Position numbers and translations under genes: made by a program
Shown: positions 1-64,000 of the stretch, piece after piece
Numbering within the stretch: position 1 is the stretch's first letter
Layout of the letters: each line of letters opens with the position of its first letter
Notes under the pieces: model-generated
Seen by the model: the letters and a program-made list of their open reading frames with translations, nothing else
What the model was told of the DNA's origin: nothing
Databases searched by the model: none
Origin: Clostridia bacterium
GTDB taxonomy: Bacteria; Bacillota; Clostridia; Oscillospirales; Acutalibacteraceae
DNA: 64,000 bases
NCBI GenBank assembly: GCA_017450005.1
Contig: JAFSYM010000146.1
Span: 2,811-66,810, forward strand
Direction of reading: 5' to 3'

Positions 1-1
1 C

Positions 2-1375
2 GACGACGACTATCTGCGCAAAACGCCGGGTCTGTACCCGGACGTGCTCGTACCGTGTGAGAGGATTACGCTCGATACACAGGTGCACGCGCTCTGGTTT
101 GAGATCGCGGCAGGGGACTATGCCGGCGGCACATATCCCGTGTCGGTGACGCTGGGCGATACGTCCTGCACGGTGCAGGTCACGGTGATACCCGCAGCGC
201 TGCCGGCACAGACGCTCCTGTGCACGCACTGGCTGCACACCGACTGCCTGCACACATGGTACGGCGTCGAGGTGTTCAGCGAGGAATACTGGCGCATCAC
301 GGAAAACTATGTGCGCGCCGCCGTGCAGCACGGCGTCAACTTTATTCTCACGCCGCTGTTCACGCCGCCGCTCGACACGGCCGTCGGCAGGGAACGTCCG
401 ACCGTGCAGCTTGTCGACGTTGTGAAAACAGGCGAAACGTATACGTTCGGCTTTGAGAAGCTGCGCCGCTGGTTCGGGATGTGCGAGCGTTGCGGCGTCG
501 CCGCCTATGAAATGTCGCACCTGTTCACGCAATGGGGCGCGATGCATGCGCCGAAAATCGTGGCGACAGTAGACGGGGAAACACGGCAGATCTTCGGCTG
601 GAAGACGTGGGCGGCGAGTAAAAAATATGAAACGTTTCTGCGTGCATTCGGCGCAGCGCTGCGGTCGTTTTTGCAGGAAACCGGTATGCTCCCGCGCTGT
701 TATTTCCATGTTTCGGACGAGCCGTCCATGGACCGCATCCGCGCCTACGCGCGCCGCAGCCGTCTGATCCGCGAGATGTTTCCGGATTCGCCCGTGATCG
801 ACGCGCTGTCCGATCTTGCATTTTATCAGCGCGGTCTGCTGCGGCAGCCGATCCCGTGCGTCAACCATGCGGCCGAGTTTTACGGACGTGTGCCGCAGCT
901 TTGGACATACTACTGCTGCGGGCCGGAGGACGGTCACTATCCGAACCGCCTCATGGCTATGCCGTCGCACCGCAACCGCGTTTTGGGCATGCTCATGTAC
1001 AGATTCGACGTGCGCGGCTTTTTGCAGTGGGGGCTGAACTTCTGGTACAGCCCGCTGTCCGACCATCCTGTCGATCCGTACAATCCCGCGTCGGAGGAAG
1101 ACGCTTTTCCGGCGGGCGACGCGTGCGTGCTCTATCCGGGCGAGGGGGGCGAGGCGGTCGTGTCCCTGCGCTTCAAGGTGTTCCGCGAGGCGCTGCAGGA
1201 TCAGCGCGCGCTCTCGCTGCTCGAAAGCCGGATCGGCCGAGAAAATGTATGCGCCATGCTCGAAGAAGCGGGCGTCCGCGCGTTCAATGACTATCCGCGA
1301 TCCGGCGAAGCGATCGTGTCTCTGCGCGAGCGGATCAACCGCGCGATTGCGGAAACGACGGAGACGAAAGCATGA
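2..1375 (+). CDS. DUF4091-like glycoside-hydrolase-related protein, 5' partial (frame is open to the window edge)
   Basis: Frame open from nt 2 (DDDYLRKTPGLYPD...). Motifs FHVSDEP, YYCCGP, GFLQWGLNFWYS and GDACVLYPG resemble DUF4091 proteins. ATGA overlap with the next gene. Confidence 0.6.
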   Translation, partial: DDDYLRKTPGLYPDVLVPCERITLDTQVHALWFEIAAGDYAGGTYPVSVTLGDTSCTVQVTVIPAALPAQTLLCTHWLHTDCLHTWYGVEVFSEEYWRITENYVRAAVQHGVNFILTPLFTPPLDTAVGRERPTVQLVDVVKTGETYTFGFEKLRRWFGMCERCGVAAYEMSHLFTQWGAMHAPKIVATVDGETRQIFGWKTWAASKKYETFLRAFGAALRSFLQETGMLPRCYFHVSDEPSMDRIRAYARRSRLIREMFPDSPVIDALSDLAFYQRGLLRQPIPCVNHAAEFYGRVPQLWTYYCCGPEDGHYPNRLMAMPSHRNRVLGMLMYRFDVRGFLQWGLNFWYSPLSDHPVDPYNPASEEDAFPAGDACVLYPGEGGEAVVSLRFKVFREALQDQRALSLLESRIGRENVCAMLEEAGVRAFNDYPRSGEAIVSLRERINRAIAETTETKA

Positions 1376-2013
1376 GCATCTGTGTTGTTGCGGCATCCAT
1401 GCCGCAGACGGATCTGTATATCCCGCAGGGCGCGTACCGCATTGCGGCGGACAAAGGGATTCTGCAGTTTCAGAGCCGGGGCATAGAGCCGGACCTGGTT
1501 GTGGGCGATTTTGATTCGCTCGGCTATGTGCCGCAGGCACGTGAGATTGTGCGCCATCCCGTGGAGAAAGACGACACCGATATGATGCTGGCCGTGCGCG
1601 AAGGATTGCGGCGCGGATACCGTGATTTTCTCCTGTACGGCGGGCTGGGCGGCCGGCTCGATCATACGCTGGCCAACATCCAGACACTTGCGTTTCTTGA
1701 CCTGTACGGCGCGCGCGGCCTGCTCTGCGGCGACGGAACGGCAGTGACGCTGCTTCGAGACGGCGCGCTGCGTTTTCCGGCGTCGATGTCCGGCACGGTT
1801 TCCGTGTTCTGCTTCGGCGATGCGGCCGGGGGCGTCACGGAGCGGGGACTGTATTATGCGCTGGAGAACGCCGACATCGCGAACACGTTTCCGATCGGCG
1901 TGAGCAACGCGTTCTGCGGGCGCGAGAGCGAAGTGTCCGTGCAAAAAGGAAAGCTGCTCGTCCTGTGGCAGAGCACAGCACAAGCAGCGTGTGACGTCTT
2001 GTTCGGCGGATGA
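1372..2013 (+). CDS. thiN: thiamine diphosphokinase (thiamine pyrophosphokinase)
   Basis: 213 aa. Motifs VVGDFDSLG and GGLGGRLDHTLANI are typical of TPK catalytic and B1-binding domains. Confidence 0.8.
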   Translation: MSICVVAASMPQTDLYIPQGAYRIAADKGILQFQSRGIEPDLVVGDFDSLGYVPQAREIVRHPVEKDDTDMMLAVREGLRRGYRDFLLYGGLGGRLDHTLANIQTLAFLDLYGARGLLCGDGTAVTLLRDGALRFPASMSGTVSVFCFGDAAGGVTERGLYYALENADIANTFPIGVSNAFCGRESEVSVQKGKLLVLWQSTAQAACDVLFGG

Positions 2014-2014
2014 T

Positions 2015-2896
2015 TTATCTTGCCTTGTAGTGGGACAGGTTCGCGTCGATGAACAGTGCGCCGATCGTCAGCGCGTGGAAGACCGAACCGTCCTCCATCG
2101 GCAGGACGGTGATGTCCTCGCCTTCGCCGCCGAAATTGTCGATCCATTTCGGCTGATACAGAATCCGATCAAAGTATTTTTCGACCTTGCCGCCGGCGAG
2201 GTCGATTTCGTATACCGCGCGCGTCGCGTCGTTTGTGGCGGCGTACAGCTTGCCGCAGTACATTTCCGCGCCCTGGATGCGGTCGACCGCGGACTGCAGA
2301 GGAATGGTTTTCACATAGTCCAGCGTGTCAAGATCGTAGGCGAAAAGCGCGTCTGCATTCCGGCACTGCGCCACGTAGAAAAGACCGCTCTCCGGATTGC
2401 ACGCTACCCACGGCACACCCCGCGTGAGGGCGTGATCGCTGCCGGAATCCTTGCCGGGCAGCAGGACGTAACGTCCTGTGTATGCGAGCGTCTGCCCGTC
2501 GAAGAGCGCGACGATCGGATTGCGCCAGACCTTGCTGTCCTCAATCGCGGCATAGACGAGTCCGTCCGCATAGCTGATGCCGCCGATGTGCGCGCTGCCG
2601 TACAGGTCGGATAGCTCCTGCGGAATCGCGTGCTTTTGCAGCGCGAGCACCGTTTCATTGTCGAACGACACCTTGACGAGCGAATGCCTGCCGCTGAAGA
2701 TCCATGCAGAGCCGTCGGTCGTTACGCCCTGGCTGCGTTCGATCGCCTCAAAGCCGACCGTGCGGTCGACGGTAACGGGCGCGTATACGTCGCCGGCAAA
2801 CAGCCGGTTGAGCGAGCCGCTGACGACGGTCAGTACGCCCAGCAGACCGAACAGCAGAACCTTTATACTCTTGCGCAGGAAGTTGATTTCGTTCAT
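2015..2896 (-). CDS. hypothetical secreted/membrane-anchored protein, beta-propeller-like
   Basis: N-terminal hydrophobic signal/anchor (KVLLFGLLGVLTVVSGS). No catalytic motif recognised. 4-nt overlap with the upstream DUF368 gene suggests co-transcription. Confidence 0.5.
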   Translation of the reverse strand: MNEINFLRKSIKVLLFGLLGVLTVVSGSLNRLFAGDVYAPVTVDRTVGFEAIERSQGVTTDGSAWIFSGRHSLVKVSFDNETVLALQKHAIPQELSDLYGSAHIGGISYADGLVYAAIEDSKVWRNPIVALFDGQTLAYTGRYVLLPGKDSGSDHALTRGVPWVACNPESGLFYVAQCRNADALFAYDLDTLDYVKTIPLQSAVDRIQGAEMYCGKLYAATNDATRAVYEIDLAGGKVEKYFDRILYQPKWIDNFGGEGEDITVLPMEDGSVFHALTIGALFIDANLSHYKAR

Positions 2897-3765
2897 TGCG
2901 TCTGTTCTCTTTTGTGCAGATATTTCTGGCTGACGGCGTTGATGACCAGCGACGCGCCGAAGCCGATCAGCGCCAGCACGACATCCCAGATCACATCGGA
3001 CGCCGAGCCGAACTGCAGCGGGATGATGGGCAGCACCATCGCAAGCACCGCGCCGAGGATGGCGTGATAGGTGACGGTATGATGCTTTTTAAACAGCGCG
3101 TTGATGCCGCGCGAGAGCGAAAGCACCACGGCGGCGGCACCCAGTCCGATCGGAATGACGACGTGCAGATCCAGCCTTGAAATGCCGTCGAGCATGGGCT
3201 TGAACAGGCCGAGGAAGATCATGGCGGACGAGGAGCTTGTGCCGGGGATGATGACATTCAGCCCCCAGACAGCCCCGCAGAAAAACCACCAGCCGGTGTT
3301 CGGCACGATGTGCAGACCTCTGCCGTATTTGAGATACAGAAAGACAGACGCCAGCACGACAAAGCTTGCGCCAAGACTGATCCATGCGCGCTTGCCGCGT
3401 CCCTGCTCGCCCGCGTCGCGGTAGAGCTGCGGTATCATGCCGAGAATCAGACCGATGAATGCGCAGACCGCCTGATCTTCGTGCAGTACCATGATCTGCT
3501 TGACAATGCCCGCAAAGCCGATGAACCCGATCCCGATGCCCAGTCCCACGGGCAGCAGCATCCAGAAATATTTTTTGAGGTTTTTGAACGGGTGCGCCAG
3601 CGTTTCCATCAGCGGACGGTACACGCCGAATATGACGCACATTGCGCCGCCGCTCACGCCGGGCAGAATGCCGCCGACGCCGATGATGCACCCCTGCACC
3701 AGCCGAAGCAAAAACTGCAGCACGACATTTTGTTTCTTTTTCTGCATAGTCAATTTGATCTCCAT
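2893..3765 (-). CDS. DUF368 family polytopic membrane protein (family linked to undecaprenyl-phosphate recycling)
   Basis: 290 aa, multi-TM, with the signature GILPGVSGGAM near the N-terminus and a second IIPGTSSS repeat. Confidence 0.75.
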   Translation of the reverse strand: MEIKLTMQKKKQNVVLQFLLRLVQGCIIGVGGILPGVSGGAMCVIFGVYRPLMETLAHPFKNLKKYFWMLLPVGLGIGIGFIGFAGIVKQIMVLHEDQAVCAFIGLILGMIPQLYRDAGEQGRGKRAWISLGASFVVLASVFLYLKYGRGLHIVPNTGWWFFCGAVWGLNVIIPGTSSSSAMIFLGLFKPMLDGISRLDLHVVIPIGLGAAAVVLSLSRGINALFKKHHTVTYHAILGAVLAMVLPIIPLQFGSASDVIWDVVLALIGFGASLVINAVSQKYLHKREQTQ

Positions 3766-3941
3766 ATAATCGGTATAGCACTTTATTTTACCATTTCATA
3801 CATGCAGTGTCAATAGAAAGCTTAACAGGACAGGTTCTTCCGTTTGCCCGTAACAAAGCTGTGTCCGTATGGCTTGATGCTTAAGTGAAAGAAATTCTCA
3901 AAAATATAACAAAAAATCCCGAAAAAGGTTTGAAAATAGTG

Positions 3942-3970
3942 TAGATTTATTGTTTTAAATATGTTATAAT
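3942..3970 (+). promoter_or_regulatory. candidate sigma-A promoter of the hydrogenase operon (TAGATT-17-TGtTATAAT, extended -10)
   Basis: AT-rich island upstream of hydC. TATAAT at 3965-3970 is preceded by TGn, with a weak -35 exactly 17 nt upstream. Confidence 0.4.
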
Positions 3971-4053
3971 GACTACCGTATGCGAATATGAGTTTCTGCG
4001 ACGCGGAAACTCTGTCAGTGAATACGATTACCGCAAAGGGAGGCAATCCTATC

Positions 4054-4548
4054 ATGCAAAAGAAAATCAGCAAAATGCCCTTCAAGGGTTCGCCCGAACA
4101 GGCTGCGCAGCTGCAGAGTGTGATCGCCGAGTGCAAGGACGATCCGAGCAGACTGATGCACGTTATGCAGCAGGCGCAGGCGATCTACGGCTATCTTCCG
4201 ATCGAGGTGCAGGCAACCATCGCAGAGGGTATGGGCGTGCCGCTTGAGAAGGTGTACGGCGTAGCGACGTTCTATGCGCAGTTCGCACTCTCACCCAAGG
4301 GCAAGTACAATATCTCCGTGTGCCTGGGAACCGCCTGCTATGTCAAGGGCTCGCAGGACGTGCTCAACAAGATCTGCGAGCAGCTCGGCATCGAGCCCGG
4401 CGAGTGCACCGAGGACGGTAAGTACTCCATCGAGGCGTGCCGCTGCATTGGCGCATGCGGTCTGGCGCCCGTGTTTACGGTCAATGACGACGTGTACGGC
4501 AAGGTCACGCCGAACCAGGTGGCAGACATCCTTGCGAAATACGAGTAA
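4054..4548 (+). CDS. hydC: NuoE-like [2Fe-2S] subunit of bifurcating [FeFe]-hydrogenase (HydC)
   Basis: RBS AAGGGAGG at 4035-4042. Cys motif SVCLGTACYVKG...EACRCIGACGLAP is typical of NuoE/HydC. The track ORF starts earlier (3988) without an RBS. Confidence 0.85.
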   Translation: MQKKISKMPFKGSPEQAAQLQSVIAECKDDPSRLMHVMQQAQAIYGYLPIEVQATIAEGMGVPLEKVYGVATFYAQFALSPKGKYNISVCLGTACYVKGSQDVLNKICEQLGIEPGECTEDGKYSIEACRCIGACGLAPVFTVNDDVYGKVTPNQVADILAKYE

Positions 4549-4568
4549 TTCCAAAAGAGGGTTAGAAC

Positions 4569-4925
4569 ATGACGATCCGTGATATCCGCGATCTTCTCGA
4601 CGCGCAGGTGCTGTGCGGCGACGGGGAGCTGGACAGGGAGGTTCACTCCGCGTGCGGCAGCGACATGATGAGCGACGTGCTCGCCTTCGTCAAGAATCAG
4701 GCGGTGCTGCTCACGGGGCTGGTCAATGCGCAGGTCGTTCGCACCGCCGTGATGATGGACATTGTGTGCATCGTTTTCGTGCGTTCCAAAAAGCCGTCGC
4801 AGGAGATTGTCGATTTCGCTGAAGAAAACGATATTACCGTGCTCACGACAGCGCGCCGTATGTATGAGGCGTGCGGCAGACTCTATGCCGCCGGTCTGAA
4901 AGGAAACGGTGAAATGCATGAGTGA
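4569..4925 (+). CDS. DRTGG domain protein
   Basis: 118 aa. GSDMMSDVLAFV...VLLTGL...VVRTA pattern is typical of the DRTGG domain. RBS AAAGAGGG lies upstream. Confidence 0.7.
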   Translation: MTIRDIRDLLDAQVLCGDGELDREVHSACGSDMMSDVLAFVKNQAVLLTGLVNAQVVRTAVMMDIVCIVFVRSKKPSQEIVDFAEENDITVLTTARRMYEACGRLYAAGLKGNGEMHE

Positions 4926-5340
4926 GCCGCTGAAGTTTCAATACGAAGTGGACGGCGACAATTTCACCTCTGCCGGTCAGGCTTCCGTGCAGGTCAAAAA
5001 GGTGTTGCGCCGTCTGGGCCTTGATCCCGAAACCATCCGCCGTGTCTCCATCGCCATGTACGAGGGCGAGATCAATATGGTCATTCACGCGGGCGGGGGC
5101 GAGGCGGAAGTGCTCATTTATGAGGACAGCATCGAGATCATCCTGCGCGACAAAGGTCCTGGCATTGCCGACATCGACCAGGCCATGCAGGAGGGGTTCT
5201 CAACCGCGCCCGACAATATCCGCTCTTTGGGCTTCGGCGCCGGCATGGGTCTGCCGAACATGAAGCGATATACTGACGATATGCAGATCGAATCCACGGT
5301 TGGCGTGGGGACGACGATCACCATGCGTGTCAACCTTTAA
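4918..5340 (+). CDS. HATPase_c protein, anti-sigma-factor-like serine kinase (RsbW/SpoIIAB type)
   Basis: Motifs DKGPGIADI and GFGAGMGLPNMKRY (G1/G2 boxes). The ATG overlaps the upstream stop (ATGAGTGA). The track lists a GTG start at 4909. Confidence 0.7.
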   Translation: MSEPLKFQYEVDGDNFTSAGQASVQVKKVLRRLGLDPETIRRVSIAMYEGEINMVIHAGGGEAEVLIYEDSIEIILRDKGPGIADIDQAMQEGFSTAPDNIRSLGFGAGMGLPNMKRYTDDMQIESTVGVGTTITMRVNL

Positions 5341-5370
5341 CAACTGTCTGTTCTGAAAGGAGAGCCGACC

Positions 5371-6684
5371 ATGCAGGAATATATTCATTCGGTTTCTCTG
5401 GACGCGGATCGCTGTACCGGCTGCACGACCTGTATGAAATTCTGCCCCACCGAGGCCATCCGCGTGCACAACGGCTGTGCGCAGATCGACGGCAACCGCT
5501 GCATTGACTGCGGCGAGTGCGTGCGCCACTGCACCAACAACGCCAAGAAAGCCGTGTGCAGCCAGTTTTCGCAGATCGCAGCGTACAAGTGGAAGATTGC
5601 GCTGCCTGCGCCGTCGCTGTTTGCGCAGTTCAGCGGACTGGACGACGTGGACTTTGTGCTGCAGGGGCTTCTGGACATCGGGTTCGACGATGTGTTTGAG
5701 GTCGCGCGTGCGGCAGAGCTTGTGAGCGCCTATACGCGCCGCTATCTCAAAACCGAGGGCATCAAAAAGCCCGTCATCTCCAGCGCGTGTCCCGTGGTGG
5801 AGCGGCTGGTGCTGCTGCGTTTTCCGTCGCTGCGCGACAACATTCTGCCCATAAAGCCCCCTGTCGAGGTCGCGGCAGAGATGGCGCGTGCCAAAGCGCT
5901 GCGCGAGCACCCGGAGCTGAGGAGCGAGGACGTCGGCGTCTGCTTTATTTCGCCCTGCGCGGCCAAGGCGAGCTACATCAAAAACCAGTGCGGCAGCTAC
6001 CAAAGTCAGGTAGACGTGGTGCTGTCGATCAACGAAGTATACTTCCAGCTTCTCAATGTGATGAAGCATATCGAATCGCCGGCCGTCTCGACCGCATCCG
6101 GCATGATCGGTCTCGGCTGGGCATCGATCGGGGGCGAGACAAGCGCACTCCTGAGCGACAACAACATCTCCGTGGACGGCATTCACAACGTCAACGAGGT
6201 TCTGGAAAAGATCGAAAACGGCAGCATCCCCCCCGTGGATTTTGTGGAGCTGAACGCCTGTACGGGCGGCTGTGTCGGCGGCGTACTGACGATCGAAAAC
6301 CCGTATGTGGCCAAGAACCGGCTCAAAGCGCTGCGGAGGTATATGCCCGTTTCACTCAACACCATCCCGTCTGAGGAGAGCTACATTCCGGACGACGTGC
6401 TTGCGGAGCCTGCGGCGTATCAGAACAACAACCGCCTGGGCAGGAGCTTCGGCGAATCCATGCGCCTGATGGTCAGGATTCAGGAGATCCGCGAGAGCCT
6501 GCCCGGCATCGACTGCGGTTCCTGCGGCGCGCCGACCTGCCGCGCTTTCGCGGAGGACGTTGTGCGCGGCAAGGCCGACATCGACGACTGCATCATTGCT
6601 TATAAGGATTTAATCCGAAACTATATTTCCGACAAGAATCGAGGCGAACGAACGCATGACAGTGGAACAACTGGCACAGTGTGA
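5371..6684 (+). CDS. HydS-like [FeFe]-hydrogenase-domain protein: 2x[4Fe-4S] ferredoxin, degenerate H-cluster domain, C-terminal CxxCxxxxC FeS domain
   Basis: CTGCTTCMKFCP and CIDCGECVRHC ferredoxin motifs. H-cluster-type motifs SSACP, SPCAAK and ACTGGCVGG. C-terminal CGSCGAPTCRAFAED. Confidence 0.75.
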   Translation: MQEYIHSVSLDADRCTGCTTCMKFCPTEAIRVHNGCAQIDGNRCIDCGECVRHCTNNAKKAVCSQFSQIAAYKWKIALPAPSLFAQFSGLDDVDFVLQGLLDIGFDDVFEVARAAELVSAYTRRYLKTEGIKKPVISSACPVVERLVLLRFPSLRDNILPIKPPVEVAAEMARAKALREHPELRSEDVGVCFISPCAAKASYIKNQCGSYQSQVDVVLSINEVYFQLLNVMKHIESPAVSTASGMIGLGWASIGGETSALLSDNNISVDGIHNVNEVLEKIENGSIPPVDFVELNACTGGCVGGVLTIENPYVAKNRLKALRRYMPVSLNTIPSEESYIPDDVLAEPAAYQNNNRLGRSFGESMRLMVRIQEIRESLPGIDCGSCGAPTCRAFAEDVVRGKADIDDCIIAYKDLIRNYISDKNRGERTHDSGTTGTV

Positions 6685-6982
6685 CGGCATGTGTGCGCTT
6701 GCCTGCCCTGCGCCGGAGCGCGAGATCTGCGGCGTTTATATCGGCGACCTGCTCAGTTGGGTTATGGGGCGCGCCGAGGCCGACAACGTATGGATCACGA
6801 TTATGTCCAACGTCAACATCATCGCTGTGGCGGCGCTGGCAGATACGGCATGCATCATACTGGCCGAGGGCGTGACGCTCGAACCTTCTGTGCTGGAGAC
6901 GGCTATGGCAAAGGAAATTAACGTGCTGCAAAGCGCAAAGCCCATCTATGAGACGGCGCTGCTGCTGCACGAACTGTGCTGA
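6656..6982 (+). CDS. DRTGG domain protein (second copy)
   Basis: 108 aa. IGDLLSWVMG...VWITIMSNVNIIAVA pattern. Overlaps the preceding gene by 29 nt. Confidence 0.65.
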   Translation: MTVEQLAQCDGMCALACPAPEREICGVYIGDLLSWVMGRAEADNVWITIMSNVNIIAVAALADTACIILAEGVTLEPSVLETAMAKEINVLQSAKPIYETALLLHELC

Positions 6983-6983
6983 C

Positions 6984-7721
6984 ATGAACCGCTATTACTA
7001 CGACCTGCATATCCATTCGTGCCTGTCGCCCTGCGGCGACAACGACATGACGCCCAACAACATCGCCGGTATGGCGGCGCTGGCGGGTCTGCAGATCGTT
7101 GCATTGACGGATCATAATACATCTAAAAACTGTCCGGCCTTTTTTGAGGCGGCCAAACGGCAGGGGATCATTCCCGTGGCCGGTATGGAACTGACCACGG
7201 CGGAGGACATTCATCTGCTGTGCCTGTTTCCGACGCTGGACGAGGCGATGGCGTTTGACGCGGCTGTGGACGCACGGCGTGTGCGCATCCCGAACCGTGT
7301 CGACATCTTCGGCGAGCAGTGGATTCTCGACGGGCAGGACGAAGTGATCGGCAGCGAAGAATTTCTGCTGTCGAACGCAACGACCCTCACGATTGAAGAC
7401 GGCGCCGCGCTTTGCCGCTCGATGGGCGGCGTGTGCTGGCCGGCGCATATTGACCGCGAGGCAAACGGCGTGATCGCCGTGCTGGGCGCGTTTCCGGACG
7501 AGCCCGATTTCCGGTGCGCGGAGTTTAACGACAGCGCGAACCAGCCGGAATATCTGCAAAACTATCCCAATCTGCGCGATAAACTGCTGATTACGTCTTC
7601 CGATGCGCATTACCTGTGGCAGATCCGCGACAAGAGCGCGTATTTTGAGCTGGAGGACGAGCCGTACAGCGGTGATCTGGTGCGCAGCAAACTATTTGAA
7701 AAACTGAGGTGCGGGCAGTGA
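6984..7721 (+). CDS. PHP-domain metal-dependent phosphoesterase
   Basis: MNRYYYDLHIHSCLSPCGD and LTDHNT are classic PHP N-terminal His motifs. The ATG lies 1 nt after the upstream stop. Confidence 0.75.
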   Translation: MNRYYYDLHIHSCLSPCGDNDMTPNNIAGMAALAGLQIVALTDHNTSKNCPAFFEAAKRQGIIPVAGMELTTAEDIHLLCLFPTLDEAMAFDAAVDARRVRIPNRVDIFGEQWILDGQDEVIGSEEFLLSNATTLTIEDGAALCRSMGGVCWPAHIDREANGVIAVLGAFPDEPDFRCAEFNDSANQPEYLQNYPNLRDKLLITSSDAHYLWQIRDKSAYFELEDEPYSGDLVRSKLFEKLRCGQ

Positions 7722-8275
7722 AAGAACTCTCTCTGAATATTCTCGACATTGCCCAGAATTCGATCAAGGCAGGCGCGGCGCACATCGACGTGCTGCTCGA
7801 CGAGACAGCCGAGACCTTGTGTCTTACGATCCGCGACGACGGCTGCGGTATGACAGCCGAAGTTGTCCGCAGCGTGACCGATCCGTTCTATACCACGCGC
7901 ACGACGCGCAGCGTCGGGATGGGCATTCCGCTGCTGAAACTTGCGGCGGAGCAGACCGGCGGCACGTTTTCGATCGAATCGGTCAGCGAGCAGGACGATC
8001 CCGTCCGGCACGGCACCTGTGTGCAGGCGTTGTTTAATAAGAACCATCTGGATTTTACGCCGCTCGGAGACGTCGTTTCCACGGTGTGCACATTGATTCA
8101 GGGCGCACCGTCGGTGGACTGGCATTTCTGCCATACATACGGCGAACACAGCGCCGCAGTGGATACGGCCGAGATGCGGCAGGTGCTCGGCGACGTCCCG
8201 CTCGACAGTTTTGAAGTACTTGACTGGATCCGGCAGTCCCTTCTGGAGGAGTACGCCGGTTTCGATACACAGTAA
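7709..8275 (+). CDS. HATPase_c ATP-binding protein (second kinase-like module)
   Basis: IRDDGCGMT and SVGMGIPLLK motifs. A more likely start is GTG 7718, with GAGGTG 7 nt upstream and a GTGA overlap with the PHP stop. Confidence 0.65.
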   Translation: MRAVKELSLNILDIAQNSIKAGAAHIDVLLDETAETLCLTIRDDGCGMTAEVVRSVTDPFYTTRTTRSVGMGIPLLKLAAEQTGGTFSIESVSEQDDPVRHGTCVQALFNKNHLDFTPLGDVVSTVCTLIQGAPSVDWHFCHTYGEHSAAVDTAEMRQVLGDVPLDSFEVLDWIRQSLLEEYAGFDTQ

Positions 8276-8281
8276 TCTAAT

Positions 8282-8435
8282 CCCCTGTAACACCTAAAAC
8301 TCTGAAAAGCATTGCGGCGATTTCTTGCGCCGAACTTCGTCCTTGTCCTTGACGGGCGCCAGCCCGTCTTCGTTCGCATCCTTGTTCGGCACAAGAAATC
8401 TTGCAATCAGATTTCATCTTTTAAGTGTTACAGGG
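8282..8435. repeat. ~155-nt nested inverted repeat (long imperfect hairpin) inside the hydrogenase operon
   Basis: Outer arms 8283-8300 and 8418-8435 match 16/18. Inner arms 8309-8335 and 8384-8408. Central hairpin is GACGGGC-GCCA-GCCCGTC at 8351-8368. Confidence 0.6.
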
Positions 8436-8461
8436 TACTAAGGGAGAAAGGAATATAAACT

Positions 8462-8824
8462 ATGAAATCTTTGGCTGAACTTGCGGCAATCCGCGAAAAG
8501 ATGAAGGACAAGGTCGTCCTGCGCGAAGGCAGCGGCGACATCCGCGTAGTCGTCGGCATGGCGACCTGCGGCATTGCGGCCGGCGCAAGACCCGTGCTCA
8601 ACCGCTTTGTCGAGCAGGTCAGCGCACAGGGCCTTGCAGACAAGGTGACTGTGACGCAGACGGGCTGCATCGGCATCTGCCAGTTTGAACCGGTGGTCGA
8701 GGTGTACGAGGCCGGCAAGGAAAAAGTGACATACGTTAAGATGACGGCGGAAAAAGCCGACGAGGTCGTGGAGAAGCACCTCAAGGGCGGCAAAGTCGTT
8801 GCAGAATACACGATCCAAGCGTAA
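8462..8824 (+). CDS. thioredoxin-like [2Fe-2S] ferredoxin
   Basis: 120 aa. GMATCGIAAGA and TGCIGICQFEPVV Cys motifs. Strong RBS AGGGAGAAAGG. Confidence 0.75.
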   Translation: MKSLAELAAIREKMKDKVVLREGSGDIRVVVGMATCGIAAGARPVLNRFVEQVSAQGLADKVTVTQTGCIGICQFEPVVEVYEAGKEKVTYVKMTAEKADEVVEKHLKGGKVVAEYTIQA

Positions 8825-8839
8825 CGGGAGGTAAAGTTT

Positions 8840-10642
8840 ATGATTCGTTCCCAGGTATTGATTTGCGGCGGTACGGGATGTACGTCCTCCGGCAGCGCGG
8901 CGCTCACGCCCGCGTTTGAGGAAGAGCTGCAGAAAAACGGCCTTACCGAGGAAGTCAAGCTCGTCAAGACAGGCTGCTTCGGTCTGTGCGCACTCGGCCC
9001 TGTGGTCATCATCTACCCCGACGGCACATTCTACAGCCATGTGCAGAAGGAAGACGTCGCAGAAATCGTTTCCGAGCATCTGCTCAAGGGACGCGTCGTG
9101 GAACGCCTTGTCTACAACGACGTCGGCGCCGACGTGCAGGAAGAAGCGGCCAAAGCCGTCGCCCTGAGCGACACGGTCTTCTACAAGTCCCAGAAGCGCG
9201 TTGCGCTGCGCAACTGCGGCGTGATCAATCCCGAGAGCATCGACGAATACATCGCCATGGACGGCTATGCCGCTCTGGGCAAAGTGCTCACGGAAATGAC
9301 GCCCGAAGAGGTTATCCAGGTCATGAAGGACTCCGGCCTGCGCGGCAGAGGCGGCGGCGGATTCCCGACCGGTCTGAAGTGGAGCTTTACTGCGGCGAAC
9401 AAAGCGGATCAGAAGTATGTCGTCTGCAACGCCGACGAGGGCGACCCCGGTGCGTTCATGGATCGTTCCGTGCTTGAGGGCGACCCGCACTGCATCATCG
9501 AGGCTATGGCCATCTGCGGCTATGCGACCGGCGCGACCGAGGGCTACATCTACGTGCGCGCGGAGTATCCGATTGCTGTCAAGCGCCTGGAAATCGCGAT
9601 TGCACAGGCCAAGGAATACGGCCTGCTGGGCAAGAACATCTTTGAATCCGGCTTCGATTTCGATCTGCACATCCGTCTGGGCGCGGGCGCGTTCGTCTGC
9701 GGCGAAGAGACGGCGCTGATGACCTCCATCGAGGGCAATCGCGGCGAGCCCAGACCGAGACCGCCTTATCCGGCTGTCAAGGGCCTGTTCCAGAAGCCGA
9801 CGACCGAAAACAACGTCGAGACGTTTGCCAACGTCCCGCAGATCATCCTCAAGGGCGCCGAGTGGTTTGCGTCCATGGGCACCGAGCGTTCCAAGGGTAC
9901 CAAGGTATTCGCGCTCGGCGGCAATATCAATAACACCGGCCTTGTCGAAATTCCGATGGGCACCACGCTGCGTCACATCATCGAGGACATCGGCGGCGGT
10001 ATCCCCGGCGGCAAGAAATTCAAGGCTGCGCAAACGGGCGGTCCCTCCGGCGGCTGCATCCCGGCCAGCCTGATTGATACCGAAATCGACTACGACAACC
10101 TGACGGCCATCGGCTGCATGATGGGTTCCGGCGGTCTGATCGTCATGGACGAGAGCAAGTGCATGGTCGACATCGCCAAGTTCTTCCTTGACTTTACGGT
10201 CGACGAGAGCTGCGGCAAGTGCACGCCCTGTCGCATCGGCACTGTGCGCATGAAGGAGCTGCTCGAAAAAATCACATCCGGCAACGGCACGCTCGAGGAC
10301 ATCGACAAGCTCGAAGAGCTGGCCTACTATATCAAAGCCAACTCCCTGTGCGGACTTGGCCAGACGGCGCCGAATCCGGTGCTGGCCACGCTCAAGTTCT
10401 TCCGCGACGAATACGTCGCACACGTGGTGGACAAGAAGTGCCCCGCCGGCGTATGTAAGGATCTGCTTCAGTACAAGATTATCGCCGACAAGTGCAAGGG
10501 CTGCACAGCCTGTTCGCGCGTCTGCCCGGTCAATGCCATCTCCGGCACGGTCAAGCAGCCGCATTCCATCGATCCCGCGAAGTGCATCAAGTGCGGTTCC
10601 TGCATGGCGAAGTGCAAGTTCGGCGCGATCATCAAGGAATAA
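8840..10642 (+). CDS. hydB: NuoF-like FMN/NADH-binding subunit of bifurcating [FeFe]-hydrogenase (HydB)
   Basis: GRGGGGFPTGLKW, CNADEGDPGAFMDR and ESCGKCTPCR, plus C-terminal 2x[4Fe-4S] (CKGCTACSRVCP, CIKCGSCMAKC). Confidence 0.9.
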   Translation: MIRSQVLICGGTGCTSSGSAALTPAFEEELQKNGLTEEVKLVKTGCFGLCALGPVVIIYPDGTFYSHVQKEDVAEIVSEHLLKGRVVERLVYNDVGADVQEEAAKAVALSDTVFYKSQKRVALRNCGVINPESIDEYIAMDGYAALGKVLTEMTPEEVIQVMKDSGLRGRGGGGFPTGLKWSFTAANKADQKYVVCNADEGDPGAFMDRSVLEGDPHCIIEAMAICGYATGATEGYIYVRAEYPIAVKRLEIAIAQAKEYGLLGKNIFESGFDFDLHIRLGAGAFVCGEETALMTSIEGNRGEPRPRPPYPAVKGLFQKPTTENNVETFANVPQIILKGAEWFASMGTERSKGTKVFALGGNINNTGLVEIPMGTTLRHIIEDIGGGIPGGKKFKAAQTGGPSGGCIPASLIDTEIDYDNLTAIGCMMGSGGLIVMDESKCMVDIAKFFLDFTVDESCGKCTPCRIGTVRMKELLEKITSGNGTLEDIDKLEELAYYIKANSLCGLGQTAPNPVLATLKFFRDEYVAHVVDKKCPAGVCKDLLQYKIIADKCKGCTACSRVCPVNAISGTVKQPHSIDPAKCIKCGSCMAKCKFGAIIKE

Positions 10643-10657
10643 GGAGGAAGCGAAGTT

Positions 10658-12403
10658 ATGGATATGATTCAAGTAAAAGTAAACGGCGTGGAAGTTTCCG
10701 TACCCAAGGGCACAACGGCGCTCGAAGCGGCGCGTATCGCCGGCGCAGAGATTCCGACGCTCTGCTTCCTGAAGGACATCAACGAGATCGGCGCCTGCCG
10801 CATCTGTGTAGTCAAGGCCAGCAAAGCCAGAGGTTTTGTGGCGTCCTGTGTGTATCCGGTCAACGACGGCGAGGAGATCACCACCAATTCGCCGGACCTC
10901 ATCAAGTCGCGCAGAATGACGCTCGAGCTGCTGCTGTCCAATCATAAAAAAGAATGTCTGACCTGTGTGCGTTCCGGTAGTTGTGAGCTGCAGACGCTTT
11001 GCCAGGAATACGGCGTGGAAAGCCAGGAACGCTTTGCCGGCCGTATGAACAAATATGACATTGACCGCTCCGCGTCGCACATGTACCGCGACAACGAGAA
11101 GTGCATCCTCTGCCGCCGCTGCTCCGCCGCGTGCGAGAAGCTGCAGGCTGTGTCCGTCATCGGCGCCAATGACAGAGGCTTCGATACGCACATCGCCTCG
11201 CCCTTCGAGCTGCCTTTGGGCGATGTGGCATGCGTGTCCTGCGGCCAGTGCATCACTGTGTGCCCGACCGGCGCGCTTTCAGAGCGCGACGACACGCAGA
11301 AGGTTTACGACGCCATTCAGGACCCGTCCAAGCACGTCATCGTACAGACCGCGCCGTCCGTGCGCGTGGGTCTGGGCGAGGAGTTCGGTCTGCCGATCGG
11401 CTCCATCGTGACCGGCAAGATGGTCACCGCGATCCGCAGACTCGGCGTCGACAAGGTGTTCGATACCAACTTCAGCGCGGACCTGACGATCATGGAGGAA
11501 GCGACGGAGTTCCTCAGCCGCTATACCAAGAAAGAAAATCTCCCGCTGATCACGTCCTGCTCTCCCGGCTGGATCAAGTTCTGCGAGTATTACTATCCCG
11601 AAATGATCCCGAATCTGTCCACCTGCAAATCTCCGCAGGGTATGTTCGGCGCGGTTGCCAAAACGTACTATGCCGAGAAGACGGGCATTGATCCGAAAGA
11701 TATCTTCGTTGTCAGCGTTATGCCCTGCACGGCCAAGAAGTTCGAGGCCGAGCGTCATGATTACACGGCGGTCAAGGGCCTGCCGGATATCGACGTAGTG
11801 CTGACTGTGCGTGAGCTTGCGCGCATGATCCGCAAGAACGGCATCCTGTTCAATCAGCTCCCCGACGGCGAGTTTGACGCGCCGTTCGGTCTGGGCTCCG
11901 GGGCGGGTACCATCTTCGGCGCGACGGGCGGTGTGATGGAAGCGGCGCTTCGTACGGCCGTGTTCTCCATCACCGGCGAGAACCCCGCCAAGATCGAGTT
12001 CGACGATGTCCGCGGTACCACCGGCATCAAGGAAGCCGAGTACAATGTGGCGGGCAACGTGGTGCGCGTGGCGGTCGCTTCGGGACTGGCGAACGCGAAG
12101 AAGCTGTTGGAGATGGTGAAGTCCGGCGAGAAGACGTACGACTTTATCGAGATCATGGCCTGCCCCGGCGGCTGTGTCAACGGCGGCGGTCAGCCGATCC
12201 AGCCCGCGAACGTGCGCAACGTGATCGACCTGCGCTCCGAGCGTGCAGCCGGTTTGTACAAGGACGACCAGCAGCTGCCGGTGCGTTTCTCGCATGAGAA
12301 TCCGGACATCAAGCGCATCTACGACGAATACCTCGGCGAGCCGAACAGCCACAAGGCACACGAGATCCTGCACACCGGCTATACCGTGCGCAGCAAATAT
12401 TGA
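10658..12403 (+). CDS. hydA: [FeFe]-hydrogenase catalytic subunit (HydA, M3-type with 2Fe-2S and 3x[4Fe-4S] accessory domains)
   Basis: H-cluster motifs TSCSPGW (L1 variant), MPCTAKKFE (L2) and EIMACPGGCVNGGGQP (L3). N-terminal Fe-S motifs CRICVV, CLTCVRSGSCELQ, CILCRRCSAAC and CVSCGQCITVCP. Confidence 0.9.
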   Translation: MDMIQVKVNGVEVSVPKGTTALEAARIAGAEIPTLCFLKDINEIGACRICVVKASKARGFVASCVYPVNDGEEITTNSPDLIKSRRMTLELLLSNHKKECLTCVRSGSCELQTLCQEYGVESQERFAGRMNKYDIDRSASHMYRDNEKCILCRRCSAACEKLQAVSVIGANDRGFDTHIASPFELPLGDVACVSCGQCITVCPTGALSERDDTQKVYDAIQDPSKHVIVQTAPSVRVGLGEEFGLPIGSIVTGKMVTAIRRLGVDKVFDTNFSADLTIMEEATEFLSRYTKKENLPLITSCSPGWIKFCEYYYPEMIPNLSTCKSPQGMFGAVAKTYYAEKTGIDPKDIFVVSVMPCTAKKFEAERHDYTAVKGLPDIDVVLTVRELARMIRKNGILFNQLPDGEFDAPFGLGSGAGTIFGATGGVMEAALRTAVFSITGENPAKIEFDDVRGTTGIKEAEYNVAGNVVRVAVASGLANAKKLLEMVKSGEKTYDFIEIMACPGGCVNGGGQPIQPANVRNVIDLRSERAAGLYKDDQQLPVRFSHENPDIKRIYDEYLGEPNSHKAHEILHTGYTVRSKY

Positions 12404-12417
12404 TCCTTTGAATCTCC

Positions 12418-12455
12418 AAAACCGCGATCGGACGCAAAACCGACCGCGGTTTTAT
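12418..12455 (+). terminator. rho-independent terminator after hydA
   Basis: Stem ACCGCGATCGG / CCGACCGCGGT with an 8-nt loop, followed by TTTT. Confidence 0.6.
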
Positions 12456-12478
12456 CATGTCATAATTCTCCGAAGCGG

Positions 12479-12507
12479 TTGACCTTCGTTGAGGAATTTG
12501 CTATAAT
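12479..12507 (+). promoter_or_regulatory. sigma-A promoter TTGACC-17-TATAAT
   Basis: Near-consensus hexamers with exact 17-nt spacing, 17 nt upstream of the lipase ATG. Confidence 0.55.
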
Positions 12508-12523
12508 ATGCGGGTAATCATTC

Positions 12524-13696
12524 ATGCGGAGGAGAACTGCGTTGAACAGACTGCTTGCATTCTTTTTGTCGATTGTGATGTTCGTGTCGCCGGCGGCGAA
12601 TTATCCGCATCAGGAGATCGACAAATCGGACTGGACGACCGACTATGCCTATATCTTTGTCCACGGCCTAATCGGCTGGGGCGACGATACGCTCATGGAT
12701 CGCCTCATTTCGTATTTCGGCACCTTCAGCGGGAGTCTGATGCGGTATCTGCGTGCACGCGGACTTGACTGTCATGCGGCGACTATGAGCCTGGAGGGCA
12801 GTGCGTGGGATCGCGCGTGCGAGCTGTACGCGCAGTTGACGGGCACCCGAACGGATTACGGCGAAGCGCACAGCGCTCAGTGTCATCATCCGCGCTACGG
12901 TCGGGATTACACAGGCAAGGCGCTGATCGACAAGTTCGACGCCGCGCACAAGGTCAATCTGATCGGCCACTCCTTCGGCGGGACGACGATACTGGAATTT
13001 CTGGAGCTGATGGCGAACGGCGATCCGGCCGAATGCGAGACATCGCAGCCCTCGGAGCTTTCACCGCTGTTCGAGGGCGGCAAGTCCGACTGGGTTTACT
13101 CAATTTCAACGCTCTCTGTGCCGTTCTGCGGAACCACGCTGTACGAATACGGCAATCCTTACACCATGACGCCAGAGGTCTTTAACACGCATCCCGGCAA
13201 GATTCTGCTGGATCTGTCCTCGAAGCTGACCACAAAAAACCGACCCTACACGGACACGCCCGTTTACGATATGGAAGTGGATCGCGCGATCGAGATCACC
13301 AGTTCATGCGAAACGGTTAGCTCGGTGTATTATTTCTCCGTGCCGTGTTCGTGCTCGCAACCGGACGGAAACGGACGACAGATTCCGAAGCCGGAAATGG
13401 TGGCGCTGATGAAACCGCTCTGCCGGGCAATCGGCATGTTCCACGGTACGACGGCAGGCGGGGTGGAGCTGGACGGGAAATGGCGTGAGAACGACGGATT
13501 GGTCAATACTATTTCCGAACGCGCACCACTCGGTGCTCCGCAAAAGGACATAGATTTTGACCATATTGAGCCGGGCATCTGGAACGTGTTCCCGACGATG
13601 CAGGCCGACCACATGTTCTTCAGCGGCGGATTCCTGCGCACAACGGATATCCGCACCTACTATGTGGCGTATATTCAGCGAATCAATACGCTGTGA
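12524..13696 (+). CDS. secreted alpha/beta-hydrolase, lipase/esterase
   Basis: N-terminal signal (LLAFFLSIVMFVSPAA). Nucleophile elbow NLIGHSFGG (GxSxG). Confidence 0.7.
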   Translation: MRRRTALNRLLAFFLSIVMFVSPAANYPHQEIDKSDWTTDYAYIFVHGLIGWGDDTLMDRLISYFGTFSGSLMRYLRARGLDCHAATMSLEGSAWDRACELYAQLTGTRTDYGEAHSAQCHHPRYGRDYTGKALIDKFDAAHKVNLIGHSFGGTTILEFLELMANGDPAECETSQPSELSPLFEGGKSDWVYSISTLSVPFCGTTLYEYGNPYTMTPEVFNTHPGKILLDLSSKLTTKNRPYTDTPVYDMEVDRAIEITSSCETVSSVYYFSVPCSCSQPDGNGRQIPKPEMVALMKPLCRAIGMFHGTTAGGVELDGKWRENDGLVNTISERAPLGAPQKDIDFDHIEPGIWNVFPTMQADHMFFSGGFLRTTDIRTYYVAYIQRINTL

Positions 13697-13718
13697 GCCA
13701 ACTGAACAGAATACACAA

Positions 13719-13760
13719 AGCCGCGATCGGAAAACCCGACCGCGGCTGCTTTATGTTTTG
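13719..13760 (+). terminator. terminator hairpin between the convergent lipase and FNT genes (possibly bidirectional)
   Basis: Stem AGCCGCGATCGG / CCGACCGCGGCT, followed by a T-rich tract. The stem is nearly identical to that of the hydA terminator. Confidence 0.55.
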
Positions 13761-13766
13761 TACCGT

Positions 13767-14402
13767 TTATTTCGCAGCGAACTTTTCACCCGCAAGACGG
13801 CGAAGGCACGGGAGCACCACGCCGCCGACGGCGTTGCCGCACACGACGAGCAGCAGGAACAGGAACGCGCGTCCTGTGAAATTGCCGCCGAAGGAGAAGT
13901 AGAACATGTCGGCGATTGAATGCTCAAAGCCGGCAACGATAAAGACCGGAATGCCGAACAGGATGCCGATGAGCGACTTTTCCTTGAACGTCTTGACCGC
14001 AACATACATCAGAATGCCGCAGAAAATGCCGAGAATGAAGGTTTGCAGCGGGTTTTGTCCGAGCTTCGTCTCGCACAGTGCCGCTGCTTTTTCGGCGTTG
14101 GCGGGCAGAGCGTAGGCGAGAATGCGGCCGCACGCGGTCGCCGCGGCGTAGTTGCCCAGCAAACCCACCAGCAGATGCAGCGCGTCGATCGGCTTGAACT
14201 GCTCAGCGACGAAGCCGATCTTGCCGGTGAACAGGTACAGACCCATTTTGCAGATCGTCAGCAGCGCGACAGAGAACAGCACCGCGCCGAGGATCTTGAC
14301 CACGCCGGGCGCCGTCGCGTCGCCGACGCACGCCATAAATACCGCGCCGCCGATGGCGATCATCACGCCGGCTGCCAGAGAATCAAAAATCGTTTTACGC
14401 AT
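13767..14402 (-). CDS. formate/nitrite transporter (FNT) family channel
   Basis: AGFEHSIADMFY signature in a polytopic protein. Start chosen at MRKTIFD, with RBS AGGAGGAG 7 nt upstream. The track ORF extends to 14588 without support. Confidence 0.75.
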   Translation of the reverse strand: MRKTIFDSLAAGVMIAIGGAVFMACVGDATAPGVVKILGAVLFSVALLTICKMGLYLFTGKIGFVAEQFKPIDALHLLVGLLGNYAAATACGRILAYALPANAEKAAALCETKLGQNPLQTFILGIFCGILMYVAVKTFKEKSLIGILFGIPVFIVAGFEHSIADMFYFSFGGNFTGRAFLFLLLVVCGNAVGGVVLPCLRRLAGEKFAAK

Positions 14403-14423
14403 ATCTTTCTCCTCCTGTAAATC

Positions 14424-14688
14424 GGAATTTGACGGGCTGCGCCCGAATGAATTGACGCTGCGCGTCATGAATTGGCTGACGCCATGAATTGTTGCTGCGC
14501 AACATGAATTGCATTGCGATGCAATGCATTGAGGGCGGGGTGAACCCCGCACCCCATTAAAATGGGTACGGGCGAAGCCCGTCCGCAATGCGCACAGCGC
14601 AATTCACGACCGAAGGTCATTTCATGCCGCAAGGCAATTCACGCGCCGTCGGCGCAATTCATGTCGGAATTTGTCTGCGACAAATTCC
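14424..14688. repeat. structured intergenic element: arms of short hairpins spaced by ATGAATT / AATTCAT, flanking a ~55-nt three-hairpin core
   Basis: Left arm has 4-5 ATGAATT spacers separating GC hairpins, most with TGC loops. Right arm has AATTCA(T) spacers. The core at 14531-14585 recurs at 25382-25439. Confidence 0.65.
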
Positions 14689-14691
14689 CCT

Positions 14692-15978
14692 TTACTTCTT
14701 CGGCACCAGTTTCTCTTTACCGCCCATGTACGGACGCAGCACTTCGGGGATGCGCACAGAGCCGTCCGCTTCGAGGTTGTTTTCCAGGAAGGCGATCAGC
14801 ATGCGGGGCGGGGCGACGACCGTGTTGTTGAGCGTGTGGGCAAAGTATTTCTGCTTGTTGTCGCTCACGCGGATTTTGAGGCGTCTTGCCTGTGCATCGC
14901 CGAGGTTGGAACACGAGCCGACCTCAAAATATTTCTTTTGGCGCGGCGACCACGCTTCAACGTCCACGGACTTGACCTTGAGATCGGCCAGATCGCCGGA
15001 GCAGCACTCGAGCGTGCGCACCGGAATATCGAGCGAGCGGAACAGATCGACCGTGTTCTGCCAGAGCTTGTCGAACCACATCTTGCTTTCTTCCGGTTTG
15101 CATACGACGATCATTTCCTGCTTTTCAAACTGGTGGATGCGGTACACGCCGCGCTCCTCGATGCCGTGCGCGCCCTTTTCCTTGCGGAAGCAGGGAGAGT
15201 AGCTCGTGAGTGTGCGCGGCAGCGTTTCGACCGGCAGAATCTTGTCGATGAATTTGCCGATCATCGAGTGCTCGCTTGTACCGATCAGGTACAGATCCTC
15301 GCCCTCGATCTTGTACATCATGGCGTCCATCTCCGCGAAACTCATCACACCCGTCACGACGTTGCTGCGAATCATGAACGGGGGTACGCAGTAGGTAAAC
15401 CCGCGGTCGATCATGAAGTCGCGCGCGTAGGAGATTACCGCCGAATGCAGACGGGCGATGTCGCCCATCAGGTAGTAGAATCCGTTGCCGGCCACGTCAC
15501 GCGCCGCGTCGAGGTCGATGCCGTCGAAACGCTCCATGATGTCGGTGTGGTAGGGGATCTCGAAGTCCGGCACAACCGGATCGCCGTAGCGCTGCACTTC
15601 GACATTTTCGCTGTCGTCGCGGCCGATCGGGACGCTGGGATCGATGATGTTGGGAATCACCATCATGATGCGCAGGATCTTTTCCTGATACTCCGCCTCC
15701 AGCGCTTCCAGTTCGGCAAGACGCTGCGCATTGGCTGCAACCTGCTGCTTGACCTGCTCCGCTTCGTCTTTCTTGCCCTGCGCCATGAGCATGCCGATCT
15801 GCTTGGAGAGCTTGTTGCGGCTCGCGCGCAAGTCGTCCGCCTCACCCTTGGCGGCGCGGCTGAGACGATCCAGCTCGATCACTTCGTCCACGAGCGGGAG
15901 CTTGCTGTCCTGGAACTTGTTGCGGATGTTCTGCCGGACAATTTCCGGATTTTCACGCAAAAACTTGATGTCGATCAT
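14692..15978 (-). CDS. serS: serine--tRNA ligase
   Basis: 428 aa. MIDIKFLRENPE N-terminal coiled-coil arm and class II motifs (SPCFRKEKGAHG, GSCSNLGDAQARRL). Confidence 0.95.
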   Translation of the reverse strand: MIDIKFLRENPEIVRQNIRNKFQDSKLPLVDEVIELDRLSRAAKGEADDLRASRNKLSKQIGMLMAQGKKDEAEQVKQQVAANAQRLAELEALEAEYQEKILRIMMVIPNIIDPSVPIGRDDSENVEVQRYGDPVVPDFEIPYHTDIMERFDGIDLDAARDVAGNGFYYLMGDIARLHSAVISYARDFMIDRGFTYCVPPFMIRSNVVTGVMSFAEMDAMMYKIEGEDLYLIGTSEHSMIGKFIDKILPVETLPRTLTSYSPCFRKEKGAHGIEERGVYRIHQFEKQEMIVVCKPEESKMWFDKLWQNTVDLFRSLDIPVRTLECCSGDLADLKVKSVDVEAWSPRQKKYFEVGSCSNLGDAQARRLKIRVSDNKQKYFAHTLNNTVVAPPRMLIAFLENNLEADGSVRIPEVLRPYMGGKEKLVPKK

Positions 15979-15990
15979 CGTTGTATCTCC

Positions 15991-17142
15991 TTACTTTTTG
16001 AATCTCTTTTTCAGCTTAAATGTGGCCGTGCCGATGGCGGCTGCCGCGCCTGCGATGCCGAGCGCGGCGAGCGTGACCTTGAAGTTGGTGTGCCAGCGGT
16101 CGGTCAGAAAATCGTAGGGCTTGACGGATTTGCACTTCGTGCCGAAGAAATCGCGGTAGCGCACCATGTACGTGTCGATCAGACGCGGATGCGATTCATC
16201 CAGGTCGATCACACGCACACCCTGGCGCAGACCGTCGCCCCACATATGAAAGCCGCTGCACTGCGTCTGGCACAGCAGAATGCCGTCGACTTCGCCCTGG
16301 AAATCGTTCATGTGGTCATGGCCGAAAACGGCGGCGATCACATCGCCCTTTTTCTTCCAGGACGCGAACTGCCCGTTGTTTTTGGCCGGTACGGCAGGCC
16401 CCTCGCCCAAATAACCCTGGAGCTTATCGCCGCGGGTGAAATACTTGCCCTTGTACATGCTCATGCCGCGCACGCGATAGGGATTCAGAATCGTCGTTTC
16501 CCGCAGCAGCTCGTATTCCTCGCAAACGGGAATGTGCTGGAAAAAGATCGACGGTACCACGCCGCCGTTCTGCACGGTCAGGCTGTCGCAGGTGCGTTCG
16601 TACCACTCAATCTGGTCGTCGTCGACCCATGCGTAGCCGTCGCTGCCGTCCTGTGCGCCGGAACCGGAGTCCAGCAGCCAAAGGTTGAATGCCATCTTCT
16701 GCCCGGTGTGGTCGAAGATCGGCACAAAGCAGTTGCCCACGCCCGTCACGCCGGATTCGTCGGTGTTGAGGAATTTCGGAATGCGGTTGAACAGCGAGAA
16801 GACGAGCTTCTTTTCCTCGGCGGGCGGATCGCCGTCGTGGTTGCCGAAGACGATGCCGACCGGAATGTTGCGCGAGGTGAAGGGCTTGGTCAGCCGGACA
16901 ATCTGCTCGAAGAGTTCATCCTCCGTGCAGCGGCGGTTCTCCGCCTCGTTTTCACGCTCCACCAGATCGCCCATAAAGACGACCATATCGGCATGCAGAT
17001 ATTCTGCCGCAGCATTCAGAAGACGCAGCATGTCCTCCGTCTTCTCGTCAAACGGCAGCTTTTCGTGACTGTCGCCGATGGCAAGAATGCGAAATTTGCC
17101 GCGCTCGTTAAACTGCAAATGCACGGGTGATTGACTGCGCAT
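15991..17142 (-). CDS. calcineurin-like metallophosphoesterase with C-terminal membrane anchor
   Basis: ILAIGDSHE, FMGDLVE, VFGNHDG and VFGHDHMNDF motifs. C-terminal TM segment LAALGIAGAAAAIGTA. Confidence 0.75.
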   Translation of the reverse strand: MRSQSPVHLQFNERGKFRILAIGDSHEKLPFDEKTEDMLRLLNAAAEYLHADMVVFMGDLVERENEAENRRCTEDELFEQIVRLTKPFTSRNIPVGIVFGNHDGDPPAEEKKLVFSLFNRIPKFLNTDESGVTGVGNCFVPIFDHTGQKMAFNLWLLDSGSGAQDGSDGYAWVDDDQIEWYERTCDSLTVQNGGVVPSIFFQHIPVCEEYELLRETTILNPYRVRGMSMYKGKYFTRGDKLQGYLGEGPAVPAKNNGQFASWKKKGDVIAAVFGHDHMNDFQGEVDGILLCQTQCSGFHMWGDGLRQGVRVIDLDESHPRLIDTYMVRYRDFFGTKCKSVKPYDFLTDRWHTNFKVTLAALGIAGAAAAIGTATFKLKKRFKK

Positions 17143-17219
17143 ATTTTCACGTTCCTTTCATGAATCGAAAGACTGTCTCATAAAGATTAAATAAATAAGA
17201 AAAGTAAAAGGGGACTGCC

Positions 17220-18782
17220 ATGAACAATGCCCGTAAACTCTTCGGCGGCACGCTGATTCTGACCGCCGCGTCGTTTCTGATGCAGACAGTCGGCGTGTCG
17301 TTCAACGTCTGGCTCACGGCCAGACTCGGCGCGGAAGGGATCGGTCTGTTTCAGCTGATCCTGACCGTTTACAACTTTGCCGTGACGCTCGGCAGCGGCG
17401 GCGTCCGTCTGGGCGCAACGCGCCTTGCGGTGGAAGGGGAGGCCAAGGGCGAAGATACGCGGCGCATTATGCGCGGGTGCTTGCGGTATGCGCTGTGTAC
17501 GGGCTGTGCCGCCGGTGCGCTTCTGTTTGTGCTCGCGGACGTTGCGGGCACATACTGGCTGCACGATCCGTCCTCGGCGATGCCGCTTCGTATTCTCTCG
17601 CTGTCGCTGCCGTTCGTGGCCATGTCGGCGTCGCTGAACGGATACTTCACCGCTGTGCGGAAAGTCGGCCGTTATTCCGCCGTGCGCATCCTCGAACAGA
17701 TTGTGCGCATCGCCGTCGTCTGCGCATGTATGCAGCGCATGCTCCCTCGCGGGCTGCGCTACGGGTGCGCGGCAATCACGGCGGGCATACTGGCGTCGGA
17801 AGTCTTCTCATGGCTGTGTTTGGTTGTATTATACAACATGGAAAAGAAAATGTACAGAAAAAAATCACAAAAATTTCAGCTTTCCGCCCTGCTGCATATC
17901 GCGCTGCCGGATGTGTCCGGCACAGGCGCACGCTCGGCGCTGCTGACGGCGGAGCATCTGCTCATCCCGCGCGGACTGCGGCGGTGCGGCGCGTCTTCCG
18001 CGGGTGCGCTCGCAGCTTACGGCAATATCCACGGCATGGTGTTTCCGGCGCTCTTGTACCCGTCGGCGATTCTGACGAGTCTTGCGGGACTGCTGATCCC
18101 GGAACTCGCCGGACGGCGCGCGCAGGGACAGAGTGCGCAGATCGCGTCCATCATCCGGCGTGTGTTTCGCATGACGCTGCTGTTTTCCATCGGTACGGCG
18201 GGTATCTTCTATGCGTTTGCGGACGGCTTTTCACGCGTGATTTACGGCACGGGGGACTGCGCGTTCTACATGCGCGTCCTGTCTGTGCTCGTCCCGGTCA
18301 TGTACTGCGACATGACGGTCGACGGGATGCTCAAGGGACTGGACGAACAGCGCGCGTGCATGCGCTACAACATCTGGGATTCCGGCCTGTGCGTGGCGCT
18401 GGTCTGGGCGTTGCTGCCGCGATTCGGCCTGCGGGGGTATGTGTTTATCCTGTTTTTCAGCGAACTGTTCAATTTTTATTTCAGCGTGCGCCGTCTGTGC
18501 CGCGTCAGTACAGTGGAGGTGAACCTCGCCGCGGATCTGTTCATGCCGCTGTGCTGCGGGGTGTGCGCGCCGGCGTTTATTGTGCTGCTGATGCGGATCG
18601 GCATCCTGCGCAGCGCGTGGAATACCGGCACACTCGTCTGCGCGGTTCTTCTGAGCGCAGGGCTGTATGTGCTGCTGCTGTGGGGATTCGGCAGCGTTTC
18701 GCGCGAGGATGCGCGCCGTCTTGCGCGCACGTGCGGATTCGGACAGATGCGTTTGCCGCGCAGAGCGTATCACATGGGTTAA
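17220..18782 (+). CDS. MOP-superfamily flippase (SpoVB / polysaccharide biosynthesis protein type)
   Basis: 520 aa, about 14 predicted TM segments. N-terminus LILTAASFLMQTVGVSFNVWL is typical of SpoVB/MurJ-like proteins. Confidence 0.7.
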   Translation: MNNARKLFGGTLILTAASFLMQTVGVSFNVWLTARLGAEGIGLFQLILTVYNFAVTLGSGGVRLGATRLAVEGEAKGEDTRRIMRGCLRYALCTGCAAGALLFVLADVAGTYWLHDPSSAMPLRILSLSLPFVAMSASLNGYFTAVRKVGRYSAVRILEQIVRIAVVCACMQRMLPRGLRYGCAAITAGILASEVFSWLCLVVLYNMEKKMYRKKSQKFQLSALLHIALPDVSGTGARSALLTAEHLLIPRGLRRCGASSAGALAAYGNIHGMVFPALLYPSAILTSLAGLLIPELAGRRAQGQSAQIASIIRRVFRMTLLFSIGTAGIFYAFADGFSRVIYGTGDCAFYMRVLSVLVPVMYCDMTVDGMLKGLDEQRACMRYNIWDSGLCVALVWALLPRFGLRGYVFILFFSELFNFYFSVRRLCRVSTVEVNLAADLFMPLCCGVCAPAFIVLLMRIGILRSAWNTGTLVCAVLLSAGLYVLLLWGFGSVSREDARRLARTCGFGQMRLPRRAYHMG

Positions 18783-18843
18783 AGCGCAAAGCCCGTCCGT
18801 GCGCAAATATTTGCGTGCCGAAATAGAATATTCAACCGGCGGC

Positions 18844-19875
18844 TCAGAGCGTCACGGTGAAGCGGCACCCGCCTTCGGGCAGATTTTCCGCCTCGACGTC
18901 GCCGCCCGCGATCTCCACAATGCGCTGCACGAGCGCGAGACCAAGTCCGTTGCCGTCGGATTTGCGCGAGGCGTCGCCCTGATAGAACTTGTGGAAAATA
19001 TGACCCGCGTCTTTTTCCGGAATACCGGGACCCTCGTCCTGCACGGTGCAGAAGATGCGCGCATCCTGCCGGAACAGACGCAGGGTGATTGTGCTGCCCT
19101 CCGGACTGAATTTGATCGCGTTGTCGAGGAGATTGACCCAGACGTGCTGCATCATCGCCTCATTTTCCACGATGCTGATCGGTTCGAGCTCCACGTCGGG
19201 TACGATCTGCTTGCGGCTCCACTTCGGCTCAAGCAGCAGCAGCGCCATGCGAATCTGCTCGTCGAGCCGGTACGGTGCGTGTGGCAGACGAACGGATTGT
19301 GTTTCGAGCTTGGACAGCAGCAGGATATTGCCCACCAGCTCCGAAAGCCGGTGCGTGTTGGCCAGCAGCTTTTCAATGTACATACTCTGCTGCGGCGTAG
19401 AGTCCTCCTGCAGGAGCGTCACATAACCCTCGATGGCGGTGATCGGCGTTTTGAATTCATGCGAGACGTTGGCGACAAAGTCTGTCTGCAATATTTCCGT
19501 ATCGGACAGTTCGCGTGTCATGATGTTGACGTTTGTGTACAGGTCGCGTATTTCGCGCACACGCACGCTGTCCGGCAGTTTCGTGGTGAAATCGCCCTCT
19601 GCCACACGGCGCATCGCGGCGTCGAGCTGCCGGATGGGCCGGATGAAAAACGCGTCGAGCAGAAACGCCGCCACCGCGCCGAGGATCAGTCCCAGCAGCA
19701 GCCACAGCACGTAGTTCGGAAACCGGATCTCCCGCTCGAATACGCGGTCGAGCACCATCGACAGCACCGAGGACAGCGCGGCGGAAACGGAAATGGTCAG
19801 CGTCGCCACGATGATGCAGGTCATACGCAGCGACACATGCGGTTTTTTCTTTGGCTTGATCGTGTGTTTCATCAT
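18844..19875 (-). CDS. sensor histidine kinase (2 TM, HAMP, HisKA, HATPase_c)
   Basis: H-box SHEFKTPIT; G-boxes DEGPGIP and GNGLGLALV. Confidence 0.85.
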   Translation of the reverse strand: MMKHTIKPKKKPHVSLRMTCIIVATLTISVSAALSSVLSMVLDRVFEREIRFPNYVLWLLLGLILGAVAAFLLDAFFIRPIRQLDAAMRRVAEGDFTTKLPDSVRVREIRDLYTNVNIMTRELSDTEILQTDFVANVSHEFKTPITAIEGYVTLLQEDSTPQQSMYIEKLLANTHRLSELVGNILLLSKLETQSVRLPHAPYRLDEQIRMALLLLEPKWSRKQIVPDVELEPISIVENEAMMQHVWVNLLDNAIKFSPEGSTITLRLFRQDARIFCTVQDEGPGIPEKDAGHIFHKFYQGDASRKSDGNGLGLALVQRIVEIAGGDVEAENLPEGGCRFTVTL

Positions 19876-20543
19876 TTCAGCTCCACCTTGTACCCGACGC
19901 CGCGCATGGTCACGATCCGGATGTCTGGATTGTCTGCGAGTTTCTCGCGCAGTCTCCCGATATGCACCTCGACCGTGTGCGCGTCCGTGAAGCTGTCATA
20001 GCCCCACACGGCGTCCATCAACTGCTGCTTGGTGAAAATCTTGCCCGGGTCAGACGAGAGCTTGTACAGCAGCAGAAACTCCTTCTGCGGCAGTACTTCA
20101 CGTTTGCCGCTGCACAGCAGGGAGAAAGAGTCGAACTCCAGCTCCGTCCCGCCCAGACGCAGCCGCCGGTCATGCTGGATCTTGGCGCGCCGCAGCAGAG
20201 CGCTCACACGCAGCGTCATTTCGCCGACGTTGACGGGCTTGACCATATAGTCGTCCGCACCGCTCGAAAAGCCCAGACGCATATCGTCCAGATCTCCCTT
20301 GGCGGTGATGAGCAGAATCGGCATCGTATTGCCCGCGTCGCGCAGCCGCTGCACAAGCGCATTGCCGTTGAGCAGGGGCATCATCACGTCGGAAATGAGC
20401 AGATCAAACCGCTCCTGCGCCAGCACATTCAGCGCCTGCATCCCGTCGCCGGCCTGCCGGACGGTATATCCCTGCTTTTCAAGCACATGCGCGAACAGCG
20501 TGCGCAGATCGGCGTCGTCCTCGGCGATCAGTATCCGTGCCAT
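19872..20543 (-). CDS. OmpR-family response regulator
   Basis: MARILIAEDDADL, DLLISDVMMP and the winged-helix VEVHIGRLREKL. RBS AAGGAGGTC lies upstream. The track ORF (to 20786) over-extends. Confidence 0.9.
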   Translation of the reverse strand: MARILIAEDDADLRTLFAHVLEKQGYTVRQAGDGMQALNVLAQERFDLLISDVMMPLLNGNALVQRLRDAGNTMPILLITAKGDLDDMRLGFSSGADDYMVKPVNVGEMTLRVSALLRRAKIQHDRRLRLGGTELEFDSFSLLCSGKREVLPQKEFLLLYKLSSDPGKIFTKQQLMDAVWGYDSFTDAHTVEVHIGRLREKLADNPDIRIVTMRGVGYKVELK

Positions 20544-20574
20544 TGAAAGACCTCCTTGCATGGACGTTTTATAT

Positions 20575-20603
20575 ATTATACCAACTCTTTGCCTGTCGTG
20601 CAA
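20575..20603 (-). promoter_or_regulatory. sigma-A promoter TTGCAC-17-TGgTATAAT for the two-component operon
   Basis: On the minus strand, TATAAT is at 20575-20580 and TTGCAC at 20598-20603, with a 17-nt spacer and an extended -10 TG. Confidence 0.5.
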
Positions 20604-20614
20604 GACAACGCCTG

Positions 20615-20664
20615 AAAAAAGCAAAACATCCGAGGCGCATGGCTGCAAACCCCGGATGCTTTGC
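20615..20664 (-). terminator. rho-independent terminator after the flotillin gene
   Basis: Stem 20621-20632 / 20653-20664 (one mismatch), followed on the minus strand by TTTTTT (20615-20620). Confidence 0.5.
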
Positions 20665-20745
20665 CGGAGCGTTTTACGGCTCCGAAAAGAGAGTGAGAAA
20701 AGGTGTTGTCTATGAATTTCAGCGGATTTGTATGGTGGCTGCGGA

Positions 20746-22242
20746 TTATTCTTCCGTCTGCTGCGTGTGCCTTGCGCGGAATGCACGCAGCATATCGGTC
20801 ACGCCCAGACCCGTGGAGCCGGACAAGCCTTCGTTGACCTTGTCAATGGCGGTCATGATGTCGCCGACCAGCCGTGCGCTGTTGCCGTCGCCGTACATGA
20901 CGATCTTGTCGGTCTGGCTCAGCGGCTCGGCCACATATCTGGCGACCTCGGGCAGTGCGGTGAAGTACATTTCGAGCATGGCGGCCTCGCCGTATTTCTG
21001 CATCGCTTCGGCTTTCTTCTCAATGCCTTCCGCCTCGGCCAGCGCCTTGAGACGGATGGCCTCGGCTTCCGCTTCGCCCTTGGCTTTGATTGCCGCCGCT
21101 TCCGCGATACCGGCCGCCTTGACGGCCTCGGCGTTCTGCAGCGCCGCATATTTCTCGGCCTCCGCGCGCGCTTTCTGCGCCTCGGCCTCTTTTTCGGCCT
21201 CGAACTTTTTCGCCTCGGCCTGCTTCTGACGCTCGAACAGCTCGGCGTCCGATTCGCGCTGCACCTTGTACAGGACGGCGTCGGCTGCCTGCTGTGCGGC
21301 AAACTTGTCGGCTTCCGCCTTTTTTCTGACCTCGGCGGCAAGCGCTCTTTCGCGAATCTCCACATCGCGTGCGCCGATTTCGATATCCTTTTCCTTGCGG
21401 GCAATATCCGCGTCTGCCGTGGCGATCTCAATCGCTCTGCGCTGCTCCTGTTCCTGGATGGTGTAGGCGGCGTCGGCTTCGGCGCGTTTGACGTCTGCCT
21501 GTGCTTTCAGCTCTGCCTGCCGTATGGCCAGCGCATTCTGACGCTGCGCAATTTCCGTCTCTGCCTGTACCTGCGCGTCATTGGCTTCTTTTTTTGCGTT
21601 TGCGCGGGCGATGGCAATATCGCGTTCGGATTCGGCGCGGGAGATGGCTGCACGCTTCTGGATGCGCACCACGTTGTCTACGCCGAGGTTTTCGATCACG
21701 CCGTTGCCGTCCACAAAGTTCTGCACGTTGAATGACACGATTTCCAGACCCATGCGCGCCAGATCCGGCGCGGCGTTATCCTTGACCTTGTCGGCGAATT
21801 TCTGCCGGTCGCCGACCATGTCCTCAAGATTCATTTGTCCGACAATCTCGCGCGTGTTGCCTTCAAGCACTTCCCGCGCGATGGCTGCGATCTGCTCTCC
21901 GGATTTGTTCAGAAAGTTCTGCTCCGCAGCCTTCAGGAACTCTTTGCTGGTGCCGATCTTAACGTTGACGACCGCGTCGATGGACACGTTGATGTAGTCG
22001 GCCGTGGGTACGGTTGTCGCGGTTTTGACGTCGATGGGGATGAGCTTGAGCGTCAGCTCGTCTTTCTTCTCCAGAAACGGAATCTTGATTCCGGCGGTGC
22101 CGATTAGCTCGCGCGGTTCCTTGCGGAAACCGGAGATGATATACGCCGTATCGGGCGAGGCCTTGACGTAGCCGGACGCGCAGACGGCGATCAGAAAAGC
22201 GGCCAGTGCGGCGACGCCGATGATGATGAAAATAGTGGGCAT
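20746..22242 (-). CDS. flotillin-like SPFH/Band-7 protein (YqiK type)
   Basis: N-terminal TM and SPFH domain, then a long Ala/Glu/Lys coiled-coil (AEAEKYAALQNAEAVKAAGIAEAAAIKAKGEAEAEA). Confidence 0.85.
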   Translation of the reverse strand: MPTIFIIIGVAALAAFLIAVCASGYVKASPDTAYIISGFRKEPRELIGTAGIKIPFLEKKDELTLKLIPIDVKTATTVPTADYINVSIDAVVNVKIGTSKEFLKAAEQNFLNKSGEQIAAIAREVLEGNTREIVGQMNLEDMVGDRQKFADKVKDNAAPDLARMGLEIVSFNVQNFVDGNGVIENLGVDNVVRIQKRAAISRAESERDIAIARANAKKEANDAQVQAETEIAQRQNALAIRQAELKAQADVKRAEADAAYTIQEQEQRRAIEIATADADIARKEKDIEIGARDVEIRERALAAEVRKKAEADKFAAQQAADAVLYKVQRESDAELFERQKQAEAKKFEAEKEAEAQKARAEAEKYAALQNAEAVKAAGIAEAAAIKAKGEAEAEAIRLKALAEAEGIEKKAEAMQKYGEAAMLEMYFTALPEVARYVAEPLSQTDKIVMYGDGNSARLVGDIMTAIDKVNEGLSGSTGLGVTDMLRAFRARHTQQTEE

Positions 22243-22272
22243 AACAATTCTCCTTTCAAAGGCACGGCACGA

Positions 22273-22422
22273 CTATGCCGTGCGGACAAACGTGATAATC
22301 AGGCGGATCGTCCAGTACGTCCAGTAGGTGACGCTGACGACTTCCCAGCCCTGGGCGGCCATTTCGTTCATGACGCGCTCGGCGTCTGACTTGCGAACGG
22401 TTACAACTTTGTATGTTTTCAT
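22273..22422 (-). CDS. small DUF4177-like protein (49 aa, below the ORF-track cutoff)
   Basis: My translation is MKTYKVVTVRKSDAERVMNEMAAQGWEVVSVTYWTYWTIRLIITFVRTA. RBS GGAGGGTG lies upstream. Sits directly upstream of flotillin. Confidence 0.5.
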   Translation of the reverse strand: MKTYKVVTVRKSDAERVMNEMAAQGWEVVSVTYWTYWTIRLIITFVRTA

Positions 22423-22434
22423 GATACACCCTCC

Positions 22435-22575
22435 TTACCAGAACAGATAATGCACCATTTCCAGAAATGCGAGTATGCAGAGAACCAGAAGAAACGTCCC
22501 GCATCCGCAGCCGCCGTGACGTCTCGGCGGGGGCGGCGGCCAACCGCCGTAACGACCGAACCAGAACATATACAT
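22435..22575 (-). CDS. possible 46-aa membrane peptide
   Basis: MYMFWFGRYGGWPPPPPRRHGGCGCGTFLLVLCILAFLEMVHYLFW, with RBS AGGAGGA 1-7 nt upstream. No known family recognised. Confidence 0.3.
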   Translation of the reverse strand: MYMFWFGRYGGWPPPPPRRHGGCGCGTFLLVLCILAFLEMVHYLFW

Positions 22576-22714
22576 TCCTCCTTTTCTGCTGTCGCAAAGC
22601 GCTTTGTTTGAACATACTTTACCAGAAAACGGCCTTGCGATAAAGAAAGACAGCGCAGGATTAACCGATGTTATCCTCGCTCTCGGCGCAAAATAGGGCA
22701 GCGTATTTTTCCGA

Positions 22715-22743
22715 TTGATTCCGCGCGTGCAATGTGGTATACT
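22715..22743 (+). promoter_or_regulatory. sigma-A promoter TTGATT-17-TGgTATACT
   Basis: Hexamers with 17-nt spacing and an extended -10, 35 nt upstream of the XRE regulator start. Confidence 0.5.
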
Positions 22744-22777
22744 ATGAGCAATCAATCCGGCGGACGGGAGGCGCGGT

Positions 22778-23293
22778 ATGGGCAGAGCATCCGTGAAAGA
22801 AAACAAGACAATCTATCAGAAGCGGCGCGAAGCGCGGGGACTGACGCGCGCGCAGGCGAGCGAGGCGATGCAGTGGGTGACGGAAAGCCGCATCGAAAAG
22901 ATCGAGAGCGAAAAAACCACGGCCGCACCGGAAGAGGTGCTGGCCATGGTCGAGGCGTACAAGAGCCCGGAGCTGTGCAATTACTATTGCAGCCACGAGT
23001 GCGCGATCGGGCGCGGGTCTGTGCGCGAGGTGCGTGAGCGGCCGATTGAAGCGATTGTGCTGGAAATGCTCGACACGCTCAATCATCTGGAAAAGTACCG
23101 CGACCGACTGATTGAGATCACGTCCGACGGCGTGATCCACGACGACCAGATCGAAGATTTTGTGCGCATTCGCCGGGAGCTGGAGCGCATGGGCGCGGTT
23201 GTCGATTCGCTTGGACTGTGGTTTGACTCGACTGCGGCTGAGGGTAAGATCAACAAGCAGATATTGGCGCGTATCGAACAAGCCGAAAAGTGA
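22778..23293 (+). CDS. XRE-family helix-turn-helix transcriptional regulator
   Basis: N-terminal HTH (RREARGLTRAQASEAMQWV). Central CNYYCSHEC Cys/His cluster. Confidence 0.75.
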   Translation: MGRASVKENKTIYQKRREARGLTRAQASEAMQWVTESRIEKIESEKTTAAPEEVLAMVEAYKSPELCNYYCSHECAIGRGSVREVRERPIEAIVLEMLDTLNHLEKYRDRLIEITSDGVIHDDQIEDFVRIRRELERMGAVVDSLGLWFDSTAAEGKINKQILARIEQAEK

Positions 23294-23303
23294 AAAAACA
23301 TGC

Positions 23304-23335
23304 AGCAGCGATCAAAAAAAGGTCGCTGCTTTCTT
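23304..23335 (+). terminator. weak terminator hairpin after the XRE gene
   Basis: Stem AGCAGCGA / TCGCTGCT with an A-rich loop, followed by TTCTT. Confidence 0.4.
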
Positions 23336-23362
23336 GACATTATCTGCTGTTCGCGGTAAAAT
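23334..23362 (+). promoter_or_regulatory. sigma-A promoter TTGACA-17-TAAAAT upstream of aconitase
   Basis: Consensus -35 at 23334-23339, 17-nt spacer, TAAAAT at 23357-23362. Confidence 0.5.
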
Positions 23363-23390
23363 AATATGGTAATTTTATCGTATCGGAGGA

Positions 23391-25328
23391 ATGGATATGG
23401 GTTACACACTCGGACAGAAGCTCATCAAAAGCCACCTGGTCAGCGGCGACATGACGGTCGGCAGCGAAGTGGCGCTGCGCATCGACCAGACGCTGACGCA
23501 GGACGCGACCGGCACCATGGCCTATCTTGAATTTGAGGCGATGGGCGTGCCGCGTGTCAAGACGGAGCTTTCCGTGGCATACATTGATCACAACACACTG
23601 CAGACCGGCTTTGAGAACGCGGACGATCATCGCTTTATTGCGTCCTGCGCCAAGAAGCACGGCCTGCGCTTTTCCCGCCCCGGCAACGGCATCTGCCACC
23701 AGGTGCATCTGGAGCGCTTCGGCAAGCCCGGCAAGACGCTGATCGGCTCCGACAGCCATACCCCGACCGGCGGCGGCATCGGTATGCTCGCCATGGGCGC
23801 GGGCGGTCTGGACGTGGCCGTGGCCATGGGCGGCGGCGCGTACTACATCACCATGCCGGAGATCGTTCTCGTCAAGCTCACCGGCAAGCTGCGTCCCTTC
23901 GTTGCGGCCAAGGACGTGATCCTCGAAGTGCTGCGCATCCTGTCCGTCAAGGGCGGCGTGGGCAAGATCATCGAATACGGCGGCGAGGGCGTCAAAACGC
24001 TGTCCGTGCCGGAGCGTGCGACGATCACCAATATGGGCGCGGAGCTGGGTGCGACGACGTCCATCTTCCCGTCCGACGACGTGACGCGCGATTTCCTGCG
24101 CGCGCAGGGCAGGGAGGACGACTGGATCGAGCTGCAGCCGGATGACGACGCCGAATACAGCCGCGTGGTCGAGATTGATCTTTCCGCGCTCGAACCGCTG
24201 GCCGCCATGCCGCATATGCCCGACAACGTAAAGAAGGTTTCCGAGATCGGACAGATCCGCGTCGATCAGGTCTGCATCGGTTCATGCACCAATTCGTCGC
24301 TGCTCGATATGCTCAAGGTTGCCAAAATTCTCAAGGGCAAGACCGTCGCACCGAACGTCAGTTTGTCGATAGCGCCCGGCTCGATGCAGGTGCTCAACAT
24401 GCTCGCAAGAAACGGCGCACTGGCCGACATGATCGCTGCCGGCGCGCGCATCCTCGAATCCGCGTGCGGCCCGTGCATCGGCATGGGACAGTCGCCGAAT
24501 TCAGGCGGCATCTCCCTGCGCACATTCAACCGCAATTTCGAGGGACGCAGCGGCACCGCGGACGCGGGCATCTATCTGGTCAGCCCCGAAACGGCGGCAG
24601 TTTCCGCGATCACCGGCGTGCTGACCGACCCGACGACGTGCGATACGGACATTTGCGTGGAAATGCCCGACAGCTTCCTCATCAACGACAACATGATCGA
24701 ACTGCCCGCCCCTGTGGAGGAGATGGACAGCGTCGAGATTCAATACGGCCCCAACATCAAGCCTTTCCCGGCTACCGCGCCGCTGCTGGATACCATCGAA
24801 GCCAAGGCGGTGCTCAAGGTCGGCGACAACATCACGACCGACCACATCATGCCCGCGGGCGCCAAGATTCTGCCTTACCGCTCCAACATCCCGTTCCTTT
24901 CGCAGTTCTGCTTCCGGCAGTGCGATCCGGACTTTGCCGAAAACTGCAAGAAGGAAGGCAAGGCCATCATCGTCGGCGGCGCGAACTACGGACAGGGCAG
25001 CTCGCGTGAACATGCGGCGCTCGTGCCGCTGTATCTGGGCGTCAAGGCGGTCATCACCAAGTCCTTTGCCCGCATCCATCAGGCGAACCTCGTCAATGCT
25101 GGCATCCTGCCCGTGACATTCGACAATCCGGCGGATTACGACCGGATCGATCAGGGCGACATGCTGTGTCTGCCGGACGTGCGCGCAAAGCTGATCGCGG
25201 GCGAGGCGGTTACGCTCGTCAACGAAACCAAGGGCGAGAGCTATCCCGTGACGTGCAGCGTCTCCGATCGCCAGCGCGACATCCTGCTGGCAGGGGGACT
25301 GCTGGGATATACCAAGGCTAACGCATAA
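23391..25328 (+). CDS. aconitate hydratase
   Basis: IGSDSHTPTGGG, CIGSCTNSS, ACGPCIGMG and NRNFEGRSG motifs. The second ATG (23397) has better RBS spacing. Confidence 0.9.
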   Translation: MDMGYTLGQKLIKSHLVSGDMTVGSEVALRIDQTLTQDATGTMAYLEFEAMGVPRVKTELSVAYIDHNTLQTGFENADDHRFIASCAKKHGLRFSRPGNGICHQVHLERFGKPGKTLIGSDSHTPTGGGIGMLAMGAGGLDVAVAMGGGAYYITMPEIVLVKLTGKLRPFVAAKDVILEVLRILSVKGGVGKIIEYGGEGVKTLSVPERATITNMGAELGATTSIFPSDDVTRDFLRAQGREDDWIELQPDDDAEYSRVVEIDLSALEPLAAMPHMPDNVKKVSEIGQIRVDQVCIGSCTNSSLLDMLKVAKILKGKTVAPNVSLSIAPGSMQVLNMLARNGALADMIAAGARILESACGPCIGMGQSPNSGGISLRTFNRNFEGRSGTADAGIYLVSPETAAVSAITGVLTDPTTCDTDICVEMPDSFLINDNMIELPAPVEEMDSVEIQYGPNIKPFPATAPLLDTIEAKAVLKVGDNITTDHIMPAGAKILPYRSNIPFLSQFCFRQCDPDFAENCKKEGKAIIVGGANYGQGSSREHAALVPLYLGVKAVITKSFARIHQANLVNAGILPVTFDNPADYDRIDQGDMLCLPDVRAKLIAGEAVTLVNETKGESYPVTCSVSDRQRDILLAGGLLGYTKANA

Positions 25329-25349
25329 ATACATTCGTTTGGTTATTAA

Positions 25350-25471
25350 AGATAATAGATATTAGATCGTAGATTTTAGAAATGGGCGGTGCAAAGCCCC
25401 GCAACCCCATTAGAATGGGTACGGGCAAAGCCCGTCCGATTCTAACGTCTACAATCTATAATCTAACATCT
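25350..25471. repeat. structured intergenic element: 32-nt arms of 7-nt-periodic TAGAT / ATCTA motifs flanking the same core as 14531-14585
   Basis: Left arm 25350-25381 has TAG at 25356, 25363, 25370 and 25377. Right arm 25440-25471 is its imperfect complement. Core is 25382-25439. Confidence 0.65.
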
Positions 25472-25542
25472 TTCGCAGGAACACCCATAGATGATTCCCG
25501 GTACGACAATCGCATAGTACAATAAGACATGGAGGTATAAAT

Positions 25543-26715
25543 ATGACCGAAGCACAATTACAGGCAGCCGTAGCAAAGTTTGAAGAACTGGTGCGCGAGC
25601 AGAACGCTCGCAGCGACCGCATCAAGGAACAGGGCGACTTCGTCGATTACGACGCGCTCGATCAGATCGTGATCGGCGTTTGCGGCGGCGACGGCATCGG
25701 CCCGATCATCACCAAGGAATCCGCACGCGTGCTCGAGTATATGCTCGCGGACGAAGTGAAGTCCGGCAGGATCGTCTTCAAGGTGATCGACGGCCTGACG
25801 ATCGAAAACCGCGTTGCGGTGAACAAGGCGATCCCCGACGACGTGCTCGAAGAGCTCAAGAGCTGCCACGTCATTCTGAAAGGCCCGACAACCACGCCGC
25901 AGGCGGGCGATCCGTGGCCGAACATCGAAAGCGCCAACGTCGCCATGCGCAAGGCACTCGATCTGTTCTGCAATCTGCGCCCGGTCAAGGTGCCGGACGA
26001 GGGTATCGACTGGACGTTCTTCCGCGAGAACACCGAGGGCGCCTATGCCGTCGGTTCCAAAGGCGTGCATGTGACGGACGATCTGGCGATGGATTTCGTC
26101 GTGACGACGACCGAGGGCACAAAGCGTATCGCGAAGCTCGCCTATGATTACGCGCGCCGCAACGGCAAGGGCAGAGTGTCCATCGTGACCAAGGCAAACG
26201 TCATCAAGACGACCGACGGCAAGTTCCTGCGCCTGTGCAAGGAAGTCGGCGCGGACTATCCGGAGATCACGACCGACGAGTGGTATATCGACATCATGAC
26301 CGCCAAGCTTATCGACCAGAAGCGCCGCCGCGACTTCAAAGTGATCGTTCTGCCGAACCTGTACGGCGACATCATCACCGACGAAGCGGCCGAGTTCCAG
26401 GGCGGCGTCGGCACGGCCGGCAGCGCCAACATCGGCAAGCGCTACGCAATGTTCGAGGCGATTCACGGGTCCGCCCCGCGCATGGTGCGCGAGGGTCGCG
26501 GACAGTACGCCGATCCCTGCTCGATGCTGCGCGCGACGGTGATGCTCCTGTCGCATATCGGCCGCCAGAAGCAGGCTGACCTGCTCGAGCGCGCGCTTGA
26601 TATTTGTATGTATGAAGAAAAGAAACTGACCATTACCGGCCGCGATACGGGATGCACCTGCGCCGAATTCGGCGACTATGTGATGCAGACCGTGCAGCGT
26701 CTGAGCGCAGAATAA
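25543..26715 (+). CDS. isocitrate dehydrogenase (isocitrate/isopropylmalate dehydrogenase family, NAD(P)-dependent)
   Basis: NLYGDIITDEAAEFQGGVGTAGSANIG signature. Adjacent to aconitase. Confidence 0.85.
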   Translation: MTEAQLQAAVAKFEELVREQNARSDRIKEQGDFVDYDALDQIVIGVCGGDGIGPIITKESARVLEYMLADEVKSGRIVFKVIDGLTIENRVAVNKAIPDDVLEELKSCHVILKGPTTTPQAGDPWPNIESANVAMRKALDLFCNLRPVKVPDEGIDWTFFRENTEGAYAVGSKGVHVTDDLAMDFVVTTTEGTKRIAKLAYDYARRNGKGRVSIVTKANVIKTTDGKFLRLCKEVGADYPEITTDEWYIDIMTAKLIDQKRRRDFKVIVLPNLYGDIITDEAAEFQGGVGTAGSANIGKRYAMFEAIHGSAPRMVREGRGQYADPCSMLRATVMLLSHIGRQKQADLLERALDICMYEEKKLTITGRDTGCTCAEFGDYVMQTVQRLSAE

Positions 26716-26732
26716 CTGAGAGGAAACAATTC

Positions 26733-27968
26733 ATGGATCTGAAAAAAATCATTGACAAAAGAGACTGGGCTGCCAAATATATGATCGAAGAGATCACGCA
26801 CGTCATCAAGACCTTCGGCAAGCGTGATCCCGGCTCCGAAGGAGAGAAGAAGGCCTGCGAATACATGGCGGACGTGCTGCGCAAGGACTGCGGCTGCGAG
26901 GACGTCAAGGTTGAGTCGTTTACGGATCATCCCGGCGCATTTTACGGCTGGCGTTTTCTGACCATTTCGTTTGTGCTTGCGGGCATCGTGCTTCTGTTTT
27001 TCTTCCCGCCCGTATCCATTTTTCTGATCACGCTGGGCTTTGCGATCATGTTCCTGGAGTTCGGATTCTACAAGCAGGCAGTGGACTGGCTCTTCCCCAA
27101 GCGCACGAGCCACAATGTGACAGCCGTTAAAAAGTGTACCGGCAAGGTCGAACGCCGCATTTTCTTCAACGGACATCCCGACGCGGCATGGGAATGGCCG
27201 GTCAACTACAAGTTCGGCGGCGCGGCGTTCGAGGCACATGCAATCATCTGCTGTATCGGCGCGCTGTATTACCTGGTGCTGTCCATCATCCAGGTCTGCT
27301 CGCACGGCATTGCCGGCGCGGTCGCTTCATCCGCAATCGGCAAATGCGGTCTGGTCGGTCTGATCTTCGTGCCGTTCCTGCTGGGTCTGTACATGATGAG
27401 CAACGAGTTCCACGTTGTCGACGGCGCAAATGACAATCTGACCGCCTGCTATATGGGTATCGCAATCCTCAAGGCTATGCGCGACGCGGGCGTCGAGCTT
27501 GAGCACACCGAGGTCGGCGTGCTGCTGACCGGTTCCGAGGAAGCGGGTCTGCGCGGCGCGAAGGCTTGGTCCGAGGCGCACAAGGATGAGTACAAGGACG
27601 TGCCGACGTTCTTCTATGCCTACGATACGATCCATGATCCCAAGTACCTGATGGTCAACTACCGCGATCTGAACTCCATCGTCAAATCGGATGCGGATCT
27701 GGGCGACCTGTTCATGGAAGCGGCTGCCGCACTGGATATCCCGTGCAGCAAGGGCTTTGTGCCGCCTCTGGGCGGTTCGACGGACGCCGCCGCATTTGCG
27801 CAGGCCGGCCGCAGAGCCGTCGGCATCACGGGTCTGAACCACAATCTGGAGAACTACTATCATACCCGCCGCGATACATACGACAATATGAATCCGCAGG
27901 GTCTTTCCAACTGCTTCGCCGCATCGGTCAAGGTGCTCGAAATGTTTGACGACGGCGCAAAACAGTAA
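26733..27968 (+). CDS. membrane-associated M28-family metallopeptidase
   Basis: LLTGSEEAGLRGAKAW motif, with several TM segments in the centre. Start at MDLKKII with RBS GAGAGGA; the track start 26652 overlaps icd. Confidence 0.75.
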   Translation: MDLKKIIDKRDWAAKYMIEEITHVIKTFGKRDPGSEGEKKACEYMADVLRKDCGCEDVKVESFTDHPGAFYGWRFLTISFVLAGIVLLFFFPPVSIFLITLGFAIMFLEFGFYKQAVDWLFPKRTSHNVTAVKKCTGKVERRIFFNGHPDAAWEWPVNYKFGGAAFEAHAIICCIGALYYLVLSIIQVCSHGIAGAVASSAIGKCGLVGLIFVPFLLGLYMMSNEFHVVDGANDNLTACYMGIAILKAMRDAGVELEHTEVGVLLTGSEEAGLRGAKAWSEAHKDEYKDVPTFFYAYDTIHDPKYLMVNYRDLNSIVKSDADLGDLFMEAAAALDIPCSKGFVPPLGGSTDAAAFAQAGRRAVGITGLNHNLENYYHTRRDTYDNMNPQGLSNCFAASVKVLEMFDDGAKQ

Positions 27969-27987
27969 TACAAAACCACATATAATT

Positions 27988-28030
27988 ACAGCGGGGCGGT
28001 TCTCGGAACCATCCCGCTGTTGTTTGTTTT
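27988..28030 (+). terminator. rho-independent terminator
   Basis: Stem ACAGCGGG / CCCGCTGT, followed by TGTTTGTTTT. Confidence 0.55.
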
Positions 28031-28038
28031 ATGCAGTT

Positions 28039-29892
28039 TTATGCCGGATGCCGTGCGCAGTACGCGTTATACAGCTTCTCGACCAGAGGGCTTACCGCGT
28101 CCCAGAACGGGCTGTCGTACAACGTCGACCAGCAGAAGGGGATGCGCAGCAGATGCAGCGCCGGACAGCCTGACAGATCGCGTTTGCGCGTCATTTCGCC
28201 GATGCAGTCATTGCCGAACGCGACGATATCCCGATACAGCGCGTCACGCGCCTGCATGCGGCGCAGGGGATTGCGGAAGAAGGAGAACTCCCGCCTGCCG
28301 TTGGACGCTTTCCAGTACCGCCAGCAGATCTGCGAGCGCAGCACACGCTGCACCTGTTCCTGCGTTTCGGCCTTTGCGGCGGCCTCGTCCCACAGCGCAT
28401 CGCACGTTTGCACGTCGCGGATTGTCATCGCGGGAAGCGAGCCTCTGGCGCGCTGGAAGATGTGCGCATGTGAGAGCTTCGTCACACCTTTTTCACAGCA
28501 GAGGTCGATAAAACTGCGGATCGACTGCCAGCCGCCGCCGTAGTATGCGGCAAGAAAACCGTTCATCGTGTCGTCATAGTCGAGATACGGGTCGGCCATC
28601 AGGCGGCACTGCAGGTAGCCGCGCAGCGCGCCGAATTCGCCGTCGCAGCGGTCGAGGTAGTAGTTGCCCTCGCCGTAGACGCCGCGGACGTTGTGCTCGT
28701 AATAGATCTGCATGTTGCGCTGCAGCACGGCAATGTTCGGGAAAAAGTTGAACGATTCGCCGTAGTTGGTGCCGTAGTCCCAGATGTAGATGCGTTTGCA
28801 GATGGCCGACCAATCCCGCAGATCCTGCATGAATGCGGTGTTGTCCCGGCAGGCGGGGTCGTCCAGGGTATGGCCGAAGCAGCATTCGATCGAGCACAGA
28901 CGCACGATCACGTTGTCGCGCGGGACGACCTGCGTCGGCGGTTTGCGCGTGTATTCATACGCGAATGTGTCGATTGCGACGTTCGTGTAGCCCGCGTCAC
29001 GCACGGCGTCCGCGACCGCGTTGGCAAATGTAATCATCGTTCCGGCGTGCGAGCCGTTCGCCTTGTCGAGCGCCGCGCAGGCGTCGCAGGTGCAGAAGTC
29101 GTGGTTATCGTGCTGCGTGAGCGAGACGATCTGGGTCGCCTCGTCCGGGTTGTATTTTTCGCCCAGCAGTGAGAGCACTTCGCCCGTCACGATGCGCAGC
29201 GTATCCGGATTTGTCAGACAGAGCTGGTTGGGCGTTCGCTGACCCTCGTGCAGCGCGAAGTATTCGGGATGCGTGTCGAAATACGACCGCGCGGCGCAGA
29301 ACTGCGTGGTCAGCGTGTGCGCAAAGCCGGACAGGTAATTGACCGAACCGCCCCACGCGTCGGGCACAGCGCTGCGGTAGGCCGACCCGTTCATGCGGTT
29401 CGCCGTGGCAAATGCGATGCTCTGACTGGTGCGCCAGTCGGTTTCGCAGTATTCAAAAAACGGCGTGTACTGTGTTTCGTATCCGTCCGGAACGGTGATC
29501 GCGTCACAGTGCGGGATGACTTCCAGATCGTGCGCGTACCAGCGGCAGCCGCAGATTTCCTCCAGAAAGGCGAATACACCGTACAGCGTACCGCGCTTGC
29601 CGGAACCGCTGATGTAGACGTCGCCTTCCCGCTCTGCGATCCGGTATGCGCCGTCTTTGCCGGAAGGGGGCTGCACGGCAGGATCGTCCAGATGAAAACG
29701 GATGCGCGCCGTATTCTCTGCGCCGGTTTTCGCCAGATACTCCCGCAGCACGGACGAAGCGTTGGTCTGCCACGGTGCGGGATTTTCGGGCAAAACAATT
29801 TCGGGGGAGGCCGCAGCGGACGCGCACAAGGCGGATTGCGCGGCGAGAATCGTCAGTAAAACGACCATGAATACAGAGATGCATCTTTTCAT
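28039..29892 (-). CDS. secreted DUF4838-like glycoside-hydrolase-related protein
   Basis: Signal peptide MKRCISVFMVVLLTILAAQSALCASA. The overall sequence resembles DUF4838 (GH20/GH67-like N-domain plus barrel); this is recalled from memory, not tested. Confidence 0.6.
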   Translation of the reverse strand: MKRCISVFMVVLLTILAAQSALCASAAASPEIVLPENPAPWQTNASSVLREYLAKTGAENTARIRFHLDDPAVQPPSGKDGAYRIAEREGDVYISGSGKRGTLYGVFAFLEEICGCRWYAHDLEVIPHCDAITVPDGYETQYTPFFEYCETDWRTSQSIAFATANRMNGSAYRSAVPDAWGGSVNYLSGFAHTLTTQFCAARSYFDTHPEYFALHEGQRTPNQLCLTNPDTLRIVTGEVLSLLGEKYNPDEATQIVSLTQHDNHDFCTCDACAALDKANGSHAGTMITFANAVADAVRDAGYTNVAIDTFAYEYTRKPPTQVVPRDNVIVRLCSIECCFGHTLDDPACRDNTAFMQDLRDWSAICKRIYIWDYGTNYGESFNFFPNIAVLQRNMQIYYEHNVRGVYGEGNYYLDRCDGEFGALRGYLQCRLMADPYLDYDDTMNGFLAAYYGGGWQSIRSFIDLCCEKGVTKLSHAHIFQRARGSLPAMTIRDVQTCDALWDEAAAKAETQEQVQRVLRSQICWRYWKASNGRREFSFFRNPLRRMQARDALYRDIVAFGNDCIGEMTRKRDLSGCPALHLLRIPFCWSTLYDSPFWDAVSPLVEKLYNAYCARHPA

Positions 29893-30038
29893 ACCGTGTT
29901 CCTCCGATCCTTTTCTTTCAAGCACAGCGTACCATATTCACCGTCCGAAAGCAAGAAGTTTTTCCCGTAATCTGGTGACTTGAAAAGAAACAGGGAAGTA
30001 TGGTATAATCAGACAAAAAGACGAAGGGGCGATCGGAC

Positions 30039-30575
30039 GTGCTCGGCTACCTGAACTATCGAAACAATAAAAAACTGGACGACGCATTGCCGCAGGGACT
30101 GCTCAACGCGCAGGCGCTCGGCACGCTGGGGCAGTACCGCTACGGCCTGTTCTCGTTCGGCTGGTGCGGATGCGAGATCATCGCGGTCTATAACTTTCTG
30201 CAAATGTATGGGCAGCCGATGAAGCTCAGCGCAATCGCGCGGGAGATCTACGGCTACGGCCATCTCCTGCTCGGCTTTTTCGGCACGAACGTTTACGTTC
30301 TGCCGCACTTTTTCAAGCGTCATCAGATTCCCGTGCTGCACACGACCGACAAGGCGGTTTTCCTCGAACATGCGCCGAAAGGGCGGTTCGGCGTCGTTTC
30401 GTTCTGGACGGGAAAGGTGATGCGCAGCTCGATCCACACGGTCGCGTACCGCATGGAGGAGGACGGCGGCGTTACCGTGTTCAACCGCTATAACAAACGG
30501 GACTTCGACCATCATTATGACAGTCTGGCCGACGCGTTCGTGCAGTATCCGTTTCTGACGGCAAGCTGGACGTAA
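30039..30575 (+). CDS. hypothetical protein, possible papain-fold Cys/His enzyme
   Basis: GTG start, 178 aa. GWCGCEIIAVYN and SIHTVAY segments look like a Cys...His dyad. No family assignment. Confidence 0.45.
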   Translation: MLGYLNYRNNKKLDDALPQGLLNAQALGTLGQYRYGLFSFGWCGCEIIAVYNFLQMYGQPMKLSAIAREIYGYGHLLLGFFGTNVYVLPHFFKRHQIPVLHTTDKAVFLEHAPKGRFGVVSFWTGKVMRSSIHTVAYRMEEDGGVTVFNRYNKRDFDHHYDSLADAFVQYPFLTASWT

Positions 30576-30587
30576 AGGGGACGGCTT

Positions 30588-32156
30588 ATGACAGCAAAGA
30601 AAAACGGAGCCGGTCATCGGCTCTTTCGATTTCTCGGCTTTGACAGCACGTTCCGCAGCGCGCTGCCGACGATGATCCACTACAACTGGGCAATCTTTCT
30701 GGGCAACGGCTCGTTTTACATCATCGGACTGTTTTTTATCCCGTTTCTGACGCGCGTGGAGGGCTTGTCCGCCGCACAGGCGGGCGTCGTGGTGCTGTGC
30801 GCAAAGCTGTGCGACGCGTTTACCGATCCGATCATGGGCATCCTGACCGACCGCACGCGCTCGCGATTCGGCAGGCACAGGCGGTATCTGCTGCTGGGAC
30901 TTGTGCCGGTGGCCGTGACGTACTTTATGATGTGGACGTCGTTTTCGCTGTCCGACAGCAGCCCGACAGTCAAGATGTTCTACTACATCGGCGCGTATAT
31001 GCTCTTCAGCACGGCGTACACCGTCGTCATGGTGCCGCACACCGCCATGCTGCCCGTGCTTGCGCCGACGTACGATCTGCGCACGCAGTTCAATGCCATG
31101 CGCACGATCCTCGACGCCGTCGGTACGGAAGGGTCGTTCCTGATCGCGACGATGCTGCTGAGCTATCGGCGCATCGCCGGCAAATCCGTGCTGTCGAGCG
31201 CGGTCAGCGCGATCGGCAACACGCCGGAGTTTGACCCGTCGTTCCGTCCGAAGTTCCTGCTGATGGGTCTGATCTTGTGCCTGTTCTTTTCGCTGCCGCT
31301 GCTGGCGACGTTTTTCGGCACGCGGGAGGAAAGCTCGCTGCGTGATCCCGTGCAGCCGTTCAGCTTCAGGGCGTTCGCGGACGAATACCGCTCGATCCTC
31401 AAAAACCGCGCGTTCCGGCAGTATTTCGCGCTCACCTTTTTCAATACGGTCGGTCTGGGTTTTGTGTCCAACTCGTCCTACTACTTTCTGCAGAGCGTGG
31501 CGGGTATGGTCGCGCTGTACACGATCACCAATCTGATCTCACAGGCGGGCGAGGTCGCAGGCTTCCCGATCAATTACGTTTTGTCCATCCGCTTTTCCAA
31601 GCAGACACCGGCCAAGATCGAACTGCCGTTTGTCCTGCTGGCGCTGTTTGTCAGTTTCTTTGTGCATGAGGGCGGCAGCCGCTGGGTGCTGATTCTGGTT
31701 TATATCTTCTACAACTTCGGCATTGCCGGCGCATCGGGCGTGACGAGCAACCTATTCCCCGACGTGACGGACGTGGACGAGATGATCTGCGGGCAGCGCC
31801 GCGAAGGAAAGATTTCCACGTTTTCCACGCTGATTAAAAAGATTGTGTCGGGCTTTTCCGCCGCGATGACCGGTTTTGTACTGCATGCGTTCGGCTTTGA
31901 TCCGTCGGCGGCGTCGCACAGTGCGACGGCACTGTGCGGCGTGCGCTTTACCTATGCCGTACTGCCGATGCTCTTTATTACCTGTTCCGTCATCTGCGCG
32001 TGCCGCTACCGGATGACGAAGGACGACCACGCGCTGATCCGGCGCGCGCTGCGTGACAAGCACGACGGGCATCCGGTCGCGCTCACGGACGAAGAAAAAC
32101 AGCGCTGCGCCGCCATTTCCGGCGTCCCGTGGGACGAAATGTGGATAGCGCAGTAA
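30588..32156 (+). CDS. GPH-family (MFS) glycoside/cation symporter
   Basis: 12 TM segments. GILTDRTRSRFGRHRRYLL matches the GPH loop 2-3 signature. Confidence 0.8.
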   Translation: MTAKKNGAGHRLFRFLGFDSTFRSALPTMIHYNWAIFLGNGSFYIIGLFFIPFLTRVEGLSAAQAGVVVLCAKLCDAFTDPIMGILTDRTRSRFGRHRRYLLLGLVPVAVTYFMMWTSFSLSDSSPTVKMFYYIGAYMLFSTAYTVVMVPHTAMLPVLAPTYDLRTQFNAMRTILDAVGTEGSFLIATMLLSYRRIAGKSVLSSAVSAIGNTPEFDPSFRPKFLLMGLILCLFFSLPLLATFFGTREESSLRDPVQPFSFRAFADEYRSILKNRAFRQYFALTFFNTVGLGFVSNSSYYFLQSVAGMVALYTITNLISQAGEVAGFPINYVLSIRFSKQTPAKIELPFVLLALFVSFFVHEGGSRWVLILVYIFYNFGIAGASGVTSNLFPDVTDVDEMICGQRREGKISTFSTLIKKIVSGFSAAMTGFVLHAFGFDPSAASHSATALCGVRFTYAVLPMLFITCSVICACRYRMTKDDHALIRRALRDKHDGHPVALTDEEKQRCAAISGVPWDEMWIAQ

Positions 32157-32169
32157 AATAAGCGGTTCA

Positions 32170-32357
32170 TCACGGATTTTTGTGGGATGGTCAGATGTCG
32201 TTAAAGAGCGGTGTCATCGCGAGGAGCGAAGCGACGCGGCGATCCGTAACCCCGGTAGTGCATAAATGAACAAGAAGGAGAACGGATTGCCGCGCGCCAT
32301 AAAGGCGCTCGCAATGACAAACAAGGGGACGTTTTCTTGTTCCACAAAAATCCGTGA
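32170..32357. repeat. nested inverted-repeat (MITE/REP-like) element, family 2
   Basis: Perfect 16-bp outer IR TCACGGATTTTTGTGG (32170-32185 / 32342-32357). Inner IR TGTCATCGCGAG...GCGATCCGT (32212-32247) pairs with ACGGATTGCC...CTCGCAATGACA (32282-32319). Confidence 0.6.
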
Positions 32358-32368
32358 AGAGGGAAATA

Positions 32369-32416
32369 AGCGAAGACGTTTAACCTTGCACAGCAGAGGA
32401 AACGTCTTCGCTTTTT
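32369..32416 (+). terminator. rho-independent terminator (13-bp stem plus TTTT)
   Basis: AGCGAAGACGTTT / AAACGTCTTCGCT followed by TTTT. Lies between the GPH gene and the convergent tspO. Confidence 0.65.
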
Positions 32417-32422
32417 GATGAT

Positions 32423-32896
32423 CTATCGGTTCAGCATCCATACACCGTAGTTGAGCACAGCGGCAAACGTGACCCAGACGAGATACGGCAACATCAGCAG
32501 TCCTGCCGTGCGGTTCAGGTTGAAAAACACAAGCGTTACCGCAAGCACCAGAAGCCACAGTACGGCGATGCATACCAGCGCCGCGCCGTAAGCACCGGCG
32601 TTGAAGAACAGCAGCGGCCAGACGAAATTGACCGCAAGCTGCGCGAGGTACAGCGCCGCTGCCGCGGGAGACCGTTTCGGCTGTGTCCACACGAGATACG
32701 CCGCCACGCCCATCAGCAGATACAGGATCGTCCACACAACCGGAAACAACGCCGCGGGCGGCGAGAGCGGCGGCTGCGGCATGCCGCCGAACGCGGAGAC
32801 GCCGTCCCGGATCAGGATGGCGGCAAGGATGCCGACAGAGATCGGCAATGCAAGACTGACAGCGAGTTTTTTGGCATAGATTTTCAAAGTGTTCAC
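32423..32896 (-). CDS. tspO: TspO/MBR tryptophan-rich sensory protein
   Basis: 157 aa, 5 TM segments. Motifs PPAALFPVVWTILYLLMG and NFVWPLLFF. Confidence 0.85.
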   Translation of the reverse strand: MNTLKIYAKKLAVSLALPISVGILAAILIRDGVSAFGGMPQPPLSPPAALFPVVWTILYLLMGVAAYLVWTQPKRSPAAAALYLAQLAVNFVWPLLFFNAGAYGAALVCIAVLWLLVLAVTLVFFNLNRTAGLLMLPYLVWVTFAAVLNYGVWMLNR

Positions 32897-32998
32897 CTCG
32901 CCATATCCTATGCGCAGCCGCCGTCGTTTATGAAAAAAGCGGAGATACAGGCGTTAATGCCCGCATCTCCGGCTTTTGCTTTGGTGTAAATTGCTGCT

Positions 32999-33994
32999 TC
33001 AGCGGCGCGACGAACCGTCCGGGGAAAAACAGGACGATGCGGCACATTGCAGCGTCAACGTTTGCCGTGTGGAAATAAGACAGTCTTCCGCGCCGAGCAT
33101 CGTTGCCCTTCCGGCAATCTCATCGGCGAAATCCGCCGCCATATTGAACGCACGCGCCGGGCAATCCAGAATTACCTCCCGATCGCGGTAGAGAAACAGG
33201 CGCGGATCTGTGTAGTGAAAGCGCAGCATGCCCTTCTCGCACCAGAAGCGGAATTCCCAGTACGTCGGCATGTCGTATCCGCAGGCCGGCGCGCAGTAGG
33301 AAACGTCGCCGGTCAACGCGATCGAACCCATCTGCGCCATGAACTGTGCGCAGTCGTGAAAGTGCGGTGCACGTTTGGCAAAGGCGTTCCACGTTTTGAC
33401 GCAGTTGACTTGTGTCAGATTCCCACCGGTCAGGAACTGCACAAGATCCACGCCGTGTATGGCCAGATCGTTGATCGTGCCGCCGTGGCGGTCTCCTTCA
33501 AAATACCAGGACGGGCGTGTGTCTTCGCACAGCGGATGCTGACCGGAAAAGGAGACTGCATGAATCGCGCCCAGCTCCCCGCCGCGCAGCATTTTGCGTG
33601 CCGTTTCGACCTGCGGCAGATACCGCAGATCCAGCATACAGCGCACAAGCAGATGATTCTGACTGCACAGCCGTTCGATCTCATCCAGCTCTTCCGGCCG
33701 TGTGCAGATCGGCTTGTCGCACAGCACATGCTTGCCGTGCCGCAGAGCCTGTGTGATTTGGCTGCCGCGCACGCCGTAGTAGTCGCCCACGGCGACGGCT
33801 TCCGCGCGCGCATCCGCCAGCAATGATTCGTATGACGGATAGGTGCAGACGATCCCTTCGTCACGCGCAAGAGATGCGCGCACATCGGCGTCTTCCTCAA
33901 AGCAGCCGACGATCTCCACGTTTTCCGCCTTCTGCGCGTCCCGGTACAGCGAGAGGATGTGCGGGTGGCGAAAACCGGCAAAAGTGATCCGCAT
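32999..33994 (-). CDS. Gfo/Idh/MocA-family oxidoreductase
   Basis: 331 aa, N-terminal Rossmann-like fold and a C-terminal alpha/beta domain. EKP-like CDKPI motif. Confidence 0.7.
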   Translation of the reverse strand: MRITFAGFRHPHILSLYRDAQKAENVEIVGCFEEDADVRASLARDEGIVCTYPSYESLLADARAEAVAVGDYYGVRGSQITQALRHGKHVLCDKPICTRPEELDEIERLCSQNHLLVRCMLDLRYLPQVETARKMLRGGELGAIHAVSFSGQHPLCEDTRPSWYFEGDRHGGTINDLAIHGVDLVQFLTGGNLTQVNCVKTWNAFAKRAPHFHDCAQFMAQMGSIALTGDVSYCAPACGYDMPTYWEFRFWCEKGMLRFHYTDPRLFLYRDREVILDCPARAFNMAADFADEIAGRATMLGAEDCLISTRQTLTLQCAASSCFSPDGSSRR

Positions 33995-35148
33995 CAGAAC
34001 ACCTCCTTGCCGGAAACGAATGCGGAATGTATAGTTATCGCATCGTCAAAAGCAATGACGTCCGCGTCGTACCCTTCGGCAAGGACGCCTTTTCGCAATC
34101 CGAGAATATTAGCGGGAACGGCGGTGAGCATCTTCACCGTGTCCGCGAGCGGCACGCCGACTTCCCGCGTGAGCGTGCGCACGAGCGTATCCGGCAGCGC
34201 AATACTGCCGGCGAACGCGCTGCGGTCGGACAGCATGCAGACGCCGTTTTCGATCACAAACGGCGTTTGCGCCATCATGCCGTGCGTGATGTCGGTACCG
34301 GCGGGCGCAAGGCTGTCCGTGACGAGCGCCACATGATCCGTACCTTTGACTTTGAGAACCAGCCGGATCAGCTCCGGCGGCAGATGCTTGCCGTCCGCGA
34401 TGATCTCAACATACAGATCGTCGCGCAGGAACGCGGTCTCAATCACGCCGGGACGGCGGAAACCGTGGTCGCGCGTCACGGTCGACGTGCAGGAATACAG
34501 ATGCGTGACCAGTGTGCAGCCGTTGCTCAGTGCGGGCAGCATCTGCGCGTATGTCGCGTCGGTGTGGCCGGCAGACGGCACAATACCGTTTTGCCGCAAA
34601 AAAGCGCAGAATGTGCCGTCCGGATCCCGTTCGGGCGCGTACGTCCAGCGGATGATCGCACTGCCGCACTCGTACACAAGCGCCGTATAGTCATGAGCAA
34701 CAGGGTCGGTGAGCGCTGCTTCGTTTTGTGCGCCGCACTGCGCGGGGGAGAGATATGGTCCCTCCAGATGCGCGCCGGCGATGTGCGTTTGCAGCTCCGG
34801 CGCAGCCATCGCCGTGCGGATGGATCGCACGGCCTTCGCCATTTCAGAAAAAGGTGCAGCGGAAACGGTGGGACATACACAGGTTGCGCCATGCCGCAAC
34901 AGAAAGTTGCAGCCGCGGACGACGTCCTGCGCCGTACCGGAAAAATCAAATCCGTTTGCGCCGTGCGTGTGCATGTCGATAAAACCGGGGGAAACATATA
35001 ACCCCGTCCGATCATACGTCTTATCATACGGCAGCGATCCGTCTGCCGTGACTGCGGTGATCGTGCCGTCCGAGCAGTAGATATAGCCGCCGCAAATGCC
35101 CTGCGGGGTCAGGATGCGGTCGCTCTGAATCCGAATACGCATTGTCAT
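33994..35148 (-). CDS. nagA: N-acetylglucosamine-6-phosphate deacetylase
   Basis: GFIDMHTHGANGFDF, GAHLEGPYL and ALVTDS motifs. Confidence 0.85.
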   Translation of the reverse strand: MTMRIRIQSDRILTPQGICGGYIYCSDGTITAVTADGSLPYDKTYDRTGLYVSPGFIDMHTHGANGFDFSGTAQDVVRGCNFLLRHGATCVCPTVSAAPFSEMAKAVRSIRTAMAAPELQTHIAGAHLEGPYLSPAQCGAQNEAALTDPVAHDYTALVYECGSAIIRWTYAPERDPDGTFCAFLRQNGIVPSAGHTDATYAQMLPALSNGCTLVTHLYSCTSTVTRDHGFRRPGVIETAFLRDDLYVEIIADGKHLPPELIRLVLKVKGTDHVALVTDSLAPAGTDITHGMMAQTPFVIENGVCMLSDRSAFAGSIALPDTLVRTLTREVGVPLADTVKMLTAVPANILGLRKGVLAEGYDADVIAFDDAITIHSAFVSGKEVF

Positions 35149-35918
35149 CCCTCCGCCGGCAGCAGTCTTGCGCTGTCCGGATCACAGTACAGCACAGCGT
35201 GCGGATGCGTGCGCAACACGGAGGCCGGCACACGTTCGCTGACAGGCTGTGTGAGCGTATCGAAGACAGCCTGCGCTTTTGTCGCCGCCGGCACGGTGCA
35301 GAACATGTGCGCTGCGCGGCAGAGCGCCGGAATCGTCAGCGTCAGCGCGTACTGCGGCACGTCGTCGAGCGTCGAGAAGCAGCCGTCGTGTACCTGCTGC
35401 ATGCGGCAGATCGGATCGAGCCGCACTTTTTTCAGCGTGAGCGGATCGTGAAAGTCGGCGACCGGCGGATCGTTGAACGCAATATGTCCGTTTTCGCCGA
35501 TGCCCAGGCACACGATATCAACCGGATGCGCCTGCAGCAGATGTGTGTACCGCGATACGGTTTGCTCCGGCGTTTCCGATGCATCCTGTATGTAATACAC
35601 GGCGCGGAAGGGGACTTTGTCAAACAGGCGTTCCCGCAGAAAACGTCCGAACGACTGCGGCGCGTCCGATGGGAGACCGATGTACTCGTCCATGTGGAAT
35701 GCGTTGATTTTGTCCCAACGGATATCCGGCTGGACGATCAGCGCCTCGAGCATTTCGTTCTGAGAAGGTGCAGCGGCAAAAATCATATTGATTTCCGCCT
35801 GCCTGTCCTGCAGCGCGCGCACACAGGCCGCGATCTCTTCGGCCGCGCACCGGCCCGTTTCGGCACGCGAGGGCAATACCTTGACACAAAGCTGATCGGC
35901 AAAGAAAACTCTGTTCAC
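35145..35918 (-). CDS. nagB: glucosamine-6-phosphate deaminase
   Basis: NAFHMDEYIGL and CLGIGENGHIAFNDPP motifs. 4-nt overlap with nagA. Confidence 0.8.
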   Translation of the reverse strand: MNRVFFADQLCVKVLPSRAETGRCAAEEIAACVRALQDRQAEINMIFAAAPSQNEMLEALIVQPDIRWDKINAFHMDEYIGLPSDAPQSFGRFLRERLFDKVPFRAVYYIQDASETPEQTVSRYTHLLQAHPVDIVCLGIGENGHIAFNDPPVADFHDPLTLKKVRLDPICRMQQVHDGCFSTLDDVPQYALTLTIPALCRAAHMFCTVPAATKAQAVFDTLTQPVSERVPASVLRTHPHAVLYCDPDSARLLPAEG

Positions 35919-36095
35919 AGCAAAACACTCCCTGCTTTTCTGTTTTTACTCAAACCATTTGCTGTCAATCAGTATAGCATACGGCGTTTCGATATGCAAC
36001 AACGGAATGCAGTGTGCGGAACTTTTTATCGTTTGGTTTTCCAATCAGTTGATTTTTTGGGAATAATATGGTATTGTAATATGGGAGGGATCACA

Positions 36096-39000
36096 ATGAA
36101 ACATACCGGAAAAATCATTGCGGCGCTGCTGGCGCTTCTGATGATCGCGGGCAATTGTCTGCCTGCGTTCGCGGACTACGAAGACGGCATGGATTGCCCC
36201 GAATGCGGCAAATACCATTGGGATGACTGGATCGCGTGCGACGACTGCGGCATGTGTATCGACTGCGCGGCGGACTACACCTGCCCGTATTGCGGCGAGT
36301 GTACCTATTGCGCAGGGGAGCAGTGCGGCCAATGCGGCGCCTGTCCCGACTGCGGCGAGATCATCTGCGGCGAGTGCGGCGAGGCGTGCTTCCAATGTGC
36401 GGATGATTCCGAGTTCTGCATAAACTGCAGCCGGTGCGGCGAATGCAACGGCAACACAGCCTGTCCCGGCTGCTGCGAAAGCTGCGGCGAGTGCGAGGCA
36501 AGGGATTTCTGCAGCGAGTGCTTCTTCTGCGAGGACTGCAGCGGCGGCGTCTGCACCGAGTGCGGCAAGGCGTGCTACAACTGCGCGGACGATGACGAAT
36601 TCTGCCAGGCATGCGGACGCTGCGGCGAATGCAACGGCAACACAGTCTGCCCCGGCTGCCATGAAAACTGCGGCGAGTGCGAATCCAAAGACTTCTGCAG
36701 CGAGTGCTTCTATTGCGAAGACTGCGGCGAAATGATATGCACCGAATGCGGCAAAGCCTGCTTTAACTGCTCAGACGATTCCGAATTTTGCATAAGCTGC
36801 GGCCGCTGCGGCGACTGCAACGGAAATACAACGTGCCCCGGCTGCCGCGAGACCTGCGGCGAATGCAGTACATATTATAATCAATGCGGCCATTGCCTTT
36901 ATTGCGAGAATTGCGTGGATTACATCTGTGAAAACTGCGGAGACACGTGCACCAACTGCGCGGATGAGTCCGAATTCTGCGATAACTGCGGTCTTTGTCC
37001 GGACTGCAACGGCGACACCACCTGTACCTACTGCAGCATGACCTGCGGCGAATGCAATAATTACAATCAGTGTCAGGAATGTTTTGCGTGCGAAAACTGC
37101 ACGATCCTGTGTGACGGCTGCATGGATATCTGCGTCGACTGCGCGTACGGCTGGTGCCAGAGCTGCGGACTCTGCGGCGACTGCAACGGCGGTACCGCGT
37201 GCCCGAACTGCGGCGAAACCTGCATGGAGTGCAACAAATACGGCCAATGCTACGACTGCTATACCTGCGAGCAGTGCACAACGATTTGTGTGGAATGCGG
37301 TGAAAAGTGCATCGACTGTGCGGACAGCTTCTGCACAAACTGCAACACCTGTTCCGACTGCAACGGCGATACCGCCTGCCCGAACTGCGGCAACACCTGC
37401 GCGCTGTGCAAGGCCAATCCCCAGTGCGAGGATTGTCACACCTGCGCCGACTGCGTGCTGCTGTGCAGCAATTGCGGCGAGGTCTGCATGGAATGCGCGG
37501 CGGACGGCTGGTGCTTCGGCTGCGACACATGCGCCGACTGCAACGGCGGCACTGCCTGCCCGGGCTGCGGCGAAAGCTGTCTGGAATGTGAAACCATCAA
37601 TCAGTGTAAATCTTGTCATTACTGCGCCGACTGTGTGACAATCTGCGAAGAATGCGGCGACGTCTGCAGCGAGTGCGCGAGCAGCTTCTGCATGAACTGC
37701 AATACCTGCGGCGACTGCAACGGCGACACGGTCTGCGAGGGCTGCGGCAACACCTGCCTTGCATGCGGCAACATTGACCAGTGCCGCGATTGTTACCTTT
37801 GCGCGAACTGTACGGATATTTGCAGCGGCTGCGGCGAGATCTGCTCCGACTGTGCAGGCGGTTGGTGCGACCACTGCATGACCTGCGGCGACTGCAACGG
37901 CGACACCGTTTGCCCATCCTGCAGCATGACCTGCGAAACATGCGGTAATTTTGAGCAATGCCGCAACTGCTGGAACTGCGCAGAATGCGCTGACATCTGC
38001 GTAAACTGCGGCGACGCCTGCTCGGCGTGCGACGCCGGGTTCAACGAAACATTCCATCTGTGCAGCAACTGTGATGTGAACGATGTACAGGTTTCTATTG
38101 TAATCGACAAGATCGACGCCATCGGCACGGTGGAGTACACCGCCGCGTGCAAGGCGAAGATCGACGCTGCGGCAGCCTACTATAACGCGTTGTCCAAGCA
38201 GCAGCAACAGCAGGTGACCAATTACACCGTGCTTGGTGCAGCGCAAAGAAATTATGCCCGGCTGAAAGAGCAAGCAGATCAGCGCAAGGCAAACACGGTG
38301 GTAAACGGCATCAACAATATCGGTACGGTTACCTACACTGGCGAATGCTATAAGAAAATCGCAATGGGAAGAAAAGCGTACACGCAACTGACAGCCGATC
38401 AGAAAGCGCTTGTGACCAATTATGATGTTCTCGCGGCAGCCGAAGCAGAATATGCCAAGCTGAAAGCGGCCGCAGCCGCAACGGCTGCCGACAAGGCCGC
38501 CGTCGATGCTGTGACGAACAAGATCAACGCCATCGGTACGGTCGCTTACACCGACGCGTGCAAAACGAAGATTGACAAGGCAAGAGGCGCCTATGACGCG
38601 CTGACCGCCAATCAGAAAAAGCTGGTGAACAATTACGCCGCGCTCACGGCAGCCGAGGCACAGTATGCCGCGCTGAAAGCGGCTGCGGAAAAGACTGCCG
38701 CCGACAAGGTCGCCGCAGCTTCTGCAGCGGACAAGATCAACGCCATCGGTACGCCTGCCTATACCGCCGAGAGCAAAGCGAAGATCGACGCGGCAAGAAG
38801 CGCGTATAACGCGCTGACGGCCGATCAGAAAGCGCTCGTGACCAACTACACGAAGCTCACGACAGCCGAAGCGAAATATGCCGCGCTGAAAGCGGCAGAA
38901 GAACAGGCGGCTGCTGAGAAAGCAGCAACAGACGACGCGGTCGCGAAGATCAACGCCATCGGCACTGTGGAATACACCGCCGAATGTAAAGCAAAGATTG

Positions 39001-39869
39001 ACGCGGCAAGAAATGCGTACGACGCGCTGACCGCAGAGCAGAAGAGCCATATTACAAATAATGATTACGCCAAGCTGACGGCGGCCGAAACCAAATACGC
39101 CAATCTGAAGGCCAAAGCAGATCAGGCGGCTGCCGACAAAGCCGCTGCGGACGCGGCGACTGCGAAGATCGACGCCATCGGCACGGTGGAAAACAGCGCT
39201 GAGAGCAAGGCGAAGATCGACGCGGCGCGAACAGCTTACGACACGCTGACCGCGGAGCAGAAAAAGCAGGTGACCAATTACGCGGCGCTGAAAGCTGCAG
39301 AAACAGAATACGCCGAAGTCAAAGCCGCTGCCGAACAGGCGGTTGCCGACAAAGCCGCCGCAGACGCAGTGATCGCAAAGATCGACGCGATCGGCACGGT
39401 CGCGTATACGTCCGCGAGCAAGACGAAGATCAATGATGCGAGAGTCGCATATACGGCGCTGACAGAAGCGGGAAAAGCGCTGGTGACCAATTACGGCACG
39501 CTGACGGCGGCGGAAGATGCATACGCTGCGCTGAAAGCGGTGAATCCCGATCAGCCGAGAGTCGTCCATTCCGTCGCGTTCGGCGAAAACGTCACGCTCC
39601 AATGCAAGAAGAGCGCAGAGCTGCATCCGGATATTCATGCCGACGACGTCGCGAGCTGCAAAATAAGCTATTCCAGCTCCAACGAGAAGGTCGCAACGGT
39701 GGACGAAAACGGCAATGTGTTCGGCGTGAAGCAAGGAACGGCGACCATCACTTGTACCGTGACGGATGAAACAGGTACCGAGATGCCTGCCCAATGTACC
39801 GTCACCGTTAAGTACACATGGTGGCAGTGGCTTATCGTGATCCTGCTGTTTGGCTGGATCTGGTATTAA
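36096..39869 (+). CDS. 1257-aa surface protein: Sec signal, ~626-aa CxxC-only cysteine array, 7 Ala-rich helical repeats, Big_2-like Ig domain, C-terminal TM anchor
   Basis: RBS GGGAGGGA 5 nt before the ATG at 36096. Signal MKHTGKIIAALLALLMIAGNCLPAFA. The track ORF (from 35142) runs open through nagB antisense and is over-extended. C-terminus is WWQWLIVILLFGWIWY-stop. Confidence 0.85.
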   Translation: MKHTGKIIAALLALLMIAGNCLPAFADYEDGMDCPECGKYHWDDWIACDDCGMCIDCAADYTCPYCGECTYCAGEQCGQCGACPDCGEIICGECGEACFQCADDSEFCINCSRCGECNGNTACPGCCESCGECEARDFCSECFFCEDCSGGVCTECGKACYNCADDDEFCQACGRCGECNGNTVCPGCHENCGECESKDFCSECFYCEDCGEMICTECGKACFNCSDDSEFCISCGRCGDCNGNTTCPGCRETCGECSTYYNQCGHCLYCENCVDYICENCGDTCTNCADESEFCDNCGLCPDCNGDTTCTYCSMTCGECNNYNQCQECFACENCTILCDGCMDICVDCAYGWCQSCGLCGDCNGGTACPNCGETCMECNKYGQCYDCYTCEQCTTICVECGEKCIDCADSFCTNCNTCSDCNGDTACPNCGNTCALCKANPQCEDCHTCADCVLLCSNCGEVCMECAADGWCFGCDTCADCNGGTACPGCGESCLECETINQCKSCHYCADCVTICEECGDVCSECASSFCMNCNTCGDCNGDTVCEGCGNTCLACGNIDQCRDCYLCANCTDICSGCGEICSDCAGGWCDHCMTCGDCNGDTVCPSCSMTCETCGNFEQCRNCWNCAECADICVNCGDACSACDAGFNETFHLCSNCDVNDVQVSIVIDKIDAIGTVEYTAACKAKIDAAAAYYNALSKQQQQQVTNYTVLGAAQRNYARLKEQADQRKANTVVNGINNIGTVTYTGECYKKIAMGRKAYTQLTADQKALVTNYDVLAAAEAEYAKLKAAAAATAADKAAVDAVTNKINAIGTVAYTDACKTKIDKARGAYDALTANQKKLVNNYAALTAAEAQYAALKAAAEKTAADKVAAASAADKINAIGTPAYTAESKAKIDAARSAYNALTADQKALVTNYTKLTTAEAKYAALKAAEEQAAAEKAATDDAVAKINAIGTVEYTAECKAKIDAARNAYDALTAEQKSHITNNDYAKLTAAETKYANLKAKADQAAADKAAADAATAKIDAIGTVENSAESKAKIDAARTAYDTLTAEQKKQVTNYAALKAAETEYAEVKAAAEQAVADKAAADAVIAKIDAIGTVAYTSASKTKINDARVAYTALTEAGKALVTNYGTLTAAEDAYAALKAVNPDQPRVVHSVAFGENVTLQCKKSAELHPDIHADDVASCKISYSSSNEKVATVDENGNVFGVKQGTATITCTVTDETGTEMPAQCTVTVKYTWWQWLIVILLFGWIWY
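36195..38072 (+). repeat. in-frame tandem coding repeats: nine 59-62-aa units, each with 16 Cys as eight CxxC pairs, plus partial units at both ends
   Basis: Each unit contains C[GSP][DE]CNG[NDG]T.C; I count nine copies of CNGxT. Early units read C.ECG.AC.NC.DD.EFC..C.RCG.CNGNT.CPGC, and the first two close with FCSECF.CEDC. Later units read C..CG..C..CA..(W/F)C..C..C.DCNG.T.C..C...C..C....QC..C..C..C. Confidence 0.85.
38089..39540 (+). repeat. in-frame tandem coding repeats: seven ~65-70-aa Ala-rich helical units
   Basis: Consensus I[ND]AIGTV.YT..[SC]K.KID.AR.AY.ALT..QK.LVTNY..L..AE..YA.LKA, followed by an Ala/Asp/Lys linker. IGT occurs seven times. Confidence 0.8.
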
Positions 39870-39928
39870 GCACAGGGAACGCGCACAGCGCCGATAAACG
39901 CGCGGCGAACGAATAGAATAGACAAAGA

Positions 39929-39975
39929 AAGAGGCTTTTCATCCGAATGCGGAGAGAAGCCTCTTCTCTGTTCAA
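39929..39975 (+). terminator. possible terminator hairpin after the Cys-rich gene
   Basis: Stem AAGAGGCTT / AAGCCTCTT with a ~19-nt loop and a weak T-rich tail. Confidence 0.35.
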
Positions 39976-39997
39976 TACGCTTTCTTCACGGCATTTT

Positions 39998-40480
39998 CCC
40001 TACGGAAAACGTAACGGCGACGTCGTGTATGGAACGCAACCATGCGTTCCGCCTTTGCGCATTTCCGGCGAGATTGTAGGGGCGGGCATGACCGCCCGAC
40101 AGAGACGAAGTCTCTGCAAAAGCGCAAAAAAACCGCAGGCAAAACCTGAAACGAACGAACAAAAATAACCCGGTGTCATTGCGAGCAAAGCGAAGCAATC
40201 CGTCTCCCCCGAAGAACGTTCAGACAAGAACAGGGACCGCGGGTGTCCGGTGGACACCTCTGCCGCAGGCAGAAGCGCCGACCGAGCCGGCAGGCGAGAC
40301 ACGGATTGCCGCAGTCGCTTCGCTCCTTCGCAATGACAGTTTGTTTTATGTGTTTGCGCCGCCGGGGACGGCATGTTGCAGAACGTCGGCACGATGTGGG
40401 CATCGTCCCCTACGAAAAACGCAACGGCGACGTCGTGTAGGGAACGCATATATGCGTTCCGCCTCTGCGCATTCCCGGCG
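39998..40480. repeat. composite intergenic repeat: two 73-nt direct repeats bracketing a family-2 inverted repeat
   Basis: DR 39998-40070 vs 40408-40480 (66/73 identical), each with the palindrome GGAACGCA....TGCGTTCC. Internal IR GTGTCATTGCGAGCAAAGCGAAGCAATCCGT (40173-40203) pairs with ACGGATTGCC...CGCAATGACA (40302-40339). Confidence 0.6.
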
Positions 40481-40509
40481 GTACATGAACATAAACCGCT
40501 TTGTTTCTC

Positions 40510-41925
40510 TTACTTCCAGTAGCTGAGTTTTTCGGAATCAAGTCCGATATCCTTTGCGCGGAAGACGGGATTTGCGCCGCTCTTTTTCTGCGATTCATAG
40601 TCGCGCAGTGCGGCGATCACCGTCGGGGACAGGATCACACAGCAGGGGATGTTGATGATCGTCATGCAGCCCATTGTGATGTCCGCCATCGTCCAAGCAA
40701 AGTCCATCGGGATGATCGCGCCGACAAAAATGATCGCCACGCAAACAATGTAAAAGATTGTCATGAACCGCTTGGAGGGCGTGCGCTTTTTGTTCATGTA
40801 CGCCAGCGCGTTATCCACATAGTAAAGATTGCCCAACAGCGTGGTGAACGCGAACAGGACCATCGCGACCGTGATGAAGATCGGTCCCGCTTTGCCGAAA
40901 ACGGTGGAAATCGCGTTCTGCACATACGGCGCGCCGGAAACCGATTCGTTGTACGCCACGCCGGAGCTCAGGCACATCAGCGCCGTAGCCGTACACAGCA
41001 GCAGCGTATCGATATACACCGACACGGTCTGCACCAGCCCCTGCTTGACGGGATGCGTCACATCGGCGGAGGCGGATGCGTTCGGTGCGGAGCCGACGCC
41101 CGCTTCGTTGGAGTACAGCCCGCGCTTGATGCCGTAGACCATGCACGAGCCGGACAGACCGCCGAATATGGCGCGGAAGTCAAACGCGTCGCGGAAGATC
41201 AGCGCGAACATCTGCGGAATATGCCGGATGTGCGCCAGAATGATAATTAAAGAGATCACAACGTAGGAAATGCCCATAAAGGGAACCACTTTTTCGGTCA
41301 GCCGGATGATGCGTTTGCCGCCGCCGAGCAGGCAGTAGCCCACGCTCACGGCCAAAATCGCGCCCACGATGATCGGCGTTTTCTTCGCATCATAGAAACT
41401 GTATGCCGCGAAAGTGGATTGCAGGTTGTACGAGCACAGCAGGTTGAAGCCGAACGCATATGTCGCAATCAGAAAAACGCAGAACAGCACGCTCAGCCAC
41501 GGCGCCCGGAGCGCTTGTTCGATGTAATACGCCGGTCCGCCGTAGGAGTTGCCGTCGTCGCCGCGGCGTTTATAAATCTGCGCGAGCGTACTCTCCATAA
41601 ATGCGGAGGATGCGCCGATGATGCACATGATCCACATCCAGAAGCATGCGCCGGGACCGCCCAGACAGATTGCCGTTGCCACGCCGACGATGTTGCCCGT
41701 GCCGACACGTGAAGCGGTGGAGACCATCAGCGCCTGAAAAGAGGACACCTTCTGACTGCCGGCAGGTTTTTCCACGATCAGACGGCACGATTCACCCAGC
41801 AGACGAAGCTGCACAAAGCGCGTGCGAAACGTAAAGAACAGTCCGCCGAGCGCGAGGATCACGATCAGTACCGGATAATACATGTATGTATCAACCTGAT
41901 TGAAAAAGTGAAATACCGACTCCAT
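40510..41925 (-). CDS. alanine/glycine:cation symporter (AGCS family)
   Basis: 471 aa, polytopic. SSFQALMVSTASRVGTGNIVGVATAI is the AGCS signature region. Confidence 0.9.
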   Translation of the reverse strand: MESVFHFFNQVDTYMYYPVLIVILALGGLFFTFRTRFVQLRLLGESCRLIVEKPAGSQKVSSFQALMVSTASRVGTGNIVGVATAICLGGPGACFWMWIMCIIGASSAFMESTLAQIYKRRGDDGNSYGGPAYYIEQALRAPWLSVLFCVFLIATYAFGFNLLCSYNLQSTFAAYSFYDAKKTPIIVGAILAVSVGYCLLGGGKRIIRLTEKVVPFMGISYVVISLIIILAHIRHIPQMFALIFRDAFDFRAIFGGLSGSCMVYGIKRGLYSNEAGVGSAPNASASADVTHPVKQGLVQTVSVYIDTLLLCTATALMCLSSGVAYNESVSGAPYVQNAISTVFGKAGPIFITVAMVLFAFTTLLGNLYYVDNALAYMNKKRTPSKRFMTIFYIVCVAIIFVGAIIPMDFAWTMADITMGCMTIINIPCCVILSPTVIAALRDYESQKKSGANPVFRAKDIGLDSEKLSYWK

Positions 41926-41992
41926 ACTTTTCTCCGTTTCCTTTTGATAGCTTTTTCAGTTTACCATGTATTCCTGTACAAATCAACTTTTT

Positions 41993-42021
41993 TTGACAAA
42001 AAATATAAATCAGTCTATACA
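41993..42021 (+). promoter_or_regulatory. candidate promoter TTGACA-17-TATACA upstream of dfx
   Basis: Consensus -35 in an AT-rich divergent intergenic region. A second TGgTATAAT at 42036-42044 lies too close to the RBS. Confidence 0.35.
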
Positions 42022-42072
42022 AGTGTCAAAGAATGTGGTATAATTGTACAAAAAGGAGGTTATAATGTGGAA

Positions 42073-42441
42073 ATGAAATTTTACAAATGCGCACACTGCG
42101 GCCAGATCGTGGCGATCGTTAAAAAGACAGGTGTGCCGGTGATGTGCTGCGGACAGGCGATGGAGGAAATTGTGCCCGGATCGGTCGACGCGGCTGTGGA
42201 GAAGCACGTGCCGGTGATCGACGTGCAGGGCACACAGGTGACCGTAACGGTCGGCTCGGTTGAGCACCCGATGCTGCCGGAGCACTTCATCGAGTGGATT
42301 GCGCTGCAGACGGCGAACGGCAACCAGCGCAAAACGCTCAAGGCCGGCGACGCGCCGCAGGTCGTTTTTGCGATCTGTGAGGGCGACACGGTCGAGGCGG
42401 CGTACGCCTACTGCAATCTGCACGGACTCTGGAAAGCATAA
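42073..42441 (+). CDS. dfx: desulfoferrodoxin (2Fe superoxide reductase)
   Basis: N-terminal desulforedoxin Cys motif CAHCGQ...MCCGQ. SOR-domain motifs EKHVPVI, HPMLPEHFIEWI and CNLHGLW. An alternative GTG start is at 42067. Confidence 0.85.
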   Translation: MKFYKCAHCGQIVAIVKKTGVPVMCCGQAMEEIVPGSVDAAVEKHVPVIDVQGTQVTVTVGSVEHPMLPEHFIEWIALQTANGNQRKTLKAGDAPQVVFAICEGDTVEAAYAYCNLHGLWKA

Positions 42442-42457
42442 AACCACATAACAGCCG

Positions 42458-42504
42458 CAGCCGGACAAACGGGATTACTCCGATTGTCCGGCTGTACTGT
42501 TTTG
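42458..42504 (+). terminator. rho-independent terminator after dfx
   Basis: 11-bp stem CAGCCGGACAA / TTGTCCGGCTG, followed by TACTGTTTTG. Confidence 0.6.
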
Positions 42505-42532
42505 TATGGCGGGTAAACAGGATCTTTCCTGC

Positions 42533-42970
42533 TTATTCTGTTTCGTCGTCTGTTCCGACGATCTGTATGGAGTGCACGTCGTCTGCGTCTACGGAGAATG
42601 CGGTATATTCTTCTGCGGCATATGCGTCGATGGATTTTCCATCCGGCAGATCGATCGAATAATGGTCGACCGGATTGCCGTCTTTATCTGTCGATCTTTC
42701 AGGGGCGCTCAGCGTATACGTGTATTCCTTTCCGTTGAGAAAAATATGCAGATTCTGAAACAGTGTGCCGTCAAACAGCGCGCCGTTTGTGGCGGCGTTG
42801 GCTGTGAATGCCGCACACAGCAGCACTGCGGCAACGATAGCGGCGGCCAGCCAGCCTTTCCTGACTCTGTAGCGTTTTTGGTTTGTCATGTTGATAATCC
42901 TTTCTGTGCATTGTGCGGACGGACGGACGCCGGACATTGCTTGTTTGTATTGTTCATGCATGGTCTCCAT
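42533..42970 (-). CDS. putative membrane-anchored anti-sigma factor
   Basis: Overlaps the 3' end of the ECF sigma gene by 17 nt. Single TM segment (WLAAAIVAAVLLCAAF) and an extracytoplasmic C-domain. No conserved motif recognised. Confidence 0.45.
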   Translation of the reverse strand: METMHEQYKQAMSGVRPSAQCTERIINMTNQKRYRVRKGWLAAAIVAAVLLCAAFTANAATNGALFDGTLFQNLHIFLNGKEYTYTLSAPERSTDKDGNPVDHYSIDLPDGKSIDAYAAEEYTAFSVDADDVHSIQIVGTDDETE

Positions 42971-43439
42971 CCTCCTTCAAGTAGTCTTTCAAATGGTTCC
43001 TTGCACGGTGCAGCGCAGTTTTGACGGCGGATTCACCGACATGTAGCATTTCTGCAATTTCCTTTATCGGCAGATCCTCGTAGTAAAACAGATGCACAAC
43101 CGTGCGTTCTCTCTCGGGCAGCGCCATCACGGCGCAGAACAGATCCCGATCCTGTACGCTGTCGAACGTGTACAGCGTATCAGCTTCTTCAGAGGACACT
43201 GTACAGCGTTTGCGAAACAGCGAGCGCAGCAGGTTGCGGCAGGCATTCACGCAAACGCGCGTCAGCCATTTATCCATGTGTGTTTCGTCCTCGAATGCCG
43301 GCGCGCATGTCCACAGCTTGAGAAAGACATCCTGCAATATGTCCTCGGCGTCCGCATGGCTCTTGACGAACGAGAGCGAAAGCAGAAACAAGCGTTGACT
43401 GTTTCGCTCGAGCGCGGTACGGAAATCTGTTTGCTCCAT
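42954..43439 (-). CDS. ECF-type RNA polymerase sigma-70 factor
   Basis: Region 2 AEDILQDVFLKLW. Region 4 HTH LPIKEIAEMLHVGESAVKTALHRAR. Confidence 0.85.
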   Translation of the reverse strand: MEQTDFRTALERNSQRLFLLSLSFVKSHADAEDILQDVFLKLWTCAPAFEDETHMDKWLTRVCVNACRNLLRSLFRKRCTVSSEEADTLYTFDSVQDRDLFCAVMALPERERTVVHLFYYEDLPIKEIAEMLHVGESAVKTALHRARNHLKDYLKEDGDHA

Positions 43440-43513
43440 GTGTTCACCCCGTTTTGAAAGCTGCTTTCACTACTATAACACAGCAGGCGCCCGAAAGGTT
43501 ACATGCCGCATAG

Positions 43514-43553
43514 AAAAACGCTCCTCCTTACCGGAACAGGTAAAGGGGAGCGT
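43514..43553 (-). terminator. rho-independent terminator after the DUF2461 gene
   Basis: On the minus strand, ACGCTCCCCTTTACC / GGTAAGGAGGAGCGT followed by TTTTT. Confidence 0.55.
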
Positions 43554-43566
43554 GGACGTATGGTGT

Positions 43567-44244
43567 TTACATGGCGTCTCTTGCGGTTTGCGCTGCGGCG
43601 AACAGCAGGTGATAGACGGGACTGATCTGCTCGAAATGGGCAGCCATTTCCGCGTTGAGCGAATCGGAAAACAGGCGCGGGAAATCCGTGCTCTCATGAA
43701 TGAGAAACATTTCCTTGCGGTCGAGCCAGTCGCGTTTCCGAGCCGGTTCATCCGGGTATCGGCTGCGTTTGTACAGTTCGCCGCCCATGACGAAGACATT
43801 TTGTGCGCGGACTGCTTTTTCCGCTTTTTTGTAGAGCGGGTGGTCGTCCTGAATCATCTGCCGCAGACATTGCATGGTCTCACTCGATGCGCTGTACAGC
43901 CCGCATCCGTACATAAAACCGCGCGGCGAGAGCATGAAGAAAAACTCCGGACAATCGGGAAACGCACGGCGGTCGCGCTTGAACGACAGCCACATATAGT
44001 CGCGGTAGAATGCACCGCGCGCACGGCGCATATCGCGGTAGACGCGCGAAATCGTTTTGTCAATCTTCGGAATGGTCACGATTTGCGGGTCGATCCGTTC
44101 GATCGTCGGCGTGAGCGACTCTACCGTCTCAATCAGCGGCTGCAAAACGTGCGTCTTGAATTCCGGCTTATGCTCGGCGTACCATTCGCGGCTGTTCATG
44201 AAATGGTTCATGGACAGAAAGTCGAGCGTTTGCGGTGAATACAT
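43567..44244 (-). CDS. DUF2461 (TIGR02453) family protein
   Basis: 225 aa. N-terminal LDFLSMNHFMNSREWYAEHKPEF resembles DUF2461. Assignment is from memory only. Confidence 0.6.
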   Translation of the reverse strand: MYSPQTLDFLSMNHFMNSREWYAEHKPEFKTHVLQPLIETVESLTPTIERIDPQIVTIPKIDKTISRVYRDMRRARGAFYRDYMWLSFKRDRRAFPDCPEFFFMLSPRGFMYGCGLYSASSETMQCLRQMIQDDHPLYKKAEKAVRAQNVFVMGGELYKRSRYPDEPARKRDWLDRKEMFLIHESTDFPRLFSDSLNAEMAAHFEQISPVYHLLFAAAQTARDAM

Positions 44245-44248
44245 GGTA

Positions 44249-44755
44249 TTATTGCTCCTTTTTCTTCTGCCGCATCAGCAGCTTGTCCACGGGGAAGTAG
44301 ATGAAGAACTGAATACAGCTGCACACGGCGGTCGCAATCGTCGTGGCCAGACCGCTCGACACACCCTTGGACACGGCAAAGGCGAACACGACCGGATTGA
44401 ACCAGGCCGAGAAGCAGAGCAGGCCAATGGTAAACAGCAGATAAACTGTCAGGGTGACGGGGACGTTGTTGTCGGCGTTGAAGGTCTTTTTTCGGTTGAC
44501 GAAAAACGCCACAATCTGTGCAAGCAGGTTGGAATCGTTGAATGCGATGAACAGCGCCAAACCGCACTGCTTGCCCTCGACCACGGGGTAGTCGAAGACG
44601 AACCAATGAAACGCCTGTGTGCTCAGCGCCTTGATTGCCGGAATATTGTACAGAATCGCCAGAGAGACGACCTGCACGATGCAGGCGAGCAGGCTCACAA
44701 TCGTGAATTTGACAAGCTGCCAGAATGTTTTTTTACCGCCGGTTTGTTCAGCCAT
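44249..44755 (-). CDS. GtrA-family membrane protein
   Basis: 168 aa, 4 TM segments. FWQLVKFTIVSLLACIVQ N-terminal GtrA pattern. Confidence 0.7.
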   Translation of the reverse strand: MAEQTGGKKTFWQLVKFTIVSLLACIVQVVSLAILYNIPAIKALSTQAFHWFVFDYPVVEGKQCGLALFIAFNDSNLLAQIVAFFVNRKKTFNADNNVPVTLTVYLLFTIGLLCFSAWFNPVVFAFAVSKGVSSGLATTIATAVCSCIQFFIYFPVDKLLMRQKKKEQ

Positions 44756-44767
44756 ACGCTATCTCCT

Positions 44768-47275
44768 TTACTGTATGATGCCCTCAAGGAAATCGGTTTC
44801 GGTGACGAAGCCTTCACGCCCGATGCGGAATGTCTTGACTTCGTGCGCATGGAAGTCTGCCCAGAATCCGGCGTCGGCCAGATCGCACACAAATCCCACG
44901 CGGCCGACACTGCGGCCTGCGGTTTCATACGCGCGCAAGATGAAGTCGCCGCTGCCGTCCTCGCACTTTTTGAATGCGGTCACGCTGATATTCGGCTCGG
45001 TTACGGTCAGGAAACTCTGCATCTGCGGCAGCGCACCCTTGTGATAGCCTGCGGGCACAACGTTCGGCCTGCGGCAAAGCACAGCCGCCTCTTGCGGCGC
45101 GTCGGTGGTTTCCGCTTCCCCCGCATGCGGCAGGATGGCATACTCAAATAACTGCATGCCTTCGTCCGTGTAGCGGAAGTCTGCGGCGGGACGGTTGGAA
45201 TAATGATCGGCAAAAATCACGTTGCGCAGCAGCGTCGGCCGCAGCGTATTGCCGGGGCAGTCGCAGCTGTATTTGCTGTCGGTCAACACAGCAAGGCCGT
45301 GTCTGGCGCCGTCCGTTCCGGTGAGCGTCAGATCCGCCCAGCCGATCATCGGTTCTTCTTCACCGTTTGTCGGGCGTTTGATGAACGCGCCGGGGATCTC
45401 GTATGTGTTGATTGCGTCCGTACCGGTCAGCCCGAACGTACTCTTGAGCATGGTAAACGGCTCCTGCCAGATTGCCCTGCACTTGACGCGCAGCGCCTTG
45501 GCGCCGGACGAGAGGATGAAGTCCTGCGTCAGGTGCGACTCGCCGAAGCGGTGCCTGGTACGGATCACGGCGCGCGCGGGACCGTACTCGACCAGTTCGA
45601 GACTTTCAAGCGTCATCTCGCCCTTGACTGTTTCAAACTTAAAGACGTTGTGCGCCCATGTGTCGGTGGTGTGGTCGTCGATTACAGTCGGCACGGCAAG
45701 ACGTCCGCCTGCGGCGAGATCATAGCCGTCGGCCTTGGTGATCAGGCTGCATATCGTGCCGGTCGCCTCGTCAAATTCGGCGCGTATATGTTCGTTTTCC
45801 AGAAAATATTTTCCGGCGCGGACGTCGGTACCGTACTCTTTTTCGACGGCACGGAAGCAGTCCGCGGTCACGTCGGCGTCCTGCATCCAGCTCAGCCAGT
45901 ACACCGCGTAGCCGAGCGCAGGCACGTCGGCGATAAAGAGCGTGTCAAGGTGCGAATCGTTGGAGCGCGAGGAGCGCACGTTCTGGAATATCACGTCTTT
46001 GCCGGCGCAATCCTTTACCGCGGAGGACGGATAGTTGGTACGCACAGGGCAGCGAACCGCAAAGCCGTGCGGGTTGAAGACTACGACCGGGCGCGGGAAA
46101 TTGTCCTTGCGGCAGTGGTGGCGCAGAAGGGTGACCGGCTCATTGATACCGTCCAGCCATGTATTGATGCGCGAGATCAGCCGAAGCTGCGCCGCGTTCT
46201 CGATGCGGTCGGCGATGGTGATCGCGTGTCCGGCGCTGTTTTTTACGTCCTCATACGCCTCGACAATCGAGCATCCGCAGAGGATGTCGTGGAACTGGTT
46301 GAAACACACGTCACGCCATGCCTCGGCCAGCGCTTCGGTGGAAGGCTCCGTGCCGCATACGGCAGCGGAAACGGTATCCCACATTTCGGCGGCGGCCAGA
46401 CGGTTTTCCGCGCGTCGGTTGAGCTGCTTGACCAGTGAGGTCGCACTGTAGCAGCCGCTCGCGTGGTGCTGCAGCTCGCCCTGCCAGTGCGGCACGTCCA
46501 GATATCCGCCGCAGATTCTTTCAAAGTAGGCGTCGGGGGAGGAGAACACGAGCGCTTCGTCTTTCTTCTCCTCCATGCGATGCGCCAGAAAGGCGAGATC
46601 GCCGCGCGTCGGTCCGCCACCGTGGTTGCCCACGCCGCCGAACAGCATCAGGTCGTGCTGCTTTTCGGGCAGCATGGCGCCGATCTTGTCCAGCTCATAG
46701 GCGATGTTCTGCGTTCCTGTGTGGCCGTAGCCGTCGCTCAGACGATAAGTCAGCACGCGGGAACCGTCCACGCCGTCCCACCAGAACAGTTTTTCCGGGA
46801 TGTCCGGATTTTCGTGCATGCCGGGGCGCATCATGACATAGGTACGCATGCCGCTGTTGGTCAGCAGCTGCGGGAGATTGCCGCAGTGACCGAAGGAGTC
46901 GACGTTGTAGCCGGTCTTGCAGATGCGGCCGAATTTTTTGAAGTAATACAGCTGGCTGTACAGTGCGTGACGCGCGAAGCTCTCGCCCGAGGGCATGTTG
47001 CAGTCGGGCTGCACCCACCAGCCGCCGACGGGAACCCAGCGTCCCTTTTTGACCATATCGCGGATCTCGGAGAACAGCTCCGGATCAATCTGCTCCACCC
47101 AATCATAGTAGGCGGCGGAGGAGCAGGTGAAGATGAAATCGTCAAATTCCTTGAGCCGGTCGATAGCGGAGCGGAAGGTTTGCAGCACCTCGCCGCAGCC
47201 CTCCTGCCAGCGCCAGAGCCAGATGGGATCCAGGTGCGCGTTGCCGACGAAATGAATCTGATATTGGTTTTGCAT
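44768..47275 (-). CDS. GH38 alpha-mannosidase
   Basis: HFVGNAHLDPIWLWRWQEG and FGGVGNHGGGPT motifs; 835 aa. Confidence 0.85.
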   Translation of the reverse strand: MQNQYQIHFVGNAHLDPIWLWRWQEGCGEVLQTFRSAIDRLKEFDDFIFTCSSAAYYDWVEQIDPELFSEIRDMVKKGRWVPVGGWWVQPDCNMPSGESFARHALYSQLYYFKKFGRICKTGYNVDSFGHCGNLPQLLTNSGMRTYVMMRPGMHENPDIPEKLFWWDGVDGSRVLTYRLSDGYGHTGTQNIAYELDKIGAMLPEKQHDLMLFGGVGNHGGGPTRGDLAFLAHRMEEKKDEALVFSSPDAYFERICGGYLDVPHWQGELQHHASGCYSATSLVKQLNRRAENRLAAAEMWDTVSAAVCGTEPSTEALAEAWRDVCFNQFHDILCGCSIVEAYEDVKNSAGHAITIADRIENAAQLRLISRINTWLDGINEPVTLLRHHCRKDNFPRPVVVFNPHGFAVRCPVRTNYPSSAVKDCAGKDVIFQNVRSSRSNDSHLDTLFIADVPALGYAVYWLSWMQDADVTADCFRAVEKEYGTDVRAGKYFLENEHIRAEFDEATGTICSLITKADGYDLAAGGRLAVPTVIDDHTTDTWAHNVFKFETVKGEMTLESLELVEYGPARAVIRTRHRFGESHLTQDFILSSGAKALRVKCRAIWQEPFTMLKSTFGLTGTDAINTYEIPGAFIKRPTNGEEEPMIGWADLTLTGTDGARHGLAVLTDSKYSCDCPGNTLRPTLLRNVIFADHYSNRPAADFRYTDEGMQLFEYAILPHAGEAETTDAPQEAAVLCRRPNVVPAGYHKGALPQMQSFLTVTEPNISVTAFKKCEDGSGDFILRAYETAGRSVGRVGFVCDLADAGFWADFHAHEVKTFRIGREGFVTETDFLEGIIQ

Positions 47276-47289
47276 CCCGTATCTCCTCC

Positions 47290-49134
47290 TTATTCAAAGA
47301 ATCCGTAGTATCTGCCCATCCAGTAGGCATAGGTGTAGATATAGCAGCTCTCCACGCAGATCGTGCCGCCGGAGTCGACGTCCTTGTAATCAAAGGGGTT
47401 CCGATCGTACTTGGAGATAAAACGCTCATCATTCGGCAGCAGCCAGGAAATCTCCTTGTTGCCGCCCAAATGCATACGCACAGGCGTGTCGTGTCGCTTC
47501 ATCGTGGAAACGCCCGCAGCCAGACGCGAGATGTTCATGCGGTACAGCCACTCGGCCATCCGATCCATGTCGATTTCGTCGCCCGTGGCGATCGCGTACG
47601 GAAGGTCGTAGCCGGGGTCGTACTCCCGCTCAAGGGAGTTGCGCCACGAACGGAATCCGGTCTTATATTTTTCAAGCAGTGCGGGATCGTTTTCGAGCGT
47701 GCAGAGCATCCAGAAGGAAACGACCGCCAGCATGTGGTCGCCGTACATGATATCCTCGACCGGATGAATGCCGTCGTTGAGCGCCATCTGCTGCATGCGG
47801 TCAAAGTGCTTGGTTGCCAGATCCGCATAGCCTCGCGAGAGCAGATAGTCGTAGCTTTCCTGCCACTCGCCGCGCTCACCTGTGATATACATGACGATCT
47901 TGTGGTACGACAGCACTTCGGCAGCGTTCAGACAGGCGTCCACATAACCCATCTCGGTGGCAAAGTAGCGCTCGCTCCATTTCGCCCATGTGGTCGGCTC
48001 ACCGGTGGCGTCGCACAGCTCGTAGCCGTGGCTGATGATGTGGCGCATAAGCGCTTTTGCGCTGTCCTTGATGATCTCGTCCAGCTCCGGATCGTCCGGA
48101 CCGAGAATTTCGTGCGCAATGCGCATCTGCAAAAAGTGCAGCGTGATCTCGTCCGAACTGGTGTCCGCCTTGTAGAAGATACCCTCGCGGGTATGACCGG
48201 TGTCCGTGATGCAGCGCATGAGCCGCTCCGGAATCGGTGCGGATGCGTCAATCTCCATGCCGGACCAGCAGATGTCATGCCCGCCGGATGTGTCGGATCT
48301 GAGATCATCGCCGTACATCTTCAGGAAAGAACCGCGCTCGCGTGTAGCCGGCGTATCCAGACAGACGGCCTTGTCGCCGTGCAGGCGGAAGTACACACCG
48401 TTTTCGGGAACCGGCTCTTCGGCACACATATAGGTGCGCGCCACAAACCCGTCTCCGCGTCCGTGAATATGCATCAGCAGCAGACAAGCTTCACATGCGC
48501 GCGTCGCAACACGGCGCGCCTCGACGGTATCCGGATGATTGGCGCCCTTTTCACGGTGCATCACGGCGTAGCGGAACATTTCACCCACCGCAAACGCGGC
48601 CGTGAATCCGCCGTCGTTATCGGAGTGGCCGTAGGGGAAGCGGCTCGACAGATCGCGCGGAACAGCGAGATATTTTTGACTGTACATGCCCCATCGGTCG
48701 ACAATCGTCTGCGATTCGTGCAGCAGAATCATCGCTTTCTCTTCCGCGCCGACCGGACGCATCTCGATGTGCGTCACACCCGTTTCCGTCCGGACCCAAA
48801 GACTGTCGCCGTCCGGCAGGAGCGCGAGCACGCAGTTGTCCTGCAAATCGCGTTCAGCGGCAAAGAACTGGATAATCTGGTCTTTGCGTGCGGCAGCAGG
48901 TTCATAGCGTGTCAGACCGCTTGTCGCGCCGTACCACGTCACGTCGCCGATCTGCACAAAGCAGGTATAGTCCTGCTTGCGCGAGGGCAGGGGAAGCGGG
49001 AAACCGGTTAGATCCGGCGCGGTCGAATGCACCGTGTACAGCGCAGCCGGAACGGCGGGATCGCCGTCGGCGTACTGCGTGCAGAAACGCGCGGGCTGCG
49101 GCGTCAATTTATAGGGTAAACGCATCAGAACAAT
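47290..49134 (-). CDS. uncharacterised 614-aa protein co-oriented with the GH38 gene (possible glycan-active enzyme)
   Basis: Start chosen at MRLPYKL with RBS AAAGGAGAG; the track ORF extends to 49338. No family motif recognised. Confidence 0.55.
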   Translation of the reverse strand: MVLMRLPYKLTPQPARFCTQYADGDPAVPAALYTVHSTAPDLTGFPLPLPSRKQDYTCFVQIGDVTWYGATSGLTRYEPAAARKDQIIQFFAAERDLQDNCVLALLPDGDSLWVRTETGVTHIEMRPVGAEEKAMILLHESQTIVDRWGMYSQKYLAVPRDLSSRFPYGHSDNDGGFTAAFAVGEMFRYAVMHREKGANHPDTVEARRVATRACEACLLLMHIHGRGDGFVARTYMCAEEPVPENGVYFRLHGDKAVCLDTPATRERGSFLKMYGDDLRSDTSGGHDICWSGMEIDASAPIPERLMRCITDTGHTREGIFYKADTSSDEITLHFLQMRIAHEILGPDDPELDEIIKDSAKALMRHIISHGYELCDATGEPTTWAKWSERYFATEMGYVDACLNAAEVLSYHKIVMYITGERGEWQESYDYLLSRGYADLATKHFDRMQQMALNDGIHPVEDIMYGDHMLAVVSFWMLCTLENDPALLEKYKTGFRSWRNSLEREYDPGYDLPYAIATGDEIDMDRMAEWLYRMNISRLAAGVSTMKRHDTPVRMHLGGNKEISWLLPNDERFISKYDRNPFDYKDVDSGGTICVESCYIYTYAYWMGRYYGFFE

Positions 49135-49260
49135 CACTCTCCTTTTCACCATGCGGTTTATAGCCATCATACCAGAAACACAGGCGTCTTTCAAGTGGTA
49201 TTTGTATGTTTTATACAATTTTACTTGCAAAAATTCTATATATAGTGGGTCACAGATTGT

Positions 49261-49289
49261 TTGCAATTGCAAACTGTTTATGCTATAAT
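49261..49289 (+). promoter_or_regulatory. sigma-A promoter TTGCAA-17-TGcTATAAT
   Basis: Hexamers at 49261-49266 and 49284-49289 with an extended -10, 35 nt upstream of the C1 peptidase start. Confidence 0.5.
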
Positions 49290-49323
49290 GTAATAGGTAA
49301 AGTGAAACAAGGAGGAATGCTTC

Positions 49324-52300
49324 ATGAAATCCCGACATTTCCGTGCCTTTTTCAGCATATTACTGACGCTGCTGCTTATCACCAACTGCGCAGCATCGGC
49401 CTTCGCTTCGTATGAACCGCTGCCGCAGATTCTGCATTTGGTCAGCGGCGAGACGGACGCGGACGGTGCGGTCTATGCGGACTATCTTGTAGACGAGCAG
49501 GGCAACCGTGTCGAGGAGACGGTTGAGCCGCGCGTGCGTGCGGCGGATTCGCTGCCGAGTAGTTACGACCTGCGCGATTACGGTGTAGTTACGGGCATCA
49601 GGAATCAGGCAGGCGCAGGAAGCTGCTGGGCGTTTGCATCAATCGCATCTCTGGAGTCGAGCTACATCCGTCAGGGCTTCGGTAGCGTATCGAATACCGA
49701 TTATTCCGAGGCGCATCTGGTCTGGTTTTCGCAGCGGCAGCGTACAACAAACGCGGCGGACCCGACATACGGCGACGGCAAGAATTGTGCTCTGCCGTTT
49801 ACAACGGGCGGGAACTGGAACGGCGTCGCCTCGCAGCTTATGCGCGGCAGCGGTCTGGAGCTTGAGTCAAATGCGCCATGGATTGCGACATACGATGAAG
49901 ATGAAATGATGCAGATGGAGCAGCAGGAATCTTCCCGATACGATTGCTATGCGCGCATGTGGAGCGTGGTCAGCATCCGCGACAACTCCGCAACCGCGCT
50001 CAAGCAGAAGATCATGCAGAACGGTGCGGCCATGTTCTCCTATTATGACGATTACAGCACCACACGCACCGGCTACAATGCGTCCAAAACCGCCTACTAT
50101 CAGACAGCCAAGGTCGGCGTGACAAACCACGCCGTGGCCGTGGTCGGCTGGGACGACAACTACTCACGCACCAATTTCAACGTAAGTCCCCGCCCGAGTG
50201 CAAACGGCGCATGGCTGGTCAAGGGAAGCTGGAGCAGCGCATGGGGCAACGGCGGATACTACTGGATCTCTTATGAAGATCCGTCGATCGGTTCGTTTGT
50301 GTCCTATGTAGCAGCCAAAAAAGATGTTTATGATAAGATTTACCAGTACGACGGCTCCTATCCGCGCACCTATTTCACACTGTCCAACAGCGCCAGGATG
50401 GCCAATGTTTTTACAGCCGAATCGGAGGAGATGCTCACGCACGTTGCGTTCTATACGCCAAACGCGACGCCCGTCAAGGCGACAGTCGACGTCTACACGG
50501 CCGGTACAAGCTATACCGGCCCGAGTACAAAAAGTCCGATCATCGGTATGGACAAGGTGACAAGCGCCACCACCACGCTCTCGTCCGTCGAATACGGCTA
50601 CACCACCGTCGAGCTCAAAAACCCGGTACATCTGCAAATGTGGCAGCCGTTTACGGTGGTCGTCACGTTCGAGGGCAGCAGCGTGATGATCCCTGTGGAG
50701 GGCGAAACCGTCGCCAATCCCGCCGACGGCCAGACGACCTATGACGGCGGCATGGGCGAGAGCTACTTCGGCTACAGCAACTACTGGTTCGATACAAACA
50801 GCTATGCGGACGGCAAGGATTACAACAACGTTCCGGTCAAGGCGATGACGCGGGAAATCGTGCCGGCCGAACCGACGCTTTCGGTGCAGACCATGCCGAA
50901 CCGGACGGTTTACCGTTACGGGGAGTCGCTCGATTTTACCGGCCTGAAGCTGCTCTACACCGACGAATACGGTGCGGAGTCGACCGTCACGAGCGGCTAT
51001 ACCTGCGACGCGCAGACAGCGCAGACGCTCGGTACGCAGACTGTGACGGTGCAGTACGGCGGCGCGAGCGCAACGTTCAATGTGACGGTGCAGCCGTGGG
51101 ATCGCTCACTGACAATCTCATCTTTGCCGAGCAAGCTCTCCTATTATTACGGCGAAACGCTTGACCTGACCGGGCTGTCGCTTCTGTACAGCGACGAGTA
51201 CGGCACGCAGACCACGCTGACAGATTCGTTTGTCTGCGATACGCAGCAGATTCGCACGATCGGCTCACAGCCGGTCACGGTCTCCTACGGCGATCTGTAC
51301 GTGACGTTCAGCGTGACCGGCATGCCCAGAGAACGCACGCTGACGATCGAATCGCTGCCGGATAAGCTCTCTTACCGCTACGGCGAAACGCTGGATCTGA
51401 CCGGACTGTCACTTGCGTACAGCGACGAATACGGCGTTGTGACGTCGATGAGCGGCGGATTTGCCTGCGATGTGACGACGCTGCAGACGCTCGGCACACA
51501 GTCCGTGACGCTGACGTACGACGGTTTGTCCGTGACGTTTGATGTGTCCGTGCAGCCGTGGGAGCGCACGCTGACGATCGCCTCGCCCCCGGACACAAAC
51601 GAATTCCTTTACGGTGAGCCGATCGACCTTGCCGGACTGACGCTGCTGTACACAGACGAATACGGCGTCGGAACGACTCTGACGGACGGCTTTGACTGCG
51701 ACGCGCAGATCATACAGACCATCGGCGCGCAGACCGTAACGCTATCCTACGCCGGCTTGTCCGTGTCACTTGAGGTGACCGGCCTCGCGTGGGAGCGCAC
51801 GCTGACGGTCGAAAATCTGCCGACGAAGGTGGATTATCTGTACGGCGAGCCGCTTGACCTGAGCGGTCTTGTGCTGCGTTACCGGGACGAATACGGACAG
51901 GAAACCACGCTGACGCAGGGCTTTGTCTATGAAACGCAGACGGTCAGCACGCTGGGCGTGCAGTCGGTAACCGTCTGGTACGGCGATCTGTCCGTGACGT
52001 TCAACGTGACCGGTCTGCCGCGCGAACGCACGCTTTCCGTATACACGCCGCCGGAGAAGACGGACTACTTCATCGGCGAGGGCTTTTCGGCAACGGGGTT
52101 GTCGCTGCAGTATACGGATGAATACGGCGACGCGCTGATCGTGACGGAAGGCTTCTCCTTTACGTCCGAACCGTTCACACAGACCGGCCTGCATACTGTG
52201 GAGGTTTACTACGGCGACATGAGCGTGTCGGTCGAGATCAACGTGCACAGGAAGGGATTGATGCTGGTCGGCGAGGGCACGGCGCATCCCGGGCAGACGG

Positions 52301-52860
52301 TTCGCATCCCGGTACAGATTGCAGAAAACCCCGGTATTGTTGCGATGATGCTGCATCTGACGTACGATCCCGATGTGCTGGAGCTGCAGGATGTTGAAAA
52401 CGGCGAGATCTTCGATGACGCGTCCTTCACCCCCGGCGGATCAACGGGCGATATGCCGTATACGGCGCTCTGGGTGAGCGCGAATGCCCATGAGTCGAAT
52501 GCGCAAAGCGGCGTGCTGATCACGTATGTCTTCCGCGTGCGCACGGACGCGCCGATCGGCAGTACAGAGATTTCTGTCAGTTACGATCCGGAATCCACGT
52601 TTGACGTGAATCTGAAAAACGCGGCCTTCGACGCGCGCGCCGGTGTGACGACGGTGGAGCGCGTGCCCGGCGACGTCAACGCCGACGGGGCGATTACGCT
52701 GCTGGACACTGTCATGCTGCGCCGGTTCCTGGCCGGATGGGCGGTGACGATCAATAAGGGCAATGCCGATGTGGACGCGGACGATGCACCGACGCTCAAG
52801 GATTGTGTGCGTATCACGCGCTATCTTGCGGGCGGATATGACAATGTAGAATTACTGTAA
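49324..52860 (+). CDS. secreted papain-family (C1) cysteine peptidase with beta-sandwich domain, six Big_3-like Ig repeats, cohesin-like domain and type-I-like dockerin
   Basis: Signal peptide. QAGAGSCWAFAS (Cys codon 49624-49626), NHAVAVVGWDD and GSWSSAWGNGGYYWISY. Six Y[TSR]DEYG-containing ~76-aa repeats (50869-52248). Cohesin-like 52249-52655. Dockerin GDVNADGAITLLD...DVDADDAPTLKD (52666-52857). Confidence 0.85.
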   Translation: MKSRHFRAFFSILLTLLLITNCAASAFASYEPLPQILHLVSGETDADGAVYADYLVDEQGNRVEETVEPRVRAADSLPSSYDLRDYGVVTGIRNQAGAGSCWAFASIASLESSYIRQGFGSVSNTDYSEAHLVWFSQRQRTTNAADPTYGDGKNCALPFTTGGNWNGVASQLMRGSGLELESNAPWIATYDEDEMMQMEQQESSRYDCYARMWSVVSIRDNSATALKQKIMQNGAAMFSYYDDYSTTRTGYNASKTAYYQTAKVGVTNHAVAVVGWDDNYSRTNFNVSPRPSANGAWLVKGSWSSAWGNGGYYWISYEDPSIGSFVSYVAAKKDVYDKIYQYDGSYPRTYFTLSNSARMANVFTAESEEMLTHVAFYTPNATPVKATVDVYTAGTSYTGPSTKSPIIGMDKVTSATTTLSSVEYGYTTVELKNPVHLQMWQPFTVVVTFEGSSVMIPVEGETVANPADGQTTYDGGMGESYFGYSNYWFDTNSYADGKDYNNVPVKAMTREIVPAEPTLSVQTMPNRTVYRYGESLDFTGLKLLYTDEYGAESTVTSGYTCDAQTAQTLGTQTVTVQYGGASATFNVTVQPWDRSLTISSLPSKLSYYYGETLDLTGLSLLYSDEYGTQTTLTDSFVCDTQQIRTIGSQPVTVSYGDLYVTFSVTGMPRERTLTIESLPDKLSYRYGETLDLTGLSLAYSDEYGVVTSMSGGFACDVTTLQTLGTQSVTLTYDGLSVTFDVSVQPWERTLTIASPPDTNEFLYGEPIDLAGLTLLYTDEYGVGTTLTDGFDCDAQIIQTIGAQTVTLSYAGLSVSLEVTGLAWERTLTVENLPTKVDYLYGEPLDLSGLVLRYRDEYGQETTLTQGFVYETQTVSTLGVQSVTVWYGDLSVTFNVTGLPRERTLSVYTPPEKTDYFIGEGFSATGLSLQYTDEYGDALIVTEGFSFTSEPFTQTGLHTVEVYYGDMSVSVEINVHRKGLMLVGEGTAHPGQTVRIPVQIAENPGIVAMMLHLTYDPDVLELQDVENGEIFDDASFTPGGSTGDMPYTALWVSANAHESNAQSGVLITYVFRVRTDAPIGSTEISVSYDPESTFDVNLKNAAFDARAGVTTVERVPGDVNADGAITLLDTVMLRRFLAGWAVTINKGNADVDADDAPTLKDCVRITRYLAGGYDNVELL

Positions 52861-52931
52861 AACCGAAACGATAAATAGGGGCTATCGCCGTTCATCAAAC
52901 TGCGGCAGCCCCCGCTGCTTTGGAGAGAACT

Positions 52932-55900
52932 ATGCTGCAATTTATTATCGGCAAAGCCGGTACGGGAAAGACGGCGTACCTGACGCGTCTTGCGGCGCAG
53001 CTCGCCGCACAGCAGGCACAGCCGCTTCTTTTTTTAGTGCCCGAACAGGCCTCCTTCGACTACGAAAAAAGGATGCTGCGCGCGCTCGGCCCGCGCGATG
53101 CGCAGCGCGTCGAGGTGCTCAGCTTTTCACGCCTGGCAGAGACGTTTCTGCCGGGCGGTCAGCTTCCGCCTGTCGACGACGCGGGACGCGCGGTCATCAT
53201 GAGCCTTGCGCTCGAATCCCTGGCGGGTCGGTTGGAGGTCTACGGACGGTATGCCAAAAGCCTGTCCGTGGCAAACGAACTGCTCAAATTGTCCTCGGAA
53301 TTCAAGCGCTGCATGCTCACGCCCGCAGCGGTGCAGACGATTGCCGGCGGGATGGAAGACTGCTTTTTGAAGCATAAGCTGCGGGAGATCGGCCTGATCC
53401 TCGAAACGTACGACGCGCTGGTTGCGCAAAGTTACTGCGACGATACCGATACGCTCACGCGTCTTGCGGACTGGCTGCCGGAGAATCCGGTTCTGCGCGG
53501 ACGCATCGCCTGCATCGACGCCTTCAACCATTTCACCGTGCAGGAATATGCCGTGATCGAGCGTATGCTGACGCAGTGTGAGACCGTTTACGTTTCGCTG
53601 TGTACGGACTCGGTCTTTTCCGGCAAGTCCTATGATACGGGCGCATTCGCGTTTGTGCGCCGCACGGCGCAGCGGCTGATGCACGCGGCGCGCAAACACA
53701 GCGTGCCGATTGGCGAACCCGTGACCGTTTCCGATACGCCGCACCGTTTTCATGCCGAACCGCTGCGGGCGGTCGAGCACATCTTTGCCGGCGATACGCA
53801 GATGGTCTGGCCCGACGCTGCGCCACAGATCACGATTGCGACGGCGTCCGGTCTGCACGAGGAGTGTGCGTTCGTCGCTGCCGAGGTCAAGCGCCTGATG
53901 CGCGAGGAGAACTACAGATGCCGCGATATTGCGGTGCTGTTCCGCGATGCGGCTATATACGAATCACCGATCCGCGCCGCGCTGGTCAAATGCGGCGTGC
54001 CGATCTTTGAGGACAAACGGCAGCCGATTCTCACACAGCCGCTGATTTCGCTCGTGCGCGGCCTGTGCGCCGCGGCGTCGCAGGGGATTACGACCGAGAA
54101 TCTCATGCAGATGCTTAAAACGGGTTTGACGGATTTCACGACAGAAGAGATTGCGCTGCTGGAAAACTATGCGCTGCTGTGGAATCTGCGCGCGCGGCAT
54201 TGGCGCGAACCGTTTACCGCGCATCCCGACGGCCTGGGCGAGAGCGAGACGCAGGAATCCATGCAGCATCTGGAGACGCTCAACGCACTTCGCGTGCGGC
54301 TGATCGAACCGCTCGAGCAGTTTTGTGCGCGTGTGCGCGAGACGACGGGCAGACAGTTTGCCGAGGCGATCTATCGTTTTCTGCTCACGCACCATGCAGA
54401 CGCGCATCTGCTCGAGCTGGCAAAGCAGCTTGAGACGCACGGAGAGCCGGCGCTGGCGCTCGAGCAGGCGCGTATGTGGGATCTGCTCATGGAGATTCTT
54501 GACTTGTTCGCGCATACGCTGGAACACCGTACCGTGACGGTGGGACGTTTCACGGAGCTTTTCGATGTGGTGCTGCGTACCAAAACACTCGGTTCTATCC
54601 CGCAGGGACTGGACGAGGTGACGGTCGGCGATCTGGAACGCACTGTCACAGACAGCCCGCGCGCCGTATTCCTGCTCGGCGCGACGGAAGGCGTGTTTCC
54701 GCGTACCCCTTCGTCCGGCGGTCTGCTGACGACGGCGGAGCGCAAGACGCTGCGGGAGATGCAGGTGGAGCTGTACGACTTCGGCGAGATCAAGGTCAGC
54801 GAGGAACGCTTCCTTGTGTACAAAACGCTTTGCAGCGCAGCGCAGCGCCTGACGATCACAACGTGCGCCGTCGCGGACGACGGCAGTGCGCAGTGTGCAT
54901 CCGAGATTGTGCGGACGGTGCGCGGATGTTTTCCGCAATGCACGGTTGTCGACGTGAGATGCATGGAAACGATGCGGCGCATCGAGAGCGCATCGACGGC
55001 GTTCGAGCAGCTTTGTCTGCACGCGCGCAAGGCAGATGACCTGTATCCTGAGCTGTACGCGCATTTTGCCGCGGACGAGCATGCGCGCGCACGTCTGCAG
55101 GCGCTTGACCGCGTCTGCCGCGGCGGGACGCTGCGCATTGAGAATCCGGCACTGGCGGAGCGTCTGTTCGGTAAAAACATGTTTCTTTCCGCCTCCCGTG
55201 TGGAGAGCTATTACAAATGTCCGTTTGCCTACTACTGCAAATTCGGCCTTCTGGCCAAGCCGCGCAAGACGGCGCAGTTCGATCCGGCCATTCAGGGCAC
55301 AGAGATCCATTTTGTGCTGGAAATGCTGCTTCGCCGCCACGGGCGCGAGGGGCTGCTTGCCATGACGCGCGAGCAGCGGCAGGCGCAGATCGATGCGCTG
55401 CTGGATGCGTATCTTGCGGAAAATCTCAGCGGCGCGGAGCAGACGAAACGGTTTATGTATCTGTATAACCGCCTGCGCAAGACGATGGGCGAGATCGTCG
55501 AGCGTCTTGTTTTAGAGTTTGCGGTTTGCAGCTTTGAGCCGGTCGACTTTGAGCTGAAGATCGACCGCGACGGTGAAATCCCACCCTACACTACGCCGCT
55601 GCCGGAAGGCGGGAGCGTGCAGATCAAGGGTTCGATCGACCGCGTGGACAAGCTCGAACTGAACGGAAAGACGTATATCCGCATCGTCGACTACAAGTCC
55701 GGCGGCAAGACTTTCGCGCTTTCGGATGTGCTCGGCGGACTGAATATGCAGATGCTGATTTACCTGTTTGCCGTCTGGCAGAACGGCGAGGATTACTACG
55801 GGTCGCCGATCGTACCGGCAGGGATTCTGTATATGCCCGCAAAGGCGCAGTTCGAGAAGCTGTCGCGCGATCTGTCCGATGACGCCGCCGCGATGGCCAA

Positions 55901-56294
55901 AGCGCATGCCCTGCGCATGAACGGAATGCTGCTCGACGACAGCGTCGTCCTGCTGCACATGGACAGCGGTGAGAGCGGCTGTTTCATCCCGGTGGACAAA
56001 AAGAGCCGCTCAAACACCCTGATTTCCCTGCATCGGCTGGCGGTTCTGAAAAAAGAGACGGAGCGGCTTCTGCGCGAGATGGCGAGAAATCTCCGCGCGG
56101 GCAGGATCGACGCGCTGCCTGCGCGCAACAACAAGGATTACAACGCGTGTACGTTCTGCGATTACCGCAGCGTTTGCGCACGCGAGGACGATATGCCGGA
56201 GCGGGAAATCGAAAAGATCCCGCATCAGGATTGTTTGGAAATCCTCGATGAGCGGGAAGAAGGGCAGGTGCAGACAGATGCAGTGGACGCGTGA
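52932..56294 (+). CDS. addB: helicase-nuclease complex subunit AddB
   Basis: GKAGTGKT Walker A. C-terminal nuclease with Fe-S Cys set (CPFAYYC ... CTFCDYRSVC). ATG 52932 has RBS GGAGAG; the track start 52920 is TTG. Confidence 0.9.
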   Translation: MLQFIIGKAGTGKTAYLTRLAAQLAAQQAQPLLFLVPEQASFDYEKRMLRALGPRDAQRVEVLSFSRLAETFLPGGQLPPVDDAGRAVIMSLALESLAGRLEVYGRYAKSLSVANELLKLSSEFKRCMLTPAAVQTIAGGMEDCFLKHKLREIGLILETYDALVAQSYCDDTDTLTRLADWLPENPVLRGRIACIDAFNHFTVQEYAVIERMLTQCETVYVSLCTDSVFSGKSYDTGAFAFVRRTAQRLMHAARKHSVPIGEPVTVSDTPHRFHAEPLRAVEHIFAGDTQMVWPDAAPQITIATASGLHEECAFVAAEVKRLMREENYRCRDIAVLFRDAAIYESPIRAALVKCGVPIFEDKRQPILTQPLISLVRGLCAAASQGITTENLMQMLKTGLTDFTTEEIALLENYALLWNLRARHWREPFTAHPDGLGESETQESMQHLETLNALRVRLIEPLEQFCARVRETTGRQFAEAIYRFLLTHHADAHLLELAKQLETHGEPALALEQARMWDLLMEILDLFAHTLEHRTVTVGRFTELFDVVLRTKTLGSIPQGLDEVTVGDLERTVTDSPRAVFLLGATEGVFPRTPSSGGLLTTAERKTLREMQVELYDFGEIKVSEERFLVYKTLCSAAQRLTITTCAVADDGSAQCASEIVRTVRGCFPQCTVVDVRCMETMRRIESASTAFEQLCLHARKADDLYPELYAHFAADEHARARLQALDRVCRGGTLRIENPALAERLFGKNMFLSASRVESYYKCPFAYYCKFGLLAKPRKTAQFDPAIQGTEIHFVLEMLLRRHGREGLLAMTREQRQAQIDALLDAYLAENLSGAEQTKRFMYLYNRLRKTMGEIVERLVLEFAVCSFEPVDFELKIDRDGEIPPYTTPLPEGGSVQIKGSIDRVDKLELNGKTYIRIVDYKSGGKTFALSDVLGGLNMQMLIYLFAVWQNGEDYYGSPIVPAGILYMPAKAQFEKLSRDLSDDAAAMAKAHALRMNGMLLDDSVVLLHMDSGESGCFIPVDKKSRSNTLISLHRLAVLKKETERLLREMARNLRAGRIDALPARNNKDYNACTFCDYRSVCAREDDMPEREIEKIPHQDCLEILDEREEGQVQTDAVDA

Positions 56295-59200
56295 CCAGCA
56301 AACGGCGATTGAAGCGCGCGGCGGTACGCTTCTGGTGAGTGCGGCGGCCGGTTCCGGCAAAACGGCCGTACTCGTGGAGCGTGTGCTGCAGCGGCTGGAA
56401 GATCCGGTGAACGGGTGCGCCGCAGACGAGCTGCTGATCGTGACCTTCACCAAAGCGGCGACGACACAGATGCGCGACAAGATCGCTTCTGCGCTGCAAA
56501 AGCGTATTCAGGAAGATCCGCTCAATGAGCACCTGCTGCGGCAGCAGGCGCTGCTTCCGTTTGCGCACATCAGCACGATCGACAGCTTCTGCGCCGAGAT
56601 CGTGCGCGAAAACTTTCAGGATCTCGGCATTGAGCCGGACTATCAGGTGCTCGACGACCACAGCCTGCATGTGATGCAGGAGGAGACGGCTTCCGAGCTT
56701 GTCGAGCAGCTTTACAGCGAGGACGACGGCACGTTCTCCGAGCTTTGCGAGCTGCTGTTTCGCGGCCGCGACGACCGCAAGCTCATCGATACCATTCTCG
56801 AACTGAACAAAGTCGCTTCGTCTTATGACGATCCCGATCAGTGGCTTGCGGGACTGTACAGCGGCTATGATCCGGCTGTCCCGCTGGGTGAGACGATCTG
56901 GGGTACGCTTGCGGCGCAGACGGCGCGGAGAGTTGTTCACCTTTGTATAGACAACGTCGATCAGGCTCTGCGGCTGATTCGGCGCGACGCGGACGTCGAT
57001 AAGAAATATACGCCGTTTCTTTCCGAAGAGCGTGCGGCGCTGGAGCGGCTTCTGGATGTCTTTTCCGGTACGGATTGGGACGCGATGCGCGAGGCGGCGC
57101 TCGGTGCGCTGAAAACACTGCCGCCCAGAGCGCCGAGCGTGACCGGCAACCATTCCTATGAAAAGAACGCCGCGCACCATGTGCATGAAAAGGTCAAGGA
57201 GCGCATCACCAAGCAAATCGTTCCGCTGTTCTGCAGCACCGCCGCCGAGTATGCCGAAGACGCCGCCTACTGCGCGCCGATCATCCGCACGCTCTCGGAG
57301 GCCGTGATCCGCTACCGCGCGATGCTGCTCGAGCGCAAACACGCGGCAAACGGTTACGAGTTCTCGGACGTCAGTCTGTTCGCGCTGCGCTGCCTTCAGG
57401 ACGAAAACGGCGCAAAGACCGCATATGCGCGCGCACTGAGCGAGACGTTCTGCGAGATTCTCGTCGATGAGTTTCAGGACGTCAACGGCGCGCAGTACAA
57501 GCTATTCACCTTGCTATCACGCGAGGGGAGCAATCTGTTTATGGTCGGCGACGCCAAGCAGAGCATATACAAATTCAGACAGGCGAGACCCGATATCTTT
57601 ATTTCGCTCAAGGAGAAGTATCCGCTGTACGCGGACGAAAACTATCCGGCGCTTGTACTGCTCGACTGCAATTTCCGCTCGCGCAGCGGCGTGACGCAGT
57701 GGGTCAATTTCGTCTTTCACCAGATCATGCACAGCGAAGAGGACCGTATATTCGATATCAATTATGACGAGCGTGAATTCTTGCGTCCCGCGGCGCAGTA
57801 TCCGCCGTCCCCGATCCCGGACGCGCAGCTGCACGTTCTGGAGTGCAAACGGGGTACGGAGGATCGCCTTGCGGCCGAGGCGCGTTACGTCGCGCAGTGG
57901 ATTTTGCAGCAGCTTGACGACGGCCTGACCGTGACAGAAAACGGTGTGCAGCGTCCGGCGACATTCGGCGATTTCTGTGTGCTGCTGCGCGCGGACAGCG
58001 GCCGTATTTCCAAAATTGCCAATGTATTTGTGCAGTACGGCATCCCCGTGCAGGCGCCGCCGCAGGGCAGCCTGTTCGACGCGCCGGAGGTGCGTTTTCT
58101 GGTGTCGCTGCTGCAGGTGCTCGACAATCCGACACAGGACGTGCCGCTGCTTGCCGTTCTGCTCTCGCCCGTGTTCGGCTTCACACCGGACGATATGACC
58201 GCATTGCGTGTCGGGGACCGGGAATCGAGCCTGTATGCGCTGGTCAACGCCGCGTCTGCGGCGGACGAGCGATATGCGGCGTTTCTGTCACGACTTCTCG
58301 ATCTGCGCATGCTCGCCTCCACGCTTTCCGTGCCGGAGCTTGTGCGCCGGCTTCTGGATGAGACAGGGTACGAGGCGATTGCCGCGGCCATGTCCGGCGG
58401 TGTGGGAAGACAGGCGAATCTGCGGCTTGTGCAGCAGCTTGCCGCGCAGTATACGCAGACCGGCCGATTCGGTTTGTCCGGTTTTGTGCGTTATCTGGAA
58501 CGTCTGGAGGAGCGCGGCAAGACGGAAAAAGCGAGCACCGGCGTTCGCAGCGCAGTGCTGCTGCAAATCATGACCATGCACGGCAGCAAGGGATTGGAGT
58601 TTCCTGTCTGTATTCTGATGAACTGCGGCGGCAGCTATAACGAGGAGGATTTGAAGAACAACTACGTTTACCATAACGTCTACGGCATGGCAACCGTGCG
58701 GCGCGATACAGCACAGTTTATTCAGTACGACACCGTACCCAAACGTGTGCTGACTGCCAAGGTGCGCGAGAGCAGCCGCAATGAGGAATTGCGCGTTTTG
58801 TATGTGGCGATGACGCGCGCCAAAGAGAAACTGATCGCCGTGACCACGCTGGAAAACGCGGAAAAGCGGCTGATGTCGCTTTCCGTGCGCGCAAATGCCG
58901 ACGGCAGTGTGGGCGGCGTGCTGGAAATGGGCAATTACGGCGATCTGCTGCTTGCGGCAAGCCTGCGCCATCCCGATGCGCATGCGCTTCGGGAGGCGGC
59001 AGGCATTCCGGCGTCGTCTGTGATGCTGCCGGCGGATTTCCCGCTGCATGTGGTGCTCGCACAGCCGCCTGCCGAACTGCCGCCTGAGCGCGAATGTGTG
59101 CAGACGCGCGAAGCGGACGATGCATTGCTCGCCCAGATCGAAGCGCGTGTGCAGTATGTGTACCCTTATGCGGCGCTGTCTGCAGCGACGGCCAAGCACG

Positions 59201-59796
59201 TTGCGTCCGGTATGCAGCAGGAGGGGATCGACAGCGAGTTCTTCGCCTCGGCACGTCCGGCTTTTCTGGCGTCCGGCGGCCTGACGCCTGCCCAGCGCGG
59301 TACGGCGCTGCACAAATTCATGCAGCTTGCGGATTACGCTGCGGCGTCGCAGGATGTGCACACGGAGCTGCAGCGGCTCTTTGACACGGGCGCTCTGACC
59401 GCGCAGGAGCGCGACGTGGTGCCGGTCGACGCGGTGCGCGCATTCTTCCGCAGCACCATCGGACAGCGTCTGCTGCATGCGCAAACGATGCTGCGTGAGC
59501 AGCGGTTCACGATCGAACTGCCGCTCGAAGCGGTCTATCCGCTTCTGGCGTCCGTCGCCGACGGCGAGACGGTCGTGGTGCAGGGTATGGTGGACTGTGC
59601 GTTTGTGGAGGACGGCAAGCTGTATATTGTAGACTACAAGACAGACCGCGAACCGCCGCAGGTGCTGCGCGAGCGGTACCGCACACAGATGCGCACATAC
59701 CGCGATGCGATGGCGCAGTGCACGGATTATCCGGTAGCGGGTGTGTGCCTGTATTCTTTCCACAATCATTGCCAGATCGACATGGATTTTTCTTGA
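56278..59796 (+). CDS. addA: ATP-dependent helicase/nuclease subunit AddA
   Basis: MQWTRDQQTAIE, AAAGSGKTAVLVERV, LVDEFQDVN and the C-terminal RecB nuclease VDCAFVEDGKLYIVDYKTD. An alternative ATG is at 56248. Confidence 0.9.
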   Translation: MQWTRDQQTAIEARGGTLLVSAAAGSGKTAVLVERVLQRLEDPVNGCAADELLIVTFTKAATTQMRDKIASALQKRIQEDPLNEHLLRQQALLPFAHISTIDSFCAEIVRENFQDLGIEPDYQVLDDHSLHVMQEETASELVEQLYSEDDGTFSELCELLFRGRDDRKLIDTILELNKVASSYDDPDQWLAGLYSGYDPAVPLGETIWGTLAAQTARRVVHLCIDNVDQALRLIRRDADVDKKYTPFLSEERAALERLLDVFSGTDWDAMREAALGALKTLPPRAPSVTGNHSYEKNAAHHVHEKVKERITKQIVPLFCSTAAEYAEDAAYCAPIIRTLSEAVIRYRAMLLERKHAANGYEFSDVSLFALRCLQDENGAKTAYARALSETFCEILVDEFQDVNGAQYKLFTLLSREGSNLFMVGDAKQSIYKFRQARPDIFISLKEKYPLYADENYPALVLLDCNFRSRSGVTQWVNFVFHQIMHSEEDRIFDINYDEREFLRPAAQYPPSPIPDAQLHVLECKRGTEDRLAAEARYVAQWILQQLDDGLTVTENGVQRPATFGDFCVLLRADSGRISKIANVFVQYGIPVQAPPQGSLFDAPEVRFLVSLLQVLDNPTQDVPLLAVLLSPVFGFTPDDMTALRVGDRESSLYALVNAASAADERYAAFLSRLLDLRMLASTLSVPELVRRLLDETGYEAIAAAMSGGVGRQANLRLVQQLAAQYTQTGRFGLSGFVRYLERLEERGKTEKASTGVRSAVLLQIMTMHGSKGLEFPVCILMNCGGSYNEEDLKNNYVYHNVYGMATVRRDTAQFIQYDTVPKRVLTAKVRESSRNEELRVLYVAMTRAKEKLIAVTTLENAEKRLMSLSVRANADGSVGGVLEMGNYGDLLLAASLRHPDAHALREAAGIPASSVMLPADFPLHVVLAQPPAELPPERECVQTREADDALLAQIEARVQYVYPYAALSAATAKHVASGMQQEGIDSEFFASARPAFLASGGLTPAQRGTALHKFMQLADYAAASQDVHTELQRLFDTGALTAQERDVVPVDAVRAFFRSTIGQRLLHAQTMLREQRFTIELPLEAVYPLLASVADGETVVVQGMVDCAFVEDGKLYIVDYKTDREPPQVLRERYRTQMRTYRDAMAQCTDYPVAGVCLYSFHNHCQIDMDFS

Positions 59797-59839
59797 TGTT
59801 TTTTTCGGAATATGCTATTATAAACATGAGGTGATTGCT

Positions 59840-61549
59840 ATGTGTAAAAAGCTTGTATGCGTGTTTCTGAGTATCTTGCTGATTCTGAGCGCGTTTGCGT
59901 TCTGCATTTCGGCCGCGGACGACAGCCTGTCATTCATCGTCGCGTCCGACACGCATTTTCGCCCTGCGCCCAAGACGGTGCCGGTCAACTTTCCGGGCAG
60001 CAAATACTATTGCGCGGACAAAACGCCGAACCTGTTGTCGGAATCCTACGCGATTACGCGCGAGTTCCTGCGGCAGGCGGCAGAGAGCGACGCAGAGTTT
60101 ATCCTGATCTGCGGCGATCTGACACACTACGGCCATATCAAGGAGCATACCGCTATGGCGCAGATGCTGTCCGATTTTGAGCAGACGACAGGCAAGCGCG
60201 TGTATGTGATAGACGGCAATCACGATTTCTTCAACGGCGTTTCGCGCGACCGGTTCAAGGAAGTCTATGCCGACTTCGGATACAGCGAAGCGTTGGAAAT
60301 CGACGACAAGAGCTGTTCTTACACGGCGGATCTCGGCGGCAAATACCGCCTGATCGCGATCGATTCCATCAAGTACGGCGAGGGCGAGGACGGCATCACG
60401 CAGGATCTGCTTACCTGGTGCGACAAGCAGGCAGCGCAGGCGAGAGCCGACGGCAAAACGCCGATTGCCATGATGCACCACAATTTCCTGGAGCATATCC
60501 GTTTCCAGTCGAAGATTCTGCCGGCGTTCATCACGCGCCCCGAGCTGGAGATGAAGATGCGTTTTCTGGATTGGGGCGTGCGGTATGTGTTCACCGGCCA
60601 CCAGCACGGGCAAGACGTCACGTCGTTCACCGATGGCGCGGACCGCACGGTCTACGACATCATGACCACGAGTCTCAATTCCTATCCCTGCCTGTTCCGC
60701 TCGGCAACGCTTTCGGACAGCGGACTGGATCTCAAGGCGCACAAAATCGACCGCGTTGACCCATCGCTGCTGCCGGACGGTTATACGCCCGAGCTTTTGG
60801 AGGAAATGACGACCGATTTCAATCGCTACGCCTACGGCTGCTTCCGGTATGCGTTCGAGCTCAAGAAGGATGATTTCATCAGCGAGGATGCGCTTGAAGG
60901 GACGCTGAACCGTTTCGTCGGCGAAAAGATGAGCGCATTCCTTGATCCGTTCTTCCGCTCTTTCTTTAAGAACATCTTCCTGCCGATCTACACGCCTTCT
61001 GAACCGGGAGGCAAGTGCCTGGCGGATATGGCGCGCGGACTGGGGCTGACCGTGCCGCAGACGCAGCATGCGACGGTCGTGGATCTGCTGTTCTACTTTG
61101 TGTCCGTGTACTATGCGGGCGACGAGAATCTGCCGTACTACGATCCGCAGATCGTTCTGTTCATGCAGTGCGTGTACACGGCGCTGAGCGAGACGATGCG
61201 CGACGTCAACGTGCAGACGCGTGATGCGCTGGCTGCGGATCTTCGCGCCGCCTTCCGGGACGAAGCGCTGCCGTTTGCGGTGTCGGCTGCAGGCAAGCTC
61301 GCGCTCGGCGCGGTGCAGGACGACCGTCTGCTTGAAATGACGCTGCTGCTGATTTCGCCCCTGATCGAGTCGTTTTCCATGGATGACGAAGTGGCGGACA
61401 ACGACGTGTTCCTGCCGGCGAAGAACGCGCAAAAGAACCCGGTGCTTGATTTTCTCATCCGTGTGATCAACTGGATCGCCCGTGCTTTTACGAGAATACC
61501 CGCGGGTCTGCACCGTATCTTTACGCAGTATCCGCTTTTTTCCAGATAA
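59840..61549 (+). CDS. secreted calcineurin-like metallophosphoesterase with uncharacterised C-terminal domain
   Basis: Signal MCKKLVCVFLSILLILSAFAFCISA. Motifs VASDTHF, CGDLTHYG, DGNHDF, MMHHNF and TGHQHG. RBS GAGGTGA. Confidence 0.7.
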   Translation: MCKKLVCVFLSILLILSAFAFCISAADDSLSFIVASDTHFRPAPKTVPVNFPGSKYYCADKTPNLLSESYAITREFLRQAAESDAEFILICGDLTHYGHIKEHTAMAQMLSDFEQTTGKRVYVIDGNHDFFNGVSRDRFKEVYADFGYSEALEIDDKSCSYTADLGGKYRLIAIDSIKYGEGEDGITQDLLTWCDKQAAQARADGKTPIAMMHHNFLEHIRFQSKILPAFITRPELEMKMRFLDWGVRYVFTGHQHGQDVTSFTDGADRTVYDIMTTSLNSYPCLFRSATLSDSGLDLKAHKIDRVDPSLLPDGYTPELLEEMTTDFNRYAYGCFRYAFELKKDDFISEDALEGTLNRFVGEKMSAFLDPFFRSFFKNIFLPIYTPSEPGGKCLADMARGLGLTVPQTQHATVVDLLFYFVSVYYAGDENLPYYDPQIVLFMQCVYTALSETMRDVNVQTRDALAADLRAAFRDEALPFAVSAAGKLALGAVQDDRLLEMTLLLISPLIESFSMDDEVADNDVFLPAKNAQKNPVLDFLIRVINWIARAFTRIPAGLHRIFTQYPLFSR

Positions 61550-61573
61550 TCATAGTTTAGGAGAAATCACGTT

Positions 61574-64000
61574 ATGAGAAAGACCCTATCTGTATTTTTG
61601 GCGATCGTTATGTGCATGAGCGCCTGTTCGGTCGGTTGGACGGCTTTCGCCGCACAGGTTCGACGGGCGGAAAAAACCACGCTGATCGTGGAGTTCGACG
61701 GCGACGCCGGACAAGGCGGCGTTGCGGCGCAGTCGGAGGCGACGCGCCGGACGCTGCACGCGATGCAGGAAGCCGCGCACGGCGCCGAACCGGTCTATAC
61801 ATACAGCCGCGTACTCAATGCCGTTGCGATTGAAACGGCGGCGGGAGACGCAGACACAATCGCGCAGCTCGACGGGGTTCAGGCAGTCTACGACGTCGGC
61901 GGCGTCAAGCCTGCGGTCGAGGCGCCCCCGAAGGACAGCATGATTTCGTCGGGCGATATGATCGGCGTCGACGCGCTGCACGAGCAGGGGATCGACGGCA
62001 CCGGTACGGCGATCGCCGTGATCGACGGGGGACTGCAGTGGAATCATCCGGCGATGACGCTCAGCGATCCGGCATCGGCAAAGTATTCCAAGGAAGACAT
62101 TGCCGCTGTGCTGCGCGATAACAAAATGAACTGTGCCGGCGTCTCGGCCGGCGACGTCTACAAGAGCGCTAAGGTGCCGTTTGCGTTCGACTACTGCGAA
62201 GGCGACACAACCGTCGACGACTATACCCACAGCGATCCAGACCACGGCACGCACGTCAGCGGCATTGCTGCGGGCAACAGCGTAAAACTGCGCGGTGTCG
62301 CGCCCGAGGCGCAGGTGCTGATGTTCAAGGTCGACTTGTATGACGTCGAGACGTTCCTGCCCAATCTTCTTGCGGCGATCGACGACGCGGCCAAGTTCGA
62401 CATTTCCTCGATGAACATGAGCGTCGGCATTGACTTCGAGTCGCGCACCAATCCCGCACATGCGATTTTGAGCAAAGCGATCACGAATGCGCGCAACGCC
62501 GGTATCACGGTCTGTACGGCCGCGGGCAACAGCGGCGTATCGTCGGATAATGTGCTCCGGCCGGACAACGGTACCAACGGCATTCCCAATTCTTTTGCAG
62601 ATGCGATGAGTGTCGCTTCGGTCGACAACGTCAATTTATCCGAGCCGGTTGCATATATGATTCAGTCGCTGACGTATGCCGGCGGCAAACAGGCGGAAGT
62701 GCTCGGCTACACGTCTCTCGGATTTCCGGAGGCAGGCGAGTACATCCCGATCACCGATAAAGGCCCGGTAGCGCCGCTCGACGGCAAGGTTGCGCTTGTG
62801 TACGACCAGCGCGCAAACGCCAAACGCTATCTGCAAAACGCCGGTATCCGCGGCCTGATTATCGCCGAATCTGCGCTCTGGTCGATCTACAACATCCGGG
62901 ACGGTTTCATGGAAGGGTTCGAGATCATTATGATCAGCGACATCGACGCATACCGCCTGTATCACAGCGCGGACAAACACTATGCGCTGACCTACGACCA
63001 TTATTACGCCGAGCCTGCGGACATCCTGCGCGCCAGCAATTTTACGAGCTTCGGTGTGAGCGAGGATCTGAAAATGACGGTCGATCTTGCAGCGCCGGGC
63101 GGCATTATCTACTCGAGCGTGACGGGCGGTCAGTATGACATCTACGACGGTACGTCCATGGCGTCCCCGCATGCCGCGGGCTGCGCTGCGCTGCTCGATC
63201 AGTATTTTACCAAGGCTTATCCGGACGCGACCGGCACAGAGAAGTCCGACCTCAAGGAGACAATTCTCTGTTCCACGGCCGATCCGGTCATGGGCGAAAA
63301 GGCGCCGCTGTCGCCGCGCGCAGTCGGCGCGGGGCTGATCAATCTGCGTGAAGCGACGGCTGCAAAGGCTGTGCTGACCGGCAAGGACGGCAGGACGGCG
63401 CTCAATCTCGGCGACGGGATCGACGACACGTTTACGCTGTCTTTCACCATGCAGAACGTCTCGCGCGAGAGTGTGCGCTACGATACGCTGCAGCTCGACG
63501 TGATTACGGACGATTGTGTGTCGCAGAAGCTGTTTGACGATCGGACGGGTACATACACGACATACACGCGCGTCACGGGACAGAGCGTGCCGCTGTCGTT
63601 CACGATCTCCAAGTCTGACATGCCGCGCAGCATTACGCTGCAGCCGGGTGAGTCGCGTACGGTCACACTGACCGTGCAGCTCGACAAAGAACAGCTCAAA
63701 GAGAACGCCGCCGTATTTGAGAACGGTTTCTATGTGGAAGGGTATGCGTACCTGACGGATTCTTTCACCGGCAATACGCCGCTGAATATTCCGTTCATGG
63801 GATTCAGAGGCGATTGGGAGCGCGTGCCCGCGATCAGCTACGGCGAGATGTATGAGTCGTACTGGGGTATGCTGTACTACATGGGTATCGGCTATTCCGT
63901 GCAGCGCAACCTGCGCTCGCTGGAGTTCGTACTTGAGGACGCCGAAGGCAGGGAATGCGCCGTTTATACCGAGTCGTATGCGAAAAAGGGCGAGCTCTTC
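61574..64000 (+). CDS. secreted S8 (subtilisin/lactocepin-type) serine peptidase, 3' partial (runs off the window)
   Basis: My own translation from ATG 61574 gives signal MRKTLSVFLAIVMCMSACS. Asp AIAVIDGG, His DHGTHVSGIAAGN, Ser GTSMASPHAAG (~63140-63175). The frame is open to nt 64000. The ORF is absent from the track because it has no stop in the window. Confidence 0.85.
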   Translation, partial: MRKTLSVFLAIVMCMSACSVGWTAFAAQVRRAEKTTLIVEFDGDAGQGGVAAQSEATRRTLHAMQEAAHGAEPVYTYSRVLNAVAIETAAGDADTIAQLDGVQAVYDVGGVKPAVEAPPKDSMISSGDMIGVDALHEQGIDGTGTAIAVIDGGLQWNHPAMTLSDPASAKYSKEDIAAVLRDNKMNCAGVSAGDVYKSAKVPFAFDYCEGDTTVDDYTHSDPDHGTHVSGIAAGNSVKLRGVAPEAQVLMFKVDLYDVETFLPNLLAAIDDAAKFDISSMNMSVGIDFESRTNPAHAILSKAITNARNAGITVCTAAGNSGVSSDNVLRPDNGTNGIPNSFADAMSVASVDNVNLSEPVAYMIQSLTYAGGKQAEVLGYTSLGFPEAGEYIPITDKGPVAPLDGKVALVYDQRANAKRYLQNAGIRGLIIAESALWSIYNIRDGFMEGFEIIMISDIDAYRLYHSADKHYALTYDHYYAEPADILRASNFTSFGVSEDLKMTVDLAAPGGIIYSSVTGGQYDIYDGTSMASPHAAGCAALLDQYFTKAYPDATGTEKSDLKETILCSTADPVMGEKAPLSPRAVGAGLINLREATAAKAVLTGKDGRTALNLGDGIDDTFTLSFTMQNVSRESVRYDTLQLDVITDDCVSQKLFDDRTGTYTTYTRVTGQSVPLSFTISKSDMPRSITLQPGESRTVTLTVQLDKEQLKENAAVFENGFYVEGYAYLTDSFTGNTPLNIPFMGFRGDWERVPAISYGEMYESYWGMLYYMGIGYSVQRNLRSLEFVLEDAEGRECAVYTESYAKKGELF

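Follow-up and report, generated by a model that had tools for sequence, protein, structure and literature searches.

The window (the whole 64,000-nt stretch of DNA analysed here), which comes from an uncultured Clostridia bacterium of the ruminant gut, contains a gene for a 1257-aa protein that carries, on a long stalk, an extracellular array of 165 Cys residues, and on an even balance of the evidence we propose that this array may fold as a chain of metal-binding knuckles at the tip of an anchored surface fibril. The array is a real and conserved module, and defines a rare family that lacks both an annotation and a solved structure.

RESULTS

The gene and its surroundings

The ORF (36096..39869, + strand) encodes 1257 aa plus a stop and begins with an ATG at 36096 and a start sequence, MKH(T/S)xKIL, that is common to homologues. 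As the preliminary description had stated, nagB and nagA lie upstream and are divergently oriented, and a repeat-containing gap, here measured at ~640 nt, follows the gene and separates it from a convergent AGCS transporter gene. The 177-nt intergenic region between nagB and the Cys-array gene contains the weak promoter match listed in Table 1. The terminator-like hairpin falls in a 116-nt stretch with a folding energy of −41.9 kcal/mol (z −4.5 versus shuffles), and the T tract 3′ of it is poor (UCUCUGUUC). A desulfoferrodoxin gene adjoins the locus. A cell-surface system had been suggested, but the locus comprises one orphan gene and is not multi-gene. A three-gene two-component module found upstream of five homologues is absent at the window locus.

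The possibility that the ORF is a mis-assembled repeat, a pseudogene or a decaying, non-expressed gene could draw on the openness of repetitive sequence to mis-assembly in a MAG, on the weak promoter match, on the absence of the exact protein from a 15-billion-sequence collection and on the existence of variants (P0059 and P0005) that look collapsed or frameshifted. Against this, the 3.8-kb frame is intact, with no sign of the frameshift that had been named as a danger to the original proposal, and is accompanied by a strong RBS, a signal peptide and the hairpin, while the same architecture recurs in full-length orthologues, both in independent MAGs from goat and roe deer and in MAGs of Acutalibacteraceae. 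Moreover, since the DNA repeats are only 73–77% identical, the ORF is neither an assembly artefact nor a recent duplication. Taken with the strong selection on Cys described below, we regard a defective or silent gene as extremely improbable.

Architecture of the protein

The features of the gene and its product are collected in Table 1.

Table 1. Features of the Cys-array gene and its flanks (window coordinates)
Feature	Position	Strand	Basis
Weak sigma-70-like promoter match (TTTCCA-18-AATAAT)	36038..36067	+	9/12 consensus positions; match to consensus alone
RBS GGGAGGG, 6 nt 5′ of ATG	36083..36089	+	Read from sequence
Signal peptide, residues 1–26, MKHTGKIIAALLALLMIAGNCLPAFA	36096..36173	+	Read from sequence
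N-cap, residues 27–116	36174..36443	+	Conserved in 40 distinct family N-termini
Eight tandem Cys units, residues 117–599, 59–63 aa each	36444..37892	+	Sequence, unit alignment
Terminal degenerate unit (C-cap), residues 600–662, 15 Cys, ending ...CSACDAGFNETFHLCSNCD	37893..38081	+	Kept in orthologues
Seven Ala-rich helical repeats, residues 666–1150	38091..39545	+	Sequence, TRF
Big_2 bacterial Ig-like domain, residues 1163–1225 (Pfam envelope)	39582..39770	+	PF02368
C-terminal tail KYTWWQWLIVILLFGWIWY-COOH, residues 1239–1257	39810..39866	+	Sequence; motif shared with other proteins
Terminator-like hairpin, ~50 nt past stop codon	39916..39973	+	Folding energy

The preliminary description had read from the translation a Sec-type leader with an AFA|DY cleavage site, roughly one Cys in four residues over residues 34–659 (about 165 in all), seven Ala-rich helical repeats, a Big_2-like Ig domain and a 16-residue hydrophobic C-terminal anchor, and this layout was recovered at each point. 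The predicted leader is of the Sec/SPase I type: it has lysines (K2 and K6), a hydrophobic core and A-F-A ahead of D27, and lacks a twin Arg. The block conserved across the family begins exactly at D27. The Cys count is exactly 165 in 626 aa (26.4%), out of 174 in the whole protein. The helical repeats are 62–73 aa each, five of them of 71 aa, with the consensus ADxVxxKINAIGTVxYTAECKAKIDAARxAYxALTAxQKxLVTNYxxLTAAExxYAxLKAAAxQxAADKAA; TRF places their DNA periods at 213–219 nt with 73–77% identity. They had no Pfam or PDB family, and we infer from their sequence that they are helical and form a rod-shaped stalk. The Big_2 match (PF02368) is well above threshold (E 6.6e-10; 39.2 bits, cut-off 22.8), and PDB matches of this region to Ig-like domains are weak.

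The protein ends with the hydrophobic residues WWQWLIVILLFGWIWY and a stop, with no basic cytoplasmic tail. That part of the earlier reading stands, but the 16 residues are part of a conserved 19-residue motif that is found in other proteins. This motif or a close variant ends all 39 loci returned by a tail scan, at least 33 of which encode other, low-Cys proteins (from Acutalibacteraceae, Oscillospiraceae and Clostridia MAGs) whose passengers are typical surface domains. No NCBIfam model matched the KYTWWQW...FGWIWY tail. As many other surface proteins share it, the motif may be more than a simple TM helix, and it is a candidate sorting signal for the lineage as a whole.

The cysteine array

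Overall, the array consists of a cap and ~9.5 units of 59–63 aa with 16 Cys per unit. The N-cap comprises DYEDGMDCPECGKYHWDDWIACDDCGMC, a zinc-ribbon-like double knuckle, then irregular CxxC knuckles and then a half unit. Each of the eight tandem units begins CNG[NDG]T and has 16 Cys (17 in one), arranged as two half units of the form CxxCxxCxxC-x(3-5)-CxxC-x3-CxxC-x(4-5). The C-cap is conserved in orthologues, with N at column 51 and an FNE(T/A)xH/R-x-C motif. Almost all of the array is CxxC: there are 104 such motifs (104 of the 164 Cys-to-Cys gaps are of two residues), of which 32 are followed by Gly and six are CPxCG, together with a single CC. The array also holds 42 aromatic residues and is very acidic (D+E 108, K+R 15).

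In 45 units each of the 16 Cys columns is Cys without exception, and among 524 distinct unit instances from 65 proteins every Cys column is at least 88% Cys. Loss of the pattern in homologues had been named as one outcome that would refute the original proposal; the Cys are instead conserved across these 524 units although the DNA repeats have diverged, and to judge from the alignment they are under strong purifying selection.

Relatives and their anchors

When 1.84 billion representatives were searched exhaustively with HMMER, only 32 clusters with the array were returned; ~65 relatives were collected, all named sources being Oscillospirales-type gut MAGs. The claim that no described family has this composition holds: scans of Pfam, NCBIfam and the PDB gave no match for the array, NCBI names its homologues only ‘Ig-like domain-containing protein’ or ‘hypothetical protein’, and no paper describing the family was found in the literature. 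In the relatives the array is always N-terminal and the anchors always C-terminal to it. The anchors are of six kinds, spanning all the usual Gram-positive types (SLH, CW_binding_2, LPXTG-like, TM with a basic tail, dockerin and the KYTWWQW tail), and this fusion of homologous arrays to surface anchors supports extracellular display. In 16 of ~60 members a His/Asp/Glu-rich leader (5–8 His per 20 aa, e.g. HTHDHDHEHEH) stands just before the N-cap.

Metal ligands or disulfides

The clearest indication of metal binding comes from the N-cap, to which the following signature is limited. Eighteen of 40 distinct N-caps read C-x2-C-G-x-C, and in none of these does a His stand at +5; the remaining 22 read C-x2-G-x-H-C, with no exceptions (Fisher p 9e-12, treating the sequences as independent of phylogeny); the Cys state is present in at least three lineages. 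His can stand in for a metal ligand but not for a disulfide partner, so the swap points to metal ligands rather than disulfides at this position. When the N-cap profile was compared with the PDB, the best match was the Cys4 zinc-ribbon protein bL32 (E 0.011–0.1), followed by rubredoxins via a DDWxC knuckle (E 0.2–3), and the N-cap matched Pfam Zn_ribbon_3 with E 0.0055, below the cut-off, as every match to zinc proteins was sub-threshold. The weak sequence and fold matches were almost all to zinc modules (RING, PHD, FYVE, LIM, NZF, ribosomal ribbons and a retroviral knuckle). The repeat units had no detectable match. Two AlphaFold2 runs on the array gave no confident fold (pLDDT 55.8 and 51.1), which tells against the metal reading, since zinc fingers are usually modelled well by AlphaFold2.

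The array might instead be a metal-free ladder of eight disulfides per 16-Cys unit, equally a rigid, protease-resistant rod, for which furin/EGF-type repeats, Giardia VSPs, beetle antifreeze protein and myxobacterial Cys-rich repeats are analogues. The extracellular location, the even number of Cys per unit and the scarcity of basic residues to offset thiolate charge would suit such a ladder, as would the rare substitutions in Cys columns of the repeat units, which show no enrichment in His, Asp or Glu. Nor are Cys totals biased towards multiples of four, which tells against the metal reading, and DsbA/VKOR-type oxidases are encoded by some Clostridia (PMC12453122). Exported proteins with disulfide bonds, however, are by accepted criteria recognisable in genomes by an even-Cys bias (PMC2823432), and 34 members have an odd array total against 27 with an even one, parity differing even between close orthologues (165 in the window, 148 in P0001–P0003 and 149 in P0004/P0005, counted after the signal peptide); the lack of an even-number bias therefore counts against disulfides. 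Nor can a ladder explain the N-cap swap, the CPxCG and CxxCG knuckles with bL32-like spacing suggest metal sites, and no disulfide-rich repeat family in Pfam or NCBIfam was matched. Finally, structural disulfides would be unstable in a reducing gut, and the host is a strict anaerobe, a setting indicated by the desulfoferrodoxin neighbour and by the gut MAGs that are the source of all named relatives. We consider the ladder unlikely, if by no means negligible.

Free thiols or redox centres

Were the thiols mostly free or exchangeable, the array could serve as a sacrificial sink for O2, ROS, quinones and electrophiles, or, through thiol–disulfide exchange, form covalent links to plant polymers or to host mucins rich in disulfides. 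Its very high thiol density at the distal tip, the life of an anaerobic gut host beside oxygenated mucosa, the tolerance of odd Cys counts and the dockerin-bearing relatives, which suggest polymer-binding complexes, all fit this idea. The strict positions of the 16 Cys and their spacers in each unit nevertheless favour a defined fold over a loose brush, as do the Cys/His swap and the zinc-ribbon spacing, and no thioredoxin-like or reductase gene occurs at the locus or in seven homologue neighbourhoods with called genes. We find this improbable.

A further possibility is an extracellular redox wire of ~40 closely spaced rubredoxin-type Fe(Cys)4 or self-assembled Fe–S centres, along which electrons would pass from the cell surface to outside acceptors or from outside donors to the surface. 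Both knuckles of rubredoxin (CxxCG-aromatic and DDWxC) have a likeness in the N-cap, the array is acidic as rubredoxins are, two sites per 30 aa would presumably sit within hopping distance, centres could load spontaneously in an anoxic habitat rich in Fe2+ and sulfide, and the long stalk puts the array outside the wall. On the other hand, the leader is Sec rather than Tat, so that cofactors would be assembled outside the cell; Pfam rubredoxin and Fer4 models gave no match; CxxCxxCxxxCP is absent from the array and CxxCH occurs only three times; a helical stalk without redox centres links the array to the membrane; and inspection of the locus revealed no electron-transfer partner genes near the gene. 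Such a wire appears distinctly improbable.

DISCUSSION

The array shares features with several known systems. Its N-cap CxxCG-x9-CxxCG has one residue more between knuckles than the CxxCG-x8-CxxCG of bL32, and the spacing is identical in relatives without the extra Ala; the N-cap also resembles Cys4 zinc ribbons in its Cys/His ligand interchange, and rubredoxin in the DDWxC knuckle, the aromatics after the first knuckle and the acidic composition. Known ribbons, however, are single, intracellular and of 40–60 aa, whereas here ~80 exported knuckles stand in series with 2–6-residue spacers. Metallothioneins, including bacterial SmtA and PmtA, are comparable in Cys content (~26–30%), expected metal–thiolate chemistry and a possible buffering or detoxifying role, but are small and cytosolic, with CxC, CC and CxxC motifs, thiolate-bridged metal clusters and essentially no aromatics; the window array is 632 aa long, secreted and anchored, almost all CxxC, aromatic-containing and strictly periodic, and had no Pfam metallothionein match. 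In Myxococcus TraA-type surface receptors, the repeats (TIGR02232-type) are the stalk that carries a PA14-like head, and the host is an aerobic, didermic bacterium with disulfide machinery, whereas the array here is itself the distal head, in an anaerobic Gram-positive lineage, and does not match those models. The likeness lies in tandem Cys-rich repeats combined with a lineage-specific C-terminal sorting tag (MYXO-CTERM; PMC3820747).

The stalk recalls Gram-positive helical-repeat stalks such as Ebh FIVAR-GA repeats and three-helix-bundle repeats in its tandem ~71-aa Ala-rich units, but had no match to Pfam FIVAR, GA or other helical-repeat models and no PDB homologue. Each unit has three predicted helices and an Ala-rich linker, an arrangement that would suit a rigid spacer lifting the head above the wall.

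Giardia VSPs and high-cysteine membrane proteins are eukaryotic and contain ~12% Cys, compared with 26% in the bacterial array. They have no sequence relationship to the window protein (no PF03302 match), show no strict 30/60-aa periodicity and carry a conserved CRGKA at the C-terminal end, whereas a long helical stalk bears the bacterial array. Yet they too come from an anaerobe of the gut and are type I surface proteins, anchored in the membrane once, at the C terminus, with a CXXC-dominated extracellular domain and next to no cytoplasmic tail. Resistance to proteases, pH and temperature has been reported for VSPs (PMC6341118, PMC3656445), which are the best functional analogy for a protective coat.

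Our current working model, in which the array is a chain of metal knuckles, is as follows. After Sec export, the leader would be cleaved at AFA|DY, and the KYTWWQW...FGWIWY tail would either retain the protein in the membrane or be handled by some sorting enzyme. The Big_2 domain and the seven helical repeats would act as a spacer crossing the cell wall and would carry a distal head of ~630 residues, whose tandem CxxC knuckles would fold only around metal ions. Some 164 conserved Cys could supply the ligands of roughly 41 tetrahedral sites, Cys4 in the window protein and Cys3His in some relatives, at a density of two per 30-aa half unit. These sites would add roughly 80 more negative charges to an already acidic array, a point against the model, although rubredoxins are similarly acidic. 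A further difficulty is that, export being by Sec, the metal must be acquired outside the cell, presumably as Zn2+ or Fe2+ from the anoxic gut, and no chaperone is known for this. The outcome would be a very acidic, rigid and probably protease-resistant metal–thiolate rod at the cell periphery, with high-capacity, high-affinity binding of thiophilic metals as its primary activity. If this is correct, the protein would serve these gut bacteria as a protective or adhesive coat, or as a surface metal buffer.

Organization of the gene and its product

The open reading frame encoding the Cys-array protein is unbroken and codes for 1257 aa. A GGGAGGG ribosome-binding site lies 6 nt 5' of the ATG at 36096, and the product shares with its homologues the N-terminal start MKH(T/S)xKIL; an in-frame extension upstream to a TTG at 35142 is not credible, since it overlaps nagB on the opposite strand. 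Upstream of the gene are the divergent nagB and nagA, and downstream is a convergent AGCS-family transporter gene with a desulfoferrodoxin gene beyond it, a terminator-like hairpin being located ~50 nt 3' of the stop codon. The genomic context of the orthologues differs from that in the window. The gap 3' of the gene also contains a 73-nt direct repeat (copies 89% identical and 410 nt apart, each enclosing the palindrome GGAACGCA....TGCGTTCC) and a 27-nt inverted repeat; the core of the direct repeat was found nowhere else in the 64-kb window, and a small element, mobile or REP-like, may here mark a variable insertion site.

The product contains 174 Cys residues, 165 of them within residues 34-659 (626 residues, 26.4%), and two residues separate neighbouring cysteines in 104 of the 164 gaps of this array. 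The whole protein has 104 CxxC, 32 CxxCG and 6 CPxCG motifs, and besides CxxC the array has one CC and no CxC. Each Cys unit is made up of two half units of ~30 aa with the pattern CxxCxxCxxC-x(3-5)-CxxC-x3-CxxC-x(4-5), and free 32-aa half units occur in runs in the relative P0007. The array is strongly acidic with few hydrophobic residues (D+E 108, K+R 15, H 7, I/L/V/M 52 and F/W/Y 42 in 632 aa). Twin Arg is absent from the leader, as is a lipobox, and the protein was rejected on these grounds as a Tat substrate and as a lipoprotein, respectively. The preliminary description of the protein was accurate in every detail that could be checked. Compared as DNA, the repeats share only 73-77% identity with one another; they are therefore old and have been kept by selection rather than created during assembly, and an artefactual origin of the gene is scarcely credible.

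Features of the Cys-array protein, its homologues (P numbers) and related loci (L numbers); unprefixed nucleotide positions are those of the window
Feature	Location	Strand	Remarks
Cys-array gene	36096-39869	+	1257 aa
N-cap	residues 27-116	+	first of three parts of the array
Eight Cys units, 59-63 aa, each opening CNG[NDG]T	residues 117-599	+	seven with 16 Cys, one with 17
Degenerate terminal unit	residues 600-662	+	15 Cys
Seven helical repeats, 62-73 aa (five of 71)	residues 666-1150	+	helical character predicted from sequence
Big_2 (PF02368)	residues 1163-1225	+	Pfam E 6.6e-10; 39.2 bits against a cut-off of 22.8 (above gathering threshold)
Hydrophobic tail	KYTWWQWLIVILLFGWIWY	+	protein end; zero residues beyond
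Tail motif	39810-39866; L011-L043 (match ends)	+ in window	scan of related loci
73-nt direct repeat	39998-40070; 40408-40480		gap 3' of gene
27-nt inverted repeat	40158-40184; 40328-40354		gap 3' of gene
1178-aa secreted protein	49324-52860	+	identical to MBQ7547820.1
His-rich leader	N-terminal 40-120 residues		P0008, P0013, P0016, P0018, P0020-22, P0025, P0026, P0028, P0031, P0033, P0037, P0039, P0043, P0057
Three-gene module	L001:3744-7374; L002:4338-7821; L045:2398-5874	same as Cys-array gene	also L005, L008
Upstream divergent pair	L003:1347-6260; L004:1-3009		P0029/P0020 subfamily
Anchor: KYTWWQW tail			window protein, P0001-P0004
Anchor: TM helix and Lys-rich tail			family members
Anchor: LPXTG-like			P0045 (IPQTG), P0034 (VPKTG)
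Anchor: SLH domains			family members
Anchor: CW_binding_2			family members
Anchor: dockerin			P0006, P0007

Distribution and conservation of the family

A word-index search returned 52 proteins, 50 of which have arrays of 46-240 Cys, and an exhaustive HMMER scan with the array only, against 1.84 billion representatives at 50% identity, returned 32 clusters at E values up to 1e-3 and 19 at up to 1e-10. On these searches the family is rare, and the exact window protein is absent from a collection of 15 billion sequences. The closest relative, P0002, is 80% identical across the array. Full-length orthologues of the same architecture come from 'Clostridia bacterium' metagenome-assembled genomes (MAGs; goat, roe deer rectum) and from Acutalibacteraceae MAGs, while remoter members carry the labels Ruminococcaceae or Oscillospiraceae; one orthologue is MBQ9552907.1. 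In NCBI the members of the family are named only 'Ig-like domain-containing protein' or 'hypothetical protein'. In searches with whole proteins and sub-segments at E values up to 10, no Pfam or NCBIfam model matched the array, either in the window protein or in divergent homologues, and sub-segment searches with the helical repeats and the tail were likewise without a match. One single-sequence and three profile searches of the PDB gave no significant match; the helical-repeat profile hit 44 residues of MHETase (E 0.0014), an unrelated hydrolase, and this was taken as chance. Searches of the full-text literature brought up no paper on the Cys-array family or on its WWQW tail.

The preliminary description had made its case depend on the Cys pattern recurring in homologues, and the cysteines proved to be the conserved feature. 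In windows of three units (n=39, from 11 proteins), 46 of the 48 Cys never vary and the remaining two are at least 90% conserved, and in single units (n=45) all 16 are invariant. When an HMM of the unit was built and used to gather further instances of it (524 distinct, from 65 proteins), the share of Cys was 88-100% in each Cys column. Exported proteins of Firmicutes are normally very poor in Cys, with an average of ~0.5 residues in aerobic species and 33% of exported proteins free of Cys in anaerobic ones (PMC2823432), which makes 165 invariant Cys in 626 residues an extreme outlier.

Some members depart from the common plan. P0059 (159 aa) is a minimal form with an N-cap, Big_2 and a KYTFWQW tail, lacking repeats and stalk, and P0005 (1302 aa) is an orthologue in which the tail stops after FGW and is followed by ~120 unrelated residues; such forms may have arisen naturally, by deletion or frameshift, or may reflect repeat collapse in assembly. 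In the distant members P0021, P0023, P0045 and P0048 the array is followed by a conserved CC...AEE.GC.H..C cap and then by repeated, unannotated His/Cys modules (H...HW..C..CG ... H), which look like further zinc-ribbon-type units.

Surface display and the C-terminal tail

Across the family the array is invariably N-terminal, directly behind the signal peptide, and is joined through Ig-like, Listeria-Bacteroides repeat or DUF4214 modules to one of several anchors. That six independent anchoring solutions serve one passenger leads us to infer strongly that the array is displayed at the surface, and puts it at the opposite end of the protein from the anchor. A Cys-rich spore-coat protein was rejected as a reading, the Sec leader and the surface anchors arguing against it. 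The window also encodes a 1178-aa secreted protein, identical to a 'bacterial Ig-like domain-containing protein' from a 'Clostridia bacterium' MAG, whose dockerin-like end (...DVDADDAPTLKDCVRITRYLAGG...) suggests that there are cohesin-dockerin assemblies in the organism, as with the dockerin-bearing Cys-array relatives.

In the window protein the anchor is the hydrophobic tail. Its motif, VKYTWWQW[IL][IL]x[IV]xLFGW[IL]WY-COOH or a close variant, was terminal in all 39 loci returned by a scan, at least 33 of which encode other, unrelated low-Cys proteins. The hosts are Acutalibacteraceae, Oscillospiraceae and 'Clostridia' MAGs, and a single MAG, RGIG1844, contributes eight of the loci. All eight tail-bearing proteins scanned with Pfam have a leader and a typical surface passenger: BspA-type LRR, Listeria-Bacteroides repeats (Flg_new), Big_2/3, DUF6273, or a papain-like protease (Peptidase_C1) with a lectin-like domain. 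The tail matched none of the NCBIfam anchor models at E values up to 10 and no Pfam model, and a word-index search with 42 aa of it returned only five short fragments. Known C-terminal sorting signals (LPXTG/sortase and the exosortase, rhombosortase and archaeosortase CTERM tags) combine a signature motif, a TM helix and a basic tail; the window protein has neither LPXTG nor a basic tail, and no NCBIfam model for such signals matched it. The tail looks like an undescribed, lineage-specific sorting or anchoring signal that has no basic tail.

Metal sites or disulfides

The N-cap, which is conserved in all subfamilies and starts exactly at the predicted signal-peptidase site, has the consensus DYEDGxECxxCGxxxWDDWxC. 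Like zinc-ribbon knuckles, it has two CxxC of the CPxCG/CxxCG type with a short hairpin spacer; in the window protein these are C34-PE-C37-G ... C48-DD-C51-G, the spacing of bL32 plus one residue. After the third Cys, 18 distinct sequences read C-x2-C-G-x-C without His and 22 read C-x2-G-x-H-C, so that Cys at +3 and His at +5 are mutually exclusive in all 40 N-caps (Fisher p 9e-12, kinship ignored). At least three lineages show the Cys state, and one of these is nested within His-state sequences. Replacement of a Cys by a nearby His is tolerated by a tetrahedral metal site and is not tolerated by a disulfide. Conserved ligand positions that allow Cys/His interchange are a zinc-ribbon property; here the interchange is seen in the 40 N-caps and the conservation of Cys (88-100% per column) in the 524 units. 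At the Cys columns of those 524 units, H, D and E are not enriched among the substitutions.

Profile searches of the PDB with the N-cap gave as best match the Cys4 zinc-ribbon bL32 (CxxCG-x8-CxxCG spacing, E 0.011-0.1) and next the rubredoxins, through the DDWxC knuckle (E 0.2-3); these E values are the best that a 20-residue motif can yield, yet they are below significance, and the Pfam model Zn_ribbon_3 (E 0.0055) scored 16.6 bits, under its 27-bit cut-off. Zinc modules account for nearly all of the weak matches by sequence or fold, none significant. AlphaFold2 gave no usable model for three units (39 repeat windows, pLDDT 55.8) or for the N-cap with unit 1 (25 family sequences, pLDDT 51.1), and Foldseek with both low-confidence models gave E values of at least 1.7.

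The cysteines might instead form a ladder of disulfides. An excess of even Cys totals is the accepted genomic mark of exported proteins with disulfides (PMC2823432). In the family, 34 arrays have an odd total and 27 an even one, with parity varying between close orthologues; this want of an even-number bias argues weakly against disulfides, as does the strictly anaerobic life of the host. Multiples of four were not favoured in the Cys totals of the family either, a test that says nothing on quartets. With the ligand swap in the N-cap also speaking for metal, we consider a disulfide ladder unlikely. A surface of reactive thiols, in which most cysteines would be free or exchangeable, appears quite improbable to us. 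In our judgement the N-cap very probably binds metal, and the repeat units probably do so too; for the reading of the entire array as a chain of metal knuckles the case is evenly poised. Leaving aside one non-conserved extra Cys, 164 cysteines would give 41 possible Cys4 sites. Weighing against that reading, or neutral towards it, are the substitutions at the Cys columns of the units, the Cys totals with respect to multiples of four, the low-confidence AlphaFold2 models and the charge of the array, which would turn extreme were all sites Cys4 thiolate centres.

Another point in favour of metal is that 16 members have, just before the N-cap, a stretch rich in His, Asp and Glu (5-8 His per 20 aa, e.g. 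HTHDHDHEHEH), which the window protein does not have. It lies between the first hydrophobic segment and a second, amphipathic one ending in the AxA site before the N-cap, and could be a bipartite leader or a metal-capturing pro-region.

Regulatory genes near relatives

At five loci spanning three divergent subfamilies a three-gene module is directly upstream of the Cys-array gene, encoding a 7TM HisKA_7TM-like sensor (529-558 aa), a membrane protein with no Pfam match (411-432 aa) and a Response_reg+GerE regulator (200-207 aa), with 24-85% identity between loci. The module was looked for in the 64-kb window and at locus L044 and is absent from both. The suggestion of a cell-surface 'system' thus holds for the relatives that have the module, where it is a multi-gene system, but not for the window locus, which is an orphan gene. 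The regulatory context differs again in the P0029/P0020 subfamily, in which one gene of the conserved divergent pair encodes a solute-binding protein (SBP_bac_8) and the other a GerE-type regulator of 550-570 aa; also conserved there is a secreted protein whose shared N-terminal domain is 77% identical.

Discussion

In function the array most resembles concatenated zinc-ribbon/rubredoxin knuckles, the N-cap fitting by motif, spacing and ligand swap; the placement of the N-cap in the zinc-ribbon fold class is supported by these features, the match itself being below significance. As a surface protein its closest resemblance is to the Giardia VSPs (PF03302), with which it shares many CXXC motifs (104), a signal peptide for extracellular location and a single C-terminal hydrophobic anchor. 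However, there was no PF03302 match at E values up to 1, and the window protein ends in ...FGWIWY where VSPs have the cytoplasmic tail CRGKA. Metallothioneins are small (<10 kDa) and cytosolic and have a mix of CxC, CC and CxxC with virtually no aromatics, whereas here a 632-aa module with 104 of 164 gaps of the CxxC type, one CC, no CxC and 42 F/W/Y is part of a 1257-aa protein with signal peptide and membrane tail; the Pfam metallothionein models did not match it. Nor is it a 2[4Fe-4S] ferredoxin or polyferredoxin (quartets CxxCxxCxxC rather than CxxCxxCxxxCP, no Fer4 match, no twin Arg), a multihaem c-type cytochrome (CxxCH in only 3 of 104 CxxC motifs, 7 His in the array) or a Myxococcales-type Cys-rich repeat protein (TIGR02232/DUF4215; no NCBIfam or Pfam match with the window protein and three divergent homologues). 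The defining features of these families were tested and found wanting, which places the window protein outside all five. Metal sites of the Cys-knuckle kind are known, and so are surface coat proteins rich in CXXC; new, as far as our searches show, is an unannotated domain family in an extracellular, anaerobic Gram-positive setting with ~40 tandem sites, undescribed in the literature searched.

Our working hypothesis is that the protein would be exported by Sec, cleaved between AFA and DY and retained by its C-terminal tail. A spacer of Big_2 and seven three-helix-type repeats, whose helical and rod character is predicted, would carry the head, which would take up Zn2+ or Fe2+ in the anoxic lumen, outside the cell, to give a rigid, acidic rod that probably resists proteases. 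Least secure in this scheme is the biological role: the protein may be a protective or adhesive coat, by analogy with Giardia VSPs (PMC6341118), or may buffer thiophilic metals at the surface. A bolder version, suggested by the rubredoxin-like knuckle, is a redox wire: an extracellular chain of ~40 redox-active centres, either Fe(Cys)4 of the rubredoxin type or self-assembled Fe-S, held beyond the wall on the helical stalk and, in most relatives, switched on by the dedicated 7TM-sensor/LuxR two-component module. We regard this as a long shot. Were it true, it would be a protein nanowire or electron sponge of cysteine knuckles, not haems, and would give gut Clostridia a previously unknown way of exchanging electrons or metal outside the cell.

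The Cys array is an unannotated domain family beyond the reach of current structure prediction, and its module might be put to use in engineering as a metal-binding surface display. Two further leads are tractable: the tail, as a new candidate signal for C-terminal sorting found in Acutalibacteraceae and Oscillospiraceae, and the conserved module of sensor and regulator, which may point to the inducing signal. If the array does bind metal, it would be the first poly-metal-thiolate module at a bacterial cell surface, with ~40 sites per molecule, and would bear on the acquisition and buffering of Zn, Fe, Cu and Co by rumen and hindgut anaerobes, for which sulfide makes metals scarce, as well as on redox protection of their surface.

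Follow-up and report, generated by a model that had tools for sequence, protein, structure and literature searches.

A dense, acidic array of CxxC cysteine pairs in a predicted surface protein of a gut Clostridia bacterium, putatively folded on metal ions

The closest described systems in overall layout are the variant surface proteins (VSPs; PF03302) of Giardia and the CXXC proteins of gut protists (HCMPs, Entamoeba Igl), which carry a signal peptide, a long CXXC ectodomain and a C-terminal anchor. VSPs are described as resistant to proteolysis, extreme pH and temperature (PMC6341118). The protein described here, encoded in a 64,000-nucleotide stretch of DNA (the window) from a Clostridia bacterium (GCA_017450005.1, contig JAFSYM010000146.1), shares this layout, with 104 CxxC motifs, a Sec signal and a C-terminal hydrophobic tail, and likewise comes from a resident of the protease-rich, low-oxygen gut. 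It differs in being bacterial, in a Cys density about twice as high (26%) with every Cys in a CxxC motif, in strictly periodic spacing (2,3,2 / 2,2,2), and in showing no sign of variant-antigen behavior in its sequence conservation. An earlier reading made from the sequence alone (the sequence-only reading) had likened the protein to Giardia VSPs; the layout bears this out, but homology does not, since PF03302 gives no match at E ≤ 1 for the whole protein or at E ≤ 10 for 24 array fragments. The GGCY motif and the CRGKA tail after the transmembrane (TM) segment, which we take to be the defining VSP motifs, are both absent, the tail of this protein being VKYTWWQWLIVILLFGWIWY. The likeness to VSPs is one of analogy only.

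Small metal-binding modules offer a second comparison. In the Gag knuckle (CX2CX4HX4C) and the LIM junction (HX2CX2CX2C), the ligands come from a CxxC knuckle and a short helical turn, as in the array; the ~14–15 residues per site match those of the proposed array sites, and successive LIM sites may be only two residues apart, as may those of the array. However, modules of the Gag and LIM type are intracellular and mostly basic, bind nucleic acids or proteins and have loops of 4–23 residues, whereas the array is extracellular and strongly acidic, with loops of 2–6 residues and ~41 putative sites without interruption. Rubredoxin and zinc ribbons have the CPxCG/CxxCG knuckle in common with the array (6 and 32 occurrences, respectively, among its 104 CxxC), but their two knuckles lie more than 10–25 residues apart with a small β-sheet, in contrast to array gaps of 2–6 residues between neighboring pairs, and no Pfam model of this type matches. 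Metallothioneins and Csp copper-storage proteins combine very high Cys content with thiolate-only coordination, as proposed for the array, and Csp3 and DUF326 are its top, albeit non-significant, profile matches. Metallothioneins are by definition under 100 aa, with a mix of CxC, CC and CxxC and no aromatic residues; the array, by contrast, has 626 residues, 42 of them aromatic, no CxC and a single CC. Csp proteins are four-helix bundles, whereas the array is predicted to be almost free of helix. CxxCxxC runs are also found in 2x[4Fe-4S] ferredoxins and polyferredoxins, but in the array the fourth ligand follows at x2, with x3–5 before the next CP, instead of x3-CP. The motif CxxCxxCxxxCP is absent, Fer4 appears in one of 24 fragments at a sub-threshold E = 0.1, and the Sec-type signal fits neither a cytoplasmic ferredoxin nor Tat export of a folded holo-protein.

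Searches with the whole protein and with fragments at permissive thresholds found no Pfam or NCBIfam match for the array, the helical repeats or the C-terminal tail. PDB searches with a single sequence or a profile returned matches at the compositional level only, and Foldseek comparison of an AlphaFold2 (AF2) model with the PDB and BFVD gave nothing at E ≤ 0.001. Most of the structural and sequence neighbors, all non-significant, are zinc modules (RING, PHD, LIM, FYVE, CCHC) that lie at the level of compositional noise (E ≥ 0.017–4). Among LIM, RING and PHD modules the best values are E = 0.025 for the TRIM21 RING (phmmer), E = 0.042 for LIM (profile) and, by Foldseek, E ≥ 4 with TM ≤ 0.17; copper-storage and disulfide-rich proteins reach similar scores. 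Because none of these resources yields a significant match, the array is no homologue of Giardia VSPs, ferredoxins or zinc ribbons. Nothing relevant emerged from a literature search on bacterial CxxC arrays of this kind, on DUF4428 in such a setting or on the WWQW tail.

Architecture of the protein and its array

Judged by its sequence, the product sits on the cell surface of an uncultured Acutalibacteraceae-like gut anaerobe, anchored in the membrane. Six public metagenome contigs encode the identical 1257-aa product, and orthologues with 52–62% identity occur in Acutalibacteraceae/Clostridia MAGs. A Sec signal is followed by the CxxC array, seven helical repeats, a Big_2 Ig domain and a C-terminal hydrophobic tail (Table 1). 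The sigma-70-like site upstream is a candidate only, because such sites are no more numerous in the region than in shuffled sequence. The signal had been read as Sec rather than Tat, and rightly so: it has no RR, which rejects a Tat substrate, and has an AxA cleavage motif, the likely cleavage site lying between AFA and DY. A lipoprotein was also rejected, since Cys21 of the signal peptide lies outside any lipobox and is not conserved in orthologues, being missing, for example, in P0075.

Table 1. Features of the gene and its product, in positions of the window
Feature	Position	Strand	Details
Weak sigma-70-like promoter match, upstream of gene	36038..36067	+	TTTCCA-18-AATAAT; score 9/12
Ribosome-binding site	36083..36089	+	GGGAGGG, 6 nt before ATG; read from sequence
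Coding sequence, 1257-aa surface protein, stop codon included	36096..39869	+	ORF from ATG 36096
Sec-type signal peptide, aa 1-27	36096..36176	+	MKHTGKIIAALLALLMIAGNCLPAFA, followed by DY; AxA cleavage motif, no twin arginine
N-terminal cap and two degenerate units, aa 34-116	36195..36443	+	Lone CPECG pair, 10-residue loop (KYHWDDWIA), five groups of four Cys
Units 1-3, aa 117-303	36444..37004	+	62-63-aa subtype with ADDxEFC; unit 1 holds extra Cys127
Units 4-8, aa 304-599	37005..37892	+	59-60-aa subtype; C-NG-x-T-x-CPxCGxTCxxC-x5-CxxCxxCxxC-x3-CxxCGxxCxxC-x4/5-CxxCxxCxD
Unit 9 and C-terminal cap, aa 600-659	37893..38072	+	Scaffold Cys 14 and 15 replaced together (…CSACDAGFNETFHLCSNC)
Seven helical repeats, ~66-73 aa each, aa 666-1158	38091..39569	+	I-x-A-I-G-T-V-x-Y-T…K-I-D-A-A-R-x-A-Y-x-A-L-T…Q-K-x-L-V-x-N-Y…A-E-x-x-Y
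Big_2 (bacterial Ig-like domain, group 2), aa 1163-1225	39582..39770	+	Pfam PF02368, E = 6.6e-10
C-terminal hydrophobic tail	39807..39866	+	VKYTWWQWLIVILLFGWIWY; presumed membrane anchor or sorting signal

The helical repeats probably form a rod-like stalk. AF2 predicted two of them with a pLDDT of 97.3, a 36-residue helix spanning from one repeat into the next; neither Pfam and NCBIfam nor the PDB holds a significant match to them, spectrin repeats scoring at E > 1. The Ig domain scores 39.2 bits against a PF02368 gathering cutoff of 22.8, an assignment that bears on the C-terminal region and not on the array. The tail, presumed to be a membrane anchor or sorting signal, matched no model in an NCBIfam search. 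In related MAGs, at least 30 proteins with nothing else in common end in a near-identical tail.

The array occupies positions 36195–38072, exactly from the first base of the Cys34 codon to the last base of the Cys659 codon as the sequence-only reading had placed it, and thus aa 34–659 (626 residues). That reading held every cysteine to sit in a CxxC pair, which is correct: each of the 165 Cys in this segment (26% of residues) has a partner at i+3 or i−3. Among 2000 composition-preserving shuffles of the array, x2 gaps between Cys averaged 23.5 and never exceeded 37, compared with 104 observed. The only CC is at C127, an extra Cys at a non-scaffold position where relatives have R, T or H, which leaves 164 scaffold Cys. 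Just three of the 104 CxxC are CxxCH; they are not conserved, none occurring in the relative P0001, and a multihaem c-type cytochrome, with its repeated conserved CxxCH, was rejected on this count. The segment is strongly acidic (106 D+E versus 15 K+R) and, as had been noted, poor in hydrophobic residues (50 aliphatic and 42 aromatic).

Two degenerate units are followed by nine regular ones of 59–63 aa, starting at aa 117, 179, 241, 304, 363, 422, 482, 541 and 600, with 16 Cys in seven of them, 17 in the first and 15 in the last. The unit quoted as typical, with its Cys spacing, is found at aa 398–456. The building block is an 8-Cys half-unit of ~30 residues (CxxC-G-xx-CxxC, linker, CxxCxxCxxC, linker). 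The proposed division into two unit subtypes is real: units 1–3 have 62–63 aa and ADDxEFC, while units 4–9 have 59–60 aa with W/F-C and Q-C. Old divergence, the origin suggested for them, fits most units, which share 59–69% nucleotide and 18–49% non-Cys amino acid identity, but not units 1 and 2 (80% and 67%); recent tandem amplification was accordingly rejected for the array as a whole and holds for that pair only. TRF picks up a single tandem array, in units 1–3, with 2.8 copies of a 186-bp period that match at 77%.

Both ends of the array carry caps. The N-terminal cap motif D/E-C-P-x-C-G-x-[YW]-x-W-D-[DE]-[WY] is kept in P0001–P0005, P0075, L003 and L006. In unit 9, scaffold Cys 14 and 15 are both lost, so that the last CxxC stands alone behind a 10-residue loop; all 11 subfamily sequences show this joint loss in their terminal unit. 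The window protein therefore reads as a lone pair, x10, 40 groups of four Cys, x10 and a lone pair. This end layout fits a staggered, LIM-like register of sites, whereas the secondary structure predicted by AF2 suggests sites within the groups instead, the register that the sequence-only reading had assumed.

A family of CxxC arrays in gut Clostridia

The array has few homologues. One search returned 74 clusters. An exhaustive HMMER scan of 1.84 billion representatives found only 32 proteins, those with names being from Clostridia or Firmicutes, and a profile word-index search added only nine further fragments. The homologues are all from gut Clostridia. Their Cys density is 0.23–0.29, with 85–100% of Cys in CxxC, and every full-length sequence read has a bacterial-type signal peptide followed directly by the array. 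Beyond the array lie SLH, CW_binding_2 (CWB2), LPXTG, dockerin, Flg_new, He_PIG or TM tails. Because the array always follows the signal peptide and precedes these varied anchors, it is a distal surface module; surface exposure, as the sequence-only reading had assumed, is backed by the SLH, CW_binding_2, LPXTG, dockerin and TM tails of family members.

Conservation of Cys spacing across homologues had been named beforehand as the point on which that reading would stand or fall, and the spacing is conserved. Cys retention is 94–99% in homologues whose non-Cys identity is only 29–38%. In an alignment of 85 distinct units, each of the 16 Cys columns is Cys in nearly every covering unit; substitutions occur only in the cap units at either terminus and as isolated losses, few in number. 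Residues other than Cys are also constrained: between orthologues they are 58–75% conserved in the array, compared with 56–65% in the rest of the protein, and those conserved include NGxT, P, G, Q, I/L and W/F. Each unit keeps its individuality between orthologues, while unit number ranges from 2.5 to 11 and foreign unit types are inserted in L006. More distant members have conserved His residues beside Cys (K-H-C-P-x-C, C-L-E-C-H, and the caps CYxExHC and GCxHGxC). With ~165 residues, P0005 is the minimal homologue; its 21 CxxC pairs mean that perfect Cys4 tiling is not universal, and it offers a tractable natural version of the array. Across 31 non-redundant members, the array Cys count is even in 16 and a multiple of four in five. 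The array defines a small, undescribed repeat-domain family outside the coverage of Pfam, NCBIfam and the PDB.

Metal ions, disulfides and other readings of the array

On balance we lean, with some reserve, toward an array folded on bound metal ions, a surface module of ~41 Cys4 mini-knuckles. Once exported by Sec, the chain would fold on metal, most likely Zn2+ but possibly Fe2+, to give ~41 consecutive tetrathiolate mini-knuckles of ~15 residues each, mainly Cys4 and occasionally Cys3-Asp/His/Glu. The resulting rod or head would be rigid, cross-linked and very acidic; it would resist gut proteases and do without a hydrophobic core, and the helical-repeat stalk and Ig domain would keep it away from the membrane anchor. 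Cross-linking by metal instead of disulfides is our inference, and so are the choice of metal, the site register, the rigidity, the protease resistance and the biological role as shield, spacer or adhesin. The protease-proof coat that had been proposed is plausible for the array. If the array is cross-linked by metal, no denser run of structural metal sites would be known, and zinc-finger-like chemistry would have here one of its rare extracellular examples.

Indirect support for metal sites comes from how scaffold Cys are lost: singly, and mostly to residues that can act as metal ligands. Asp, Glu or His takes the place of Cys in five of eight well-aligned losses, each time at the fourth Cys position of CxxCxxCxxC (P0004 three times, P0094 and P0083), and such changes require 2–3 nucleotide substitutions from TGY. 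Against a D+E+H background of ~25% the binomial p is ~0.03, for a small n of 8 and a preceding position that is often acidic. The CPxCG knuckles, the conserved His in relatives and the anaerobic host lend further indirect support, as does the predominance of zinc modules among the non-significant neighbors. AF2 modeled aa 304–540 with moderate confidence (pLDDT 72.7, two of five models falling to 35), and the predicted secondary-structure pattern recurs in every unit: single β-bridge residues just ahead of the first and third Cys of each four-Cys group, while the second pair of the CPxCGxxCxxC group carries a helical turn of four residues. We take this layout to be a Gag-knuckle or rubredoxin-type turn.

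Several observations run against metal. To our knowledge, no zinc ribbon or LIM finger has loops as short as the 2–6 residues that separate the pairs here. Some 41 Zn(Cys)4 centers would add about −82 charge to an already acidic segment, and such high negative charge is unusual for zinc fingers. Most family members also have a Cys count that is not a multiple of four.

A rather unlikely but serious alternative is that the same module is held by ~82 intrachain disulfides between neighboring CxxC rungs, with no metal, on the model of protozoan CXXC surface proteins or of EGF/furin-like repeats. The array is extracellular, where Cys-rich repeats elsewhere are usually disulfide-bonded; the scaffold Cys count of the window protein is even, scaffold Cys 14 and 15 vanish jointly in every terminal unit, and a disulfide-rich eggshell protein equals zinc modules in PDB profile search scores. 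However, the hosts are strict anaerobes of the ruminant hindgut, a reducing environment without an obvious oxidant for 82 disulfides per chain, and the single losses to D, E or H, the knuckle motifs (CPxCG and CxxCG) and the conserved His all sit poorly with this reading. Daniels et al. used an even-Cys bias as the signature of a disulfide system (PMC2823432). An obligate all-disulfide fold would be expected to show such a bias, which is absent across the family; its absence indirectly supports metal over disulfides. Neither that even-number signature nor a Pfam match places the array with EGF, furin-like or TNFR repeats. Some Clostridia encode DsbA/VKOR enzymes (PMC12453122), which favors disulfides, but no thiol-disulfide oxidoreductase adjoins the gene in the window or at five homologous loci. 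The sole thioredoxin-fold match among these loci is a 117-aa glutaredoxin/ArsC protein of cytoplasmic type, three genes downstream in L044.

The array could also be a metallothionein-like, high-capacity surface sink for metals (Zn, Cu, Cd or Fe), electrophiles or oxidants, rather than chiefly a scaffold, although we consider this improbable. A Cys content of 26% is comparable to that of metallothioneins, its sequence is very acidic and its place on the cell surface distal, and weak profile matches link it to Csp3 (E = 0.017–8) and DUF326 (E = 0.029). Against this, the strictly fixed spacing, the preserved individuality of the units and the periodic predicted fold fit a defined structure better than a loose chelator, as do the conserved non-Cys residues. 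CxC is absent and CC occurs only once, at the extra C127, and no metal transporter or resistance gene lies adjacent.

Readings that give the array a redox function fare worse. It seems decidedly improbable that it is a self-assembling chain of ~40 rubredoxin-like Fe(Cys)4 or mixed Fe/Zn centers, a “thiolate wire” or redox buffer at the surface of a Gram-positive gut anaerobe that intercepts oxygen or oxidants or exchanges electrons with extracellular partners; were it so, the cofactor architecture would be without known precedent. The extracellular redox wire raised by the sequence-only reading, in which closely spaced rubredoxin-type Fe or Fe-S sites let the rod conduct electrons in either direction between the cell and outside acceptors or O2, is very improbable, with no support beyond the spacing. 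There are ~41 potential Cys4 sites, one every ~15 residues, the knuckle of rubredoxin is CPxCG, anoxic gut contents keep Fe2+ in solution, and Ferredoxin II is among the weak PDB matches (E = 0.047). However, Zn2+ would out-compete Fe2+ for thiolates, Sec export delivers the chain to a place with no cofactor machinery, the three non-conserved CxxCH speak against a multihaem cytochrome, and no membrane redox partner is encoded nearby. The stalk of all-helical repeats and an Ig domain has no cofactor sites and therefore provides no electron path to the cell. The judgment that a pre-assembled Fe-S cofactor is unlikely proved sound, given the missing Tat and CxxCxxCxxxCP motifs and the isolated Fer4 hit.

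Homology to protozoan VSPs, serving antigenic variation, is scarcely credible and on the sequence comparison largely refuted: the similar outline (signal peptide, CxxC ectodomain, C-terminal TM segment), the gut habitat and the differences in unit number and type between orthologues are outweighed by the absence of any VSP Pfam match or VSP motif, of any eukaryotic-looking sequence among those read from the exhaustive search and of a second copy in the window, and by non-Cys residues as conserved as the rest of the protein. A metal-cross-linked array would be a bacterial, independently evolved counterpart to the CXXC coats of Giardia and Entamoeba. Such convergence would suggest a general way to build stable surface proteins in the anoxic, protease-rich gut, and the scaffold is potentially useful for protease-resistant display.

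Host and genomic neighborhood

The host lineage is one of strictly anaerobic gut Clostridia of the ruminant hindgut. Around the array gene are nagA, nagB and genes for a GFO-family oxidoreductase, a Na:Ala symporter and a desulfoferrodoxin. Each is either unrelated or on another strand, and operon partners were rejected. Also rejected was a RiPP or radical-SAM substrate, with no maturase nearby and a 1257-aa Sec substrate as the product. A DUF4428/DUF6935 neighborhood is kept in distant members and absent from the window and from L003–L006. No further copy of the array protein occurs in the window, whose remaining secreted proteins have only 0.8–4.1% Cys. Aerobic Firmicutes have been reported to exclude cysteine from exported proteins (PMC2823432); set against that avoidance and against the low Cys content of its secreted neighbors, a surface protein with 165 Cys is a striking exception.

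Layout of the protein and its CxxC array

The long ORF listed at 35142-39869 has its true start at the ATG at 36096, which lies 6 nt downstream of an RBS (GGGAGGG), and the identical 1257-residue product is predicted on six public metagenome contigs. The sequence-only reading of the array was fully borne out as an observation, and its interpretation was supported only in part. The limits it gave are exact, running from the start of the Cys34 codon to the end of the Cys659 codon, and every Cys is paired, each of the 165 Cys in 626 residues having a partner three residues away. Gaps of two residues occur 104 times; in 2000 shuffles they averaged 23.5 and never exceeded 37. Within the array, CxC is absent and CC occurs only once, at an extra Cys where relatives have R, T or H.

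An HMM built from five units found 11 units, two of them degenerate and nine regular. The proposed two subtypes exist, with units 1-3 spanning 62-63 aa and units 4-9 spanning 59-60 aa. Old divergence of the units, also proposed, agrees with their nucleotide identity (59-69%) and non-Cys identity (18-49%), except for units 1 and 2, which share 80% and 67%, respectively. How the Cys would group into sites can be read in two ways. Secondary structure predicted by AF2 favors one site per four-Cys group. A staggered register, in which the groups would be LIM-like junctions between sites, fits the lone pair found at either end as well as the terminal units, all of which have lost scaffold Cys 14 and 15 together. 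Neither register fits perfectly in the minimal homologue P0005, which has 21 pairs.

Features of the protein, the window and homologous loci
Feature	Residues	Location	Description
Sec signal	1-27		No RR; cleavage probably AFA|DY
CxxC array	34-659	36195-38072	
Array, N-terminal end			Lone CPECG pair, then 10-residue loop
Array, body			40 four-Cys groups, C-x2-C-x3-C-x2-C alternating with C-x2-C-x2-C-x2-C
Array, linkers			3-6 residues between four-Cys groups
Array, C-terminal end			Second 10-residue loop, then lone terminal CxxC
Helical repeats	666-1158	38091-39569	7 of ~71 aa
Big_2 Ig-like domain	1163-1225		
C-terminal tail	1238-1257	39807-39866	VKYTWWQWLIVILLFGWIWY
Direct repeat, copy 1		39998-40070	73 nt
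Direct repeat, copy 2		40408-40480	73 nt
Secreted 1178-aa protein		49324-52860	
Adjoining array genes		L044 6580-7900, 8001-9493	One Eubacteriales MAG
Distant-member loci, conserved neighborhood		L042 2541-3260	
		L043 5601-6993	
		L045 4115-5926	
		L047 5433-6269	
		L048 779-1636	

For the helical repeats (consensus IxAIGTVxYT…KIDAARxAYxALT…QKxLVxNY…AExxY), AF2 gives a pLDDT of 97 and helices that run uninterrupted across repeat boundaries; this continuity suggests a rod-like, spectrin-like stalk. The repeats have no significant match in the PDB and none in Pfam or NCBIfam, and they also occur in P0005 and in a second homologue, P0075. The C-terminal tail matches no NCBIfam model. In related MAGs, at least 30 proteins that are otherwise unrelated end in a nearly invariant version of it (VKYTWWQW[IL][IL]x[IL]xLFGW[IL]WY-stop), and it was seen at the 3' ends of matches in the loci L003, L006 and L009-L041. 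The hosts are MAGs of Acutalibacteraceae, Oscillospiraceae and Clostridia, and a single MAG has up to ~8 copies; the tail-bearing open stretches run 115-1683 aa to the stop, some being cut by contig ends, contain 0-6% Cys, and usually have an Ig-like domain before the tail. Such recurrence on unrelated proteins looks like that of an undescribed anchor or sorting signal. With an anchor at the C-terminal end, the array would lie farthest from the membrane.

Relatives and surface display

A word-indexed search recovered 74 clusters of array relatives, an exhaustive HMMER scan only 32 among 1.84 billion representatives, and a profile search nine further fragments. Named matches are Clostridia, Firmicutes or Eubacteriales MAGs, and the nearest genomic loci come from Acutalibacteraceae/Clostridia MAGs of goat and roe-deer hindgut. 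All members contain 23-29% Cys across 160-780 residues, and CxxC pairs account for 85-100% of these Cys. The array directly follows the signal peptide in all full-length sequences read; various middle domains come next, and after them an anchor, which may be SLH, CW_binding_2, LPXTG, dockerin or TM. The strongest evidence available that the module is displayed on the cell surface is this variety of anchors.

Cys retention is 94-99% where non-Cys identity is 29-38%, the former figure being somewhat too high, since the alignment itself is guided by Cys. Among orthologues, non-Cys identity is 58-75% in the array versus 56-65% in the stalk and Ig domain, which argues that the array is under ordinary purifying selection and behaves unlike a variant antigen. 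Unit number varies from ~2.5 (P0005) to 11, and one homologous array (L006) has units of another subtype spliced in. The two adjoining array genes in L044 indicate that the family can occur as tandem paralogues. Many members (P0006, P0010, P0057, P0092 and others) also carry, C-terminal to the array, tandem ~60-70-aa modules of the form H-x-H/W…H-W-x-x-C-x-C-G…T-E-G/T-D-G-S…H-K-E-C-x-x-C-G, a second Cys/His-containing repeat that lacks Pfam annotation in precomputed lists.

The array has no significant match in Pfam, NCBIfam or PDB sequences, by single sequence or profile, and no significant Foldseek match in the PDB or BFVD. Sub-threshold neighbors are mostly zinc modules (RING, PHD, LIM, FYVE, CCHC), joined by Csp3 copper-storage proteins, ferredoxin II and a disulfide-rich eggshell protein, a mixture that places these matches at the level of compositional noise. 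Giardia variant surface proteins (VSPs), Fer4 proteins, rubredoxins or zinc ribbons, multihaem cytochromes, metallothioneins and EGF-like repeats each have at least one defining feature that the array lacks. The earlier comparison with Giardia holds as analogy to protozoan CXXC coats, not as homology. No published account of bacterial CxxC arrays like this one turned up in literature searches. We conclude that the array is a real, conserved, surface-displayed member of an undescribed family.

Metal or disulfide cross-links

The array has only 50 aliphatic residues, alongside 106 D+E and 15 K+R, and a segment of this composition cannot fold around a hydrophobic core. Cross-links must come from the invariant Cys, and metal and disulfide are the two possible chemistries. 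We lean towards metal thiolate sites, which would stabilize the module. The CPxCG/CxxCG motif, a rubredoxin-type knuckle, recurs in the array. AF2 predicts a periodic array (pLDDT 72.7) in which the first and the third Cys of every group are each preceded by a bridge residue, and in the CPxCGxxCxxC group the second pair lies on a helical turn; this Gag-knuckle-like layout also favors metal. Scaffold Cys are lost singly. In five of eight cases Asp, Glu or His takes the place of the lost residue, each time in the fourth Cys position of a CxxCxxCxxC group and at a cost of two or three nucleotide changes; all three residues are alternative metal ligands. Metal is further favored by Cys counts that show no bias to even numbers (even in 16 of 31 members) and by the Cys-adjacent His conserved in distant members. 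The setting points the same way, since the hosts are strict anaerobes of the reducing gut and the other secreted proteins of the window contain 0.8-4.1% Cys. Exported proteins of aerobic Firmicutes are reportedly kept free of Cys (PMC2823432).

Counted against metal sites are Cys counts that are rarely multiples of four and the large charge burden that ~41 tetrathiolate sites would impose. The array loops are also, to our knowledge, shorter than those of any zinc module. A disulfide ladder in place of metal is possible and rather unlikely. The little probability that remains is divided among a role as chelator or redox buffer, a wire based on Fe and VSP-like variation.

Possible role and gene neighborhood

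A distal position and strong negative charge, together with dense cross-linking and units whose individuality is conserved, would fit a stable, protease-resistant outer module on a stalk, which could act as a shield, spacer or adhesin. The host organism secretes papain-like and subtilisin-like proteases; with these and many others around, protease resistance would be a reasonable selective force. Neighbors of the array gene include nagA, nagB and a GFO oxidoreductase on the other strand, a Na:Ala symporter and desulfoferrodoxin, and no gene nearby hints at array function.

That the organism has assembly modules of the cellulosome type follows from the secreted 1178-aa protein, a single chain with a papain-family protease, lectin-like domain, five Big_3 repeats, cohesin and dockerin. 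The intergenic direct repeats 3' of the array gene are 89% identical, and each contains the palindrome GGAACGCA…TGCGTTCC; a 149-aa ORF is called in this region in one public record and not in another. Distant members have the array gene in a conserved same-strand neighborhood, absent from the window and from L003-L006. A DUF4428 (PF14471) zinc-ribbon protein is encoded there in four of five contexts and DUF6935 often, along with several lipoproteins and, immediately upstream, a receiver-like protein of 126-127 aa.
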